Shown: positions 1 through 64,000 of the stretch, one piece after another | How positions within the stretch are numbered: position 1 is the stretch's first letter | How the letters are laid out: each line of letters begins with the position of its first letter | Assembly (NCBI GenBank): GCA_040217195.1 | Contig: JAVJNR010000003.1 | Span: 416,001-480,000, forward strand | Direction of reading: 5' to 3' | DNA: 64,000 bases | Source of the DNA: Leptospiraceae bacterium | GTDB taxonomy: Bacteria; Spirochaetota; Leptospiria; Leptospirales; Leptonemataceae | Program-made: the position numbers and the translations under genes | Notes under the pieces: generated by a model | The model's database searches: none | The model's input: only the letters and a program-made list of their open reading frames with translations | What the model was told of the DNA's origin: nothing

Positions 1-1547
1 CGTGCGAAGTATGTTCCGTCCTGGCCGAGGCGAGAATTCACCCACTCTTCCAGCCTTTTCTTGTCTGCCGGGGGTAAATTCAGTTCCAGATATTTCGAGT
101 ATTCTGATAATTCCGCCGGTGTGGGTTCCGGGATGTCGGCCCATTGCTCAGGACCTGACATGCTAATAGCGCTGGTAGCAGTATAGGAAAGGTCAAAAGG
201 ATGATACTTCTTCTGCAATACTGTGGGCTCCACAGAGAAGGGCCTGTAAGCTAATACACGTTGAGGAATACTGGACAGATAAAAAACATCCACAGGAAGT
301 CTTCGCGGATGGCGCTCTGGATCCGGATCCTGCCAGGTTTCCAGCAAACGACGATCCCTCAGTCGATTGAGGATTTCGTCTGGATCGTAGATAAAGCCTT
401 TCTGCGAATCAAATTCGCTCAGATATTCGCCGGCAGCATACACTGGTTGACTGTCGGAAGCGATAATCATTACAGCACTCTGTTTACCTTTCCCTTTTCC
501 AGAATCCTGGAACTGATCCCATTTATCGGAGGGGACTTTATAGAGTTTGTTATCGTATTGACGGCCACCCTGACCTTGATTCTGGCCCTGACCGCCCTGG
601 TTGCCATCCGGATTGCCCTGGCCCTGTCCACCTTCACCTTCGCCCTGGCCGCCTTCTCCATCAGGTTTTCCCTGACCGCCCTGGCCTTCGCCCTGGTTTT
701 GTCCCTGGCCCTGACCTTCTCCTTTTTGCTGTAATTCAGAAGGATACTTTTCGCCCCTATCGCCCAGAGGCTTGCCATTCTGGTTGCCACCACCCTGGGG
801 TCGCCCACCAGGACCATCTCCTTGACCGCCACCGTCCAGATTTCCCTGACCTTCTTTGGGCTGAGGTACGTTATCTTCCAGAAGCTTGAAACTAATGTCA
901 TGGATTACGAAATCTCTAGGTACCAGAAACGTGAATAAGGCCACAAGTGCAAGGGCAGCTACCGAGAAGACCAGAGCCTCCTTTCGCCTCTTGATTTTAC
1001 TTTGTTGAGCCTTCTGATCATCGGAAGCGCGATCTGGCATGGATCTAGAAAAGCCAGCAAAATATAATACCAGAACATGAATCAGAAAAAGGGCTACTGT
1101 GAGACCAATAAGAAATGGCGTTAGCTTTCCAGCTTCCTGAGCTATTTCTTCCGAGGAGCGCGCAAAGGTTAGAATTCTATAATAGAATGCTGCCAGAAGA
1201 AAAGTCTCCAGGGCAGCCAATATCGGAAATCGGCCCTGACCGTGGAAAACCAGAAAGGTCCAGGCATAAGCTAGAAGTCCGCCAACCAGTATCCAGTAGG
1301 CTCCCTCTTCCAGCCCTGAGACTACCAGCACGGAAAAGGCCAGTAAACCGGATGCAGCAATCAGTCCCCATTTCAAGGCCAGTCGAGGAGGACGCATATA
1401 AAATGCGATTAACATCTCACCGGGTATTACTATAAATGCAATCCACTGGGTGACCGAATCGTAAGGAACGACCACTCCAGGGTGAAAAAATGGAATACTG
1501 AAGGCGGTCAGGTAGAGCGCCATCCGTGTGTAAAACAGGATCTGCAT
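1..1547 (-). CDS. Membrane protein, probable transglutaminase-like partner of MoxR/DUF58 (3' end runs off the window)
   Basis: Manually translated open frame from ATG at 1547 (MQILFYTRMALYLTAFSIPFFHPGVV...) to the window edge (...GQDGTYFA). Several TM helices, then a Gly/Gln linker and a soluble domain. Lies directly after DUF58. The catalytic TGase motif is not visible in the window. Confidence 0.7.
   Translation of the reverse strand, partial: MQILFYTRMALYLTAFSIPFFHPGVVVPYDSVTQWIAFIVIPGEMLIAFYMRPPRLALKWGLIAASGLLAFSVLVVSGLEEGAYWILVGGLLAYAWTFLVFHGQGRFPILAALETFLLAAFYYRILTFARSSEEIAQEAGKLTPFLIGLTVALFLIHVLVLYFAGFSRSMPDRASDDQKAQQSKIKRRKEALVFSVAALALVALFTFLVPRDFVIHDISFKLLEDNVPQPKEGQGNLDGGGQGDGPGGRPQGGGNQNGKPLGDRGEKYPSELQQKGEGQGQGQNQGEGQGGQGKPDGEGGQGEGEGGQGQGNPDGNQGGQGQNQGQGGRQYDNKLYKVPSDKWDQFQDSGKGKGKQSAVMIIASDSQPVYAAGEYLSEFDSQKGFIYDPDEILNRLRDRRLLETWQDPDPERHPRRLPVDVFYLSSIPQRVLAYRPFSVEPTVLQKKYHPFDLSYTATSAISMSGPEQWADIPEPTPAELSEYSKYLELNLPPADKKRLEEWVNSRLGQDGTYFA
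555..860 (-). repeat. Low-complexity Gly/Gln/Glu coding repeat (GQGEGQGGQG...)
   Basis: Recurrent ccctgacc/ccctggcc units on + encode GQG repeats in the minus-strand gene. Confidence 0.85.
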
Positions 1548-1549
1548 AA

Positions 1550-2803
1550 TTAAACCAACCTCAACCGGAGCTTTTCTTCCACCAGATTTCCGCCAGCCGG
1601 AGCCGGCAAAGTTCCAGGGGCCTTCTGGCGACGAAACATCCAGAACCCTGGAAAACAGCTCAGATCCCAATCTGGCAGGAAACGAACTTCCCGTCCCGGA
1701 CCGCGCACCGTGCCAAATACGCTGAGCTTCTCCGCTGAATGCTCCTGCATGAAGGAGCCAAGTCGAGTATCATACGCTGTGGTAAAGATAAAGCGTTCCC
1801 CTGTGCGCGGCGAATCAGAATCGCCTGCTTCCTGGCCTGGCAGGAAATACTGAAGAGCGGCCAGCTCTCGAGAAAATCTGTCCAGATCTTCGCCGGTTTC
1901 AAGCATAGTAGATCCGGCCGGAGTACGAATCCGAAAATTATACTCTGGATGATCCCGATGAACTACGCGAACAAAAGAAAGAAACCAGCTCTTCAAATAA
2001 TTAAGATGAAGGATGGCCTCGGGACTGTCCATGCCATCATCATTAAAGGCTCTAAAATCAAGATGCAAAAGATGGGATTGCTCCGGACTTATGGGCGAAA
2101 TTCGCGTAATCAACTCCTGGATACGTATGGAAGATTTCCAGTTAATATCCTTAAGCCGATCTCCGGGAATGTACTCCCGCATGTAGTATTTTTCCTCTTC
2201 CGATGTTTGCATCTTTCGACTACTTTCCATACTGGAAGCTGGCTGAAAGTGCACCGGCGTTTTTTCCGGAAATAAAGGAGCCTCTACAGTGATCTCCACT
2301 CTTTCATCTTCGCCCAGGCGAAAACGAACCAGGCCAAACACATCGCGCAGCATCAATGTTCCCTTGAATACACCCCGGCCGCTATAGGGAAAGTTTAGAG
2401 GAACTAGAATTAATGAACCATCTGGGCTGGAGCCTTCAGAGCGAAAAGAAAAGGAGGCATGGCGACCCACGGAAAATGGTCCGCGAATCAAAAAATGGAA
2501 CCTGTAAAAGTAGTGGCATTTCTGATCTCCAAGATGCACTGCCTGAACCTGACCATTCAGACGAGCAAATATAGAATGGCCGGAATCCATAACCGGAGTT
2601 GCATGACGAAAACGGAACTTCTGAATATATCCATCGGAAATCAGAAAGATCAATACGAATAAAGCTGTTATTCCAAAAACGAATGCATAGGCATTCTGGG
2701 AGCCATGCCAGACACCCAGCAGGTACAATGATGTCAGTAGCAACAGTGTGCCTGTGGCAGTCAGAGGATACCCTCTATAGATGGATTTTGCTAATTCCTT
2801 CAA
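1550..2803 (-). CDS. DUF58 domain protein
   Basis: MREYIPGDRLKDINWKSS motif, N-terminal TM pair, downstream of MoxR. Confidence 0.9.
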   Translation of the reverse strand: MKELAKSIYRGYPLTATGTLLLLTSLYLLGVWHGSQNAYAFVFGITALFVLIFLISDGYIQKFRFRHATPVMDSGHSIFARLNGQVQAVHLGDQKCHYFYRFHFLIRGPFSVGRHASFSFRSEGSSPDGSLILVPLNFPYSGRGVFKGTLMLRDVFGLVRFRLGEDERVEITVEAPLFPEKTPVHFQPASSMESSRKMQTSEEEKYYMREYIPGDRLKDINWKSSIRIQELITRISPISPEQSHLLHLDFRAFNDDGMDSPEAILHLNYLKSWFLSFVRVVHRDHPEYNFRIRTPAGSTMLETGEDLDRFSRELAALQYFLPGQEAGDSDSPRTGERFIFTTAYDTRLGSFMQEHSAEKLSVFGTVRGPGREVRFLPDWDLSCFPGFWMFRRQKAPGTLPAPAGGNLVEEKLRLRLV

Positions 2804-2856
2804 ATTGATTCCTGGCGCCGGTTGCTACCGGCGGACTATCCTGGCTGGATCGCCCC

Positions 2857-3846
2857 CTACCGGCTGGTTTTGACTTCGTTGAGGATCTGCTTGATTACAT
2901 CACCCGGTGCAACTCGGGGATCTTCCAGTTCCAGCCTGTGAGACAGTACCGGAACAGCCAGTTCCTTTACTGTATCGATGGAAACATAGTCATTACCACG
3001 CATTATGGAAAGTGCACGGGCGATTCTAGAAAGTTTGATACCAGCTCTAGGAGAACAACCGGTGATAACACCTGGATAGGTTCTGGTTTTTCGGATTAGA
3101 GCGACAATGTAATCCACTACTTCCCGGTGTATTGTAACTTCATCCACAAGTCTCTGCCAGGCAAGCAGTTCCCCTACGTCGATGACCGGACCAAATCCCT
3201 TCCAGGAGTTATCCTTACCATGTTGCTCAATGATATCACCTTCGCTTTGTTCGTCCGGATACCCCAGGGAAATCTGCAGCATGAATCGGTCCAGCTGAGG
3301 GGCGGGAAGAGGAAAAAGATGGGAACCCTTCAGGTTCATAGTTGAAATAATAAAGAAGGGATCCGGGAGGTCATAGGTTCTGCCTTCAATAGACACAGAT
3401 TGTTCTTCCATGGCTTGAAAGAAACTTCCCTGAGTCTTCGGAGTTAGAAGATTGATTTCGTCACAGAGAATAAAATGCGCAAAAATGGGCCCACGGTTGA
3501 ATTGATTCTGGGACGTTTTCATATCGAATCGGTTATAACCCAGAATATCCTGCGGAAGCAGATCCACTGTGCACTGAATTCGGCTGAAATGCTCAATGTC
3601 CACTCCCTGCTGATTCTGATTTGCACTGCCCCATTGAATGGAACCGGCCAGAGCACGAGCCAGAGAGGTTTTTCCTACACCGTGGGAGTCTGCCAGCATT
3701 ACGTGACCGCCAGCAATCTTGGAGGCGATTAGATACTCTAGCTTCCTTGTATCGATATAGATTACGGTTTTGATGTTTGCCATGAGTCGGAGAATGCCTT
3801 CTTTGGCAGCTCCGAAGTAGGATGAAGGAACGCTTTCCGTTTGCAT
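2857..3846 (-). CDS. MoxR family AAA+ ATPase
   Basis: HGVGKT Walker A, RIQCTVDLLPQDILG, DEIN Walker B, LPAPQLDRF, SPRA. Confidence 0.95.
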   Translation of the reverse strand: MQTESVPSSYFGAAKEGILRLMANIKTVIYIDTRKLEYLIASKIAGGHVMLADSHGVGKTSLARALAGSIQWGSANQNQQGVDIEHFSRIQCTVDLLPQDILGYNRFDMKTSQNQFNRGPIFAHFILCDEINLLTPKTQGSFFQAMEEQSVSIEGRTYDLPDPFFIISTMNLKGSHLFPLPAPQLDRFMLQISLGYPDEQSEGDIIEQHGKDNSWKGFGPVIDVGELLAWQRLVDEVTIHREVVDYIVALIRKTRTYPGVITGCSPRAGIKLSRIARALSIMRGNDYVSIDTVKELAVPVLSHRLELEDPRVAPGDVIKQILNEVKTSR

Positions 3847-3854
3847 GTATGGGC

Positions 3855-4202
3855 CTATTTAGTGAATATCCGGTTGTGAGGGCAAGGATTATCCGTTGGA
3901 GCATTGGACGAAAGTGGGTCATCCGGGGTTCCCTGATAGAATCTGAGATCCTCCGTGTAAAGAAGGTAGGACAGATAAACGATGAGCACTAGGCCTCCAT
4001 AGGCATAGCCGGCCGTCGCGGTCCCTCTGCTTACGGCTGCCCCGGCCAGCCATAAATCCAGCAATACGCCCAGACTGATCTCATAAAAGCCCACATATTT
4101 CCCGGAACCTCCGCTGCTGTGAACCGCCGCATTCATGGTGACGCAGGAGGCTAGAGTTAAACAGCCAACTAGAGAGAAAACCAGAATAGTCCGTCGCATC
4201 AT
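3855..4202 (-). CDS. Hypothetical membrane lipoprotein
   Basis: Lipobox-like LTLASC followed by two hydrophobic segments. Confidence 0.6.
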   Translation of the reverse strand: MMRRTILVFSLVGCLTLASCVTMNAAVHSSGGSGKYVGFYEISLGVLLDLWLAGAAVSRGTATAGYAYGGLVLIVYLSYLLYTEDLRFYQGTPDDPLSSNAPTDNPCPHNRIFTK

Positions 4203-4208
4203 GGCATC

Positions 4209-4538
4209 CTAGAAGATTAAGTACCGGGGGTACCGAGATTCTTTGTCGCACTCAGTAAGCTGTATCTGGTAGTATACACAGAGGCTGAGCGTAAGATTCG
4301 AAAAGCTGCTTTCCTCCGATTCCTCCGGAGTTCGAAGAGCAAGATTCATTGAGCAGTACTGGTCGCGCTGAGACCGAGCCCCTTCTTCCAGAAATCCGTC
4401 CCCATCCTTGCAGATATCCCTCTTGGATACTCCCGGCCCCATATGACCCATATTACACACGGAGATGTGAAATGAAAGAATGAGAATCAAGAGCGGAAGG
4501 ACTTTGCGCCACCCCGGATTTTTTTCTCGTCCGTTCAT
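4209..4538 (-). CDS. Small Cys-rich lipoprotein
   Basis: Hydrophobic signal ending ISVC plus four further Cys. Confidence 0.65.
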   Translation of the reverse strand: MNGREKNPGWRKVLPLLILILSFHISVCNMGHMGPGVSKRDICKDGDGFLEEGARSQRDQYCSMNLALRTPEESEESSFSNLTLSLCVYYQIQLTECDKESRYPRYLIF

Positions 4539-4559
4539 GAACGCAACGCCTTTCGATCC

Positions 4560-5045
4560 TTAGAGTTCGACATTGTAGTTCCTTACCTCATATCGATAGA
4601 CATGGTTGTCATCGTCAGCAATTATCGTAACGCTGTTTTTGCCTTTCAGAGCTCGGTATTCGTAGCCGCCCGGATTTCGAATGAATGGCTCTCCCTGGAA
4701 ACCAATCCTTTCGATCGCTCGATCATCAAGAGGAATCGAATCCTGCGGCCTGAAGAATATCATGATCGCCGTGTCACCCAGATAGATGATTCGAAGGTGT
4801 CCGTCTGAATATTTGCACTCGGGACCTGTAATAGCCTCCGCACATACCATCGGTTTTCCATGAACTGCTTCAATGGAGTCCCGGGACTGACCGGCAATCC
4901 GGGAAAGATCAATCAACACTTCTACGGGCTGCTCTTTACAGCCAATGCAAAACAATGCTCCGGCCACGAACAGCAGGATAGCGGTCTGGCCACACCTGCG
5001 TCCTACTTGCTGCGATTTGCGACGGGACAATGCTTTCATTTGCAT
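4560..5045 (-). CDS. Hypothetical lipoprotein
   Basis: Basic N-terminus, LFCIGC lipobox, soluble alpha/beta domain. Confidence 0.65.
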   Translation of the reverse strand: MQMKALSRRKSQQVGRRCGQTAILLFVAGALFCIGCKEQPVEVLIDLSRIAGQSRDSIEAVHGKPMVCAEAITGPECKYSDGHLRIIYLGDTAIMIFFRPQDSIPLDDRAIERIGFQGEPFIRNPGGYEYRALKGKNSVTIIADDDNHVYRYEVRNYNVEL

Positions 5046-5181
5046 AGATTCCTAGCTGTCCATATCTCGGATCAATCGTCCACAAAAAAGCAGACTACTC
5101 CCGGGAAATCTCTTCGCATCTTCGCAGCTTTCATGGCGACCTTTTTAACTTGACCCGCCTACGAAACAGAGAGCACTTATT

Positions 5182-5661
5182 ATGATGCGACCTTTCAGGG
5201 TGACGTTCCTTTTTCTCCTCGGATTTGCTCTCTATTGCTCTGGAGGGGACTCTCAGCCTTGCGACACAATGGTTGCGCAAATGGGACTGGAAAAGAAATG
5301 GGTACGGGTGGTGACTGGCGGATCCCGATCAAGGAGTGTTGGACTTGAATGCGCCATTAATTCGACTCAGTGGGCTGAAAATGGGGAAGCGTTCCAGGTA
5401 TATAGCTTTGTGACACCTGAAGATGCGGATTCATTGCTGGAATCCCTGCACGACACGGAAGAAGGCCAGACTGAGAAATTTGAAGAGAATGGACGAGACT
5501 ACTTCATTTCCACCGAGCCGAGCCAATTTTCGACATTATGCACCTACTCTGGAGTCAAAGAGACGTCATTGTTGTTTCTTCAATGGGTGCCGACTGGCAA
5601 TAGCTGTCGACGCGACGAAATCCCGTCAGATAGAGAGCAAATCATACAACGGTTTTATTGA
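5182..5661 (+). CDS. Hypothetical lipoprotein
   Basis: Signal ending FALYC, soluble domain with four further Cys. Confidence 0.65.
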   Translation: MMRPFRVTFLFLLGFALYCSGGDSQPCDTMVAQMGLEKKWVRVVTGGSRSRSVGLECAINSTQWAENGEAFQVYSFVTPEDADSLLESLHDTEEGQTEKFEENGRDYFISTEPSQFSTLCTYSGVKETSLLFLQWVPTGNSCRRDEIPSDREQIIQRFY

Positions 5662-5804
5662 TCCCGTTCCATTGCACAGGGTAAGGAGTAAAAATCACTG
5701 AATCGGTATGCCGGGCACCGGGGCGCAGCAATCGCCACCGCCTTCTCCGGGAACTCCCCGAGGGTATCGGGTCTACAACGTTGATCCGTTTCGATAGAGG
5801 ATAG

Positions 5805-6830
5805 ATGATGGCAACAAATAGTAGAAAAAGACCAATAGACAGCGCCGTGCTCTGGAGATGCATAGGCTTACTGACAAATCTTCTAGTGCTAACCTGTGCG
5901 AGTTACCCTACCGTAGAAGCCCCACTCCCGCCGAAGTCGCTGGCCGCCATGGGAACCGTTTTCGTGGCTCACATAGAAGAAACCAGCAATCCTGGTGTGC
6001 ATGCGGCTCCATACAAACCCATGGCCGAGCGGATACTCGAGCAGGCGGGCTTCCGAGTTGTCAAAGAAGACAGGGCGGAATTCCATTTGATCATTCGCAC
6101 GAGAACGGAGGCATTGAAAATCCGATACATCACTCGGGACCGAGAGACGTTTTACTCGTATAAGGGCGTGCGAAGCGCGGGAACCCTGGAGGTGATTACA
6201 ACCGCCCGAGAACCCATGTTTTTACACTTTTCATCGGAAAAAGATCCGCCAATCTTTGCGAAAAAATGGGACGATGAAGAACCGGATCCGGCCCTGGCGC
6301 CCTACGGTGAAGCCTTCGAATTGCCGGGAGGGTTCTACGATGCAATGAACGCTTTGCTTCTCGAGCAAATATCGCAGGACAGATTCCTGCGCATGGTCAA
6401 TCTGCCCTTTAAAGATTTTAACGGACTGGACTATAAGGGCAGTCTGATTCGCTCCCTTCACGAGAGAGGTATTACTGCAGCAAGTCCGCAATTGATGCGA
6501 TTGCTCAGCGATAACGAATTTTCCTGTGGGACAATTTGTCCTATTCTGGTTGAATGGAAATACGAACCGGTTCTCGACTATGCCATTGCCATTCTGGGAA
6601 GCGAGAAAAAGCCTTACGACCTTGAACCAGTTTTCGAAACACATGTCCAATTCAAGCAACGCCGATCGATACCATCCCTCATCGCATTTCTCCGCACCGT
6701 CAGAAACACCAAATCAGATCGTGACTCGAAGCATCAGAAGTTAGCACTTAGGGCATTGCGTGAGATTTCCGGGCAGGATCTGGGAGAAGAGCCATCCGCC
6801 TGGGCTGAATGGTTCAAAGCTCAGCATTAA
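5805..6830 (+). CDS. Lipoprotein with C-terminal HEAT-like repeats
   Basis: VLTC lipobox; C-terminal SIPSLIAFL...ALRALREISGQDLG..AWAEWF is typical of HEAT-repeat protein ends. Confidence 0.7.
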   Translation: MMATNSRKRPIDSAVLWRCIGLLTNLLVLTCASYPTVEAPLPPKSLAAMGTVFVAHIEETSNPGVHAAPYKPMAERILEQAGFRVVKEDRAEFHLIIRTRTEALKIRYITRDRETFYSYKGVRSAGTLEVITTAREPMFLHFSSEKDPPIFAKKWDDEEPDPALAPYGEAFELPGGFYDAMNALLLEQISQDRFLRMVNLPFKDFNGLDYKGSLIRSLHERGITAASPQLMRLLSDNEFSCGTICPILVEWKYEPVLDYAIAILGSEKKPYDLEPVFETHVQFKQRRSIPSLIAFLRTVRNTKSDRDSKHQKLALRALREISGQDLGEEPSAWAEWFKAQH

Positions 6831-6889
6831 AGGTTCGAAGATACGCTCTCTCACCCGGTTCTCAACCCGTTGGATGCTTCTACCGAATT

Positions 6890-7453
6890 TCAGGGCTGTT
6901 TTTTTCTTTCCCGGTAGGCATTGTCCAGTTTGGTAATCCGTACGCCGTCGGTGTCCAGATATTTCAATAGGGACGCCGCATACCGATCTTTATACATCCC
7001 ACAGAACTGGCGAGTAACGTAGGAATAACCGTCCCCGCCTTCGTAAAGAATAACAGCAAGGGAAATCGTATCCGGCACACTATCGACCCCGGCTCTCCCT
7101 TTGAGCCCCTGTATCGCCGCGTCAGCCTCGGTGAAATCCAATTTGATACTCACCCTGCAGGCCGATTTCCCATTCGGCAACACGGCAGTGCATGCGTTTG
7201 AACCGAGTTGCGGCCTGGCACTGCCGAAGAAATGGTTACCGAGAAAGCGGGCCATATCTTCACCAGCCGAGCCCTCCGTAATGACTTGCAGGCAACGAAA
7301 ATTCCCCGGCCTACCGGGTTCTGTCTTGTTGTCTGAGAAAACGATCGGGGATTCGATATCGCCCGGTGTTAGATCCAACGCGTCACCTTTGCAACTGAAA
7401 GCGGCGCAAAGAAGCAACAGTGGAATCGCGGAGAGTATTAGGGTTCTTTTCAT
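6890..7453 (-). CDS. Hypothetical lipoprotein
   Basis: MKRTLILSAIPLLLLCAAFSC signal and lipobox. Confidence 0.7.
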   Translation of the reverse strand: MKRTLILSAIPLLLLCAAFSCKGDALDLTPGDIESPIVFSDNKTEPGRPGNFRCLQVITEGSAGEDMARFLGNHFFGSARPQLGSNACTAVLPNGKSACRVSIKLDFTEADAAIQGLKGRAGVDSVPDTISLAVILYEGGDGYSYVTRQFCGMYKDRYAASLLKYLDTDGVRITKLDNAYRERKKQP

Positions 7454-7584
7454 TCTGATTACCAGCTACAGAGTTGCATCGGGAGCAATTTGAGGCCAAT
7501 CCTTTTTTAGAGGTACGCTCGAAGTTGGCCCTCCTGGCCGCGCTGCAGCATTGGACGAGGCCACCACTTCCCGGGTTCTAAATC

Positions 7585-8370
7585 TCAGTTCCCGGATAGC
7601 TCTGCCCGACGACGACGCCTTTCTCTCAGGTCATCTTCTTTTCTAAACCTTACCATCTCCTGCTGAAATTCCTTCATTGCTTTTTCGAATTCCAGAAGAC
7701 CCAGGTTTCGACTTCCAGGATTTAGCTCCGGGTCCGAGCCTGGACTGAGTAGACTTTCCAGCTCAGTGATCATCATTTCTTTGTACCGACGGGAGGTATT
7801 GGACAGTATCAGTTTTCGGACGGCTTCTGTAGAATTTACAATAACATGAGCCACAATGTTCATTCTGCATCGAGCGATCAGTCTATGCAGATCTGCATTT
7901 GGCCAGGACAGTAAATCATCGATGGAAGGAAGGGCATCCCCCTGGGGACGCTGTCCAAGCAAGGACTCATAAATGGCATATCCCTTGCCAGTGGGAGGTG
8001 TGGCAGCCCTTAGAAAGCCGGATGGTTCCTTTCCCTGAGCAGCCCGGCATAATTCCACTTCCGAAATAGGCAGCACTCCCTGCACCTTATCCTGTCGGCG
8101 AATTAGAAATGGTTCCGTAAAAAGCAGGACGCTGAAGCCCGCCGCATCCAATCTAAAAAGGCCGGTATGATTCTTATGCAGTGACCATTTCTGTGATTTC
8201 TGGATAGGTCCGGATTCCACCTTCCGGGTTATCAAAAACCTGTCTAGCTTGGACTGAATGGCCGCTACGGACTCTAAAATCTTCTGGGAAATTTGTTCGT
8301 GGGTTGGAGGAGGCTGAGCTTTCTTTTTTCTACGAACCTTTGCAAAAACTCTTTGGAAGAAACCAGCCAT
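7585..8370 (-). CDS. Protein with a FliG C-terminal-like domain
   Basis: IDDLLSWPNADLHRLI...VRKLILSNTSRRYKEMMITELE resembles the FliG-C consensus (FEDL..LDD..IQ..L...ILSNMSKRA.EM..EEL). Confidence 0.6.
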   Translation of the reverse strand: MAGFFQRVFAKVRRKKKAQPPPTHEQISQKILESVAAIQSKLDRFLITRKVESGPIQKSQKWSLHKNHTGLFRLDAAGFSVLLFTEPFLIRRQDKVQGVLPISEVELCRAAQGKEPSGFLRAATPPTGKGYAIYESLLGQRPQGDALPSIDDLLSWPNADLHRLIARCRMNIVAHVIVNSTEAVRKLILSNTSRRYKEMMITELESLLSPGSDPELNPGSRNLGLLEFEKAMKEFQQEMVRFRKEDDLRERRRRRAELSGN

Positions 8371-8373
8371 CCT

Positions 8374-8727
8374 TTATTGATTTTTGGCTTCTTCGATGCA
8401 TTCCTTGAGCGAAGATTCTATTTCCAGGAGCTGATCCACCCCTGTGAGCTCAAAAACTTCTAGAATTCGTTGATTGGCGCCAAAAATCCAGAAGCTACCC
8501 CTTGAACTGTTCAAACGAAGCTTGAGGTTCACGAGTATGCCTATGGCGGCACTGGAAATATGTTCCAGTTTTGTGAAGTCCATAATGAAATATGGTTCTT
8601 CCAGGGATTCGACCAGACTTTCCAGTTCTTCACCGAAGTGCACTGCATCTTCCAGGGCGAACCGCCCTTTGATTTTTAGTACAGGAATTCCCTCCTTCCG
8701 AGAGGCTTCCAACTGGAGCTGGCTCAT
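8374..8727 (-). CDS. STAS domain anti-sigma factor antagonist
   Basis: MDFTKLEHISSAAIGILV and VFELTGVD motifs; 117 aa. Confidence 0.92.
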   Translation of the reverse strand: MSQLQLEASRKEGIPVLKIKGRFALEDAVHFGEELESLVESLEEPYFIMDFTKLEHISSAAIGILVNLKLRLNSSRGSFWIFGANQRILEVFELTGVDQLLEIESSLKECIEEAKNQ

Positions 8728-8750
8728 GTTGTCTAGTGGGCTGATAGAGC

Positions 8751-8951
8751 TTACTTGAGTTTATATTTTTTCTTAAATCGATCTACACGACCGGCGGAGT
8801 CTACAACCCTTTGCTGCCCTGTATAGAACGGGTGGCAATTGGAGCAAATCTCAACAGACAGGTCTCCCCGAGTAGAACGGGTTTTGTAGGTGGCCCCACA
8901 GGCACATTTAATAGTTGCTTCTTTGTATTCTGGATGGATTCCGGTTTTCAT
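8751..8951 (-). CDS. rpmE: 50S ribosomal protein L31 (Zn-binding type)
   Basis: [31 protein letters not shown] upstream. Confidence 0.98.
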
Positions 8952-9228
8952 CCTTGCCTCCCGATCCCGCCAGATTCTGGAGAGGGACCGTAAGCGTCAA
9001 GTAAAGCAAAGTCGAACCCGTCCGGCCACCGGATTATTCCTGGAGTAATATTGATGGAAATTCCATAAGCAAAGCCCGATCATGTGCCCCGAACGTCCTT
9101 GAACGCCAGGTTGCCGGGCTCAGAAATAAAAATCCCCCCGGGGGGTATAATTCCGGTTAGCTAAAATTAAGAATGAGACGTCCAAATAGAAAAACAGGAT
9201 GGGAGGCTAATGGCTCCCGGAAGAAATC

Positions 9229-11622
9229 ATGCGTCCTCTCTCAATGTTTGTCCGATTTTCGGTTTTCATAGCCTTTCTGGCATTCTTACTGGCTTTGCCT
9301 TTTTGCCAGCAGCAGCTAGTGGACGGAGTCAGCCACGATGCCACCATCGAGCCTGGCCAGGACGGGCCGGTCACATTGGCCATTCTTCCCTTTTCATCGG
9401 AGGAAAATTCCGCCGAGCTGCAAAGATTTTCTCTGGGACTAACGTCTCTAACCAGATCTTATCTGATTGGCTATGAAAAGTTGCAGGTTATTGATCCTTT
9501 GGGAATCCACCTGAGCCTGGATCAGGAAAAATATCTGCAAAGAGTTCGCCAGCTGGGAGCCAGGTTCATTCTTACGGGGAAATTAGCCAGGGAAAATGGT
9601 CGTTATTCAATTGTCGTAGAATTAAGGGATTTACGTTCGAACCGTTCCGCAACTTCCGATGAAATAATAGCTCCAGCCAGCGTGCTGGGCACTTTACCTT
9701 ACGACATTACTCTAAGAATGGATGAACTGGCACTGGAGATGGACCTGCGAAACGGTGATTCTCCCTGGATTTCGCGCCGAGAACGGGATCAGTCCGATCG
9801 ACGTTTCAAACCATCCATCGATGCATTCCAGGATTTCTCTCAGGGAGCCTACAGAGAATTGTTCAGCGCCGGCCAGGCCATCCATTACTACAATCGAGCC
9901 CTTTCCATAGAACCTTATTTCCGCGAGGCAAGAGACAGAGTATTTAGATTACAAAACCTTTCGAATGCACAAAGAGCAGCAGGATTTCGCCAGACTACAA
10001 GCCACGCCCTGGTGCTCATGCGCCGAAACCAGGTGGATCCCATGGTAGTGGCTTTGACCTATCAGGATTTTGGAAGAAAGGCACTGAGCAGGGATCGCAC
10101 CCTGGCCAGTAAATGGTTTCAGGAGTCCAATCGCTGGCTATATCTTGAAGGCAGATACAAGTCCTCCTATTACGCAGATAATCAAAACACAATTGGTAGC
10201 GTCTATCTGTATCAATTTAAAGCCAACGAGGCCTACACTCGATTTCAAAGCGCCTATCAGCTACAGAGAGACCTGGGCCTGGACCAATCCCTGTCCGGTC
10301 TGGAAAGCCATATGAACCTTGCCTGTGTTTATGCCATGCGAAAGGAGCATCCCAAGTCTTTGCAGCATCTGGCGGCGGCCCAGCGCCTTGCCCGGGATCT
10401 GAATCCTGGCCCGGCCATTCTGGCCATTATGCATTACAACGAAGGAGTCATCCATTATTCGAGAGGTATCTACCCCAGGGCCATTGAAAGTTCAAGGAAA
10501 GCACGAGACTTTCTCATTGAAGCGAATATGGCCAATAGTCCCCTGCATCTGTCAGTACTACTCAATATTAATGCATCTCTGCTCTACCAGAGACGGTATG
10601 ACGATGCACTTAGAATCTCAGATGCGATTGCCGTTCGAGCTCGCTCCATTGGAGAAACTAACTATCCACCCTATCGGTATGCTCTGCACAATACCGCCTT
10701 CGCATTGCAGAAACTGGGACGAAGCCTGGAGGCTGCTCAGGCTCTTCGACTGGCAAACTATTCCGGGTACGGACCGGGACGTCCACTTTATGAAACATTT
10801 CTTTCGATCCATGAGGTCCCGGAAGGTTCCACATTGTTCAATACATCTTCGGAGGAATCGCAGGTGGCCTCCTATACTGGTGCATTTAACATGCAATACC
10901 ACCAGCAAAGTGTTCGCTCAAGAACCTATCCAGGCAGGCAGGATGATACGAATATTCTTCTGAGGGACATACTGTATCCGCGGAAGAAAGATCCGGGGTT
11001 GCAGTATCTTAGAGATCACTGGCTGGAAGGTAAATCCGATTTAGAGGGAGACGGTATACTTTTCATCGATGTGGGTCCGGGGCTGGCCAATGTTCGCTGG
11101 CCGGCAGTGACTACTCAATCCATGGCCAGGGATTTTAGAAGGATGGATGTTGTGGCCCTGGATCTGCCAGAACAGGTGCGTCTGTTTCAAACCCAGGTGC
11201 CCTCGTACAAAAAGAATGAGCTGCTGGCTCATTCCAATCTTCGCATTGTGGGAGCGGACGGAAGGGACTCTTTAATAACGGTCTTTTCAGATGCAAAGCG
11301 ATGGCCAATCAGGGATCGGGGACCGGTGGAATTGCAGTCCGGCCGGCCTGTAATGATTCGAATGGCAAACTCCATCGATATTTATTTGAAATGGTATGAG
11401 ATGGAAGATGTACTTCATCAGCTGGCAGAGGATCTAGAAGACAACCCATTGCTTATCTGCTTCAATCGCAGTATTCTGCTCAAGAAGGCCGGAAGCACAG
11501 ATTTTGAAGTTGTGGGATACGTATCCATCCGCGGATTTCATCATAATCTGGAACTTCTGGACCGGGGTGGTGAGCCCCCGTACACACTCATAGATAATTC
11601 GTCGCTGAGCTTTTTGGACTGA
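9229..11622 (+). CDS. TolB-N-like + TPR + putative SAM-methyltransferase-like domain protein
   Basis: Signal/lipobox LALPFC; LAILPF...LGARFILTGKL (TolB-N-like); TPR helices; C-terminal FIDVGPG, VVALD and IRMANSIDIY. Confidence 0.75.
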   Translation: MRPLSMFVRFSVFIAFLAFLLALPFCQQQLVDGVSHDATIEPGQDGPVTLAILPFSSEENSAELQRFSLGLTSLTRSYLIGYEKLQVIDPLGIHLSLDQEKYLQRVRQLGARFILTGKLARENGRYSIVVELRDLRSNRSATSDEIIAPASVLGTLPYDITLRMDELALEMDLRNGDSPWISRRERDQSDRRFKPSIDAFQDFSQGAYRELFSAGQAIHYYNRALSIEPYFREARDRVFRLQNLSNAQRAAGFRQTTSHALVLMRRNQVDPMVVALTYQDFGRKALSRDRTLASKWFQESNRWLYLEGRYKSSYYADNQNTIGSVYLYQFKANEAYTRFQSAYQLQRDLGLDQSLSGLESHMNLACVYAMRKEHPKSLQHLAAAQRLARDLNPGPAILAIMHYNEGVIHYSRGIYPRAIESSRKARDFLIEANMANSPLHLSVLLNINASLLYQRRYDDALRISDAIAVRARSIGETNYPPYRYALHNTAFALQKLGRSLEAAQALRLANYSGYGPGRPLYETFLSIHEVPEGSTLFNTSSEESQVASYTGAFNMQYHQQSVRSRTYPGRQDDTNILLRDILYPRKKDPGLQYLRDHWLEGKSDLEGDGILFIDVGPGLANVRWPAVTTQSMARDFRRMDVVALDLPEQVRLFQTQVPSYKKNELLAHSNLRIVGADGRDSLITVFSDAKRWPIRDRGPVELQSGRPVMIRMANSIDIYLKWYEMEDVLHQLAEDLEDNPLLICFNRSILLKKAGSTDFEVVGYVSIRGFHHNLELLDRGGEPPYTLIDNSSLSFLD

Positions 11623-11790
11623 ATCCGACTGGAATCAGTATTTCAGCATAATGAAGAAAAGCCCTCTAGTGAGCGAATTCGAAAATGACACGGAAGGCAG
11701 GGATTCAAAAAAACTGGCAATGCCGAGAACGCGCCTCCAGGACCTGGAGGCCTGGTGAGCCCTTCCTTTTGACAGAAATAAACTCTGAAC

Positions 11791-12204
11791 CTATTTGGAC
11801 TGAAATAGAGGCTTGTATTTTTCCCTGTTCACATAGGCAAGTAGTAGATTCACAGCCAGCAAGAATACTGCAAGTATCAGCCCATCCGGGTAAACGAAAA
11901 CATGATACAGAAAGATATTCAAGGTAATCGGAAAGATCATTACCGTGCTCAGTGCAACGTATCGACCTGAAATCAAAGACAGACCACAAACCAGTTCAGT
12001 GATCTTGATCAAATACAGAAGGTACCCGGTGGCTTCCATACCATCCTGAAATGTCTGTACCCTGGCAGGCAAATCGGCCGGCGGTTCTACGATGTCCAGA
12101 AGCACCACGATAGCAGAGGCCACATAGATAAGCCCCATGATGCTACGCAGAACTATTACAGTGATTTTTAAAGCTTTACTCTGAGTTTCCATATTCCCTC
12201 GCAA
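11791..12204 (-). CDS. DoxX family membrane protein
   Basis: Four TM helices; TGYLLYLIKITELVCG, PITLNIFLYH. Confidence 0.85.
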   Translation of the reverse strand: MRGNMETQSKALKITVIVLRSIMGLIYVASAIVVLLDIVEPPADLPARVQTFQDGMEATGYLLYLIKITELVCGLSLISGRYVALSTVMIFPITLNIFLYHVFVYPDGLILAVFLLAVNLLLAYVNREKYKPLFQSK

Positions 12205-12257
12205 CTTTACCGGTCCGCCATGGGCTCACTCTTTCATTCTATGAGACCAATGGCTTA

Positions 12258-13187
12258 TCAACGCTCTTTATGATACATCCTCAGAGCCAGTGGAGCGAAA
12301 ATGGCCGTCAGGCCTGCGCTGTAAGCGAATACTCCAATGATGGCCATTCCGGCTGGCTCTCCATGCATTAGACTTCTGGACGCTGTGGCCAGGTACGTCA
12401 CCGGACTGTGACGTACCACAGCCTGGAGCCAATCAGGCATGGTGCCAAGCTCCACAAAAATATTACTTGCGAAGGTAAGAGGCATCAAAAAGACAAAGCT
12501 GGTAGTCATCACAGATTCCGGAGTTTGAACTTTCATTCCAAATATCATCCATATCCAGGAGAGGGATGATGCAAACAATAGAACCAGAAGCAAGGCAAGA
12601 GTTACCCCCAGAACCCCTCCTTCCGGGCGAAACCCCAGAATCAATCCTATAGCGAGGATTACCAGCGAAGCCACGGTATATCGCACCAGGTCTCCTGCCA
12701 TGGCGCCCACAATAGGCGAAGGTTGCCACATGGGCAGCGAGCGAAACCGATCAAAAAGTCCCTTTTGAATGTCCGTATTCAATCCTACGCCGGTGTATAC
12801 GGTAATAAACACTACAGTTTGAACCAGAATCCCTGGAATCAAGAACTGAATATACTGTTCTGGCGTTCCTGCCAGGGCACCGCCAAAAATATACGTAAAC
12901 AATAACGTAAACATGACAGGCATGATTGTAACATCAAACATCTGAAACGGAACATGTTTAATCTTGAGCATGGCTCGCCAGGCCAGAGTCAATGTAGCTC
13001 CCAGACCAGAAACTTCAGCAGGTCTTCGCTCCTGGCTGAACACTCCTTTCAGAGCAGCGTTAGGTCCTTCCTGGGTGGACTTTCCGTTTTGATGCATACT
13101 TGCGGATGCAGAACTGGACTTCTGAGACCTGCCATCCCTGGTTGAACTCTTTTTCGCTCGACTCTTTTTAGTTACCGCTGAACTCAT
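12258..13187 (-). CDS. ABC-2 type exporter permease (DrrB-like)
   Basis: PVMFTLLFTYIFGGA, DIQKGLFDRFRSLPM, MPDWLQ; six TM helices. Confidence 0.92.
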   Translation of the reverse strand: MSSAVTKKSRAKKSSTRDGRSQKSSSASASMHQNGKSTQEGPNAALKGVFSQERRPAEVSGLGATLTLAWRAMLKIKHVPFQMFDVTIMPVMFTLLFTYIFGGALAGTPEQYIQFLIPGILVQTVVFITVYTGVGLNTDIQKGLFDRFRSLPMWQPSPIVGAMAGDLVRYTVASLVILAIGLILGFRPEGGVLGVTLALLLVLLFASSLSWIWMIFGMKVQTPESVMTTSFVFLMPLTFASNIFVELGTMPDWLQAVVRHSPVTYLATASRSLMHGEPAGMAIIGVFAYSAGLTAIFAPLALRMYHKER

Positions 13188-14167
13188 TTCTGTTCTCCCT
13201 GGGCTACTGTTTCGGGCTCCGGCGCATGTCCTGTTAATGCAAAAAAGACTTCATCCATGCTGGGCTGCGCCACGGAGAATTCGGACATACGAAGCCCTTT
13301 GCTGGACAGAGCATGAAAGACTCTGGAGATTTGCGCATCCTTTTCAATGGAAGCGGTAAGACTGAATGCATCTGACCCGGGATGCACCGGTAGTTTCAGT
13401 CTCTTCAATTCTGTAGTGGTTTTTTTCGCATCCGAAGCAGAATAAAGACGTATATGTAGTAGATTGGCTCCTACCTGGGATTTCAAATCCTGGCCGGTGC
13501 CTTCTGCAATCACCTTTCCATTATCTATGACTGCCAGTCGCTGGGCCAATCGATCCGCTTCTTCCATGTACTGAGTGGTCAGAAGCACGGTAGCCCCCTG
13601 TCGGGCAATGGCGCGAACTATGTCCCAGACCTGGTTGCGGCTTCTTGGATCCAGGCCAGTGGTAGGTTCATCCAGAAATACCACATCGGAATGTACCACG
13701 AGACCGGCGGCCACATCCAGACGTCTTCGCATACCGCCAGAGTAGGTGCGCACAAGTTTGTTTCCCGAAGAGGCAAGATCAAATGCCTCCAGAAGCTCCC
13801 GGGCCCTGGCTCTGGCTCCCTTCCAGTTGAAACCGTAAAGTCTGCCTATGAGAATCAGGTTTTCAATTCCAGTCAAATCCTCATCCACCGATGCATACTG
13901 GCCGGTAAGGGAAATCCTTCTTCTCACTTCGTCGGGCTGTTTCAACACATCGTATCCCATTACCAGGGCCTGCCCCTGGTCGGGCTTTAAGAGGGTGGTT
14001 AAGACACCAACCGTTGTAGTTTTTCCTGCACCGTTGGGCCCCAGAAGTCCGTATACAGTACCGGCTTCAATGCTCAGATCAATTCCGCTGAGAGCCCAGT
14101 GAGCGCCATACCGCTTCTTGATTCCTCTGGTTTCTATGGCCTTCATCTCTGATTTAACTCCCATCAA
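13184..14167 (-). CDS. ABC exporter ATP-binding protein (DrrA-like)
   Basis: GPNGAGKT, YSGGMRRRLD, FLDEPTTGLDP, LLTTQY. Confidence 0.95.
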   Translation of the reverse strand: MMGVKSEMKAIETRGIKKRYGAHWALSGIDLSIEAGTVYGLLGPNGAGKTTTVGVLTTLLKPDQGQALVMGYDVLKQPDEVRRRISLTGQYASVDEDLTGIENLILIGRLYGFNWKGARARARELLEAFDLASSGNKLVRTYSGGMRRRLDVAAGLVVHSDVVFLDEPTTGLDPRSRNQVWDIVRAIARQGATVLLTTQYMEEADRLAQRLAVIDNGKVIAEGTGQDLKSQVGANLLHIRLYSASDAKKTTTELKRLKLPVHPGSDAFSLTASIEKDAQISRVFHALSSKGLRMSEFSVAQPSMDEVFFALTGHAPEPETVAQGEQK

Positions 14168-14242
14168 AATTCACAAACAGAATATCGCTGCGCAATGCAT
14201 ACCGATCCGGAACTATTCCTTTCGGCGAAAATAGGTAATCGG

Positions 14243-14854
14243 TTACAAACTCTGCTCAAAAGCTTGCTCCAGCGGAGCGAATGTGCTTCGCGGCTCTTCC
14301 ACTGGCATAATGAACTGTATCTTCTCCATATTGTCCGGATCTCCATACACTTCGAAAGCCACGGAAGTCTGGACGTTGCCTTCTTCCATAACCTTTTGAA
14401 ATTCGGGATACACCTTTATGGGCCCCAGCATAAACGATAACATGTTCCGGTAAGGAAATTCGCCATAGATGGATTCCATGGCTGGAAACTCAAATACAGA
14501 GAATTTCTGAGACAGAGTTTCCTGCTGCGCCGCATCCAGCTGGTCTATCCTGCATCCCAGGATGGATCGAAGCTCTTCTGGAGGCGTATCAGGCGGATCC
14601 AGGTATACAGCCAGGCTTTCGCAAGTCTGCAGCCCGGCATCCTTCCATCGATTTTCGAATTTTTCCCAGCTGGCGCCCAGATCTTCGTAAGGCCCTCTAT
14701 GTGTAGCATAGATAATTGTATGTGGACCAAATTTAGTTCTGGAAACAGTTACTTCTTGGAATCCGCCCATGTAGCCGTAGAATCCCAAAAAAGCAAGGAC
14801 CAGGGCCAGAAAACCAATACCCAGACCTTTCCAGAGAGTACCCTTGTTTTGCAT
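14243..14854 (-). CDS. Membrane-anchored GyrI-like small-molecule binding protein
   Basis: N-terminal TM; HRGPYEDL, VYLDPPD..PEELRSILG, FEVY. Confidence 0.75.
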   Translation of the reverse strand: MQNKGTLWKGLGIGFLALVLAFLGFYGYMGGFQEVTVSRTKFGPHTIIYATHRGPYEDLGASWEKFENRWKDAGLQTCESLAVYLDPPDTPPEELRSILGCRIDQLDAAQQETLSQKFSVFEFPAMESIYGEFPYRNMLSFMLGPIKVYPEFQKVMEEGNVQTSVAFEVYGDPDNMEKIQFIMPVEEPRSTFAPLEQAFEQSL

Positions 14855-15019
14855 ACCACACCTCCAGCGTAGCGCTTCGCAGCATCTATGTACCTTGATG
14901 CATATCGCACTCTTCGATGCAATCTATTATTCGGTCACTATAGGATTTATTGGAAAGAGCAGCAGATACAGTCCTTCGCAGGTCCGGCCTTATAAACTAC
15001 TTTCAAGCTATAGCCGTGA

Positions 15020-15679
15020 TTATTCAAGTTTCATCAGCGAAATTCCATCCAATGTTACCGAGGGCTGGCCATCCTTCCTATCCAGCCTTAACTCGAGTTT
15101 CTTTTGCCGATCTGCTTCCAGGTAGCAATGAACGATTTTCCGCACAGGATTGTGAATATACCAGAAGGATGCTTCGCACACAGTAGACTCTAAATCTCTG
15201 GCAGTACGCATCTGAATATGTAAGGCTAGAAACTCATCATCCTCTGCCGTGGTCTCACCTTTCTGGATTCGGTTCTCAAAGAACCGAATGTACATTGAGC
15301 TGCCAGCTGAAGGTAATGTGATAGAATGCCTTGCGCTGTGCAGGAAATAACCATCCGACATGAATAGAGGACGTAATCCGGCGGGATTCTTTTCCGCATC
15401 AAAGAAAGGACCGAGGATGGATGCTGCCACAAGTTCTGACCGGTCATAGGCCAGAACTCTAACTCTCCAGCCCCGAAATTGCCGGGAAGGCATGGCATCT
15501 GATCGTAACGTCAAATCCAAAGTTACATCGTTCTGCTCGCTTAGCTGCGGATGACGTCCAACAGGACCAAAGGAGGAGGAGCGAGTACTACACTGGCAAA
15601 TCGTTACAAATAGAATAGCCAGCCCCGCCACCAGAGGTCGTTTAAGCACAGAGATTAAGATTCTACTGAATGGTCGCAT
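15020..15679 (-). CDS. Hypothetical lipoprotein (start reassigned to 15679)
   Basis: MRPFSRILISVLKRPLVAGLAILFVTICQC signal; the longer ORF overlaps the upstream gene. Confidence 0.55.
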   Translation of the reverse strand: MRPFSRILISVLKRPLVAGLAILFVTICQCSTRSSSFGPVGRHPQLSEQNDVTLDLTLRSDAMPSRQFRGWRVRVLAYDRSELVAASILGPFFDAEKNPAGLRPLFMSDGYFLHSARHSITLPSAGSSMYIRFFENRIQKGETTAEDDEFLALHIQMRTARDLESTVCEASFWYIHNPVRKIVHCYLEADRQKKLELRLDRKDGQPSVTLDGISLMKLE

Positions 15680-15821
15680 GGGGCTGCGCGCTCGGAACCC
15701 GAGCCTCCCGGAAATAAAAGATCGATTGGAAATCCCTGGAAAAGCTGATCCTGAGTCCTGACTTCCATCCAAACAATCCTTACCGGTATTCGATCTGAAT
15801 TCCTTGCTATGATTTGATCTT

Positions 15822-16589
15822 TTACTTTTGGCCGTCATAGTCGGACTCCACCCGAGTATCCATGGAACATCCACCTGGTTCCAATTGCAGAGCGGCCTGC
15901 CCGGATACGTCCCTCTGAAGCCAGGACCAGAACGATTCATGGATGGCTTTTACGGCCAGGTCTTCCTGTGCATTTCTGGGCCGCAATTGAAGACGCAACG
16001 ATTGATAGAAATCAGGATTAAGCAACAATTCATAGGTTAGGCGGCCCGAGGTAATGTACATCTCTGGGCTGGCAGGTTGTCTGGACTCTCTGTCCAGCTT
16101 CAATAGCATAGCCATCTCTGCCTCGGGATGGGACCAGACAGGCTCTTTTATTTCACGGCCCAGAATAATGTACAGGTATTGTCCCTCCCTGGCATGAATT
16201 CGAAAGCCAGAGTCTTTCTGCACTGGCGCCAGACCGGATTGAATTGGAAGACTCCAGACTGTTTTTCCAAAGTCCATTCCAGTCACACCGATCCAGGCCA
16301 GAAATGGACCTAATTGTTCCTGCTCGGGAATCGGTCTATTGTTGAACAATCCATATTGATACCAGTACGCAGCTCCACTGGACTGCAGGCAAATCTGCAG
16401 AACGAAAGTGGATTCCGGGTTCAATGGACCTGCCAGGCGACAATGAGGAAGCACCAGAGTACATAGAATAGAAACCAGACCCAGAGATTTTCTTATGTGA
16501 TGCCACACCAATCCAGCATGATGCCTGCTCCGTTGCAAGCAACGCAAATACAATGTCCCGGGATTAATGCAATAGAAATATAGCCGCAT
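15822..16589 (-). CDS. Hypothetical (lipo)protein
   Basis: 255 aa ORF with a hydrophobic stretch ending LVLPHC. Confidence 0.5.
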   Translation of the reverse strand: MRLYFYCINPGTLYLRCLQRSRHHAGLVWHHIRKSLGLVSILCTLVLPHCRLAGPLNPESTFVLQICLQSSGAAYWYQYGLFNNRPIPEQEQLGPFLAWIGVTGMDFGKTVWSLPIQSGLAPVQKDSGFRIHAREGQYLYIILGREIKEPVWSHPEAEMAMLLKLDRESRQPASPEMYITSGRLTYELLLNPDFYQSLRLQLRPRNAQEDLAVKAIHESFWSWLQRDVSGQAALQLEPGGCSMDTRVESDYDGQK

Positions 16590-16711
16590 TATAAGATCCT
16601 AAAAAACTAATACGATGGTATGAGGTGAAGAAAATAAAATGCAATAAATCCGGGTATCAGTGGTTCTATACCCGCGGCCACCATGGTTCGGTCGTCCAAT
16701 ATAATAGCTGA

Positions 16712-17053
16712 TTGAGTATGATTCATCCCGGGGCCGACATAAATACCATTGCAGATTTCTTCAATGATCTGGTAAACCACTCCGATGAGAGAGGGTTACA
16801 GGCAGCACATGAGGTGATTCGTAGCCGAGTAAACGATCGACATTTGCAACAGGGATTAACCCTGGCAGCAGATGGAAATCACCCAAGCATTGTAAGTCGT
16901 TACTTGAGCGAAACACTTCCCCATAACTGGGATAAAGATATGGTCCATCGCATTCGGGATGCCGTGGAAATGTGGCAATCAGGAAAGACCGCTGAGCAAA
17001 TCTTGGAATGCTTTGGTCAGAATTACTCTGTATCGCAGCGATACATCGGATAG
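16712..17053 (+). CDS. Soluble protein resembling the MotA/PomA cytoplasmic domain
   Basis: ERGLQAAHE..NDRHLQQGLTLAADGNHPSIVSRYL and RIRDAVEMWQSGKTAEQI mirror the MotA loop and C-tail; no TM helix; TATAAT at 16700-16705. Confidence 0.55.
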   Translation: MSMIHPGADINTIADFFNDLVNHSDERGLQAAHEVIRSRVNDRHLQQGLTLAADGNHPSIVSRYLSETLPHNWDKDMVHRIRDAVEMWQSGKTAEQILECFGQNYSVSQRYIG

Positions 17054-17058
17054 CATTA

Positions 17059-19014
17059 TCAGGTGGCGGTCTGAAGTTTCTTATATAGAGATCTAAATTC
17101 TTCGTTTGGTATTTTACCCTCTGCATCCTCGCAGAGACCCGGCTGGATTCTGTTCAAAAAATACATGTCCAGTTCGCCTTTGTTTTTGGCAGCCACTTTG
17201 CCTCTATACTCGCATTCGAAGAATTCCTTCACCAGGTTATGAGTGGCCCCAGAGATATTGATTCGATTTGCATCGCTACTGGATTCCATTCTGCTTGCAA
17301 TGTTTACTGCATCGCCCCAGATGTCATAGGCAAACTTGGCCTTTCCGATAACACCTGCTGTAACCGGGCCCGTATGCACTCCAATGCGTAACCGCCAGAA
17401 GGAATGACCCATTTGATCCTTGATTTCCTGAAGACCTTCCATAAAAGTTAGAAGCTCCAGAGCCGTCAAACAGGCATCCACCGGATGAGTATGATTCAAT
17501 ATTGGCAGTCCGCCGGCGGCCATATAGGCATCACCAATGGTTTTTAATTTCTCCAGACCATTTCTTCTGCAGATTTCATCGAATTGAGAGAAACAACCAT
17601 CCAGTTCACGAATCAATTCCCAGGGAGACATGCTTTCTGCGATACCAGTAAATCCTACAAAGTCCGTAAATAGAACAGATACAGATCCAATACTTGCTGG
17701 AGTTACGGAGCCTTTTTGCTTTAGTTCCGTGGCCACCTGCTCCGGCAGGATGCTCAATAACAGACTTTCGGCCCGGGCTCTTTCCTGCTTCACTTGCTCG
17801 TAGAGGGAAGAATTATATACAGCGCCGGCAATCTGGTTACAGAATCTACCTATGGAATCCAGCTCTTCCCGGGACAGCTGCATTCTCTTGCGAACACTGG
17901 TAAAACAGGCTATGCCGATAGTTTCTCCTCGAATGATTAATGGAACCATCAGGAATGCTTTTAGATCCAGCGCATCATAGAAAAGCCGATCCACCCTGGA
18001 GTGAATGTCCACCTCAGGAATGCGAGAAAGATATAGCCTTCTCTTTTCTGCGTACACTTTCCATAGAGTGCCGGCATCCGGAGAAAGAGGTGTTCGAAGC
18101 GATTTCAACTCCTCCAGATGTTCGCCCATCACTTGCTGTAAACTCTGGGAAAGATGCGATACAACAAACTCCCCGTTATCGAAGTTTGCCAGGATCAGCA
18201 TGGTTCCATCAATATCAAAGTTCTCATCGATGAAACCGAATACTTCGCGAACAATTTCATCCAGTTCGGAAAGTGCATTAATCTTTAGCGTAAACTCGTT
18301 TAATTTCTGAATTTCCTGCCTGGACTCCTCCAGATCCCGGGTCCTTTCTTCTACTCGGATTTCCAGAAAATCTCTAGCTTTTCGCAAATCGTCAAAAGCT
18401 CGAGCGTTGACCAGGGATATACCGGCCAGAGATGCAAAGGCAGCCAGCAACTGAACGTCCGTTTCTGCAAACCGATCTCCATCCAGCTTATTCAAAACTT
18501 GAATGGTTCCTATAATTGCACCGGACTGATCATGGATGGGCATGCAGAGTATAGATCTGGTTCTGTATCCGGTGCGCAGATCATAATCGCGACTGAAGCG
18601 ATCGTCCTGGTAGGCATCAATGATGTTCACCGTTTCACCGGTGGTAGCCACAAAACCTGAAATTCCTTCGGATAACTTGATCCTGATCTCATCGCTGCCC
18701 TGGGCCACTCTGGACCAGAGCTCCTGACTATCCTTATCTATTAAAAACAGAGTTGATCTATCTGCATGCATCACCTCTGTAACGGTGTTCATAATAACGC
18801 CCAGCAAAGCATCCAGATCCAGCTCTGCCATGATACTTTGAGTTGCTCCCACCAGGCGGGATAAATTAGAACTTTCCGATACGAGCTGCTGGAGCACAGA
18901 AGATCGAATGGTCATTCGGCCGCCTGCATCTCTTTGCAGTAGCTCCGGTAGAGCCGTAGTTATGCTTCCAGATTTGTTTAACATGGGAACCTTGAAACAG
19001 ACGATTGCGTCCAA
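17059..19014 (-). CDS. GAF-GAF class III adenylyl cyclase
   Basis: Two GAF domains (DAYQDDRF..YDLRTGYRTRSILCMP..NK); LFTDFVGFT, KLKTIGDAYM and YDIWGDAVNIASRMES give K/D ATP specificity. Confidence 0.93.
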   Translation of the reverse strand: MDAIVCFKVPMLNKSGSITTALPELLQRDAGGRMTIRSSVLQQLVSESSNLSRLVGATQSIMAELDLDALLGVIMNTVTEVMHADRSTLFLIDKDSQELWSRVAQGSDEIRIKLSEGISGFVATTGETVNIIDAYQDDRFSRDYDLRTGYRTRSILCMPIHDQSGAIIGTIQVLNKLDGDRFAETDVQLLAAFASLAGISLVNARAFDDLRKARDFLEIRVEERTRDLEESRQEIQKLNEFTLKINALSELDEIVREVFGFIDENFDIDGTMLILANFDNGEFVVSHLSQSLQQVMGEHLEELKSLRTPLSPDAGTLWKVYAEKRRLYLSRIPEVDIHSRVDRLFYDALDLKAFLMVPLIIRGETIGIACFTSVRKRMQLSREELDSIGRFCNQIAGAVYNSSLYEQVKQERARAESLLLSILPEQVATELKQKGSVTPASIGSVSVLFTDFVGFTGIAESMSPWELIRELDGCFSQFDEICRRNGLEKLKTIGDAYMAAGGLPILNHTHPVDACLTALELLTFMEGLQEIKDQMGHSFWRLRIGVHTGPVTAGVIGKAKFAYDIWGDAVNIASRMESSSDANRINISGATHNLVKEFFECEYRGKVAAKNKGELDMYFLNRIQPGLCEDAEGKIPNEEFRSLYKKLQTAT

Positions 19015-19129
19015 TCGCTATGCATAGTATCGACATATGGGACGGGAATTCATAGAACTTCCCTCCCGTTTGGCTACTCAGGCCCGCAATTGGGCTTGTA
19101 ATGCAAATCAAGAAATGTAGAAGAAGAGA

Positions 19130-20026
19130 ATGAAACATCCGCAAAAGATATGGAAAGCACTACCGGTCTTTCTGTCACTGATCCTTGTATCAGGCTTTGA
19201 AAGTCTGAAAGCAGATATCATCCTTGGAGCCAGTGGCTCTTACAACGCGCTCACAGCCAGCCAGGAATACGGTGGATATAGCAAGGGCTTAAATACATTT
19301 GACGATGCTCAGACCGTGCATTCAGGCTCTGCCTCCTTCTTTGTGCAATCTTCTCCGGAGCCATTAATTCCCCATGTTTATTATTCCCCGTACTTCGATC
19401 TATCAACCCTACAACTGAGCACCTCGGATGCATATCTTCAAGCCACCACCGGCGAGGTGGGTATTGGGCTGTACCTTGCTACAGGAAATTTGTATCGCGG
19501 TAAAGTGGGATTCTTTCTGGGAATCGTGGCGGCTGGTCGTGTTTCTTCCCTGGAGGGCCAATTTAATTTTGGACGAAACACTCTATATGAAACCTACCTC
19601 AATACTGGTGAACCCGGCGGCCTGGACCATATTGATGTGCTGAACTATTCCAGAGATCAGGATGGAAATCTAAATCAAGAGCGAAAGGATAGGTACCTGC
19701 TGTTCAAAGCAGGAGTTCTTTCCAGAGAGAATTACATAATCACTGATATACTGCTTAATAGAAATGTGGACTTCAGAAGCCTGGGGGTCCTGGCCCTGCT
19801 GGGAAATGATCTAAACGATATCCATAAATTATACATGCTGGACAATGAGGCATCGGAAAAAAGCGACACCTTCTACGGTGCTGCTCCCATTATTGAGCTA
19901 GGGTATATGGGCGATCATTTTCTGATCAAATACAAAGCCGGCCTGCCCATGAGATATCGCACAGCGAAAGGGGCCATGTCCATAGAAACCCATTCATTGA
20001 CCCTGGGAGTCTTTTTTCAAATCTGA
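19130..20026 (+). CDS. Hypothetical exported protein, possibly an outer-membrane beta-barrel
   Basis: Signal peptide, alternating amphipathic strands, C-terminal HSLTLGVFFQI. Confidence 0.55.
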   Translation: MKHPQKIWKALPVFLSLILVSGFESLKADIILGASGSYNALTASQEYGGYSKGLNTFDDAQTVHSGSASFFVQSSPEPLIPHVYYSPYFDLSTLQLSTSDAYLQATTGEVGIGLYLATGNLYRGKVGFFLGIVAAGRVSSLEGQFNFGRNTLYETYLNTGEPGGLDHIDVLNYSRDQDGNLNQERKDRYLLFKAGVLSRENYIITDILLNRNVDFRSLGVLALLGNDLNDIHKLYMLDNEASEKSDTFYGAAPIIELGYMGDHFLIKYKAGLPMRYRTAKGAMSIETHSLTLGVFFQI

Positions 20027-20335
20027 ACGACCAGCAAAAAAATGATTACCCATTACCGTGAAAGAGAATCGAGCTGGCGATACCTCAATTCAGTCCTGCC
20101 AGATGAGCATTTGCTCGATCTTCCTTTGCGACGGTTCTAAGGTCCGGTCCCCTATAGCGGTGAGCCATGGTTGTCCATACACCGCCCTTAAGTATACCAA
20201 CCTCTGTAGCAGCCTACCATGCCAGTCCCTGCGGCCGATTGATAAGTTGTTCTCTCTGGCCGTCTAAAGTTCGATTCTAAGAGACCAAAGCAAGAGGAGC
20301 GTCCCGGGGTCTCGTTTGTTACACCAGGTCTGGTC

Positions 20336-21754
20336 TTAGATCGTTCTGGAGTAGCCTGCCCCGGTACTGGCCCGGGGTAGATGTGCATCAAAGCACATGG
20401 CAATGTTACGAATTAAGAATCGGCCCACGGGCTGAACTTCAAGTCCCGTGTCCCGGATCTTCAAAAGACCATCCGATTGCATGGATTGAAGGCTTCCGCG
20501 ACCGGTTTCTTCCAGCTCGGCGCGAAAGTACTGCTGAAAATCCTGATCCATTTCTCTTTTGAATCGATCAAAGCCCAGAAAGAAATGACACATTAGTTCT
20601 GTAATTACATGGCGACGGATCAAATCATCGTCCGTAAGCTCATAGCCACGAAGCACAGGCAAGGTTCCGGAATCCAGGGCTTCAAAATACTCTTTCTCTG
20701 TTTTCAAGCTCTGGCTGTAGGTTCGCCCCACCTGGCTGATCCCGGTGATTCCGTGTGCAATTAAATCCAATCCCTTCTTGGTACTGTAGCCCTGGAAATT
20801 TCTGTACAGATCACCGTGATCCTGGGCTCTGGAAAGCTCATCTGATTGCTTTGCGAAATGATCCATGCCTACGAAGCGATAGCCCCGACTGCAAATCCTC
20901 TGGACGGACCGGGTTAGAATCTCCAGTTTCTCACCCGCAGAAGGCAGATCCTCCGGATAGATCACTGAATGATGTTTGAACATCTGGGGTAAATAGGCAA
21001 AATTAAACAGTGCGATTCGATCCGGCTGCATCTCCAGAACTTGCTCCAGGGTGGCCGCAAAGCTATCGATCGTCTGCAAAGGCAAGCCGTAGATAAGATC
21101 GATATTTACGCTATCGAAGCCCAGAGACCTGGCATTTTGAACAATACCATTTGTAAGCTCCAGGGATTGGACACGGTTCACTGCTTTTTGCACCGCCGGA
21201 TTAAGATCCTGGAGTCCCAGGCTAATTCTATGAAAGCCCACATCCCTCAGAGCGCTTAAATGGCCTTCCGTTAACTCCCTGGGATCCACTTCGCAACTTC
21301 CTTCGAAATCCGCAGCCAGACTATAGCTGGAATGAATTGCATCACCGAGCTTCCGAATTTCATCCGGATTTAGATGTGTGGGAGTACCACCGCCCCAGTG
21401 TAATTGTTCCAACTTTCGCCCAGGTTGAAGGAAGCTTGCATTGAGTTCTATTTCTTGTATTAAATAGTCCAGGTAGCGCGCGATTCTCTCTCGATTATTA
21501 GACACAATCATGTTGCATCCGCAGAAAAAACATAGAGTATCACAGTACGGAATATGAAAATATAGGGATACATTTGAGCTGGAGGAACCCAGCGAAACCG
21601 GCTTCTTTCCGGCCAGAGCATCTGCAAAGTCACTGGACTTAAAGCCATCATGGAAGGCCGGCGCTGTGGGATAGCTTGTATAGCGAGGTCCAGCCCGATC
21701 ATACTTCTGGAGCAAATCAGCGTCTAGCTCTGGTAATGGAGCGAAACTGGACAT
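20336..21754 (-). CDS. hemN: Oxygen-independent coproporphyrinogen III oxidase
   Basis: GPRYTSYPTA, radical SAM CDTLCFFC, WGGGTP, GMDHFA, RNFQGYST. Confidence 0.97.
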   Translation of the reverse strand: MSSFAPLPELDADLLQKYDRAGPRYTSYPTAPAFHDGFKSSDFADALAGKKPVSLGSSSSNVSLYFHIPYCDTLCFFCGCNMIVSNNRERIARYLDYLIQEIELNASFLQPGRKLEQLHWGGGTPTHLNPDEIRKLGDAIHSSYSLAADFEGSCEVDPRELTEGHLSALRDVGFHRISLGLQDLNPAVQKAVNRVQSLELTNGIVQNARSLGFDSVNIDLIYGLPLQTIDSFAATLEQVLEMQPDRIALFNFAYLPQMFKHHSVIYPEDLPSAGEKLEILTRSVQRICSRGYRFVGMDHFAKQSDELSRAQDHGDLYRNFQGYSTKKGLDLIAHGITGISQVGRTYSQSLKTEKEYFEALDSGTLPVLRGYELTDDDLIRRHVITELMCHFFLGFDRFKREMDQDFQQYFRAELEETGRGSLQSMQSDGLLKIRDTGLEVQPVGRFLIRNIAMCFDAHLPRASTGAGYSRTI

Positions 21755-21762
21755 ACACTCAC

Positions 21763-21791
21763 ATTATAACAAGTATGCTAAGATCAAGCAA
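21763..21791 (-). promoter_or_regulatory. Sigma70 promoter of hemN (near-leaderless)
   Basis: Minus strand TTGCTT-N17-TATAAT with extended TG; the -10 ends 8 nt before the ATG; no SD. Confidence 0.65.
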
Positions 21792-21850
21792 TTATCCGTG
21801 TCATTTTCCAGAAGTTGCTGTTGATAACAGGTCTCATGTTCGAACAACTC

Positions 21851-21864
21851 TTGATGAGGTTCAA
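21851..21864. promoter_or_regulatory. FNR/Anr-type binding site
   Basis: TTGAT-gagg-TTCAA, a 9/10 match to TTGAT-N4-ATCAA, upstream of hemN. Confidence 0.55.
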
Positions 21865-21896
21865 TATTCCGCAAAAAGGCCAGGTAGAATGTAGTT

Positions 21897-22064
21897 TTCC
21901 GGACCGGTGCAGGACAGTAGATCCGCAAAAAATGGCTCCGAAGGCTGAGCTCATCCTGGTCTTATGGGTGAGCCCGCCCCACAAAAAGGGGCCCCTACTA
22001 TGGCTTCTGTGGATCATCAACGTTACTGCATAAAAAAAGGCCCCTCCGCGGAGGGACCTTTTTT
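21897..22064 (+). ncRNA. Candidate structured sRNA (unknown family)
   Basis: Nested stems TGCAG/CTGCA, GATCCGC/GTGGATC, GCTCATCC/GGGTGAGC, GCCCC/GGGGC; TAGAAT upstream and a terminator downstream. Confidence 0.45.
22032..22064. terminator. Bidirectional intrinsic terminator (ends the rho transcript on -)
   Basis: A7-GGCCCCTC-CGCG-GAGGGACC-T6. Confidence 0.85.
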
Positions 22065-22153
22065 CAATATTGTTACAAAATGCTGCCTGTGCTGCAATTC
22101 GTATCGGATTCTCCGTTCCGCCCTACCAGCTTTCTGGTGGGCGGAGCCTGAAA

Positions 22154-23617
22154 TCAGGGAGTATTCATGCTGGCCAGGAAGTCTTCATTTGTCTTGGCCG
22201 AACGCATCTTATCCAGTAAGAGTTCCATGGCCTCGGTAGTGGACATGGGACTGAGAGCTTTTCTCAGTACGAATACTTTGCTCAGAATTTCGGGCTCTAG
22301 AAGAAGCTCTTCTTTTCTGGTTCCAGATTTATTGATATCGATGGCCGGGAAGATCCTTTTATCAGCCAGTCTACGATCCAGATGAATCTCCATGTTACCG
22401 GTGCCTTTGAATTCTTCAAAGATCACTTCATCCATTTTGGAACCTGTTTCAATTAAGGCTGTTGCAATGATTGTCAGAGATCCACCATGCTCGATATTAC
22501 GGGCAGCACCAAAGAATCGCTTTGGCTTATGCAGAGCGTTGGAGTCCACACCACCGGAGAGAATCTTACCGGAGGTAGGGATAACCTGGTTATAGGCTCG
22601 GGCCAGACGAGTAATTGAGTCCAGCAGGATAACAACATCCCTTCCATGCTCAACCTGACGTTTGGCTTTCTCGATCACCATCTCGGCTACCTGGACGTGG
22701 CGGCTGGCAGGCTCATCAAACGTGGAGCTAACCACTTCTCCATCCACATTCCGGGCCATGTCCGTAACCTCTTCCGGTCGCTCATCAATCAATAGAACAA
22801 TAAGCACAACTTCCGGGTTGTTGGTTGTTATGGCATTGGCCACATTCTGCATCAGAATTGTCTTACCCACTCGTGGAGGTGCAACGATCAATCCCCGTTG
22901 GCCTTTTCCGATAGGTGTAAATAGATCAATTATTCGGGTATCCAGTTGTCCTGGATTCCATTCCATTACCAGTCGCTCATTTGGATACAGAGGCGTCAGG
23001 TTATCGAACAATATTCGACGTCCTACCTGATCTGGAGTTTCTCCGTTAACCGTATCCACGCGGAGCATGGCGAAAAATCGCTCGCTGTCCTTTGGAGGAC
23101 GAATTTGCCCTGTAATTGTATCTCCTGTGCGAAGACCCAGGTGACGAATCTGGGAAGGACTTACATAAATGTCATCGGGTCCGGACAGATAGTTGTAGTC
23201 CGGGCTTCTCAGGAAACCGTAGCCCCCCTCCTGCATCCTTTCCAGAGTGCCGGATGCATAAACGATGCCGTTTCGCTCGGCCTGCTTTTGCAGAATCCCA
23301 AAAATCAGGTTTTGCTTTTTAAGACCTGCTGTGGTTTCCACGCCCATCTCTTCTGCGATCCGCGATAGATCTTCAATGGGCATGGCCTTGATTTCGCTCA
23401 AATCGATGGGCGGTGGTGGTGGTTCGTTGGATTTTTTCTTATTGGGACTTTTGCGGCCATTGCGACCCTCGTCCTCATCAGAAAATCCATGATCGGCATC
23501 CATCAGCGCTTCCTGTTCAAGAAGCTCTTCTGTATCCGAAGGCGAGGATTTTTTTCGTCCGTTCTCCGAAGAGTTACGGGAAGATTTTTTGCGTGAAGTT
23601 TTTCTCACGGCAGGCAT
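22154..23617 (-). CDS. rho: Transcription termination factor Rho with a charged N-terminal extension
   Basis: [50 protein letters not shown]. Confidence 0.99.
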
Positions 23618-23811
23618 ATGAACTCCTGTGGGATTGTGTCAGAGACATAATCGATGGTAGGTTTAGGTATAGCGCTGGAATAGAACGGAAAGCATCCGAA
23701 AACTCGCCCTTCTGGCGTGGTTAGATCAATCCAATGGATTACGTCTGATCTCGGGGATTTATTTGATCCGACGTTTGGCTTTTCCGCGAAGCTTAAGCCA
23801 GCGGTGCCTAT

Positions 23812-23839
23812 ATATTACTAAGGGCCCTTTCGGGGTCAA
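23812..23839 (-). promoter_or_regulatory. Putative sigma70 promoter of rho
   Basis: Minus strand TTGACC-N16-TAATAT, about 190 nt upstream of the ATG. Confidence 0.55.
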
Positions 23840-23885
23840 GAATTAAAAACAACAAAGATAAAAACGAGGGAATTGGAAATTCCCA

Positions 23886-24968
23886 TCAAAACTTGATATA
23901 AAGACGAGGATCCACCGGCTTACCGTTGCGAATCATTTCAAAATGCAGGTGAGGCCCGGTACTCATACCGGTGCTGCCGGATACTCCGATCTTCTGCCCG
24001 CCTTTCACAGTCTGACCCACTCGAACGTTGATTCGGCTTAAATGGGCATACAGGGTCTTCAGCCCGTTATCATGCTTTATAATAATAGCTCTACCATAGG
24101 AACCCATCCAGCCAGCATAGGTCACTACACCATTACGGGCCGAGCGTATGTGTGTATAGCGAGCGGCAATGTCGATTCCACCGTGAAACTGGCGGTACCG
24201 ATAAATGGGATGTATACGCCAGCCATAGCCACTGGTGGTCCTTCCCCAGACCGGTCGAAACCAGGTGGGAGGTGGTTCAGGCACTTTTGCATTTGGTAGA
24301 AAAATCGTTTCTCCGGGTTGCAACAAATCCAGGTTAGCCACATCCGGATTATCCCGACGGATATCATCCAGCTTAACGCTGTAGTACTGGGCTACTTTGG
24401 CTATTCGATCATTCTTTTTGATTTTATAGGTAAGTCCCGGACGATTGGGAATTGTTAGCTTTTGTCCCGGTCGGAGCACAGAGTTTACGCCCATTTTATT
24501 GGAACGTGCAATGAGCTTCATGGGAACCTTGAACTTTGATGAGATCTGGCTCAGGGTATCCCCATTTCTGACTGTATATTTGATTACTTTGCCGTCTTTT
24601 CCTTCCGGCTGATCTTCGGTAAGAAGCTTTTCTTTCAACGCATCCGATTTCTTCTCTAACTCTATAGGAGAGAGTTTCCCTTCCATCTTCTTCAGTTCTT
24701 CAACTTCTGTAAGATCCTGGGTGGTGGTGGCTGTGCCGGAATTGGAAAGTAGACTGAAAACGCCAAAGAATAGGACGGATAGGGCCAGAACACCCAGAGC
24801 CTGGTTTCGGATTTTGCCCAGAGCTAAATCCACTCGGCCAATTATGGGCCTGGTTTTCCCGGGAAATGAGTAGAGAAAGCTACCTCCGCCAAGATGAATC
24901 AGGGAAAAACGTCCCTGGAGCTCAAATCGGTGCTTGCTATGCCTATTTTTAAATCGGCGGTGGTGCAT
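23886..24968 (-). CDS. LysM-LysM-M23 peptidoglycan endopeptidase
   Basis: YTVRNGDTLSQI LysM; HGGID, YAHL and GPHLHFE M23 motifs; TM anchor. Confidence 0.95.
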   Translation of the reverse strand: MHHRRFKNRHSKHRFELQGRFSLIHLGGGSFLYSFPGKTRPIIGRVDLALGKIRNQALGVLALSVLFFGVFSLLSNSGTATTTQDLTEVEELKKMEGKLSPIELEKKSDALKEKLLTEDQPEGKDGKVIKYTVRNGDTLSQISSKFKVPMKLIARSNKMGVNSVLRPGQKLTIPNRPGLTYKIKKNDRIAKVAQYYSVKLDDIRRDNPDVANLDLLQPGETIFLPNAKVPEPPPTWFRPVWGRTTSGYGWRIHPIYRYRQFHGGIDIAARYTHIRSARNGVVTYAGWMGSYGRAIIIKHDNGLKTLYAHLSRINVRVGQTVKGGQKIGVSGSTGMSTGPHLHFEMIRNGKPVDPRLYIKF

Positions 24969-25006
24969 GCTATAGGATCAATCGGCCAATCAACAAAGTC
25001 CCGGCA

Positions 25007-25405
25007 TTATTTTTCCGGAGTTTTGACTGATCCGTAGGCCTCCTCTACGATTTTCTTCACATCTTTTTTCTGGCCGCCGGTGATATTCACTCGGCCCTGG
25101 GCTATGGTGCCCGGAGAAATATGCAGAATGGGAGACTCAATGTCGCCCATCATCTTGCCGGTCTTTTCCAGCCGCACTTCTTCTTCTGCCTTAATATTGC
25201 CAATCATGGTTCCGGACATAGTCACGTTTCGGGCATTGATGTTGGTCTTAACCTTTCCGGTCTCTCCAACATGGAGCTCATCTTCCGTTTTTATCTCCCC
25301 CTCGAATTTTCCGTCGATGCGAAGGGAGCCGGAGATATAAAATTTGCCCTCAAATATGGAACCGGGGCCAATTACACTGTTCAGCTGATCATTTCTGGTG
25401 GCCAT
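25007..25405 (-). CDS. Bactofilin (polymer-forming cytoskeletal protein)
   Basis: SVIGPGSIFEG, LRIDGKFEGEI, beta-helix repeats. Confidence 0.95.
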   Translation of the reverse strand: MATRNDQLNSVIGPGSIFEGKFYISGSLRIDGKFEGEIKTEDELHVGETGKVKTNINARNVTMSGTMIGNIKAEEEVRLEKTGKMMGDIESPILHISPGTIAQGRVNITGGQKKDVKKIVEEAYGSVKTPEK

Positions 25406-25544
25406 ACTGGCTCAGAGTCCCGAAGGCGGCCAATTTCCGCAATCAGATTTCAAATTTTAGGGCATTTTGGTCGCTTTTAATTGAACGAAACCGAATTTTC
25501 TGCCGTCCACTGCTCCTGGCGACCGCGCCTCCAGGCCCGAAGGA

Positions 25545-26117
25545 TTAATGGACAGCACTCGGTCCGGCCCGATGCACTACCCTCAAATAATACCAGAGGG
25601 CCAAAAAATCGTACAATCCGTGCACCAGAATGGCAACTAGAAGGTTATCGGTGTAGAGTAAACTCAGACTGAGTAGAAGTCCCATGAGTGCTGCAATGAT
25701 CCCATAAAGAGGCGTAACCCAATGCACCAGGCCAAACAGAATTGCAGTTATGGCAACGGCAGCCCAGACCCCCAGCCAGTCTGTAAGCCATAAATGAAAG
25801 AAGCCTCTAAAGAGTAGCTCTTCGCCCACCCCCGCAAGGATGGAAAGCCAGAACAAATCGCTTAAATGAAGCCCCTTGAACAGTGGTAATATGACCTGAT
25901 CCAGCTTGCTTCGAAGCAACTTCACAGAGGCCAAATTGAGTCGGGACAAAAGCAGAAACACCAAGAACATGGGAGCAATGGCGAGCAGACCTATGGAATC
26001 TATCCATCGATCCGGTTCTACATGAATCATACTCAAAGGCGGATAGTCGAATAGAAAGCCCAGCCCGATGGCCAGTAATCCCATGCCGCCTTCCACAAAA
26101 ACAGCCATGCGAAGCAT
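25545..26117 (-). CDS. CPBP family intramembrane metalloprotease
   Basis: EELLFRG, FGLVH and HGLYD motifs. Confidence 0.92.
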   Translation of the reverse strand: MLRMAVFVEGGMGLLAIGLGFLFDYPPLSMIHVEPDRWIDSIGLLAIAPMFLVFLLLSRLNLASVKLLRSKLDQVILPLFKGLHLSDLFWLSILAGVGEELLFRGFFHLWLTDWLGVWAAVAITAILFGLVHWVTPLYGIIAALMGLLLSLSLLYTDNLLVAILVHGLYDFLALWYYLRVVHRAGPSAVH

Positions 26118-26407
26118 GCTACCCTGATCTTTAAATTGCGATTGTTGTTCCGGTTCCAGATCTCTTTTCCGTTTCTTTCATGAATTGGATAGGTTCTACA
26201 GTTTGTCCGCCCCATGACAAATAGATACTAAGGACTCAGAGGGCAAAGTAAAAAAGAGATACATCCACTCTCCGAGCTTGCATTCGTTGCGAATTCATTG
26301 TCCAGTTCGATTCGCAGGCAATGACTGTGATATCCCAACAAATACTATTCAAAGAAGTGGACGCTGCCGGGGACAGAAGAAAAGCAGATTTGAGTCATAC
26401 AGAATCC

Positions 26408-26689
26408 TTACAGACACTCACCCAGTAAATAGTATCTACCTGAATTTCCAAAAACCCTGGCGGCTTCCTTCTGAAGATCCTTATCCATGGACATCATCAA
26501 CGGACGACCGTTACAGCTAAAACTGGCGGCTTCTTCAATACAACGTGAATCCACTTCCGGTCCGGCGCATTGTGTGATCACGAATTGACGATTGTTAATC
26601 ATCGCTTTACGTTGCTGCAGAGTGGGCCCGCAACTTCCCAGAAGACCAAGAACTAGCAAAATACCAGTTCCATTTAATATTAATTTCAT
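26408..26689 (-). CDS. Small Cys-rich lipoprotein
   Basis: LLGSC lipobox plus four Cys. Confidence 0.7.
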   Translation of the reverse strand: MKLILNGTGILLVLGLLGSCGPTLQQRKAMINNRQFVITQCAGPEVDSRCIEEAASFSCNGRPLMMSMDKDLQKEAARVFGNSGRYYLLGECL

Positions 26690-26815
26690 ATCAATACTTT
26701 CTGGCTGAATACAACGATGTCAATTCCTTTGAGCAGCGGAGTATTCAGTCTTTTGTGAAACTATTGGAAGATTGGAATTGCGAACAATCAGTCTGGAGGC
26801 AGGCAAAGAATTGAT

Positions 26816-28831
26816 CTACCACTGAGCTGGCAATTCAGGACGACGCAGGATGCCATCCTGGAGTGTTTTGTTCACAATCAGAATGTTTTTTCTGGCTCTG
26901 GAAGCAGCACGACTTTCAGCACGGGTCAACATCTCATTGTACAGAGCAATTGCATCGTTAAATTCATGATCCTGAATATGCAGGAAAGCCCTCCGTTCCA
27001 GAACCGTTCCAATATCCATTGAGGACAATCTAGTGCGCACATCACCCAGCCTTTCATCAACGTCTGGCTGTTCAATGTATAACAAACGATAGTATTGTCT
27101 TCGGACCTCCGGATCATCCGATGTTCGGAGCTCTTTTTTCAAGGTCAGGATTCTCTCCTTTAGATCCGTCTGTTCCTGAACAATGCGGTCCCTTTCCTGC
27201 TCCACCTGAAAATAGATCTGGCGAGCTTCATCCAGACCGGCTTTCTCTTCATTCGTTCTACGAATTTTTCGGTTTATTTCAGAGAGATGATTCTGGATGC
27301 GAAATCTGATCCTCTGTCTTTCCATTTCCAGGCGAAAATCGTCCTGTCTTGCATCAGGCACCTGTTGTAGCACCTGATTGTACAGCTCCATACTCCGTCG
27401 GTACTTTCCTGTGTGCTGAAAGTACAGTTCAGCCAGATGATACTTTGCCTGCTCATTTCTGGATAGTAAGCCTTTTCCATCCTGATCTGCTCCGGCCCGG
27501 TTCAATAGCTCTTCATAGATCTCAATGGCCTTCAGGTATCTCCGCTCATCGGTGTAAAGACCCGCAAGATTACTCATCCGAAGGTTAATTCTTTCTGGAT
27601 CAACAGAACCAGGATTCCTTTCATTTCGCTGTCTGGCCAGTTCCAGAAAGCGTTTCTCGAATTCGATGGCATAGCCTGTCTTTCTGCTTCTGGAATACTC
27701 TTCTGACAGTGCCTCCAGAAACTTTAGTCGATCTGGATCGATGCGATGAGCCAGCTCCAGAAGAATGCCGTAACCGACGAAATTAGATAGCTCCGTTCTT
27801 TCCGGAACCGTGGGTGAATCGCCGTAGAATTGAGACTTTTGAGTTAGCCGTTGATGCTGCTTATTTTCCTTTTCAATTTCTCTGGTAATCTCTGCCATTC
27901 GAAATACCAGATCGCCGCTTTTTTGTTCCCGGTCCTCTTTGTAGGCCCGGTAACTGCCTGTACGAATGGCTTCCATCCGATCAACAATGGCCTGCATCTG
28001 GTTTTCCATTTGTTGCAATCGCTGCTCTTCCGCCGCCGGGTCTGCCTGTCCCCCTCTGAGCAGTACAGATCGAGCCACAGCCGATTGCTTTCGTTGCTGA
28101 TCCAGATCTTTCTTGAGCTCCACATATTGGTCCATTAGATTACGAAATCGATTAGCATCGGCAGCCCACTGATTGTTGGGCTCCTGCTGAATGCGATCTG
28201 AGTTGGCAAATCCGTCCAGCATGGATAGATAGATCCTCTCCCGTTCTTCCGAAGTCAGGTCCCGATCTTGATCCCGTACAGGAAGAAGAGCGCTGTATGG
28301 AATTTCCACCGGATTGTAGCGAAAGGCCTGATTGTATTCCGAAAGAGCCCTTCTTAGATCCCCCTGTCTTTCGTAGCATTGTCCCAGCAATACATGTAAT
28401 CGATATAGATAGGGCGAATATCCAAGAAAATAGCGAGCTCCTGGTTCCTTCTGACGAGCCAGACGGACCAATCGCACAAGATTCACATCCCAGTGCTCGA
28501 CTCCTTCCGGTATTTGCTGTCTTTCTATCTGGATTCTTTTCTCCGCAGAAAACTGAGATGTATACCGGCTAATTTGTCGCTCAACCTCTCCGGCAAGAGC
28601 CTCAAGAGGTTCCCCGCTCTCCAGCCGATTCTCCAGAGCTTCGATGGTGGCTCGGTCAAATATTTCATGCGGTTTTTGATACAGGGAGGCCGGGTTGCCC
28701 GGATCTTCTCCAGTTAGAGGCCACAAAGGCGCTCCAAATAGAAAAAGCAATGCCAGACCGCCTCCAGGCCCAATGAGCCTTTGCAGAGCCCGGCGGATCA
28801 AGCTGGCACGATTTTTTTCTACTTTGAACAT
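26816..28831 (-). CDS. Exported TPR / coiled-coil protein
   Basis: Hydrophobic signal, TPR motifs (LLGQCYERQGDLRRALSEYNQAF), coiled coils. Confidence 0.8.
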   Translation of the reverse strand: MFKVEKNRASLIRRALQRLIGPGGGLALLFLFGAPLWPLTGEDPGNPASLYQKPHEIFDRATIEALENRLESGEPLEALAGEVERQISRYTSQFSAEKRIQIERQQIPEGVEHWDVNLVRLVRLARQKEPGARYFLGYSPYLYRLHVLLGQCYERQGDLRRALSEYNQAFRYNPVEIPYSALLPVRDQDRDLTSEERERIYLSMLDGFANSDRIQQEPNNQWAADANRFRNLMDQYVELKKDLDQQRKQSAVARSVLLRGGQADPAAEEQRLQQMENQMQAIVDRMEAIRTGSYRAYKEDREQKSGDLVFRMAEITREIEKENKQHQRLTQKSQFYGDSPTVPERTELSNFVGYGILLELAHRIDPDRLKFLEALSEEYSRSRKTGYAIEFEKRFLELARQRNERNPGSVDPERINLRMSNLAGLYTDERRYLKAIEIYEELLNRAGADQDGKGLLSRNEQAKYHLAELYFQHTGKYRRSMELYNQVLQQVPDARQDDFRLEMERQRIRFRIQNHLSEINRKIRRTNEEKAGLDEARQIYFQVEQERDRIVQEQTDLKERILTLKKELRTSDDPEVRRQYYRLLYIEQPDVDERLGDVRTRLSSMDIGTVLERRAFLHIQDHEFNDAIALYNEMLTRAESRAASRARKNILIVNKTLQDGILRRPELPAQW

Positions 28832-28851
28832 GAAAATTAGTCCCTGATTTC

Positions 28852-28878
28852 GGTTCGGCTATTTAGACATCTACTTTA
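28852..28878 (-). promoter_or_regulatory. Possible sigma28 (FliA) promoter for the TPR gene
   Basis: Minus strand TAAAGTAG-N11-GCCGAACC versus consensus TAAAGTTT-N11-GCCGATAA. Confidence 0.35.
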
Positions 28879-28952
28879 AAAGAAAACAATCCATTCCATG
28901 CGTCCATTAGACAAAGGAAAGGCAGAACCGTAAAAACATCCGATCTTGAATT

Positions 28953-30593
28953 ATGGCGCAAATCCAGTATGAAAACTCCCAGACCATAGAGGCCGGTCCA
29001 GAAGATACAATTCTGGAAACCAGCCTGAAAAATGGCCTGGAACATATGCATGCCTGCGGTGGGAAGGCCCGTTGCTCAACCTGTCGTGTGCTGATCCTGG
29101 ACGGTCAGGAGAACCTGGAACCCAGAAATGAGCAGGAACGATCCCTGGCCAGGCGACGGGGACTGGAAAACAATGTACGCCTGGCTTGCCAGACTAAAGT
29201 CAAAGGTCCGGTTCACATTAGAAGACTGGTGCTGGACGATCAGGACTACGAATCGGTCCGGGACAGATCCGTAAGAACTACCGGTCGTGAAGAGAATGTA
29301 GCTATCCTGTTTAGCGATGTGCGAAACTTCACCAACTTTTCAGAGAAAAACCTCCCCTACGATATAATCCATCTATTGAACCGATACTTTGAAGCCATGG
29401 GAGAAGTGATTCTTTCCAACGGAGGCATTATAGATAAATACATAGGCGATGGACTGATGGCCAGTTTTGGTCTGAAAGAATCAGATCCGGTTTCAATTTG
29501 CGTTCGAGCAGTGAATGCAGGGTTGCAGATGCTGGAAAAGCTGGAAAAAGTAAATGAATATGCACGAAAACATCTGGACTATGAGCTAAAAATTGGTGTT
29601 GGAATTCATTACGGCTCCGTGGTTGTAGGCGAGCTGGGTCATCATAGCAATGCATCGTTCACTTTAATCGGGGACTCGGTAAACACCGCGGCAAGACTGG
29701 AATCCAAAACCAAACAGGCCAGAGCCCAGCTTCTGGTAAGCGAAGAAGTCTACAAAAATGTCCAGCCCTATGTGCAACGAGGCAGAGTATTTCGCGCACC
29801 ATTAAAAGGAAAGACCGGCGATTTCAAGATGTTCGAAATCGAGGCACTGGACCGAAACCGGGCCTGCGAACTGGTGGACCGGGTTTTTATGCTAACCCTG
29901 GAATCAACAGAAGTTCGAGCAAGAGGCAGCTATTTATTTCGCTTTGATCGTCCGGAGAATTTTCAATTCAAAGCAGGCCAATCCATTGAAGTTCGATTCC
30001 CCAGAGATTCAAGAACGGAAAGTCGAACCTTCTCCATCGCATCCGCCGAGCAGGATCCCTTTGTTGAAATGGTTACCAGAGATACCGGATCGGATTTTAA
30101 GAAACGGATGTTAGAAATGAAGCCTGGAGACCAGGTAATTGCTACATCTGCGGGAGGCCTTCTTACACTTCCAGAAAATCTGGAGGCTTCGCTTGTATTT
30201 CTCGCTGCAGGAATTGGTATTACCCCCCTTTACAGCATCATTCGGACTCTGCTGGCAAATAGGGAGAATGGTGCACAGGTTCCCGGAATGCTACTAATCA
30301 GTAGCAATAAGAATTATGATTCATTCCTCTTCCATAAAGAATTACTTCAGCTTTCCCAGACTCAAGGATTCTTCTATGTACCTACAGTTACCGGCGATCT
30401 TCCGGGGGACTGGAATGAAGAAGTGGGCAGAATTACCCCTGAAATGATACGTCGCCACCTGGTGGATGCGCAGAAAGCCCAGTATTTTATCGCAGGCCCC
30501 CCGGTGGCCGTTACCGATCTACGGGACACACTTACTTCCATGGGCATAGTAACTGGAAATATATTTACAGAAGAGTTCTACGGATATCAATGA
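28953..30593 (+). CDS. [2Fe-2S] ferredoxin - class III adenylyl cyclase - FAD/NAD(P)-binding FNR-like reductase fusion
   Basis: CGGKARCSTC...RLAC; LFSDVRNFT, DKYIGDGLM, FTLIGDSVNTAARLE; RTFSIAS, AAGIGITP, AGPP, EEF. Confidence 0.92.
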   Translation: MAQIQYENSQTIEAGPEDTILETSLKNGLEHMHACGGKARCSTCRVLILDGQENLEPRNEQERSLARRRGLENNVRLACQTKVKGPVHIRRLVLDDQDYESVRDRSVRTTGREENVAILFSDVRNFTNFSEKNLPYDIIHLLNRYFEAMGEVILSNGGIIDKYIGDGLMASFGLKESDPVSICVRAVNAGLQMLEKLEKVNEYARKHLDYELKIGVGIHYGSVVVGELGHHSNASFTLIGDSVNTAARLESKTKQARAQLLVSEEVYKNVQPYVQRGRVFRAPLKGKTGDFKMFEIEALDRNRACELVDRVFMLTLESTEVRARGSYLFRFDRPENFQFKAGQSIEVRFPRDSRTESRTFSIASAEQDPFVEMVTRDTGSDFKKRMLEMKPGDQVIATSAGGLLTLPENLEASLVFLAAGIGITPLYSIIRTLLANRENGAQVPGMLLISSNKNYDSFLFHKELLQLSQTQGFFYVPTVTGDLPGDWNEEVGRITPEMIRRHLVDAQKAQYFIAGPPVAVTDLRDTLTSMGIVTGNIFTEEFYGYQ

Positions 30594-30638
30594 ATCCTTA
30601 CTGGACCTCTACCAGACAGGCTATAGCCTGTCCTGCAA

Positions 30639-31817
30639 ATGATTCGGCAAACCACTGGTTCTCACATTAAGAGTCTTCTATTCAGGTTATCTAAGAGAAA
30701 TCCTCCATGGATCTCTGGCAGCTCCCAGGACCGAGGGTCTGGAATTGCAAGTTTCGGCGGAGTCAGGCCAGGTATCATTTTCACAGGAATCTGGCCGAAT
30801 CCTGTGGCACTGCCCATGGCATTCGCTCTTTCTTTCTTACTCTGTATAATGATTCTGCAGTCCACCGCTGCGCAGGCCAGCCCCGTATATTTCGAAGAGG
30901 TGGATTCCTGGCAGCCGGATACTGGGACGCAAGAGGCTATAGATAAAGCACATCAGCAAATTCGCGATGAGGCGGGACTATATGTATGCTTCATACTTGG
31001 TATGTACAACTTTGAAAATGAGCAGAAATACAGGAGTCTGGACCAGGAGCGCTGCGATGGATTTCTATTCATGCTGCCGGAGCGCATGGAGTATCATTCC
31101 AGAGATTTCGATTATGAGCATACAGGCCTGGGATTCGATGCCGCAGACGATGTCTGGGGCTCCAGTTATAAATTAAGCGAACTTGATTTTGTTCAGGATG
31201 CCAGACCCGACAATTTGCAGGCACTCCGAGTCAGGGCCTTTGCAGAACGATTAATACAGAAAAGCAATCATCCAAATTTTTACTGGCTTCGGGAGATTTA
31301 CGAAGAGGCCACAGAGGAGTATGTACTCCAGGCCTTATTAAACTATTCCATTGCCATGATCCTCGGACTGGTGCCGGTAACGATTTATCTGGTCTACAGA
31401 TTGCTTACCAGAAAGCTTTCCATTGGTTGGAAAGTGCATTTCCTGGTAGCAGTTTTATTACCATTGATTCTTCTGTTCGCTTATCTTCCGATTCTGGACA
31501 GTTTCTATGAACCATTAGAAAGCAATGCATATTCCCTGATGCCCATTCTAGGACTTGCTTACTCGTTCTGTGGATTCCTGGCCACTTTTCTGCTAGGACA
31601 AAGACTCCTGGGACTTTCAGATAAGCCTCCGTACTGGGCCATTTTCTTGATCTATTTACTGGCTCCTATTGCTCTACTAGCAGCGGGTGCAGCCAAAGGT
31701 GCCATTGCTTCGGCAGCAACCGGCGGCTCAAGTGGCAGTTCCGGAAAGGGTTCTGGAGGTGACCTTAAAGGAGGGGGAGGAACCTTTGGAGGTGGAGGCG
31801 CCAGCGGCGGATGGTAA
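30639..31817 (+). CDS. TPM/DUF477-like membrane protein with a Gly-rich tail (start possibly 30816)
   Basis: C-terminal GGGGTFGGGGASGGW hallmark, exported N-domain, four TM helices. Confidence 0.6.
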   Translation: MIRQTTGSHIKSLLFRLSKRNPPWISGSSQDRGSGIASFGGVRPGIIFTGIWPNPVALPMAFALSFLLCIMILQSTAAQASPVYFEEVDSWQPDTGTQEAIDKAHQQIRDEAGLYVCFILGMYNFENEQKYRSLDQERCDGFLFMLPERMEYHSRDFDYEHTGLGFDAADDVWGSSYKLSELDFVQDARPDNLQALRVRAFAERLIQKSNHPNFYWLREIYEEATEEYVLQALLNYSIAMILGLVPVTIYLVYRLLTRKLSIGWKVHFLVAVLLPLILLFAYLPILDSFYEPLESNAYSLMPILGLAYSFCGFLATFLLGQRLLGLSDKPPYWAIFLIYLLAPIALLAAGAAKGAIASAATGGSSGSSGKGSGGDLKGGGGTFGGGGASGGW

Positions 31818-31863
31818 TTCGCCGCGAAGATGTCTGCGTATCCCATCGCTTTTATTCCGATCA

Positions 31864-32853
31864 TCAGATAAACAGCGAATGCATCAACGGAAGTGTTATG
31901 AATGAAATGGGAATACCAAGCCCGAGCATCAGTCCTGCCAGATCCGGGTCCATATCATATTCAATGCAAAGTATGCCAGCTGTAATCATGGGAGGCATGG
32001 CAGCCTCAAAAATTGTTACCTGAAATGCAGCGGGCAATGTACCCAGTATGGGTCCCTCCAGAACCAAACCGTTATGCAGCAGGCCTCCATTCACTGCCAG
32101 AGCCAGAATGGCCACCAGCGCCGGGCTGAGCAGCAGACGAAAAATCAGTCCCCAGGTCAGGTGTTTTAGTCTACCGGAGATAAATGTAAAGCGAATCTGG
32201 AATCCCACTGCAACCATGGCCACAGGAGTTAGAGTGGAGCCAATCGAAGTTAGCACCTCTCGCATAATATGGTTGTAATCCAACCAGCGAAGAACAAGAG
32301 CCACAATTAGAGCAATAAAAGGCGGAAAGGTAATGATCCTGGTTAGAACAGACTGTAATCGGTTTTTCTGGGCCGTCTGGCCAGAATCGCTGGAGAAGCC
32401 AGAATCACCAGAACGACTGGATTCGAAAATTAGATAGAGGATACCGGAGGTGGAAAGACAGAGAAAACTTCCAGCCTGGTCAATGAGTATGCCTGTGCCC
32501 ACATGCGCCTGACCAAAGAATGCCTGAATCATTGGAATGCCAACAAAAGATGTATTTCCCAGACCAGCGGTAAGTGTAAGACAAACGATGGTTCGTTTAT
32601 CCCAGGCCAGCCAGGTTCCCAATAGGCGAAAAACAATAAAGGAAACTGCGAATACTCCATGGGGCATCAAGGCAGCAAATAGCAACGATGAATCAAAACT
32701 CAGATCATGCACATGAAGCAATACCAGAGCTGGTAGAGCCACATAGATGATATAAGTGCCCAGCACTTTTGCCCCTTCTTCAGGCATCAAATCGGCTCGC
32801 CGCAAGAACATGCCTGCGAGAAAGCAAATACCGATTATCCATAGAGCTGACAT
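31864..32853 (-). CDS. AEC (auxin efflux carrier) family transporter
   Basis: YVALPAL, GNTSFVGIP, EAAMPP; about ten TM helices. Confidence 0.9.
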   Translation of the reverse strand: MSALWIIGICFLAGMFLRRADLMPEEGAKVLGTYIIYVALPALVLLHVHDLSFDSSLLFAALMPHGVFAVSFIVFRLLGTWLAWDKRTIVCLTLTAGLGNTSFVGIPMIQAFFGQAHVGTGILIDQAGSFLCLSTSGILYLIFESSRSGDSGFSSDSGQTAQKNRLQSVLTRIITFPPFIALIVALVLRWLDYNHIMREVLTSIGSTLTPVAMVAVGFQIRFTFISGRLKHLTWGLIFRLLLSPALVAILALAVNGGLLHNGLVLEGPILGTLPAAFQVTIFEAAMPPMITAGILCIEYDMDPDLAGLMLGLGIPISFITLPLMHSLFI

Positions 32854-32883
32854 GATTCTAGTTTAATGCAGGATTCGCAGAAC

Positions 32884-33960
32884 TCAACCGTCCGGGTAAA
32901 GATCTGCCTGTATACTTCCTTGCACTGAAATATCTCCTTTGATTCGTCTCCAGAGAAGATCGATGGTTGCAGCCCTTCCTTCCACCACCGGGCGGAATTG
33001 TTTGAATCCAGAATAGTGCCCCGGCCGGCCTTCCTCTTCAAAAAGCTGGAATCTAAATATATAATTTCCTCGGTCAGTCAAATAGCCGTCGCTACGACCA
33101 AAGCGAAGATCATGAAAAAATAATCGGCCTTCTGCATCTCGTTCCACTCGATAGAAACCTCTGGAAAACCAGAGCAATCTGTCCAGGTACCTATCTTTAC
33201 TCTCAATTCCATCTAAGATCAATGAACGGCGCCTTGGAATCTGCAACCATTGTATATTGTGCTCCGGGTCCATAAGTCCATACATCGCAACATAAACATA
33301 CTCATCATTGCGTGCCATACCCATCCAGAGTACGGAATTGAGAGCCGTAGGATTTGATAGGAATGCGTCGTAATGAATACCCTGATTCTCAAGAGAAGAC
33401 CTAAATCGCAAATCCACCTGGTACTTGGCGATTTGCCCCCAGGCCAGATACAGGGTTGAAAAAATCAATCCTGCCATTACGAATCTGCGGGACCAGACAG
33501 ATTGACGAGACAGAAACAGGGCTACCACCAGGCCAATGAGTAAAGGAACAGTGTAGAGAGGGTCTATGATAAATATCGAATTCCAGGCAAAAGGATGATT
33601 ACTGATTGGATTGAAAAGCTGAGTACCATATACCGTAAATGCATCCAGGAGAGCATGAGTAAACAGAGCCAGAAATGTAAACAGGAACCAGCGCCTGAAG
33701 GATATCTTATACTTTGCATGCAGCCTGACCAGGGCGTAGGCAATGATGGCTCCGCCTCCCAGGGCAAAGAAAACGGAATGGGAAAATCCACGATGCAATG
33801 CCAGTTGGGCGTAATCGCTGAGGAAAGGACTGCTTAAAACATCCAGGTCGGGCAATGTACCCAGAGCAGCCCCATAGGCCGCTGCCTTGCGTCCCACAGA
33901 GCGACCAAGAGTAGCTTCTCCGATGGCCGCTCCAAGGGTTAGCTGCGTAATGGAATCCAT
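32884..33960 (-). CDS. Metal-dependent membrane hydrolase (YdjM-like)
   Basis: MDSITQ, LPDLD, HRGFSHS, HALLD, IFIIDP. Confidence 0.9.
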   Translation of the reverse strand: MDSITQLTLGAAIGEATLGRSVGRKAAAYGAALGTLPDLDVLSSPFLSDYAQLALHRGFSHSVFFALGGGAIIAYALVRLHAKYKISFRRWFLFTFLALFTHALLDAFTVYGTQLFNPISNHPFAWNSIFIIDPLYTVPLLIGLVVALFLSRQSVWSRRFVMAGLIFSTLYLAWGQIAKYQVDLRFRSSLENQGIHYDAFLSNPTALNSVLWMGMARNDEYVYVAMYGLMDPEHNIQWLQIPRRRSLILDGIESKDRYLDRLLWFSRGFYRVERDAEGRLFFHDLRFGRSDGYLTDRGNYIFRFQLFEEEGRPGHYSGFKQFRPVVEGRAATIDLLWRRIKGDISVQGSIQADLYPDG

Positions 33961-34054
33961 GATCCAGGGTCCCTTCCGGCGTTTAGCAGACAACCCATTT
34001 GCCCTTGAATCTTAACTGAATACTGCCCTGGACAAAAATACTGCAGACTTACCG

Positions 34055-35314
34055 GTGGAATTAGAATGGACGGCAACAGCTCATTTACAATGTCTTTTTA
34101 GAGTGGAAGATCCAATCACCATTCTTTATCCTTCGTCCGGTCTGGCCCTGGCTTTTTTTCTTTGTACCATAATTTGTGCACTTACCGTTATATCTATCTG
34201 GGTACTGTGGATTTTCAGGCGAGACAATTACCTGCTGCTGTCTATGCTAGTTACCGTTTCTATGGGGCCGCTAATTGTTGCATCGTTGATAGATGGAAGA
34301 AAGGCCAGCGAAGAGAACTCCAGTGACTCAAGACTTCAAATAGAAAAAGGCAGGATACAGTTTTTCACAGATGGAATATCCACCGGCTACACTTCCACCG
34401 AAGTCAGTCATTTTCAACTTGAGACGGAGCAAACAGACAACGGCTTCAATTCCACAATCTCATTACATCTTTCCAATGGACCATCGTTCAGGTTACAGGA
34501 GGTATTCGCAGAGAGCCCTTTTTCGAATATCTGGGCTCCCCTGCAGGACTACAGGCGAAAGCTCAACCTACCTGTTTTGGACACTGGACTTGTACTGGAT
34601 ACAGAGAAGAATGCATTACTCCGATCTGCGAATAATCCTTATTCCCGGGCCAGAAATGAAAACAGAACCACCAGGAATATTTTTCAAGATTCTGATTATC
34701 CATCGGCATCTCGTTTGACTGCGAACAATCAGGGAATGCGAATTCAGTATTCCCTGCAGGAAAGAACTTTGAGCAGATTCGCTTTAATATGGTTTCTTAT
34801 ATGCTTGCTTCTGACATTCCTATTTTTTTCGGTCAGCGAATTTAAAAGTCACGGAATGGATGCAATTCGAAAACCGTCTCCGTGGCTGGCCTTGATTCTC
34901 ATCCCATTGATCTGGTGGTTGATTCCGAGCTCACCTTCCGGGGCCGTTGAACTGGCCATCAATCGAAAGGGCCTTACAATGGAGCATAAGACGGATAGCT
35001 TAATGATTTCATTTCATGAAGTGGAATACGTTCGATGCGAAGTACCAGGAACTGGCATTATTCTCTATAGAGATAACCCAGAAAGAATACTCTGGTCAGA
35101 AATCCAGAAGCTTTTCCCTGAAGGGCCTGTTGCCCGATCGGAAGGTCCGGCACTGGTAGCCCTCCTGGAATCCGGTTATCGCTCTTCCAGAGAAGCGCTG
35201 TCCCTGTACCAAAGTTCTTTTCCCATTGATACAGGAACATTGAGTCCCGTTGAGCGACTAAAACTATGCGACCTCATGGGCCATCTGGCTCATGAGGTCA
35301 GACCGGTCTGGTAA
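34055..35314 (+). CDS. Hypothetical membrane protein (two units of TM pair plus soluble domain)
   Basis: 419 aa ORF with two hydrophobic hairpins, each followed by a beta-rich domain. Confidence 0.6.
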   Translation: MELEWTATAHLQCLFRVEDPITILYPSSGLALAFFLCTIICALTVISIWVLWIFRRDNYLLLSMLVTVSMGPLIVASLIDGRKASEENSSDSRLQIEKGRIQFFTDGISTGYTSTEVSHFQLETEQTDNGFNSTISLHLSNGPSFRLQEVFAESPFSNIWAPLQDYRRKLNLPVLDTGLVLDTEKNALLRSANNPYSRARNENRTTRNIFQDSDYPSASRLTANNQGMRIQYSLQERTLSRFALIWFLICLLLTFLFFSVSEFKSHGMDAIRKPSPWLALILIPLIWWLIPSSPSGAVELAINRKGLTMEHKTDSLMISFHEVEYVRCEVPGTGIILYRDNPERILWSEIQKLFPEGPVARSEGPALVALLESGYRSSREALSLYQSSFPIDTGTLSPVERLKLCDLMGHLAHEVRPVW

Positions 35315-35319
35315 CGCTC

Positions 35320-35595
35320 TTAGTTCCTGCGAATAAACATACTTACAATGGATGTAATCAGGGTGCCCACCATGCCAAAGATCATGGCAAACATGGTCTG
35401 CTTTTTAATATCCTTCATCATATCATCCTGCATTGACTGAGGATTACCCTGGGCCTGCTGAGCGTAAGGCTGCTGCGCATTAGGTTGCTGTCCCTGCTGC
35501 CCTGCCATAAACGTTTGCTTTTGTTCTGGAGTTAATTTATTCCACGTTTCTGCATCGAAACCGGCTGGAATTTGCTCCGGGGAATTTTGATTCAT
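35320..35595 (-). CDS. Small Gln-rich protein with a C-terminal TM helix
   Basis: GGAGGAG RBS, Q-rich core, hydrophobic C-terminus. Confidence 0.75.
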   Translation of the reverse strand: MNQNSPEQIPAGFDAETWNKLTPEQKQTFMAGQQGQQPNAQQPYAQQAQGNPQSMQDDMMKDIKKQTMFAMIFGMVGTLITSIVSMFIRRN

Positions 35596-35754
35596 TGCTC
35601 TCCTCCGCTACTTAATCGGACAATTATCCCCTAATTGTGCACGGCCCTGATTATGGAGAGAACCTGAGCCCTGGCAAGGGTTTTTATGGCCCGTTTCTTG
35701 AACAACGAAGCTTTTCCTTTCGCTTCCCTTCTCCGCAAGAAGGGGAAAATCTGA

Positions 35755-36372
35755 TTGCTTAGGAACCGGGCCACTGCACTTCCCTGTATGCAAAAGATTT
35801 CCGGGATTTCAGGCAATCCAGCGAACAAGTCTTACCTACTATGCATTTCCCTGGCCGTTTTTTACATTCTAGCCTGTGAAAGAGCTCCGGACCTGGAGAA
35901 AACCCATTCCTTCAGTAAACTGGGAATTGAGTTCAAGTATCCAGGAAACTGGTCCATTATGGAAGATGAAATCACCGGTGCAGGCCGGTACATACTAATT
36001 CGCACAACAGGCGATGGTATTACCATGATTCAGTATTTTCGAAGACCGCAGTTTGATACATTGCAGGATTTTGCGGGCTTCATGACAGAACTCTACTCCC
36101 AGGAATTTCAGGAAGGAGCCGTACAGGACATTGATTACCAGAAAATCGATGGTACGCTGGGCCCGGACAATGTTTCCGGCCTGCGTGAAACCCATAGCTT
36201 GAACGCCGCTGGCCAGACACTGGTAGTTGTTCGAGAATTCTTTCGCATGTCTGCGGGCAGCCGATGGATCTATATAACTCACCATATTCCCAGAGAGGAT
36301 TACCAGCAGGTAAGACCTGGATTCGATCTGATAAGATCGAGTATGAAGGTAGATGAAAATAACCTTTTCTAG
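35755..36372 (+). CDS. PsbP/DcrB-like lipoprotein
   Basis: ILAC lipobox, FKYPGNW motif, C-terminal FDLIRSSMKV. Confidence 0.6.
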   Translation: MLRNRATALPCMQKISGISGNPANKSYLLCISLAVFYILACERAPDLEKTHSFSKLGIEFKYPGNWSIMEDEITGAGRYILIRTTGDGITMIQYFRRPQFDTLQDFAGFMTELYSQEFQEGAVQDIDYQKIDGTLGPDNVSGLRETHSLNAAGQTLVVVREFFRMSAGSRWIYITHHIPREDYQQVRPGFDLIRSSMKVDENNLF

Positions 36373-36586
36373 CCAGATTTGCCCGCTTTGAAAGGCTAGC
36401 TGGATTGTGAGAATAGAATTGTAACTGATTTCAGAGGCCGGGTTGCGGTGAGATAATTCAGTGCCGGGTTCTTGCTAAATCAGGGCGCGATTCTTCAAGT
36501 CTCATGCCCATTGCGACTTCCCTGAGACCGAAAAAAGCAACCAATATCTGCTTGGCCCCATGCAGGGTCCATTCCATGCTGTAACC

Positions 36587-37048
36587 ATGAAATACTGTTT
36601 ACCACTATTGGCTTTCACCCTTCTTTTGAGCTGCAAGGGAGCTGCAAATCCAGAACTTCTAAAGGGTACAGAATGGCTTTGCGTGGACACAGTGGATCCG
36701 GCGGATGAAGGTAAACTGAAATATCCGGATAAATCCAACCCTCCCGAGGATGCTTTCCGAGAAGTTTACAGCGAAGATGGCCATTATCTAGTTTTTGATA
36801 TGGCCAGTGGAGAATCCCTCCTGGGCGAAGGAGTTGCTAAAGCTCGGTACATTCTGGAGAAATCCGAAAAAGGGGACCTGGTTTTAAGCGTGGATCTATT
36901 CGTTGAAGACGGAAAGTGGACGTCGCAAGAGGAACGAATTCCTTACATTATCAAAGAGCTAACGGAATCCAATTTCCATTCCGTGGCCGATGAGTTGGAT
37001 TACGGAGAAAGGTATTTTAACGAATCCAAGTGCGTTCGGCTGAATTGA
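36587..37048 (+). CDS. Hypothetical lipoprotein (lipocalin-like)
   Basis: MKYCLPLLAFTLLLSC; LLKGTEW..; YIIKELTE. Confidence 0.6.
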   Translation: MKYCLPLLAFTLLLSCKGAANPELLKGTEWLCVDTVDPADEGKLKYPDKSNPPEDAFREVYSEDGHYLVFDMASGESLLGEGVAKARYILEKSEKGDLVLSVDLFVEDGKWTSQEERIPYIIKELTESNFHSVADELDYGERYFNESKCVRLN

Positions 37049-37118
37049 TTGAATGAAAGAAACAATGAAGTGAATTCGGATTAGCAAAAAACCGACCAAC
37101 AGGAGAATTTAAGACAAT

Positions 37119-38360
37119 ATGATACAGAGCGTAACCCCATTCGATATTCAGAAGATCAATGGATTGAAATTACTCCATATTGAAAACACCAGCTTTCTTA
37201 CAAACATTCAGATTCTGACAAGAGTGGGATCCTGCGCAGAGCATCCATCGCAGTGGGGTCTGGCACATATTCTTGAACATATGTTTTTTAAAGGTTCCAG
37301 CAAACGCCCGGGCGGAACCTCTATTTCCAGGGCCGCCAACGATATAGGCGGCAAGATGAATGCGTATACCACCTATGATCATACGGCCTATTATATTACC
37401 GTTCTAAATGATCGATTTGAAGAGGGATTCGATATACTGGCAGACATGTATCGGAATCCACTTTTTCCGGCGGACGAATTCAAAAAAGAGCTCAATCCCA
37501 TTCTAAGCGAATACAGGGAAAGGGAAGATGATCCAGATAGCTTTCTTGTGGAAAGAGCCCTTCAAATGTATCTGGGGGAGGCCTACCATCCGATCATTGG
37601 CACCGAGGAAACCATTCGCGGCGCTACAGTAGAGAAGATGCATGACTTCAAAAACAGATTCTACGGCGGCAACAATACACTTATTTCTGTGGCCGGTGGT
37701 GTAAGTCAGGATCGCATTGAATCTGCTTTGAAATCTGCTTTTCCTTTTAGCGATGAAACCGAAGATCCAGAGATCAAGGAATCAACCTATACAGCAGGGG
37801 AACTGACCCTGACCAAACCTGGAATTTCAGAAGCTTACTTCACCCTCTTCTATCCTGCACTTCCGCCCAATCATCCAGAACGATTCAAGCAGGACTTTAT
37901 GAATTATGTTCTCGGTGGCAACGACTCCGGTCTTCTTTTCGAGCGAATTCGCGAGGAACTTGGAATGTCTTGCTACGGTATTTATTCATTTGCCATGCGA
38001 AATGATCCCCATTCTGTTCTGGGCATTTCCTGTGGAATAGCACCGGATGAACTGGATCAGCTAGAAAGCGAAGTAAACACTATTGTTGATCGCATCTGTA
38101 CAGAATTGGTGGAAGAGGATCGAGTCAATCGGGCTCGTGCAAGTATTCGAACTTCCATTGCTGCTCGATCAGAAACCAGCACCGGGTTGAACACAATGAT
38201 GTCCGTTCCTATATTAAGAGGGGAAACGGAAGACCCAGTTCAAAAAGCGCTGAGTGAGATGGAACAGGTCACTCTGGAAGACATTAGAGAAATGGCAGCC
38301 AGAACATTTTCTGGTCCCAGGTTCAAAGCAATTCTCTTGCCGGAGAATAAAGACAAGTAA
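37119..38360 (+). CDS. M16 family zinc peptidase
   Basis: GLAHILEHMFFKG (HXXEH), NAYT, LFERIREELG. Confidence 0.95.
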   Translation: MIQSVTPFDIQKINGLKLLHIENTSFLTNIQILTRVGSCAEHPSQWGLAHILEHMFFKGSSKRPGGTSISRAANDIGGKMNAYTTYDHTAYYITVLNDRFEEGFDILADMYRNPLFPADEFKKELNPILSEYREREDDPDSFLVERALQMYLGEAYHPIIGTEETIRGATVEKMHDFKNRFYGGNNTLISVAGGVSQDRIESALKSAFPFSDETEDPEIKESTYTAGELTLTKPGISEAYFTLFYPALPPNHPERFKQDFMNYVLGGNDSGLLFERIREELGMSCYGIYSFAMRNDPHSVLGISCGIAPDELDQLESEVNTIVDRICTELVEEDRVNRARASIRTSIAARSETSTGLNTMMSVPILRGETEDPVQKALSEMEQVTLEDIREMAARTFSGPRFKAILLPENKDK

Positions 38361-38373
38361 ACCGGAGATATAT

Positions 38374-39498
38374 ATGGGCAAATACCTGGACCAAAACCAA
38401 GCTGTGGAACTGCTACAGAACGGCCAATGCGTGGCATTACCCACAGAAACTGTGTACGGCCTGGCCTGTAACGCTCTGGATGAATCGGCGCTCAAGCAAC
38501 TCTATTTAATTAAAGGCCGCCCGGCTCGCAACCCGGTCATCTGCCATGTTTCTTCGCCAGAAATGGCCTTCCGCTATGGAAAGGAAACGGCTCTTGCACG
38601 AAGGCTCATGACTCAATACTGGCCCGGCCCGCTTACCATACTTCTGGAGCATGAAGGCAGAGTGCCTTCCGCGATTACGGCGGGCTCCCCCCTCTGCGGG
38701 TTTCGCATGCCAGACCATGAAACTACGTTGCAAATAATTGAGCAATGCAACATCCCGCTGGCCATTCCATCGGCCAATAAATCAGGGAAGACCAGTCCAA
38801 CCACGGCCAATATGGTTCTGGCCCAACTGGAAGGAGAAATTCCTGGCGTGGTCGACGGAGGTCAATGCAGGATTGGCCTGGAATCCACTGTTCTAAAGTT
38901 AGAGGGCGAAGAGCTAGTCATTCTTCGACCGGGGACCATAGACGAAGATCGATTGGAGGCTGATGGTTTCACGGTAAGAAGGCCCGGTACGCGAAGTACA
39001 GCCCGAACCGGACAGAGAACAACTGCAATGGAAAAGAATGGATCCGATTCACCGGACGCTACTGCCAGAAGAGCTACAGCCGTAGCCAGCCCTGAGAAGG
39101 AATCCCTGGAGTCTCCTGGATTACTTCCGGTTCATTATCAGCCAGAGGTTGATATGTATCTAATTGAGGAAGTAGTGGAGAATCAACTGAATCCCGGGTT
39201 TCCCCATGCCTCCTATGAAACGGTGGCTGTATTGAATTTGAATCCGCAACCGATTCGTCTGGCCGATATTCTTCCACGCAGGCTTTGCGAGAATGCAATA
39301 CTCAGACACCGGGCCGATTCGCAGCAAGCATCCAGGGAACTCTACAGAGATCTCTATGAGCTGAGCCGCAATTCAGACGTTCTGGTAGTTCATGCAGGCA
39401 CTTCCTGCAGCAAAGCTATGATGGACCGGTTGCAGCGAGCGGCCACCGGTATCTATCGCAACGGAAAATGGCAATTTCGCAGAAGCCAGCCTGAATAG
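38374..39498 (+). CDS. sua5: Threonylcarbamoyl-AMP synthase (Sua5/TsaC2)
   Basis: PTETVYGL, KGRP..NP, PSANKSG, GLEST, SPGLLPVHY. Confidence 0.93.
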   Translation: MGKYLDQNQAVELLQNGQCVALPTETVYGLACNALDESALKQLYLIKGRPARNPVICHVSSPEMAFRYGKETALARRLMTQYWPGPLTILLEHEGRVPSAITAGSPLCGFRMPDHETTLQIIEQCNIPLAIPSANKSGKTSPTTANMVLAQLEGEIPGVVDGGQCRIGLESTVLKLEGEELVILRPGTIDEDRLEADGFTVRRPGTRSTARTGQRTTAMEKNGSDSPDATARRATAVASPEKESLESPGLLPVHYQPEVDMYLIEEVVENQLNPGFPHASYETVAVLNLNPQPIRLADILPRRLCENAILRHRADSQQASRELYRDLYELSRNSDVLVVHAGTSCSKAMMDRLQRAATGIYRNGKWQFRRSQPE

Positions 39499-39680
39499 AT
39501 CCGTCTGGCGTAAACCCCGGCCCGGACCAGTGCATGCATTGATGCTGGATTGTTTACCGTGCTGCTTCAGTAGGCCGGGCCCTTACAGCGCAGAAACGAA
39601 GCTCGAGTCCGGAGTTCAAGGGCCAACCTGCTGATCTCAAATTGGATTGACAATACGACATAATCCCTCTCTGCTCTACC

Positions 39681-40658
39681 ATGCCTTTTAAGCCCGACTT
39701 CGCCTTTCTAGACGAAGCCTCAGACTTCTTTCATCGATTGCAGGAAGAGATCACCTCGGGCCTGGAAGAAGTTGAGTTGGAGTTTGCGAAAGATAAAGAG
39801 TCGCAAGCAGCCACCTTTCATCAAGACCTCTGGGACCACAGCCATTCCAGCGGAATCATCACAGGTGGTGGCGGTCGAACCCGGGTCATCCAGAACGGAG
39901 CATTGCTGGAAAAAGGAGGAGTAAATGTTTCCGATGTACTGGGCACCTTTCCGGAAGACTTTGCAGCTAGCATGCCTGGAAGCTCGCCTCATTTTCGCGC
40001 CAGTGGAATCTCTCTGGTTATCCATCCAGAACATCCGCTTGTTCCCACGGTTCATGCTAATTTCCGCTTTATAGCTCGACTCAGCGCTCCAGAAAGAAAT
40101 GCAGATGTGGAAAGTTTATGGTTCGGTGGCGGCGCAGATCTCACTCCCTACTATTTATTTGAAGAAGATGCTATTCATTTCCACTCTACGTATCATGGAG
40201 TATGCCAGAAGCATAAGAATGTAGTCAGTTATCAGGAGTTAAAAGAACATTGCGACCGATATTTCTATCTAAAACATAGAGGGGAAAGTCGGGGCATCGG
40301 TGGCATCTTTTACGACTACATGCAGGAAAAGCCCGAGCAAATGCTTGCCTTTACCAGAGATGCAGGAAGTGCCTTTTTACAGAGTTATCTGCCAATAGTA
40401 CATCGTCGAATGAATGAGACTTACAGTCCACAGCAGAAGGAGTTCCAGCTCTGGCGTCGTGGGCGATACGTGGAGTTTAACCTAATTTATGATAGAGGCA
40501 CTTTGTTTGGACTGAAGACAGGAGGACGAATTGAATCCATTTTGATGAGTCTTCCCATGCATGTGATGTGGAAGTACGATTATAATCCTCCGGAAAACAG
40601 TCCAGAATCAAAGTTACTGAAAGTACTTAAAGAGCCGATAGACTGGATAGAGAACTGA
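39681..40658 (+). CDS. hemF: Oxygen-dependent coproporphyrinogen III oxidase
   Basis: EKGGVN, PTVHANFR, WFGGGADLTP, RRGRYVEFNLIYDRGTLFGL. Confidence 0.97.
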   Translation: MPFKPDFAFLDEASDFFHRLQEEITSGLEEVELEFAKDKESQAATFHQDLWDHSHSSGIITGGGGRTRVIQNGALLEKGGVNVSDVLGTFPEDFAASMPGSSPHFRASGISLVIHPEHPLVPTVHANFRFIARLSAPERNADVESLWFGGGADLTPYYLFEEDAIHFHSTYHGVCQKHKNVVSYQELKEHCDRYFYLKHRGESRGIGGIFYDYMQEKPEQMLAFTRDAGSAFLQSYLPIVHRRMNETYSPQQKEFQLWRRGRYVEFNLIYDRGTLFGLKTGGRIESILMSLPMHVMWKYDYNPPENSPESKLLKVLKEPIDWIEN

Positions 40659-41353
40659 TGAGTGCCACTGGCAGAAATACTGAGAACGGAAGAACAATCT
40701 TCATAGGAGATGTTCATGGCTGTGCCCAGGAACTAAAGCTACTTGTACAGAAGCTGGAGCTGCAACCGGAGGATCGTGTTGTGATGCTTGGCGATCTAAT
40801 CAATCGCGGCCCGGACCCGGCCGGCGTTGTGGATTTCGTTTTTGAACAGGGCTTCGAGTGTTTAAAGGGAAATCATGAAGATGAGTATTTGCGCCATTAT
40901 CATGGTCTGGAGCCCTATGCAAGTCTGCGTAGAAAAATAGGCGATGAAAAACATTCCTGGATTGAGAGTTTACCTCTCTGGATAGAATCCGATGATTTTA
41001 TGGCTGTTCATGCAGGTCTGGAACCATATAAACATCCTTCGCAAACCAGTCCAAGGGTGCTACTTACAATTCGCACCTGGGATGGCTCTGGCATCGATTT
41101 AAAGAATCCGGACAACCCGGCCTGGTATGAATTCTACCACGAGTCGAAGCCTGTCTTCTATGGACACTGGGCCCGACGTGGACTAAACATTCGTGATAAC
41201 ACAGTTGGATTGGACTCCGGTTGTGTATATGGCCGAGCACTTTCAGCCTATATTCTAGAAACCAGGGAATTGGTTCAGTTACCTGCCCTGAAGACTCATT
41301 ACATTCCGCCATCCTTACGTCATAAACAGGGCAGCGCTTTCACCGGAAGCTAA
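40658..41353 (+). CDS. Metallophosphoesterase (ApaH/PrpE-like)
   Basis: GDVHG, GDLINRGP, GNHE, GHW, GLDSGCVYG. Confidence 0.9.
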   Translation: MSATGRNTENGRTIFIGDVHGCAQELKLLVQKLELQPEDRVVMLGDLINRGPDPAGVVDFVFEQGFECLKGNHEDEYLRHYHGLEPYASLRRKIGDEKHSWIESLPLWIESDDFMAVHAGLEPYKHPSQTSPRVLLTIRTWDGSGIDLKNPDNPAWYEFYHESKPVFYGHWARRGLNIRDNTVGLDSGCVYGRALSAYILETRELVQLPALKTHYIPPSLRHKQGSAFTGS

Positions 41354-41372
41354 CTCGCAGCCAGACCCGTGG

Positions 41373-42557
41373 CTACAGATAGAAGCGAAGCAGAAAAGCA
41401 ATCTTTTCGAGAATCTTTTCCAGAATGCTTCGTTTCTTCCAGCGATTGCGATGAATCCTTCGACTGCTACTTTCATCTATGTGCCATTGTTCCACCGCCC
41501 TGGCCACAGTAGATTTTCTACAAACCCATGCATCCACTTCCAGGTTATGCAGAAAACTCCGGTAATCCATATTCGTAGACCCTACCATGAACCGATCATC
41601 CACAATGGTCATCTTCGCATGAAACATTCGATTATCAAATTCAAAGACTCTGATCCCGTGTTTTAGTAGGCTTCCGTAGGTGGAACGGCCGGCCTGGCGG
41701 GCCAGCCAGACATCGCTTTTTCCAGCTGTAATGACTCTTACGTCCACTCCCTGAGCAGCCTTCCTTCGTAATAGCCACAGAATGCTCCGAGCAGGAATAA
41801 AATACGCGGAGCCGATGTAGATTCGATTTCTTGCTTTCTTGATTAGTTGAACCAGTACGTGCCTTTGCCGTCGGCGAAGAACTCGACTATGGTTGCTTAA
41901 ATAGAAAATGTCAGGACACCCCGGATCAAAGGGGCTGAGGGAGCCCAGATACCTTCTGGATATTTTAGACCGGGGCATCAAACCGAAGCTCTTTTTTCCT
42001 GCGTAGGTCCAGAGCTCATCGAAACTCTGCTGCAATAACCAGAAGTCCCCACCCTCCACACGCATCATGTTGTCTCTCCATCGGCGGTTGCCTCGCACCT
42101 CCAGGGACAGCTCATCGCCTATGTTCATACCGCCTGTATAGGCGATCCGATCATCCACCAGAACCAGCTTTCTATGATCCCGACGATGGAAACCGGATTT
42201 GAAGGCGCTAAAAAGTCCCACCGGTTTAAATACACGAAATGCAGCAGTACTATTCCGAAAATATCTACGAAGATTCCAGAGAGGAAAGGAACCCACTCCA
42301 TCCACCAGTACTCTAATTCGAACTCCTCTCCGGGCCGCAGCCAGCAGAGATTGAATTACCCGTTCGCCTGTATGGTCGGAATGGAAGATATAGGATTCAA
42401 GGCAGATAGATACATTGGCCGAATCCAAATCAGCAATAACAGAATTAAAGAAGTCGTCCCCTTCCCAGAACAGATCCACCTGGCTGGATGATTCTGCGGG
42501 AATGTGTATTCTCTTTTTACGGCGAAGCATTCTCCCTGCTTTCTCTGAGATGGGCAC
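41373..42557 (-). CDS. clsB: Cardiolipin synthase B-like phospholipase D
   Basis: Two HKD motifs (HRKLVLVD, HAKMTIVD); no N-terminal TM. Confidence 0.82.
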   Translation of the reverse strand: MPISEKAGRMLRRKKRIHIPAESSSQVDLFWEGDDFFNSVIADLDSANVSICLESYIFHSDHTGERVIQSLLAAARRGVRIRVLVDGVGSFPLWNLRRYFRNSTAAFRVFKPVGLFSAFKSGFHRRDHRKLVLVDDRIAYTGGMNIGDELSLEVRGNRRWRDNMMRVEGGDFWLLQQSFDELWTYAGKKSFGLMPRSKISRRYLGSLSPFDPGCPDIFYLSNHSRVLRRRQRHVLVQLIKKARNRIYIGSAYFIPARSILWLLRRKAAQGVDVRVITAGKSDVWLARQAGRSTYGSLLKHGIRVFEFDNRMFHAKMTIVDDRFMVGSTNMDYRSFLHNLEVDAWVCRKSTVARAVEQWHIDESSSRRIHRNRWKKRSILEKILEKIAFLLRFYL

Positions 42558-43782
42558 TGGTATCGGTGAAAAAGGTAACCATACGCGACCACCCTGCCCT
42601 GTCTAGCTTTCTGGGCGCATCAGGGTTCCGCTTCAGTTTTCCATCCTCATAATAGAGGTATTGATCGGCAGGCAGCACTCTGTAAAGAGGTCTTTTACCG
42701 CTACGATCAATGTATACCATCACAGGCACATAGTTCACATCTTTGATTATTAAGCCTCCGCCCTCCTTGCGTACAGTAAACTGAAAGATCATTCCCCCAT
42801 CGGTGTACCTTCGAATTTGATGAGAAACAAAATTACCCAGTGAATACGCAATTAATACAGGACGCAGACTACCATCGGCATTTTTCACATATCTTTTTTC
42901 GAAAGGCTGTAAAACGTGCGGATGGCCCCCGATGACTATGTCAGCACCTGCACTCACTGCCACGTTAACCATTTGCTTTTGATAGTTATTTGGCTGCCGC
43001 GTATATTCCGCTCCGTAATGAAACAGTACCATCTTCAAATCAACATTCATTGTAGAAGCTTTCTTTAGATCCATGCGAATTTGATCCGGATGTATATGGT
43101 TGATTCTTACACCAGGGGGAACCGGTATTCCATTTGTACCATAGGTATAATTCAGCATTGCGATTCGGAAACCATTCTTTTCCACCACAGGAATGGGGTT
43201 TTCTTTGTAGCTCTTCATGTCCGGGTAAACACCCAGGCCAACCATGCCCAGTTTCTGCACTACATTGAATGTACGTATGACTCCAGCTTTTCCGGTGTCC
43301 ACAGTATGATTGTTCGCAAGGGTCAAAACATCGAAGCCAGCTTCCTTCATGGCCCGGGCATAGGCATCCGGACTTCCAAACAATGGATACCCATTGTATT
43401 TTTCAGGTTTTCCTGGCAATGTTACCTCCAGGTTTCCAATAGCGATGTCAGCCTTCTGAAAGATCGCGGCCGTATCTTCGAAGACAGAGGAGTAATCATA
43501 GCATTTGCATTCCGGGTCGTAAGCGCTCTTGATTTGCTCATCATGTCCCATTAAATCGCCCACCACTGCAAACCTGACCTCGGATCCAGTGGGAGCCGAC
43601 CATAGAGGCGAAGCACTAAAAGGAGCGCACAGACCAAAAGCAAGAATGAATGCGCTTATTGCTGCGGTTAAATGGGGAAACTCCGGAAAACCCTTCCGGA
43701 CCCTCCCATATGTCAGAAATTCTGTGCGAATCCGGGATTTCTGCCCTTGCAACCGATTCTTTTTGTCATTTACACGTTTCAT
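42517..43782 (-). CDS. CapA (PGA_cap) family metallophosphatase
   Basis: VGDLM, GNLE, LANNH, GGHPHV, YSLGNF. Confidence 0.92.
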   Translation of the reverse strand: MKRVNDKKNRLQGQKSRIRTEFLTYGRVRKGFPEFPHLTAAISAFILAFGLCAPFSASPLWSAPTGSEVRFAVVGDLMGHDEQIKSAYDPECKCYDYSSVFEDTAAIFQKADIAIGNLEVTLPGKPEKYNGYPLFGSPDAYARAMKEAGFDVLTLANNHTVDTGKAGVIRTFNVVQKLGMVGLGVYPDMKSYKENPIPVVEKNGFRIAMLNYTYGTNGIPVPPGVRINHIHPDQIRMDLKKASTMNVDLKMVLFHYGAEYTRQPNNYQKQMVNVAVSAGADIVIGGHPHVLQPFEKRYVKNADGSLRPVLIAYSLGNFVSHQIRRYTDGGMIFQFTVRKEGGGLIIKDVNYVPVMVYIDRSGKRPLYRVLPADQYLYYEDGKLKRNPDAPRKLDRAGWSRMVTFFTDTSAHLRESRENASP

Positions 43783-43802
43783 AGTAGGGAGCCTCTGGCA
43801 CA

Positions 43803-45029
43803 ATGGATCAATACCGGAGCTGGAAGAACAAAGCAATTCTTTATTGCAAGGGAATGGCCATGGGTTCGGCCGATATCATTCCTGGAGTTTCCGGTGGAAC
43901 CATCGCATTGATCAGCGGCATATATGAGCATCTAATTGGAGCCATCAGTTATGTAAAGCCTTCCCATGCCCTGGATGTATTCCGTTTACTTCTGCCATCC
44001 CGGAGAGCCGAGGCCTGGAGAAACCTGAGAGGTATTCATTGGAGCTTTATCATTCCACTGGCTCTGGGAATCGTATCTGGCCTGGCAATCATGATTCAGA
44101 TCATTCCTTACGTTCTTGAAAACTATACATTTGAGACTTACAGCGTTTTCTTTGGACTCATTCTATTTTCCATCACGGTGCCCTACAAGAAGATGGATAA
44201 AGGCATGAAGGAATTCGTAGCTGCGCTTCTGTTTGCCCTATTAACATTTCTGGTGGTTGGTCTGAGCACTGTAGAGAATTTAAAGACTGAAGTAGTCCAG
44301 ATAGAGAATGAAAAGGTCAGCACCGTTCTGGAAATGCGGACAGATGCCAAGGGCTCCATTGAAATACCGGCTCGTCCAGGTGATTTTGAAATCTATGTCT
44401 TTGATTCTGAAGGAAATAGAAAGTCATTTCCTCTGAGCATAGCAGAGAAGAAAGTCGAAAGCGAAAATGAAACCGAAGCCGCAGAGAAATGGTCCGTTCG
44501 CTCTGAAGTAAAGGCCGTGGGCGAACTGGAAGTACTATTTCGCCTGAAAGGAGATAAGATCAAGGCAACGTTTTCCGAACAGGCATCCACGTCCCTGGGC
44601 TACATCTTTCTTTGTGGTGCTCTGGCCATATCTGCCATGATACTTCCTGGAATTTCTGGAGCTTACATTTTAGTGTTGATGGGTGAATATAAATTCATCC
44701 TGGAGTCCATTGAAAGCCGGGATCTTGTGGTTCTGGGTAGCTTTGCTGCCGGTCTACTGGTAGGAATATTATCTATAGTCAGGGTTCTCAAGTATATGCT
44801 GGAAAAGCATCATTCTTTGACCATGGCTGCATTGACTGGCATTATGATTGGCAGCTTGCGAAAGATCTGGCCAGGACACTACATATCAGGTGCTCCGGAC
44901 ACTTCGACATTGCTCACCGCAGTGGCCCTGGCAGCTGCCGGTGCTGCTTTACTTTTTCTACTGGAACTACTATCCACCAGGCTTCAAGACCCGGAGCCTC
45001 CTACAGATTCTAAGGACCAGGGGAAATGA
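43803..45029 (+). CDS. DUF368 family protein (undecaprenyl-phosphate translocase family) with a soluble insertion
   Basis: KGMAMGSADIIPGVSGGTIA and AMILPGISG repeats. Confidence 0.92.
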   Translation: MDQYRSWKNKAILYCKGMAMGSADIIPGVSGGTIALISGIYEHLIGAISYVKPSHALDVFRLLLPSRRAEAWRNLRGIHWSFIIPLALGIVSGLAIMIQIIPYVLENYTFETYSVFFGLILFSITVPYKKMDKGMKEFVAALLFALLTFLVVGLSTVENLKTEVVQIENEKVSTVLEMRTDAKGSIEIPARPGDFEIYVFDSEGNRKSFPLSIAEKKVESENETEAAEKWSVRSEVKAVGELEVLFRLKGDKIKATFSEQASTSLGYIFLCGALAISAMILPGISGAYILVLMGEYKFILESIESRDLVVLGSFAAGLLVGILSIVRVLKYMLEKHHSLTMAALTGIMIGSLRKIWPGHYISGAPDTSTLLTAVALAAAGAALLFLLELLSTRLQDPEPPTDSKDQGK

Positions 45030-45311
45030 TCTGGCCCGATTGAGCCTCGCTCCTTTCGGGCCAGCAGCCCTGCATCCACTCGGGCTTACTAAAGCTCCAG
45101 GGCCGTATGCCAGTTCTTTTCTCTAATCTGCCTTCAATTCATCCAGAATTGCCTATAAACCTTGCTGTTTCTATTTGCATTTTTCCGGACCAGACCTTAG
45201 TCTTATGCAATGCAGGTTTTACCAGGACTCCGCATCGGAGCTTTGCCGGGACTGGATAATCCGAGGCAATAGGATGTTCCTGATGAGGAATCTGCGAATA
45301 GATGGGCCCAA

Positions 45312-46703
45312 ATGAAAGCGAATCAAAAAGATTTCATCGCTGAAATTCAAAGGATTCCAGGCCTTCGTACAGTTCTGGAGAAATCCGAACTACAGGCCAG
45401 AAGCCGGGATCGCACCGGCAGAGGAAGCGATTCGCCACTTATACTCACAGAACCGGAAAGCACCGAACAGGTACAATCAATTATAGAGGTCTGTAGAAAA
45501 TTCAAGATCCCTGTAGTACCCCAGGGGGGAAGGACCGGCTATGCAGGGGCAGCAAGCTCTGGAGGCGATGATCTGTTATTATCTCTGGGCAAAATGAACC
45601 ATATTCTTGAACTGGATCCATATTTACCGGCCCTTCGAGTGGAGGCTGGATGCATTACACAGGAAGTTCAGGAATATGCCATTGATCAGGGCTATTACTT
45701 TCCAGTAGATTTCGCCTCTGCAGGCTCATCGCAGATAGGAGGCAATGCAGCAACCAATGCAGGCGGAATTCGTTTCATACGATACGGAGGCATGCGAAAT
45801 CACATTCTGGGACTAAAAGCGGTAACCGGCGCAGGCGAAATTCTGGAATTCAGTGGAGAAGTTTTGAAGGATAACACTGGATACAACTTGAAAGAACTGC
45901 TGGTAGGATCCGAAGGCACCCTGGCCATCATTACAGAACTAACTGTTGCCCTGAGTAAATCGCCTCCCAGCACTATTGCAGTTTTATGCGCTCATCTGAA
46001 TTTCAGAGAAGTATTAGAACTACTATCGCTGGTCAGAAAATCAGGTCTGGATTTGTATGCCTTTGAGTTCTTTGACCAGGCCTGTCTTGAACAGGTGCTG
46101 GAATATAATTCATTGAAATCCCCCTTTTCAGAAAAGGGCCATTATTATTCCCTTCTGGAATTTTCGGTGGACTCTGCTGGGGCCTCGTTTCTGGAATCTG
46201 GCTCACTGATGGAATTCTGCAGAGATGCCCTTCCAGCGGATAGTAACTCCGGAATAAAGAGGTTCTGGTCCTATCGTGAAAACATTAGCGAAAGTCTGTC
46301 TCATGGTCCGGTGCATAAGAATGATATCAGCATTCCACTGCGAAGCATTCCGGAATATGTAGAGGAACTGGAGGGATTGCTCAAAAGTAAGATCCCCAAT
46401 GTTAAGTGCTATCTATTTGGCCACATAGGTGATGGCAATATTCATATTAACCTGAAGCCCACATCCGAATCGGAAAACTTTGAACAGGATTGCTCCTATT
46501 TCGATGAACTGAACACAGAACTAATACAGAGGTTTCACGGATCTATAAGCGCAGAGCATGGAATCGGTACTTTGAAGAAAGAATCTCTGAAAAAGGTCCG
46601 TAGCCCTTATGAAATGCAGCTAATGCGAGATATCAAGACAAGCTTCGATCCAGATCATATATTGAACCCCGGAAAGATCTTTGATATGATAGACAATTCA
46701 TGA
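45312..46703 (+). CDS. FAD-linked 2-hydroxyacid oxidoreductase (D-2-hydroxyglutarate/D-lactate dehydrogenase family)
   Basis: PQGGRTG, IGGNAATNAGG, GSEGTL, GHIGDGNIH, SAEHGIG, LNPGK. Confidence 0.92.
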   Translation: MKANQKDFIAEIQRIPGLRTVLEKSELQARSRDRTGRGSDSPLILTEPESTEQVQSIIEVCRKFKIPVVPQGGRTGYAGAASSGGDDLLLSLGKMNHILELDPYLPALRVEAGCITQEVQEYAIDQGYYFPVDFASAGSSQIGGNAATNAGGIRFIRYGGMRNHILGLKAVTGAGEILEFSGEVLKDNTGYNLKELLVGSEGTLAIITELTVALSKSPPSTIAVLCAHLNFREVLELLSLVRKSGLDLYAFEFFDQACLEQVLEYNSLKSPFSEKGHYYSLLEFSVDSAGASFLESGSLMEFCRDALPADSNSGIKRFWSYRENISESLSHGPVHKNDISIPLRSIPEYVEELEGLLKSKIPNVKCYLFGHIGDGNIHINLKPTSESENFEQDCSYFDELNTELIQRFHGSISAEHGIGTLKKESLKKVRSPYEMQLMRDIKTSFDPDHILNPGKIFDMIDNS

Positions 46704-46837
46704 ATCCGGTTTGGTAATTCCTATTTATCAGCCTGGACAAAGCGACTATCAAAGCCCAGGATTCGCTTTTTGCTTAACTATCTACTTTCGATGGATTTTT
46801 TCCTTTTCCCTCCATGCCCCCTTCCTAAGCTTCCAAT

Positions 46838-48703
46838 GTGAACCGCATCCAAGATTATGCCCTTATCGGAGATTGTCACTCCAGCGCCCTGGTGGGAAAA
46901 GATGGATCCATCGACTGGTGTGTATTTCCTCGCTTTGACTCTCCTTCCGTATTCAGTAAGATACTGGATGAAAAGAAAGGCGGTTTTTATCGAATTCATG
47001 CGAAAGACTACTCCAGGGTAGAAAGATCCTACAGCCCAGATACCAATATTCTGGAAACAGATTTCCATACAGAAGAAGGCATTCTTCATCTCCAGGATTG
47101 CATGCCCGTGCATCCGCTGGACCCCACACGTCCGGCAAGAGTTGAGGCCTATGGTTCCGTTCTTCGCAAGGCCACCTGCACGGAAGGCTCAGCAACGGTG
47201 GAGGTCATGATTCAGGCTGCTTTTGAGTACGGAAGCTTCGTTCCCCGATTCAGAAGTACATCATCCACGACTGCAGAAATCACTGGCGGGGCCGATGCCC
47301 TCTGGATTACATGCAGCCATCCCATTAACAGCAATCATGAATGCATTTCCGCTACTGTGGATCTACAGGAAGGCGAAAGCTTGATCATCGATTTGCAATG
47401 GCTACCCTCGATAGATGAGCGAAAGCCAGAACAGCATCCTACCCTGGAAGACCTGGAAACCAGACTGAAACAGACTCGAACATTCTGGAAAACCTGGATC
47501 AGCAAATGCAAATACTCGGGTCCCTATGAAGAGCCAATCAAGCGAAGCGCCCTGGCTCTAAAAGCAATGACCTATGCACCTTCTGGCGCGGTGGTTGCAG
47601 CCCCCACCACATCCCTGCCCGAGCAGATGGGAGGAGAAAGAAACTGGGACTATCGCTATACCTGGATTCGAGACAGTACACTTACGTTGATTTCTCTGAT
47701 GATTCTTGGATTCAAATCCGAAGCAGATGCATTTCGTCACTGGCTGCGTCGCACATCGGCAGGACGCCCCCAGGATCTTCAAATAATGTATGGAATCGAT
47801 GGCAGAAGATCTTTGCCGGAGCAGGAGTTGAGCCATCTGGCGGGCCACCGTTCATCCAGACCGGTTCGGATTGGAAATGGTGCAGTAAAACAACTACAGC
47901 TCGATGCTTACGGATCTCTGCTACAGGCGGTACATCTTTATGCAAGATTGGGTGGCGAAGTAAGTCCCAGTAACTGGCATTATCTTTCTGGACTGGCCGA
48001 GATTGTGACCCGGCGCTGGGAACTTCCGGACCAGGGAATCTGGGAGATCCGAGATCAGCCCCGGCACTTTATTCATTCAAAATTGCTTTGCTGGGTAGCC
48101 ATGGATCGAGCTATTAAGATTGCTGAGTCCCACGGTTTTGAAGCTCCCTTTGAATCCTGGAAAAATCACCGAGACAGTATACGCAATTATCTAATGGAGG
48201 ATGCCACGCGAAAGGGCTGGTTCTCCCAGCATACCGATGGCGAAGAGGCCGATGCATCGTCTCTTCTGGTGCCGGCCATGGGCTTTCTTCCACCTACCCA
48301 TCCGCTGGTCCTGGGAACCATTGAAAAGATTCGAGCCACTCTGGAAAATAAGGGACTGGTCTACAGGTATAAGAGTCCCGATGGACTGAAAGGTGAAGAA
48401 GGAGGATTTCTACTTTGCTCCTTCTGGCTTCTAGATGCGCTGATCCATGCCCGAAAACTCAAGGAATCCAGGAGTCTTCTGGAACGACTGATTCAACTGG
48501 AAAATGACTGTGGACTTTATGCTGAAGAAGCCATTCCGGATACCGGAGAGGCCCTGGGAAACTTTCCTCAGGCATTTACACATATGGCGCTGGTAACTTC
48601 CTGCACCCACTGGACCGCAGCTCTGGAGGATCATTTGCCTCCCGGAAATGAAGCCTATGATTTTGCCGAGTTCGCCATGCGATTGATGCAGGAAAGGAAA
48701 TGA
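46838..48703 (+). CDS. Glycoside hydrolase family 15 (trehalase-like)
   Basis: DYALIGD, AAPTTSLPE..GGERNWDYRY, GIWE, LGNFPQAFTH. Confidence 0.93.
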   Translation: MNRIQDYALIGDCHSSALVGKDGSIDWCVFPRFDSPSVFSKILDEKKGGFYRIHAKDYSRVERSYSPDTNILETDFHTEEGILHLQDCMPVHPLDPTRPARVEAYGSVLRKATCTEGSATVEVMIQAAFEYGSFVPRFRSTSSTTAEITGGADALWITCSHPINSNHECISATVDLQEGESLIIDLQWLPSIDERKPEQHPTLEDLETRLKQTRTFWKTWISKCKYSGPYEEPIKRSALALKAMTYAPSGAVVAAPTTSLPEQMGGERNWDYRYTWIRDSTLTLISLMILGFKSEADAFRHWLRRTSAGRPQDLQIMYGIDGRRSLPEQELSHLAGHRSSRPVRIGNGAVKQLQLDAYGSLLQAVHLYARLGGEVSPSNWHYLSGLAEIVTRRWELPDQGIWEIRDQPRHFIHSKLLCWVAMDRAIKIAESHGFEAPFESWKNHRDSIRNYLMEDATRKGWFSQHTDGEEADASSLLVPAMGFLPPTHPLVLGTIEKIRATLENKGLVYRYKSPDGLKGEEGGFLLCSFWLLDALIHARKLKESRSLLERLIQLENDCGLYAEEAIPDTGEALGNFPQAFTHMALVTSCTHWTAALEDHLPPGNEAYDFAEFAMRLMQERK

Positions 48704-48833
48704 ATCTTTTCGCTTGCCTTTTTAGCCGAATCTTTCATGATCCGCCGATCCATATTTGTGCACTGACTACCCCGAAGGCGATACAGGGGTAGAGACCTTT
48801 AATCATTGCACGATTTTTCATTTTGAGGTATAT

Positions 48834-49316
48834 ATGAACTCCAGAAAGACTAAAATCCTGCTTTCACTTCTGATTTCTATGTTTGTGGTTTCGGCTACAA
48901 CAGACTGCGCATTCCAGCGTATGCGTGAAAATCTCAAGAACTGTGAATTTGACCTGGACTCGGTTTCCATTAAGAGCATGAGCTTTACCAGCGTTGAGCT
49001 GGCCGTTGACGTTGGAATTGAGAATCCAAATTCAGAGCAGGTTATCCTTGATAAGCTTGTTTTTGATCTATATGGCGGAGACCGTAAACTGGGCTCGGGT
49101 AAACACAATGAAACAGCTGTAATCCCTCCCTCCGAGCGAAAGGTAGTCAGCATCGATTTCAGCGCTTCTCTATCGGAAGTGGGAATGGGCCTTTTGCAAA
49201 ACTTAAAGAGCGGCCAGGCAACCTATCGCATGGAAGGGACGGCCTACCTGAAGACCTTTCTGGGCGAAGTGCCAATTCCATTTAGCATCGAAAAAGACCT
49301 CAGCAAGCAAAACTAG
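48834..49316 (+). CDS. LEA_2 (WHy) domain exported protein
   Basis: Signal peptide, IENPN motif, YRMEG; GAGG RBS. Confidence 0.85.
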   Translation: MNSRKTKILLSLLISMFVVSATTDCAFQRMRENLKNCEFDLDSVSIKSMSFTSVELAVDVGIENPNSEQVILDKLVFDLYGGDRKLGSGKHNETAVIPPSERKVVSIDFSASLSEVGMGLLQNLKSGQATYRMEGTAYLKTFLGEVPIPFSIEKDLSKQN

Positions 49317-49508
49317 GATCCAGTCCCTTTTTTCGGCACTAATCCATGCTCTTCATCGGGCCCTTTCAGGACATCTAGAATCCCGGCGCTCTATTCCGGC
49401 GCCGGCGGCTTTTCTACCGATTTATATGAGCGTTTTAGTCTGGTCTAAATCGGTGGATTGAGTCTGCTTGAAAGCAGGGGTTTGAGCCTGCGGATAATTC
49501 ATTGCGTT

Positions 49509-50123
49509 TTAAGCCATGGAACGAAGAGTTCGAGGTGGCAAGAGTGCTTCCAGAACAGCCCCTGAATTATCAATTGTGAACCGCACTGCCCCTGCCTTTT
49601 TAATCTGGAAACTCATGGCCCCTTCCACAACCGTATGCTCGCCTTCATCCGAAGGTAGCCAGTGCTGGAGCTCAGAGAAAGTTTCCATATGCGGCTCCCT
49701 GGTATTCCAGAGCCTGGAGTAATCCGGTATTCGATGCAAATTCAGCAGCAGCGCGCAGGTTTCTGAAATATCTGGCTCATGTCCAAAGATCAAAAGCGCT
49801 TCAGTCTCCCCCAGGCTTGAATATATCATTGCTTTGAGATAATCCAGGCAGTTGGCACCGGGCCTTAAAGTTTCCTCGGTTTCGGAATTAGCCTTCCCTC
49901 CATAGGCTTTCCAGAATACCTCGGCGGTCTGGCGAGCCCGGATGGCAGGGGAAGTCAACGAACGGGGCACTTCTGTCCTATCTTTTAGTAACCGGCTCAG
50001 ACCTTTCATGGCCTGGAGGGCTTTTTCCGTCCCACTTCGGGTCAATGGCCTTTCCAGATCGGAACCACTGAATTCTTCCCTTTCCATGGCTATTCCGTGT
50101 CGAATTAGGTACACGGTTCGCAT
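49509..50123 (-). CDS. sixA: Histidine phosphatase SixA-like
   Basis: LIRHG, DLERPLT, SPAIRARQTA, GHEP, IKKAG. Confidence 0.8.
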   Translation of the reverse strand: MRTVYLIRHGIAMEREEFSGSDLERPLTRSGTEKALQAMKGLSRLLKDRTEVPRSLTSPAIRARQTAEVFWKAYGGKANSETEETLRPGANCLDYLKAMIYSSLGETEALLIFGHEPDISETCALLLNLHRIPDYSRLWNTREPHMETFSELQHWLPSDEGEHTVVEGAMSFQIKKAGAVRFTIDNSGAVLEALLPPRTLRSMA

Positions 50124-50173
50124 GCAATTGAATTTGAATTTGTGCGCCACAGCGTCTATTTTTTTCTGGGAGT

Positions 50174-51025
50174 ATGTGGCAGAAGATCCGGGCTTACCTG
50201 GATGAAAAACTCGTTAGACCCTTCCGGGAATCGCATGCTCCGGTGCAGGAACTGGCGCGGGGCGGAGCCATCGGCATGTTCTGGGCCATGACTCCGCTGG
50301 TGGGAGTGCAGATGTATCTGGTCACTATGAGCTGGTTGCTTCTGAAACTGGTTCGCTGGAAAATGAACCTGGCGGTAGGCCTGGCCATGGTCTGGATCAG
50401 TAATCCAATAACCATGGGACCCATGTATTATGCCTTCTACAAAATAGGCTACATTACATTTGATATGCTTGGACTAAATCCAATGGTGATCACATTTGAG
50501 AATTTCGAAGGAGTGCTCAAAACAGCCATGAGTCAGAATCTCCTGGATGGATTGATGACCTGGGGACAATTCTTGCTGAATGATCTGGGATGGCCCACAA
50601 TGGTGGGCGGACTTATTCTTGCCATCCCTTCAGCAGTGGCCACGTATCCTGTGACGAAGAGAATGGTGAACAAGCACCGCAGTAACCTGGCTCGCAAGGA
50701 AGGACTGACTCTCGAAGAGTGGGAAGCCAGACATATCCATAGCTTCCGGGACATTCTGAAGATAGAAAAAGAAGAGCATGAATCCGAGCGGCACAGTATG
50801 GAAGCCGCCCGTCATCCGGAAGAGTATTTTGCTTTAAGCAAGAAAACACCAAAGAGCAGTAAGCGCTCAGCAACACAGAAGAAGAAAACCAGCAAGAAAA
50901 AATCCGGCAGTAAAAATCAGAAGTTAACCGGGCAAAAAGCTAACAGCAGTGCTGCGAAAAAGAAACCTGGCCCCGGAAAAAAAACCGGCCCTCATGCCAG
51001 GACACGATCTTCCAGGTCAGCCTGA
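50174..51025 (+). CDS. DUF2062 domain membrane protein with a Lys-rich tail
   Basis: ELARGGAIGMF..TP, WISNPIT. Confidence 0.85.
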   Translation: MWQKIRAYLDEKLVRPFRESHAPVQELARGGAIGMFWAMTPLVGVQMYLVTMSWLLLKLVRWKMNLAVGLAMVWISNPITMGPMYYAFYKIGYITFDMLGLNPMVITFENFEGVLKTAMSQNLLDGLMTWGQFLLNDLGWPTMVGGLILAIPSAVATYPVTKRMVNKHRSNLARKEGLTLEEWEARHIHSFRDILKIEKEEHESERHSMEAARHPEEYFALSKKTPKSSKRSATQKKKTSKKKSGSKNQKLTGQKANSSAAKKKPGPGKKTGPHARTRSSRSA

Positions 51026-52075
51026 ATTGCCTGACTCAGTAATAAATCGCGCCATACTGTAGAAATCTTCAGGCTTCAAATCCTCTGCTCGGTTCGCCCA
51101 GTCTATACCGGATTGATTCGCAGCCGCTTCCAATTCATTCAATTCTTCTTCATTTGCAACGTTGTTTCTCCATGAGTTTCGCAAAGTCTTTCTCTTTCCC
51201 TGGAAACTCTTTCGTAGCAGCGGCTCCAGAACTTGCGATTCACATTTAGGCTTCACACTTTTTAGAATCAGAACGGAAGATTCAACAGAAGGAGGAGGCA
51301 AAAAGCAACCTCTGGATATAGAAGGCCCCTTGAAAGGATCCATGGAGTTTCTAACAAATACAGAAATGGAACTGCTTTTTCGAGTGTCGAGAATCCTCTG
51401 AGCATACTCTTTCTGTACGAGAAAAGCGCAGGCCCGTGGCCTTAATGCCACAGACTTTAGTAGCAATTCGGTGCTAATATAATACGGCAGATTGCCACAA
51501 ATAATACGCATTTCCGAATTGCTCGGCTGGCCCGAGGCAAACGATCGCTCCAGCCAGACCCGTGCATCGCAGTTATGCAAATGGAAACTCAGATTATTTG
51601 AGATTGTCCAGGTAGCATTTTGTGCCGATTGCCAGTCCTGGCCCAGTGTATCCGAAGGATGAATCCCCAGTTTGTCCATCCAGTGCTTCAGCGTTTCTTC
51701 GGACAAAATAGAACACAATAAAGGGTCCAGTTCCAGAGCCCGGTATTTGAATCTAGTTTCTGGAAATCTCAGTGCCAGCTCATAGATTGAGTCCCATAGA
51801 GCAAAACTGAGAGCACCGGTTCCAGGACCAATTTCCAGAATCTCAAGATCCTCTGGAGGGTCGGTATCTCCGGCATTGACTATTCGAAAGGGTAGCAGGG
51901 CCAGAACGCTCTCTGCAATCACTCGAACTGCATTCGGATCAGTAAGAAAATTCTGGCCCTTGCTTTTTAGAATGGCACCACCTCTTGCACTCAATGCCTG
52001 TTGTATTCGGGATGGACTGAAGAATGGATAGGATTGCATCGGTTCTTTAATAATATTTTGCAGAGGTATCTGCAC
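51017..52075 (-). CDS. rsmA: 16S rRNA adenine dimethyltransferase
   Basis: GQNFL, LEIGPGTG, GNLPYYIST, VQKE, FLPPPSVES. Confidence 0.92.
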   Translation of the reverse strand: MQIPLQNIIKEPMQSYPFFSPSRIQQALSARGGAILKSKGQNFLTDPNAVRVIAESVLALLPFRIVNAGDTDPPEDLEILEIGPGTGALSFALWDSIYELALRFPETRFKYRALELDPLLCSILSEETLKHWMDKLGIHPSDTLGQDWQSAQNATWTISNNLSFHLHNCDARVWLERSFASGQPSNSEMRIICGNLPYYISTELLLKSVALRPRACAFLVQKEYAQRILDTRKSSSISVFVRNSMDPFKGPSISRGCFLPPPSVESSVLILKSVKPKCESQVLEPLLRKSFQGKRKTLRNSWRNNVANEEELNELEAAANQSGIDWANRAEDLKPEDFYSMARFITESGNSG

Positions 52076-52081
52076 ATGAAG

Positions 52082-53881
52082 TCAATCTTCGCTTTCTGGA
52101 AAAGCACGATCCGAAATGGAGCCAGAACCCCAGAATTCTCCGTCAGAAAAATTCAAAGATAGCAAGGCGCCCAGAACAATGAATGCTACGGCCATTCGCA
52201 CAGAGTAACGAGCAAGACGTGGCGATGGAGTCACGCTAACGATTAGAAGTATCATGGTCAACCAGGACAGAACAAATGCAAAGTTCCACCAGGAATCATA
52301 TTCAAAGAATACGCAATATTGACTCATGGAGCGGGCCAGCCAGATAAACCATTCCAGCAAGATGGATACCTTTTGCCACAGTAGCTGAAGAAACGGACCG
52401 TCCAGGAATGGAATCATCCGTAGCAGGATTAACAGATATAGAGGCGGCAGCATCAAACCCACAAATGGAACCATTATGATATTGCTCAGATGGGAACTGA
52501 ACGGATATTCTTGAAATGAAAAAACCAGCAAAGGAGTGATAAACATACTGGCCGAAAGGCTTAAAGCCACCTGGGATCGGAACAATGTGGCAAACCAGTG
52601 CTTGCTCGAAAACAGGCCCCTCTCGATCCGTTTATAGAATATCAATATTCCCGAAACGGCTCCAAAGGATAAATATCCGGACAATGAATAAAACCCCAGG
52701 GGATCCCAGAAAAGTAGTAGAATTCCAGTGTTGGCCAGGTGGTGTTCCACGCCAATTTTTCTGTGCAAGACAGAACGCAACGCCAGAAGCAGAATAAATG
52801 CAAAAGCCCTGCAAAGAGATACCGGGAAAAATAGAATCCATACATAGAGTGCGCAAGGAATGAGCGGAAGAAACAGAGTAGCTGGATGTTTTCTTCCCAG
52901 TCCAAGAGAAAGAGGCAAAAAAAGCAGTCCATAGAAGATTCCAAGATGCAATCCACTGGCCGCAAATAGATGCATAATACCCAGCCTGCGAATTCGATTG
53001 CGAAAGTCTCTTTCCATCCATCCTGATTCTCCCAGCATTATGGCTCGTGCCACCCGGGCAGGCTGCTGGTCCAGACCGGAAAGAAGATTCATTAAGCGAC
53101 TGCGAATGGCCGTCCTGATACCAGACGGACAGTGTGTTTTCAGTACATGCCATTTTTTATATACCCTGAGATAACTTCTGGCACCCTTGCTTCTTAGATA
53201 CTGTCCGAAGCCGCCGGTGGGCCTTTCAGGCACGCCTCGCCCGAATACCTGGAGTTTCAAAGCGCATCCTGGAAACAGATGCTGATTATCCACGCTTAAG
53301 GCAGTGCGAAAAGGCTGATTCCTTAATCTCTGGATCTCGTCTGGAAAATCTAACAAAGTTGAGATCTCATGTCCGGAAGCCTCGAAGTTTTGTACCTTTG
53401 ATTTCTGGGAGCGCAAAGAATCCCCCCGGTCCCGATGATCTTCGCCATCCAGAACGGAACTCCAGTCCTCCCCGTAGTAGGTAGGATCCCTATCCTTCTG
53501 GTAATCGAGAATCTGGATTCTTGCCAGATACAGACCCGGATTGATGGACTCCTGAATTCGGGCCTGTGCCAGAAATCGGTGCTCATAGTCGGGTTCATCC
53601 GAGTTGAAATGAAACCAGTATTGGGGAGGATTAACCGGAGGCTCTGGAACCAGTAGCGATAGAAACAGAAAGGAAGCAGGGAGAAAGAAAACGATCCATC
53701 TTCGGGCCGGAAGCACTCTCTGAATCGGTTCGAAGACAAAAGAAAGTATGAGAAGAAGCAGGATAAAGGGAATGCCTGCAAGTGCCAGCGCAAGAAAGAT
53801 TCTACCAGACTTAAAACCCAGGGTCTCAATCAGAATACCGGAAATCAGCAGAAGTCCAACCTTCCAGAAAAGAGTCCGCAT
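52082..53881 (-). CDS. comEC: ComEC/Rec2 competence channel (no C-terminal MBL domain)
   Basis: GIMHLFAASGLH, SLCRA, LSFGAV; many TM helices. Confidence 0.85.
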   Translation of the reverse strand: MRTLFWKVGLLLISGILIETLGFKSGRIFLALALAGIPFILLLLILSFVFEPIQRVLPARRWIVFFLPASFLFLSLLVPEPPVNPPQYWFHFNSDEPDYEHRFLAQARIQESINPGLYLARIQILDYQKDRDPTYYGEDWSSVLDGEDHRDRGDSLRSQKSKVQNFEASGHEISTLLDFPDEIQRLRNQPFRTALSVDNQHLFPGCALKLQVFGRGVPERPTGGFGQYLRSKGARSYLRVYKKWHVLKTHCPSGIRTAIRSRLMNLLSGLDQQPARVARAIMLGESGWMERDFRNRIRRLGIMHLFAASGLHLGIFYGLLFLPLSLGLGRKHPATLFLPLIPCALYVWILFFPVSLCRAFAFILLLALRSVLHRKIGVEHHLANTGILLLFWDPLGFYSLSGYLSFGAVSGILIFYKRIERGLFSSKHWFATLFRSQVALSLSASMFITPLLVFSFQEYPFSSHLSNIIMVPFVGLMLPPLYLLILLRMIPFLDGPFLQLLWQKVSILLEWFIWLARSMSQYCVFFEYDSWWNFAFVLSWLTMILLIVSVTPSPRLARYSVRMAVAFIVLGALLSLNFSDGEFWGSGSISDRAFPESED

Positions 53882-53936
53882 ACGAACCTATGTTCATTAC
53901 GAACCAGGTGTCCCCGTTTTTTAACCGGATCAATTA

Positions 53937-54905
53937 TCAGAGATACTTTAATCCAACCGCTTCCCTGGCCCGGTTCAGGTATACGCTTGCAACGGATCGG
54001 GCCTTTTGCGCTCCTTTTTCCATTACTTCCTGCAGGAAGGCAGGGTCCGCAGCCATCTCTTCGCGTTTCTTACGAGACTCTGCGAATGTATCCATAATCC
54101 GCTCAAACAATTCTTGCTTGAAATGGCCATATCCGGTTCCCGGAGTGCGAAAGCGATCTGCCAGCTCCTGCCTTTCCTTTTCATTCAAGAAAAGACAATA
54201 GATCTGATAGAGTACCGAGCTTTCTGGATCCTTGGGCTCATCTACGCCAGTGGAATCCGTAACGATTCCCATCACTGTCTTACGAAGTTTCTTTTCCGGC
54301 GCAAAAAAGTAGATGGCATTCCCATAACTTTTACTCATCTTTCGCCCATCCACTCCGGGCACCACTGCAACCTCAGATCCTATCTCCGACTCGGGCATAA
54401 CAAAAACATCGCCGTATCGATTATTGAATCTACCTGCAATATCCCTGGTAAATTCAATGTGTTGCTTCTGGTCTTTTCCCACCGGCACTTTTTCGCTGCC
54501 AAAAGCCAGAATATCTGCAGCCATAAGGATTGGGTAAAAGAACAGTCCACCGGAAGGGCTGATTCCCTGAGCCACCTTGTCTTTGTATGAATGCCCCAGC
54601 TCCAGCTGGGGAACAGTGATTGAAGTTGATAGTAACCAGGAAAGCTCCGCCACTTCAGGGACATCGCTCTGCACCCAGAAAGTGGATCGATCTGGATCCA
54701 TACCAAGCGCCAGAAAATCCAGCACTGCATTCCGAATCCCTTCTTCCAGTTTCTCCTTTTCAAAAACGGTGGTTAGCGCATGGTAGCTGGCCACGAAACA
54801 GAACAATTCCTCTTTGTCCTGATAGTGGATCATCTGTCGCATCATGGAGAAGTAATTTCCCAGGTGCAACTGTCCGCTGGGTTGGATGCCGGATAGAACT
54901 CTCAT
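53937..54905 (-). CDS. trpS: Tryptophan--tRNA ligase
   Basis: SGIQPSGQLHLGNY, YPILMAADIL, VPVGKDQ, KMSKS. Confidence 0.98.
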   Translation of the reverse strand: MRVLSGIQPSGQLHLGNYFSMMRQMIHYQDKEELFCFVASYHALTTVFEKEKLEEGIRNAVLDFLALGMDPDRSTFWVQSDVPEVAELSWLLSTSITVPQLELGHSYKDKVAQGISPSGGLFFYPILMAADILAFGSEKVPVGKDQKQHIEFTRDIAGRFNNRYGDVFVMPESEIGSEVAVVPGVDGRKMSKSYGNAIYFFAPEKKLRKTVMGIVTDSTGVDEPKDPESSVLYQIYCLFLNEKERQELADRFRTPGTGYGHFKQELFERIMDTFAESRKKREEMAADPAFLQEVMEKGAQKARSVASVYLNRAREAVGLKYL

Positions 54906-54984
54906 CAATAGCACAGAATGGACATCGCCGTCCTGTGTCATTTTTTTTCTGTGCTGCGACTGTGCCTCCACCGAAGCTGGATTT

Positions 54985-55290
54985 GTGGATATTCTGGATG
55001 AGTCGTTACTTTATTTCGGGCTGCTAATTGGCGCCATGATGACCGGATGGTCCCTCTGGATGCTGGTGCTCTATATTAAGAAGAGTCCTGAGCAAAGAAA
55101 GAAAAGTAGCGTAGGACTATGGATCATACTTCTTGCTCTCTTACTGGGGCTGGGAGCGCTGGGAAAACCCATGCGAACCGTTATAGAAAGGATTCTTGAT
55201 TCACATTATCTCAGTCCAGAGCCAACCGGGATGGCAAAGGCAGAATTTCCCGTTTCCATCCCGACTTTCAAAATACCTCTACAAAAATGA
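54985..55290 (+). CDS. Hypothetical two-TM membrane protein
   Basis: Two hydrophobic helices; its stop overlaps the next start; start codon uncertain. Confidence 0.55.
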   Translation: MDILDESLLYFGLLIGAMMTGWSLWMLVLYIKKSPEQRKKSSVGLWIILLALLLGLGALGKPMRTVIERILDSHYLSPEPTGMAKAEFPVSIPTFKIPLQK

Positions 55291-55667
55291 GCGATACATA
55301 CTTTATTCTGTTTGGTCTTATCCTGGGCCTGTTGACCTTTCTACTCTACTTGCTGGTTCCCATCCGGCAGAGAAGGAAAAAAGCGGAGGAGGACCGAATC
55401 AAAGGTTATTGTCCAGTTTGCGGTCATGCTTTAAGAACTGGAGAAAGAATTCGATCCAATCAATTAGAACTGGGAAAAAGCAATCTGCGCACCTACATCA
55501 AAGGCTGTCCTTTCTGCCTGGGTGGAAAGACACCTCGAAAATGTCCGGTGTGCAGGGAAAAATTAAGCAAAGAAGACATGGTGGTGGCCTTTTCCAATCC
55601 TGAGGAAGATAAAAGGAAACTGAAAGTAATGGGCTGCAAGAAATGCTTCTCACAGGGATTCGATTGA
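55287..55667 (+). CDS. Membrane-anchored double zinc-ribbon protein
   Basis: N-terminal TM; four CxxC pairs (CPVC, CPFC, CPVC, CKKC). Confidence 0.8.
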   Translation: MSDTYFILFGLILGLLTFLLYLLVPIRQRRKKAEEDRIKGYCPVCGHALRTGERIRSNQLELGKSNLRTYIKGCPFCLGGKTPRKCPVCREKLSKEDMVVAFSNPEEDKRKLKVMGCKKCFSQGFD

Positions 55668-55777
55668 TGAATGTTTTCTCAGGAATGCAAACCGGCAAGA
55701 CTTACCCTTCCACAAATGGAAACCGATCCATGGATCATCGGCCTGGTGTGCAAAAATCCTGCCCAACTCTGCCATTC

Positions 55778-56806
55778 ATGAAAATCAGATGCTTACCTGG
55801 ACTATCGGGTAATTCATTGCGCAGCCTGGCTGTACCATTTCTGGCCCTGGTCTTCGTATCCTTAACAGCCAACTGCGCCACCTACTGGACAAATCGCGCC
55901 CGGGATTCCGGCGATTTGTTCAGCGCTGGTATTCAGCAAGATTCCTACGGAGTCTCCTTTCGGGCCGGGCCTGCGAAAATGGGATTGCACTATAAAGATC
56001 GTGAAGGTCTGGATATGGGTTATCGCCAGGGATACGTGGATCAATTCCAGTCCCAGTCTTTTTCTGCTCTATTGTTGGGAAGTGACATACTGACAGGCCC
56101 AATAGCTGAAACAACCGGCAAGAGTTCGCAAAGCGATGATGCGCCAACAATACGCAATTCGAATCAATCTGAATCCGATCCATCCGAAAAAACTCAAGAT
56201 ACCAGGGATGCGCAGGAGCAACTTGAGCAATTCCAGAATATGGAACTGGAAGACATAAAGAAATTGCCTGCATTCCAGCAGCTGAGCCCCCAGCAGCAGG
56301 AAAAATTCATTGAGCAGTTTAAGAGACTTAAAGAGCAGCCCATTCAGGATTCAAAGGTTCCGGATTCTCCTGCTTCGGAAGCACAACCTCCAACAGAAAT
56401 GGAGACTAGAAAGAAAACCTACCAGGCACGCAGTCCGCTGGGAACCAGTGTTCCCTTTAAGGACAAGAATCCATTGCTAAAGCCCAAAAACCGACAACCC
56501 GTATCCAGGGGACTGGCTCCTGGAAGCTACCTTACTTCCTTTGAGTTAAAGGCCGGGATATACGGAGGAATCTATCTTGCTTTTCATGCAGGGGAACTAA
56601 TCGATCTTCTGGCTGGATTCATGGGAATGGACCCTATGGGCGATGATGGTCCCTTTGAGATGGGCCGACCATCCAGCGACCTGGACGGGCTAAGCGAAGC
56701 CGAAAAGAAGCTACTGGAAAAACTACCTCCGGAACAGCGAAATCAATTCCTGGAACTCAGTCCCGAAGAAAGAAAACAACTACTGGAAAGAGCGAATCAA
56801 CGGTAA
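55778..56806 (+). CDS. Lipoprotein with helical LSPEE/Q-type repeats
   Basis: LTANC lipobox, CATYWTNRARD; FQQLSPQQQ / LPPEQR / LSPEER repeats. Confidence 0.7.
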   Translation: MKIRCLPGLSGNSLRSLAVPFLALVFVSLTANCATYWTNRARDSGDLFSAGIQQDSYGVSFRAGPAKMGLHYKDREGLDMGYRQGYVDQFQSQSFSALLLGSDILTGPIAETTGKSSQSDDAPTIRNSNQSESDPSEKTQDTRDAQEQLEQFQNMELEDIKKLPAFQQLSPQQQEKFIEQFKRLKEQPIQDSKVPDSPASEAQPPTEMETRKKTYQARSPLGTSVPFKDKNPLLKPKNRQPVSRGLAPGSYLTSFELKAGIYGGIYLAFHAGELIDLLAGFMGMDPMGDDGPFEMGRPSSDLDGLSEAEKKLLEKLPPEQRNQFLELSPEERKQLLERANQR

Positions 56807-56809
56807 AGA

Positions 56810-57766
56810 ATGTTAGGGGCTTTCTTAACCACCATCCTCTGGTCTTTTTCCGCCATTTTCGCACGTCGATCAACACGAGTGTTTGGCCCCAGCTTTGCGA
56901 ACTTCTCCCGCCTGGTTCTGGCCTGTCTCTTCCTTGGTTTGTACACACATCTATTTGCCCCCGCTCTGGAATGGCAGTCCTTTCAGATTCTTTTCTGGAG
57001 TGGTTTAATTGGTCTTGGTCTGGGAGACCTGGCCCTTTTTGTAGCACTTCCCCGACTGGGCTCCAGACTTTCTCTACTCATGGTTCAATGCCTGGCAGCG
57101 CCCATCGCTGCATTGATTGAATGGGCCTGGCTGGGCACTACCTTAACAGGATTACAGATTGTATCCGGCGCCATCATTCTCGTAGGAATTGCCATTGCTT
57201 TTCGACCATCCGGAGAAGTTAAACCAGATACACTTGGAATCGCTATGGGTTTGCTGGCAGCCATTGGCCAGGGTGCCGGGGCCATTATCAGCAGACGCGC
57301 TTACGATACTATGGAGCTTTCTGGCATCAGCGTGGATGGTGGAAGTGCAGCGCATCAGCGGATGCTGGGTGGAGTTGTAATCTCAGGCATCTACTTTCTT
57401 CTAGAAAGCTGGTACAAGAAGCAGAAGGAGACAAACCAGGCGAAAGCGAAAGCGCGGACAATCTCGGGAACTAATGCCTATCCCACTGGCTATGCAGACA
57501 CAAAACCTATAAAGAAGACCGTCCGGGATTATATGTACATCCTGGGTAATACATTGTGTGGACCGGTCATCGGGGTGGCCTGTTATCAATGGGCCCTTTC
57601 CGAACAGCCAGGAGGTGTGGTATTACCTATTGTGGCCACCACACCCCTGGTAGCCATTCCATTCACTCGATGGCTGGAAAAGGATTCTGCAGGATTGCAG
57701 GCCTGGGGCGGTGGAATTATTTCCGTTCTGGGCGTGGCCGGCCTGGTATGGTCCACTCCAGCCTGA
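56810..57766 (+). CDS. DMT/EamA family transporter
   Basis: Ten TM helices in two repeats; SGLIGLGLGD. Confidence 0.9.
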   Translation: MLGAFLTTILWSFSAIFARRSTRVFGPSFANFSRLVLACLFLGLYTHLFAPALEWQSFQILFWSGLIGLGLGDLALFVALPRLGSRLSLLMVQCLAAPIAALIEWAWLGTTLTGLQIVSGAIILVGIAIAFRPSGEVKPDTLGIAMGLLAAIGQGAGAIISRRAYDTMELSGISVDGGSAAHQRMLGGVVISGIYFLLESWYKKQKETNQAKAKARTISGTNAYPTGYADTKPIKKTVRDYMYILGNTLCGPVIGVACYQWALSEQPGGVVLPIVATTPLVAIPFTRWLEKDSAGLQAWGGGIISVLGVAGLVWSTPA

Positions 57767-57827
57767 TTACTCCGAGCAATCGGGACTTCAGCAAACCATC
57801 TGCCCGGGAATCATTCAGTCAGAATTG

Positions 57828-57836
57828 TGGTATAAT
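57828..57836 (+). promoter_or_regulatory. Extended -10 promoter element in a convergent intergenic region
   Basis: TGGTATAAT (TGn-TATAAT) with no + strand CDS downstream. Confidence 0.4.
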
Positions 57837-57883
57837 GAATTCAGGCTCATTAAACTACACATTCCGTCCTGTGCCAGAATAAT

Positions 57884-58014
57884 TGCAGGCATACGAGGCG
57901 GGGCATACACGACTGTGAAAAAAGGCACGCTGAATTGCGAAGTAGCCCATTCAGTCCGGCGATATTATACTGCCGCTTACGCTGCGCCTACAGGCTTGCC
58001 CGGCTATGCATGCA
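57884..58014. ncRNA. Candidate structured RNA
   Basis: Nested stems TGCAGGCATA/TATGCATGCA, GGGCA/TGCCC, CTGTG/TACAG, CTGAAT/ATTCAG, CGGCG/TGCCG. Confidence 0.35.
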
Positions 58015-58084
58015 GCCTTGCAAAGACTGCCTCGGGCCGGAGTCCATTTCGGTTATCCTGGTGGCAGATCATGGAAACTCAATC

Positions 58085-58777
58085 TTAATCAATGAATCGA
58101 TCTTTGAATCTTAGATTGGAGATGTCACAGAAGTCTCTTTTTCCAAACCACTTATAACGATTCGCAGCAATGAATGAGTACAGTCCTCGACCTATCCAGG
58201 AAAACGGAGGCCAGGACAACAGGTAGGCCAGAGGCTTTAAGAGCGGATAGATGATTCCTCCCACCTGCAAGAAAGCTTGATAGCCCTCAAATACTCGAAT
58301 TCGATTCAACGTCAAATTACCATGCTGCCCTTGCCTTGCGGCTTTAAAGTTAGATTCGGACCGATTCGCATCTAGCTTTTGAAATCTATCTGTTTCGCTT
58401 TCAGAATCCGTATCGCCGGACCGGCTTTCGACGGACGATTCTGAACGATCGTTTTCGCTTTTTCTCTTTCGCGGCACAGCAATCTTCATACTATCCGGAT
58501 CGCCTTCCAGAGCGCCAAAAATATATCTTGCCAGTCCACCCTGCAGCGAGGCGTATCGAAGCCTTCCTTTGCGGTCCAGTTTGAGCAAAGTATTCACCGA
58601 TTGATTGCAGATATTGCAGACCCCATCGAAAAAAACGATGGGCCCCTGTTTTAGCTCTCCATCAACGGACTCTAAATTCCAGGAACCTTCGCCAGCCGCG
58701 CTGTAATGGCCGGAAGCATCCGTATCATCCAGGGAAGTAGTTTCCAGATTCGATGTAGTTCTGATAGTCTCTGCCAT
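58085..58777 (-). CDS. DCC1-like thiol-disulfide oxidoreductase (DUF393)
   Basis: FFDGVCNICN, YASLQ, YSFIAANRYKWFGK..C. Confidence 0.88.
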   Translation of the reverse strand: MAETIRTTSNLETTSLDDTDASGHYSAAGEGSWNLESVDGELKQGPIVFFDGVCNICNQSVNTLLKLDRKGRLRYASLQGGLARYIFGALEGDPDSMKIAVPRKRKSENDRSESSVESRSGDTDSESETDRFQKLDANRSESNFKAARQGQHGNLTLNRIRVFEGYQAFLQVGGIIYPLLKPLAYLLSWPPFSWIGRGLYSFIAANRYKWFGKRDFCDISNLRFKDRFID

Positions 58778-58834
58778 AATTCAGTTGAAGTCATATCCCG
58801 CTCAACGGGCAGCGATTGTTATTCAATTAGAAGA

Positions 58835-59881
58835 CTAATCTTCCAGAGGCTCAAATGCATGCATTTCCAGAGATTCGGAGCGAACCCCTGTATCCAGATT
58901 GTACCCAAGAAGATCTTCAAAGTCTTTTCTTTTTTTACGTCCATCGATGTAATCATTGCACAATCTAATTAGTTCTCTGGAAAAGTTTGCAGCTCTGTGC
59001 ACCAATTCCATAAAACTTTCTGTGGACTCTTTGCCTGGATCGGCCGGATACCGCCAGGAGCGATTGTGGGGATTGTACATTTTTTCTGGAATGGTATGCC
59101 TGGGAGGAAGTATTAGATGCCGGGCCTTCCATTTATGAAGTGTAAGATTGTCGATTGTTCGCAAGAATCCTCTTACCAGCCAGGAACGAGTATCCAGTAA
59201 TTTGTTAAACTTTAGAAATCCCTGAAAGGCTTCATTGAGTACATCGCCTTTCTTGATAGATTCCAGAGTACCGATGTAATGTTCTTTGAAGTCCGATTCA
59301 TGGACTCTGGAAAGTGCATGAATCCACATTTGCCAGATATCGAAATCCATGTTTCGTCGGTCGCGCACATCCACAAACTGCAAGAAATGATATTTGTTCG
59401 GACTCATTCCCAGCCGCTCTGCAATCAAATAGGAATCCAGGGCATATTCCACTCTCAGATGATTTTCTTGAGCCTTTCTGGATCGTACTTGATCGGTGGA
59501 ATAGAAATCGCCGGTAATATAGAAAATGTAGGGATGAGTAACTATGTCTGTAGCGCAATGAGAAACATATCCGAGGGCAAATGCTTTTCTTTTTTCACGG
59601 GCTACCGAGTCTTCCCGGATTCGATCCAGAAAGGCAAGAACCAGTTCAAATACCTTTCTATGATGTGTAATGTTGCCCCAGGTAATTCCGGTGGTGTTCT
59701 TTTTCTTATTAAGCAGATGATAAAAATAGAATATGTCCGGTGCCACGGCTCCAAAGCAACCAAAGCGAAATAGGTGCTCCTGGTGTAGCATCCGGGCAAT
59801 AGATCGATCAAACTCATCTCCGTGCTCCATAAGAGCCAGAGACTGTCTGAATACTTCAAGATGTGTGAGCTTGGCGGCCAT
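58835..59881 (-). CDS. Zinc-dependent phospholipase C family protein
   Basis: LTH, GAVAPD, GYVSHCATDIVTHPYI, HLRVE. Confidence 0.85.
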   Translation of the reverse strand: MAAKLTHLEVFRQSLALMEHGDEFDRSIARMLHQEHLFRFGCFGAVAPDIFYFYHLLNKKKNTTGITWGNITHHRKVFELVLAFLDRIREDSVAREKRKAFALGYVSHCATDIVTHPYIFYITGDFYSTDQVRSRKAQENHLRVEYALDSYLIAERLGMSPNKYHFLQFVDVRDRRNMDFDIWQMWIHALSRVHESDFKEHYIGTLESIKKGDVLNEAFQGFLKFNKLLDTRSWLVRGFLRTIDNLTLHKWKARHLILPPRHTIPEKMYNPHNRSWRYPADPGKESTESFMELVHRAANFSRELIRLCNDYIDGRKKRKDFEDLLGYNLDTGVRSESLEMHAFEPLED

Positions 59882-60512
59882 CTTCCATTGCCTTTCTAAA
59901 GGTCAATATTAGCCGGCGGATCTCTTCCGTATGCAATGCAAAAACGGAGCGATTCACAACCAGCATGGCCCTTGATTCCATAATCTGTTCAATCTCTGTC
60001 AATCCATTCGCACGCAGCGTAGTACCGGTGCTTACCAGGTCCACTATGCAATCGGAAAGACCTACAATGGGAGCAATTTCCACGGAACCATTTAGATGAA
60101 CGATTTCACAGCTTTTTCCCCGTTTAAAGAACCAGTCTTGAGTGAGCGATGGGTATTTGGTCGCTACTCGCAGATGGGAAGCAGTCTTGATTCTATCCAC
60201 ATCTTCGCTTCTAGCAGCCAGGGATAGTCTGCAATATCCGAATTCCAGCTCCAGAGGAATGGCCAGATCGTACTGCTTTTCTTCCATTACATCTCGACCG
60301 GTTACACCTGCATCCGCTCCTCCATGAAGTACACAGACAGGCACATCCTGGTTTCGAACCAGTAGTATGCGATACCGGCCGGTTGGATCAACAAAGCTAA
60401 GTTCTCTGGTTTCAGGAATCTGAAAATCGGCAAATCCGGAGCGACGGAAAAAATCCAGGCTTTCCTCGGACATTCGACCGGACGGAAGGGCTATGGTGAA
60501 CAGATTGCTCAT
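59856..60512 (-). CDS. hisG: ATP phosphoribosyltransferase, short form
   Basis: IALPSGR, VATKYP, GSVEIAP, IVDLVSTGTTLRANGL. Confidence 0.96.
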   Translation of the reverse strand: MSNLFTIALPSGRMSEESLDFFRRSGFADFQIPETRELSFVDPTGRYRILLVRNQDVPVCVLHGGADAGVTGRDVMEEKQYDLAIPLELEFGYCRLSLAARSEDVDRIKTASHLRVATKYPSLTQDWFFKRGKSCEIVHLNGSVEIAPIVGLSDCIVDLVSTGTTLRANGLTEIEQIMESRAMLVVNRSVFALHTEEIRRLILTFRKAMEDGRQAHTS

Positions 60513-61249
60513 CGAGCAATGAGAAAAGCCGCAGCAGCAGCACGGATATCCTGGATCTGATCCTGCTGCTCAATGGCCCAGAGATCTCCAAAAGCCTGGT
60601 CGGCCTGCTCGGTATTTCCCTGCTGAGTTAATACCCGTCCCTTTCCGAACAGGGCCAGGGCCTTCATGAAGGGATCGTCGCCACCGTAGGTCAGCATTTG
60701 ATCAAACTGGGAGGCGGATTTTTCGAATGACTCTGCCTTCTCATAGTATACTGCGGACTGATAGGAATAGAATGCTTTTAGCTCGGGCATTTCCATTTCC
60801 TCGGCCAGCAAAGCTGCGGTATCACCGGCTTTGTCGTATTCATCTGCCTGACGATAAAGATCCAGTTCATAGATCAGAGCTCTTCGCCGAGCGCTTTCCG
60901 TGGTATGCTTCTGCCGGTATTCATCTAGCAACCGGGCCCCGGGAGCAGTGCTTTCAATGTTCTCTCCCAGACGTGGATCGCCCACGAGCTCATCGAATGC
61001 TTCTCTGGCCTGACGCTCCTGGTTTTCCTGGTAAAAACGATAACTAATAGCAGAAATGAGCAAGATCACGGACAGACCAAGAACACCAAGCACAAGCTTG
61101 AGGTTGGTACGAACATGATAGAATACTTTATGCAGAAATAGCTCAACAGGCCCGCCTTCGAAATCCCTGAACGGATCGTAGTTGTTGCTAGTGGATTGTG
61201 CAGTTGTCTTGACTCTTCGATTACTCTTGCGCGTGGCTCCGCCTGCCAT
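60509..61249 (-). CDS. Membrane-anchored TPR protein (YfgM-like)
   Basis: Single TM followed by TPR helices. Confidence 0.7.
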   Translation of the reverse strand: MAGGATRKSNRRVKTTAQSTSNNYDPFRDFEGGPVELFLHKVFYHVRTNLKLVLGVLGLSVILLISAISYRFYQENQERQAREAFDELVGDPRLGENIESTAPGARLLDEYRQKHTTESARRRALIYELDLYRQADEYDKAGDTAALLAEEMEMPELKAFYSYQSAVYYEKAESFEKSASQFDQMLTYGGDDPFMKALALFGKGRVLTQQGNTEQADQAFGDLWAIEQQDQIQDIRAAAAAFLIAR

Positions 61250-61250
61250 A

Positions 61251-62948
61251 TTAGTTCTCCGGAAGTTTCTTAATCAGGGATCCCAGGGAGCTGGTGGAAG
61301 GAGCATCGTCCTTTTTCAGATACTGGTCTATGATTTCTCTTTGCTGCTTTCTTTCATAGTCCTTGATGGAAAGAGAGATCCTCTTTTCATCGGAATCAAT
61401 ACGAAGCAGCACTGTGTTCACCTGGTCGCCCGACTTATACAGATCGCTTAATTTCTGATCTGGCTTGAGAGGGATTCGGCTAATGTGCACCAGACCTTCA
61501 AATCCATCTCCAATATCTACAAAGATACCGAAGTCAGTAATGCTGGTGACTTTCCCTTCTATGATTGCATTTTTCTTATATCGATCTTTGAGCACCTCGT
61601 AAGGACTTGGAGTCAATTGCTTGATCCCACAGGATACGCGGCGTTCATTTTTGTTAATGTTCAGAATCTTGTATTGAACACTATCGCCCTTTTTGAGCAT
61701 TTTTCGATCCGGATGATCGGCCCAGGAATAATCATTAAAATGAATCAGACCTTCCACATCATCCAGAATCTTTACGAAGGCTCCAAACTTGGTAACGGAA
61801 GTCACTTCTCCTTCCCGTACATCCCCTTCTTTAACATCCACACCCAGAGTTTCCCAGGGATCTTTTTGCAGTTGCTTCAGGCCCAGACCTATTCGTTGCT
61901 TTTCCAGATCCACAGATAGAACCTGAGCTTCCACTTCCTGGCCTATTTCAAGATATCGTTTGGGATGACGTAGCTTTTTGGACCAGGAAAGCTCGCTAAC
62001 ATGAATCAGGCCTTCCAGGCCTTCGCGAATTTCGACGAAAGCACCGTAATCGGTAAGACTGGTAACCGTTCCCTTTACAATGGCTCCCTGAGTTAATTCG
62101 CGCTGCGCCCATTCCCAGGGATCCTCTGTAGTTTGCTTCAGCCCCAGGGAAAGTCGATGATTCTCCTGATCGATCTGCAGGATCTTAAGTTCTACTTCCT
62201 GGCCTATCTGGAAACGATCTTTGAAAGGTGCGAATTTCTTCCAGGAAATGTCGGATTGATGCAATAGACCTTCGATGCCATCAACGTTAACGAAAACTCC
62301 AAAGGAAACTTTGCGCGTAACCGCGCCCTTTACCATGTCCCCTTCTTTATGCTTCTGCTGGAATTCATTCCACAGTTCGTGGTTTACTTCTTCCAGGATA
62401 GCACGGCGACTCACTACAGCACTACGCTTCTTATCATTGACTTCAATAATCTTGAAATCAATCACAGTGCCTGGCTTGATCTTTCCTTTGGTACGGGCTT
62501 TTAGATCAGCCTGACTGCGGGGCATAAATAGACCAAGTCCGCCCATTCTTACAATGTATCCATGACCGGATGGGATTTCTTTTTCTACAAATCCTGAAAT
62601 TTTGGCACCAGATTCATGGGCCTCTACGACGCTGGACCAGGCTACCCGCCGGTCCGCTTCTAACTTGGAAACGAGTGTATTTCCTTCAGAACCAGCATCC
62701 GATTTTACAACTACCTGGAAAGTGGTTCCGGGAGCGGGGGGCTCATCAAATTCATTAACCGGGCATCGGCCATCCTGTTTCTGGCCAATGTCGAATAGAA
62801 CATCTCGGTCCGAGACCTCCAGCACCGTAGCATCCACAAGGTCGCCACGGCTCCACTGAGCCATATTCACAGACTCTTCTTCTTCTTTTAAGAAGTCCGC
62901 GAGATCTTTTTGCTCCTGTAGCAAGTCAAAGGGAGTAGAAGCCACCAT
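61251..62948 (-). CDS. rpsA: 30S ribosomal protein S1
   Basis: Six S1 repeats (e.g. YGAFVEI..GLEGLIHVSELSW); follows cmk. Confidence 0.97.
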   Translation of the reverse strand: MVASTPFDLLQEQKDLADFLKEEEESVNMAQWSRGDLVDATVLEVSDRDVLFDIGQKQDGRCPVNEFDEPPAPGTTFQVVVKSDAGSEGNTLVSKLEADRRVAWSSVVEAHESGAKISGFVEKEIPSGHGYIVRMGGLGLFMPRSQADLKARTKGKIKPGTVIDFKIIEVNDKKRSAVVSRRAILEEVNHELWNEFQQKHKEGDMVKGAVTRKVSFGVFVNVDGIEGLLHQSDISWKKFAPFKDRFQIGQEVELKILQIDQENHRLSLGLKQTTEDPWEWAQRELTQGAIVKGTVTSLTDYGAFVEIREGLEGLIHVSELSWSKKLRHPKRYLEIGQEVEAQVLSVDLEKQRIGLGLKQLQKDPWETLGVDVKEGDVREGEVTSVTKFGAFVKILDDVEGLIHFNDYSWADHPDRKMLKKGDSVQYKILNINKNERRVSCGIKQLTPSPYEVLKDRYKKNAIIEGKVTSITDFGIFVDIGDGFEGLVHISRIPLKPDQKLSDLYKSGDQVNTVLLRIDSDEKRISLSIKDYERKQQREIIDQYLKKDDAPSTSSLGSLIKKLPEN

Positions 62949-63008
62949 AAATGTTCCGTAATGTAGCAGGTCTATCTGGGGAGATGAAGATGGGCCACAA
63001 TCTTGAAT

Positions 63009-63695
63009 TTAGAATCTGAACTGGATGTGTGCCAGGATTCTCGATAAGACATCCTCCCGAGAAAGATCGGAAGTGTCAATAAGAATAGCGTCATCAGCCT
63101 TTCGCAAGGCTCCCACAGCCCGATTCCGGTCCTCTTCATCCCTCCTGGCAATATCCTGCTCGATTTCCGCAAGAGTCTGAGAGCTGTTACCCTGGCCAAG
63201 CATTTCTTCGTACCGTCGTTTCGCACGGACCTGCACAGAGGCTTCCAGAAAGAACTTACTGGTAGTGTCCGGAAACACTTCGGTTCCCATATCACGACCG
63301 TCTGCTACCAGGCCCGCCTGCTCTGCAAATTCCCGTAGCAACCGATTCACCGTATTTCTGTAAGGAACACTGTCTGCAATGTAGCGGATCCGGCCAGTGA
63401 CTTCAGGGCTTCGGATCTCAAGTCCCACATCCTTTCCCTGAATTCGGTTGGATTGTTTTCCATCCGCCACCACCACCTGGACTTCCAGAGTATCTGGATC
63501 GATGCCACTCTTCTGGAATTCTGCACCAAAGTCCTGAGGATTGGAGCCAGAACCCATGCGACGCATGTAAGCCAGAGTGAGTGTTCTATAGATTGCTCCA
63601 GAATCTGCATGCAGGAATCCAATCTTCTCAGCAAGCAGACCTGCTATGGTGCTTTTACCAGATCCGGCCGGACCATCCAGTGCAATTACCGTCAT
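63009..63695 (-). CDS. cmk: Cytidylate kinase
   Basis: IALDGPAGSGKST, DSGAIYR, DGRDMGTEVFP. Confidence 0.97.
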   Translation of the reverse strand: MTVIALDGPAGSGKSTIAGLLAEKIGFLHADSGAIYRTLTLAYMRRMGSGSNPQDFGAEFQKSGIDPDTLEVQVVVADGKQSNRIQGKDVGLEIRSPEVTGRIRYIADSVPYRNTVNRLLREFAEQAGLVADGRDMGTEVFPDTTSKFFLEASVQVRAKRRYEEMLGQGNSSQTLAEIEQDIARRDEEDRNRAVGALRKADDAILIDTSDLSREDVLSRILAHIQFRF

Positions 63696-64000
63696 GGCAC
63701 CATTGAGCCCGAGGCGGTCACTCTGGCAAGCCTGGAATTTATGGCAAGATTGCACTCGGAGGTAGGGCTCCTTGATTCATTCCCGGCCGTGCGGATGGGC
63801 CATACCGAAACCATCCCGGGAATCATAGAAAAATACCGGAGCGGGAAATGCAATCCGTTGGATGGAAGCAGAACCGGATGCAAAAATCTAGTTACCAGAA
63901 AAGAATCATGCGACTACAAAAGTACTCGCATGAAGCGTTTCGCATCCTGGTTTCAGGAGTCACTCATATCAACTTACCAGAGAGATGAATTTCTCGCGCT

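Follow-up and report, generated by a model that had tools for sequence, protein, structure and literature searches.

The 64,000-nucleotide stretch of DNA that was analysed (the window) contains a gene for a 546-aa protein in which a [2Fe-2S] ferredoxin domain (Fer2), a class III adenylyl cyclase and an FNR module are joined in one chain, and its sequence suggests that this protein is probably a soluble one-component sensor. If so, electrons would pass from NAD(P)H to FAD and then to the [2Fe-2S] cluster by way of the tethered FNR, and the state of the cluster would switch the synthesis of cAMP, the oxidised state likely being the ON state. In that event, the reducing power of the cell would be turned into a cAMP signal, and, to our knowledge, no cyclase is known that is regulated by an NAD(P)H-oxidising wire of its own.

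Domain architecture and conserved residues of the fusion protein

The gene is a single unbroken ORF (positions 28953–30593, forward strand), which begins with ATG and ends with TGA. An earlier note on this DNA had described it as a fusion of Fer2, class III cyclase and FNR, and this description is borne out by the Pfam domains and by superposition of the structure model. Matches above the curated cut-offs were seen in the Pfam scan for Fer2 (residues 9–84, E 1.6e-11), Guanylate_cyc (PF00211; residues 112–293, E 1.3e-25) and NAD_binding_1 (residues 416–520, E 4.6e-12), and the same scan gave no match for the FAD half of the FNR. Based on the ORF, Pfam and hydropathy results, the product of the whole gene is predicted to be soluble: the chain begins at Fer2, no membrane region was found by Pfam or hydropathy, and hydropathy exceeds 1.6 in only one 19-residue segment, which starts at residue 412 and corresponds to the GxGxTP strand-helix of the NAD domain.

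The conservation of individual residues was examined in 38 full-length members, viz. 37 clusters from the profile search and one further representative (P0004). The ferredoxin domain (residues 1–92; 28953–29228, +) is identified by Pfam, by alignment and by its best PDB match (1i7h, E 2.1e-12), and the C-x5-C-x2-C...C pattern noted for it earlier is present as C35-x5-C41-x2-C44...C79, with all four Cys found in 38/38 members. It is followed by the Fer2-to-cyclase linker helix (residues 93–110; 29229–29282, +), recognised from the alignment of the 38 members and from fold models, and this linker is 16–18 residues long in every member, with D95 and D98 invariant. In the cyclase domain (residues 111–298; 29283–29846, +), which is supported by Pfam, alignment and superposition on CyaB (3r5g), the catalytic set proposed in the earlier note is likewise in place, with D122, D166, K162, N244 and R248 found in 38/38 members and T237 in 37/38. 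From the literature on class III cyclases, we take D122 and D166 to be the metal-binding Asp residues, K162 and T237 to be ATP-selecting, and N244 and R248 to be the transition-state residues, and the placement of these residues agrees with alignments to solved cyclases. The cyclase domain also carries a Cys that is not a cluster ligand (C183; window positions 29499–29501), which is present in 38/38 members of the FNR clade, in 181 of 254 Fer2-cyclase cores and also in CyaC, and may be another site with a redox-sensing or structural role.

The cyclase is connected to the FNR by a tether of 14 residues (29847–29885, +), delimited by the alignment of the 38 members; in the relatives the tether ranges from 12 to 49 residues and is often Ala/Pro rich. 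The FNR consists of an FAD-binding barrel (residues 312–405; 29886–30167, +) with AGQ, RTFS, K383 and G402, seen from alignments and superposition, and an NAD(P)-binding domain (residues 406–546; 30168–30590, +) with AGIGITP, AGP lacking Cys and ExFxGY, seen from Pfam and alignments. The motifs RTFS (358–361), AGIGITP (419–425) and GPP (515–517) are found as the earlier note had listed them, but the EEF (540–542) that it placed at the terminus is not terminal, as YGYQ follows it. The residues K383, G402, G420, G422, T424, G515, E540, G544 and Y545 are found in 38/38 members and S361 in 37/38, and in the FAD motif F360 is replaced by Leu in 4/38. The FNR is nevertheless the least conserved of the three domains, with a mean pairwise identity of 37% versus 55% and 60% for the other two. 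Among six genes from within the genus, FNR pN values of 0.06–0.17 versus pS values of 0.62–0.79 were obtained in all 15 pairs, and dN/dS was 0.02–0.13 in 11/15 pairs, the remaining pairs being saturated; from such sequence comparisons, all three domains are under purifying selection.

In canonical FNRs, a Cys is present in the CGP motif and a Tyr in the FAD motif. However, the CGP Cys is found in 0/38 of the fused members, the protein described here having GPP/AGP without Cys, the FAD motif has Phe in place of the usual Tyr, and its R358 is replaced by His in 9/38 members. Based on these changes, one could interpret the FNR as a flavin-free or catalytically dead module that regulates allosterically through bound NAD(P)(H) or a bound partner. 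However, when the FNR half alone is used as the query, it leads to a family of stand-alone proteins of 230–260 aa (P0262–P0381; 33–40% identity), in which the FAD-motif Phe is present in 120/120, the CGP Cys in 1/120 and the terminal F-x-G-Y in 120/120 members; thus, these features are inherited and should not be interpreted as decay. Together with the strong purifying selection on the domain, this makes a dead FNR very improbable. The stand-alone proteins share RxFS, AGP without Cys and ExFxGY with the fused form, but lack Fer2 or cyclase. They form a large family carrying the automatic name 'ferredoxin-NADP reductase', and for two members tested no curated NCBIfam model was matched at its cut-off. 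Residues 480–481 are T/S-R/K in 19, T/S-E in 9 and T-G in 8 of 39 fused members (T-G in the 546-aa protein) and mostly acidic in the stand-alone relatives, and across the fused and stand-alone members these two residues allow no call between NADH and NADPH.

Structure models

The full-length AlphaFold monomer, which was built from 17 sequences, has a mean pLDDT of 82.4 and a pTM of 0.55. Its cyclase domain superposes on P. aeruginosa CyaB (3r5g) with Z 27.0 and an rmsd of 1.8 Å over 192 residues, and residues 309–545 superpose on FNR-family structures (4eh1) with Z 28.2 and an rmsd of 2.1 Å over 225 residues. When the placement of Fer2 and FNR was compared with that in BenC, T4moF and NqrF, the whole-chain rmsd was 11.6–13.3 Å, which in a monomer built from so few sequences is a weak test. 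The Fer2-cyclase core folded alone gave a pLDDT of 91.5 and a pTM of 0.71, and this model hints at packing between Fer2 and the cyclase. No solved chain with the Fer2-cyclase-FNR architecture was found in PDB sequence and structure comparisons. The linker helix lies at the position of the cyclase transducer element as described in PMC5995499, and we infer that its residues 93–110 form the allosteric link from Fer2 to the cyclase.

Fer2 is closest to the ISC/adrenodoxin-type ferredoxins. The acidic patch of soluble ferredoxins is missing from it (EQERSLARRR versus EQEDDMLD in 1i7h), neutral or basic residues taking its place; Lys or Arg occupies position 69 in 38/38 members, and the mean net charge of the domain is +0.9. 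Seven core positions are enriched in the FNR clade, and because only one of them is in Fer2, no dedicated docking face is visible.

Distribution and genuineness of the fusion

The earlier note had proposed a search for this architecture in other organisms, and the fusion is indeed found to recur. In a profile search in which the best 8000 candidates were scored, at least 37 clusters at 90% identity contained all three domains, the named ones all being from spirochaetes, and the scores show a sharp break after the three-domain clusters (from E 2.8e-209 to E 1.2e-152 at the next architecture). The whole model was matched in 17/42 genomes of the window's family, with two more copies cut by contig ends and one consisting of the FNR half only. 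Among 400 sampled genomes of the phylum, with the best three candidates per genome considered, it was matched in three, all from one genus of the sister family Leptospiraceae. Overall, the fusion is present in at least 8 genera of the window's family and one genus of Leptospiraceae, down to about 40% identity. Its named relatives are MAGs of Leptonemataceae, Leptospiraceae and Spirochaetaceae (78–84% identity, 4 loci), and the best-matching public sequencing runs are marine metagenomes.

Since the assembly behind the window is of the metagenome type, it should be considered whether the three domains were joined into one ORF by an error of assembly. In the four public runs compared, no single contig extends across the whole gene. 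However, the Fer2-cyclase junction is bridged by one contig (X4; 29136–29350) and the cyclase-FNR junction by another (X1; 29389–30800, possibly from the source sample), both without gaps or joints, and colinear whole copies occur in the genomes and clusters noted above. An assembly chimera is ruled out by these independent genomes, and we assign it virtually no probability.

The gene order around the fusion is shared only within the genus, and in every other genus examined the neighbours are unrelated, so that the gene behaves like a unit on its own. In the window, its neighbourhood comprises genes for TPR, membrane, transporter and YdjM proteins; no oxygenase or Nqr subunit genes adjoin it, NqrF being a separate gene on C4. 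The start of the cyclase gene is separated by 121 bp from a divergent gene run (22154–28831, −) encoding a TPR protein, a small lipoprotein-like ORF, a CAAX protease-like protein, bactofilin, a LysM/M23 peptidase and Rho, whose order is conserved within the genus; no sigma-70-like site was found upstream of the cyclase gene. Among the public runs listed as carrying the sequence there was no RNA run, and the one RNA run compared yielded no match. In a tblastn search of plasmid records, 0/168 matches covered 80% of the 546-aa protein.

Relationship to CyaC and to oxygenase reductases

The same tblastn search led to the annotated cyaC (SMc01818) of Sinorhizobium meliloti. CyaC is a [2Fe-2S] cyclase, which is activated after oxidation by quinones and responds reversibly to the quinone redox state (PMC10463352), and the ferredoxin-bearing 6TM class IIIb cyclases form a cluster described by Beltz et al. 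2016 (PMC4821796). Residues 3–296 of the protein studied here are identical to S. meliloti CyaC at 107/297 positions (36%, E 4e-63), with the similarity running through Fer2, linker and cyclase, and the two proteins share the four cluster Cys as well as the catalytic and substrate residues. However, CyaC has a six-helix diheme anchor with four heme His and quinone input, whereas the 546-aa protein has neither and carries instead a C-terminal FNR on a tether. By sequence, it is thus a predicted soluble relative of CyaC, and not a member of the CyaC type, as it lacks the diheme anchor. From this relationship we infer a redox-dependent cyclase activity of the 546-aa protein. The earlier statement that no characterised example is known holds, within our literature search, for the FNR form, but not for redox-regulated [2Fe-2S] cyclases, of which CyaC is one. 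No paper on the Fer2-cyclase-FNR architecture was found in that search, whose scope lay outside most subscription journals and supplementary tables of domain architectures.

The source genome also contains a full CyaC orthologue (G000:C2:389836–391554, −; L116:4837–6555), with a His-rich membrane anchor followed by Fer2 and cyclase and with 38% identity to S. meliloti CyaC over 565 residues, and 4/6 other genomes of the genus have a further core match of about this size. The source genome is therefore predicted to carry both a quinone-facing and an NAD(P)H-facing version.

The earlier note had also compared the protein with oxygenase reductases, and in this case the likeness holds for the set of domains but probably not for kinship. 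BenC, MmoC, T4moF, GcoB and NqrF combine an N-terminal [2Fe-2S] domain with FAD and NAD(P) domains in a single chain, with an FNR fold matched at Z 26–28. However, they differ from the 546-aa protein in that the latter has a 200-residue cyclase between Fer2 and FNR, an ISC/adrenodoxin-like Fer2 and an FNR half from the stand-alone family, and the NCBIfam scores are all far below their cut-offs (PaaE 77.8/420.8, NqrF 65.1/295, MmoC 61.5/500 and BenC 53.3/430). The likeness to the oxygenase reductases thus looks convergent. It is likewise unlikely that a cyclase was inserted into an oxygenase reductase, given a widespread Fer2-cyclase core with exchangeable modules and an FNR that matches a stand-alone family. 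Based on its sequence, the protein is neither a CyaC member nor an oxygenase reductase, and would work like CyaC.

Partner modules and evolutionary history of the Fer2-cyclase core

The core is not limited to the FNR form: many other bacteria have it, as do 70/75 sampled genomes of Leptospiraceae. A Pfam scan of each of the top 150 representatives in the 50% library allowed them to be classed by architecture: 44 consist of the core alone (some being fragments), 24 have a multi-pass His-rich membrane N-terminus, 17 a peroxidase, 17 a C-terminal globin, 9 an N-terminal globin, 9 an FNR, 7 a Rieske domain, 3 YceI, 2 DUF2769, and one each CDGSH, a ferric-reductase-like module and DUF4079, with unassigned extensions in the other 15. 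An FNR, peroxidase, globin, Rieske, CDGSH or ferric-reductase-like module is thus present in 61/150. In 254 cores of all architectures, each of the four Cys is kept in 253 or 254, and D122 and D166 in 251. Lys162 is replaced in 49/254 cores (by Asn in 27), mainly in the Rieske, globin and stand-alone forms, and some of these relatives may use another nucleotide as substrate. The YceI domain is C-terminal (P0032, P0050 and P0072), and the DUF2769-like one is a Cys-rich N-terminal region (P0042, P0061 and L113).

At the Leptospiraceae loci examined, the module differs by genus and the neighbourhoods differ as well, with peroxidase at loci L019, L022 and L109–L111, globin at L107 and L108, and FNR at L105 and L106. 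The peroxidase and globin forms have the same core as the 546-aa protein (about 45–56% identity for the peroxidase form) but another C-terminal module, and no studies of them were found in the literature search. In the Fer2-cyclase-peroxidase proteins, the proximal heme His is present in 38 and replaced by Arg in 8 of 58, the pattern being unmatched in 12. These Arg-for-His forms, among them L019, L022 and L110 (one Leptospiraceae genus, g22) as well as P0207, P0209 and their kin, also have the distal Arg changed to Lys; the named members with Arg are from Leptospira noguchii, weilii, kmetyi and others. The form with Arg for the proximal His is likely heme-free, and accessory modules in the family of this core can thus decay.

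In a FastTree analysis of the 254 cores, all 38 FNR-form cores form one clade (support 0.61). However, in two quick IQ-TREE runs with a subset of 67 rows, which excluded 10 near-duplicate FNR rows and included 20 of the 58 peroxidase rows chosen at random, three cores of other architectures are nested inside this clade, with one FNR row lying outside it under the mixture model; the FNR-domain tree has weak support. The support for the FNR fusion having arisen only once is thus weak. The trees place the FNR cores among the peroxidase and stand-alone core forms, and the simplest history would be that, in Leptospirales, a Fer2-cyclase core that already existed acquired at its end an FNR from the family of stand-alone proteins.

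The distribution of partners also bears on what the input to the cluster may be. It could be argued that the signal is not the level of NAD(P)H, but the occupancy of or damage to the cluster (through iron supply, NO or peroxide), with the FNR merely resetting or maintaining it. This explanation is favoured by the occurrence of the core alone in many representatives, by globin and peroxidase partners that point to gas or peroxide inputs, by the similarity of Fer2 to ISC-type ferredoxins, and by a stand-alone copy (locus L017:979–3261) that is flanked by two ferritin-family genes. However, the surroundings of the FNR form, in the window and at the loci examined, show no Fe-S assembly or iron gene, and the response of CyaC to the quinone redox state is a reversible one (PMC10463352), so that we regard a damage sensor as unlikely. 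At another locus (L030:3535–4882), a 143-aa cNMP-binding protein overlaps the start of a stand-alone Fer2-cyclase.

Proposed mechanism

Based on the above, the protein would dimerise and synthesise cAMP as do the class III cyclases with Lys/Thr, and would bind both [2Fe-2S] and FAD. The FNR would swing on its tether and reduce the cluster in either the same chain or the partner, and the redox state of the cluster would then act on the cyclase dimer through the conserved linker helix, with the oxidised state being ON by analogy with CyaC. Hence, cAMP would rise if NAD(P)H falls, or if O2 or other oxidants outrun the reductase, and the FNR, fed from the cytosolic pyridine-nucleotide pool, would be the counterpart of the CyaC diheme anchor, which is fed from the quinone pool. 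The control of cAMP by redox state gains support from the homology of the Fer2-cyclase part to CyaC and from the recurrent pairing of the core with redox modules. The fixed length of the linker is in keeping with allosteric coupling of Fer2 to the cyclase, and the variable length of the tether with a donor that can move; the conserved FNR motifs and purifying selection also count in favour of the wire.

Other observations count against it. The domains of the monomer model are poorly placed, with Fer2 not docked on the FNR; Fer2 lacks both the acidic patch and an FNR-specific surface; the FNR is the least conserved domain and shows substitutions at R358 and F360; the frequent occurrence of the core alone indicates that it needs no fused donor; and the peroxidase forms illustrate the decay of accessory modules. 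Some of these observations would also be expected if the protein were an uncoupled bifunctional fusion, in which the FNR reduces an outside acceptor (free flavin, iron or another ferredoxin), the cluster is structural and the cyclase is redox-blind. The fourfold variation in tether length, the fast divergence of the FNR, the lack of a clade-specific Fer2 surface and of docking in the monomer model, and the existence of FNRs of the same family without any cyclase are all in accordance with this explanation. However, the fusion has been kept across the genera of both families despite divergence to about 40% identity, the partners of the core are mostly cofactor-binding redox modules, and the characterised homologue CyaC is redox regulated (PMC10463352); an uncoupled fusion is therefore, in our view, quite improbable.

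Returning to the NAD(P)H-driven cluster switch, it may be a special case of a wider pattern, to which we give slightly less than even chances. The Fer2-cyclase unit would be a general electron-to-cAMP transducer, in which diheme, globin, peroxidase, Rieske and FNR modules are interchangeable inputs to one cluster switch and have been swapped between Leptospirales lineages, and the 546-aa protein would be its self-contained soluble version, which reads the NAD(P)H pool and resets itself. That redox regulation of a Fer2-cyclase is possible is known from CyaC, but in this membrane diheme protein the contribution of the cluster itself is difficult to separate. With a predicted soluble homologue of 60 kDa that carries its own putative physiological reductant, this question becomes directly testable, and the answer would bear on the whole family of cores. 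If the coupling is real, the protein would also lend itself readily as a scaffold for reporters that convert NAD(P)H into a cAMP signal.

The source genome has 28 cNMP-binding matches and 32 cyclase-like matches at E 1e-5, and the former offer possible receivers for cAMP. In Leptospira kobayashii, cAMP is described as controlling swimming within a second (PMC9043183), and by analogy the control of swimming is a possible output of the 546-aa cyclase. LA_4008, a Leptospira cyclase that has been linked to host cAMP (PMC3789758), has a different architecture and is unrelated to this protein.
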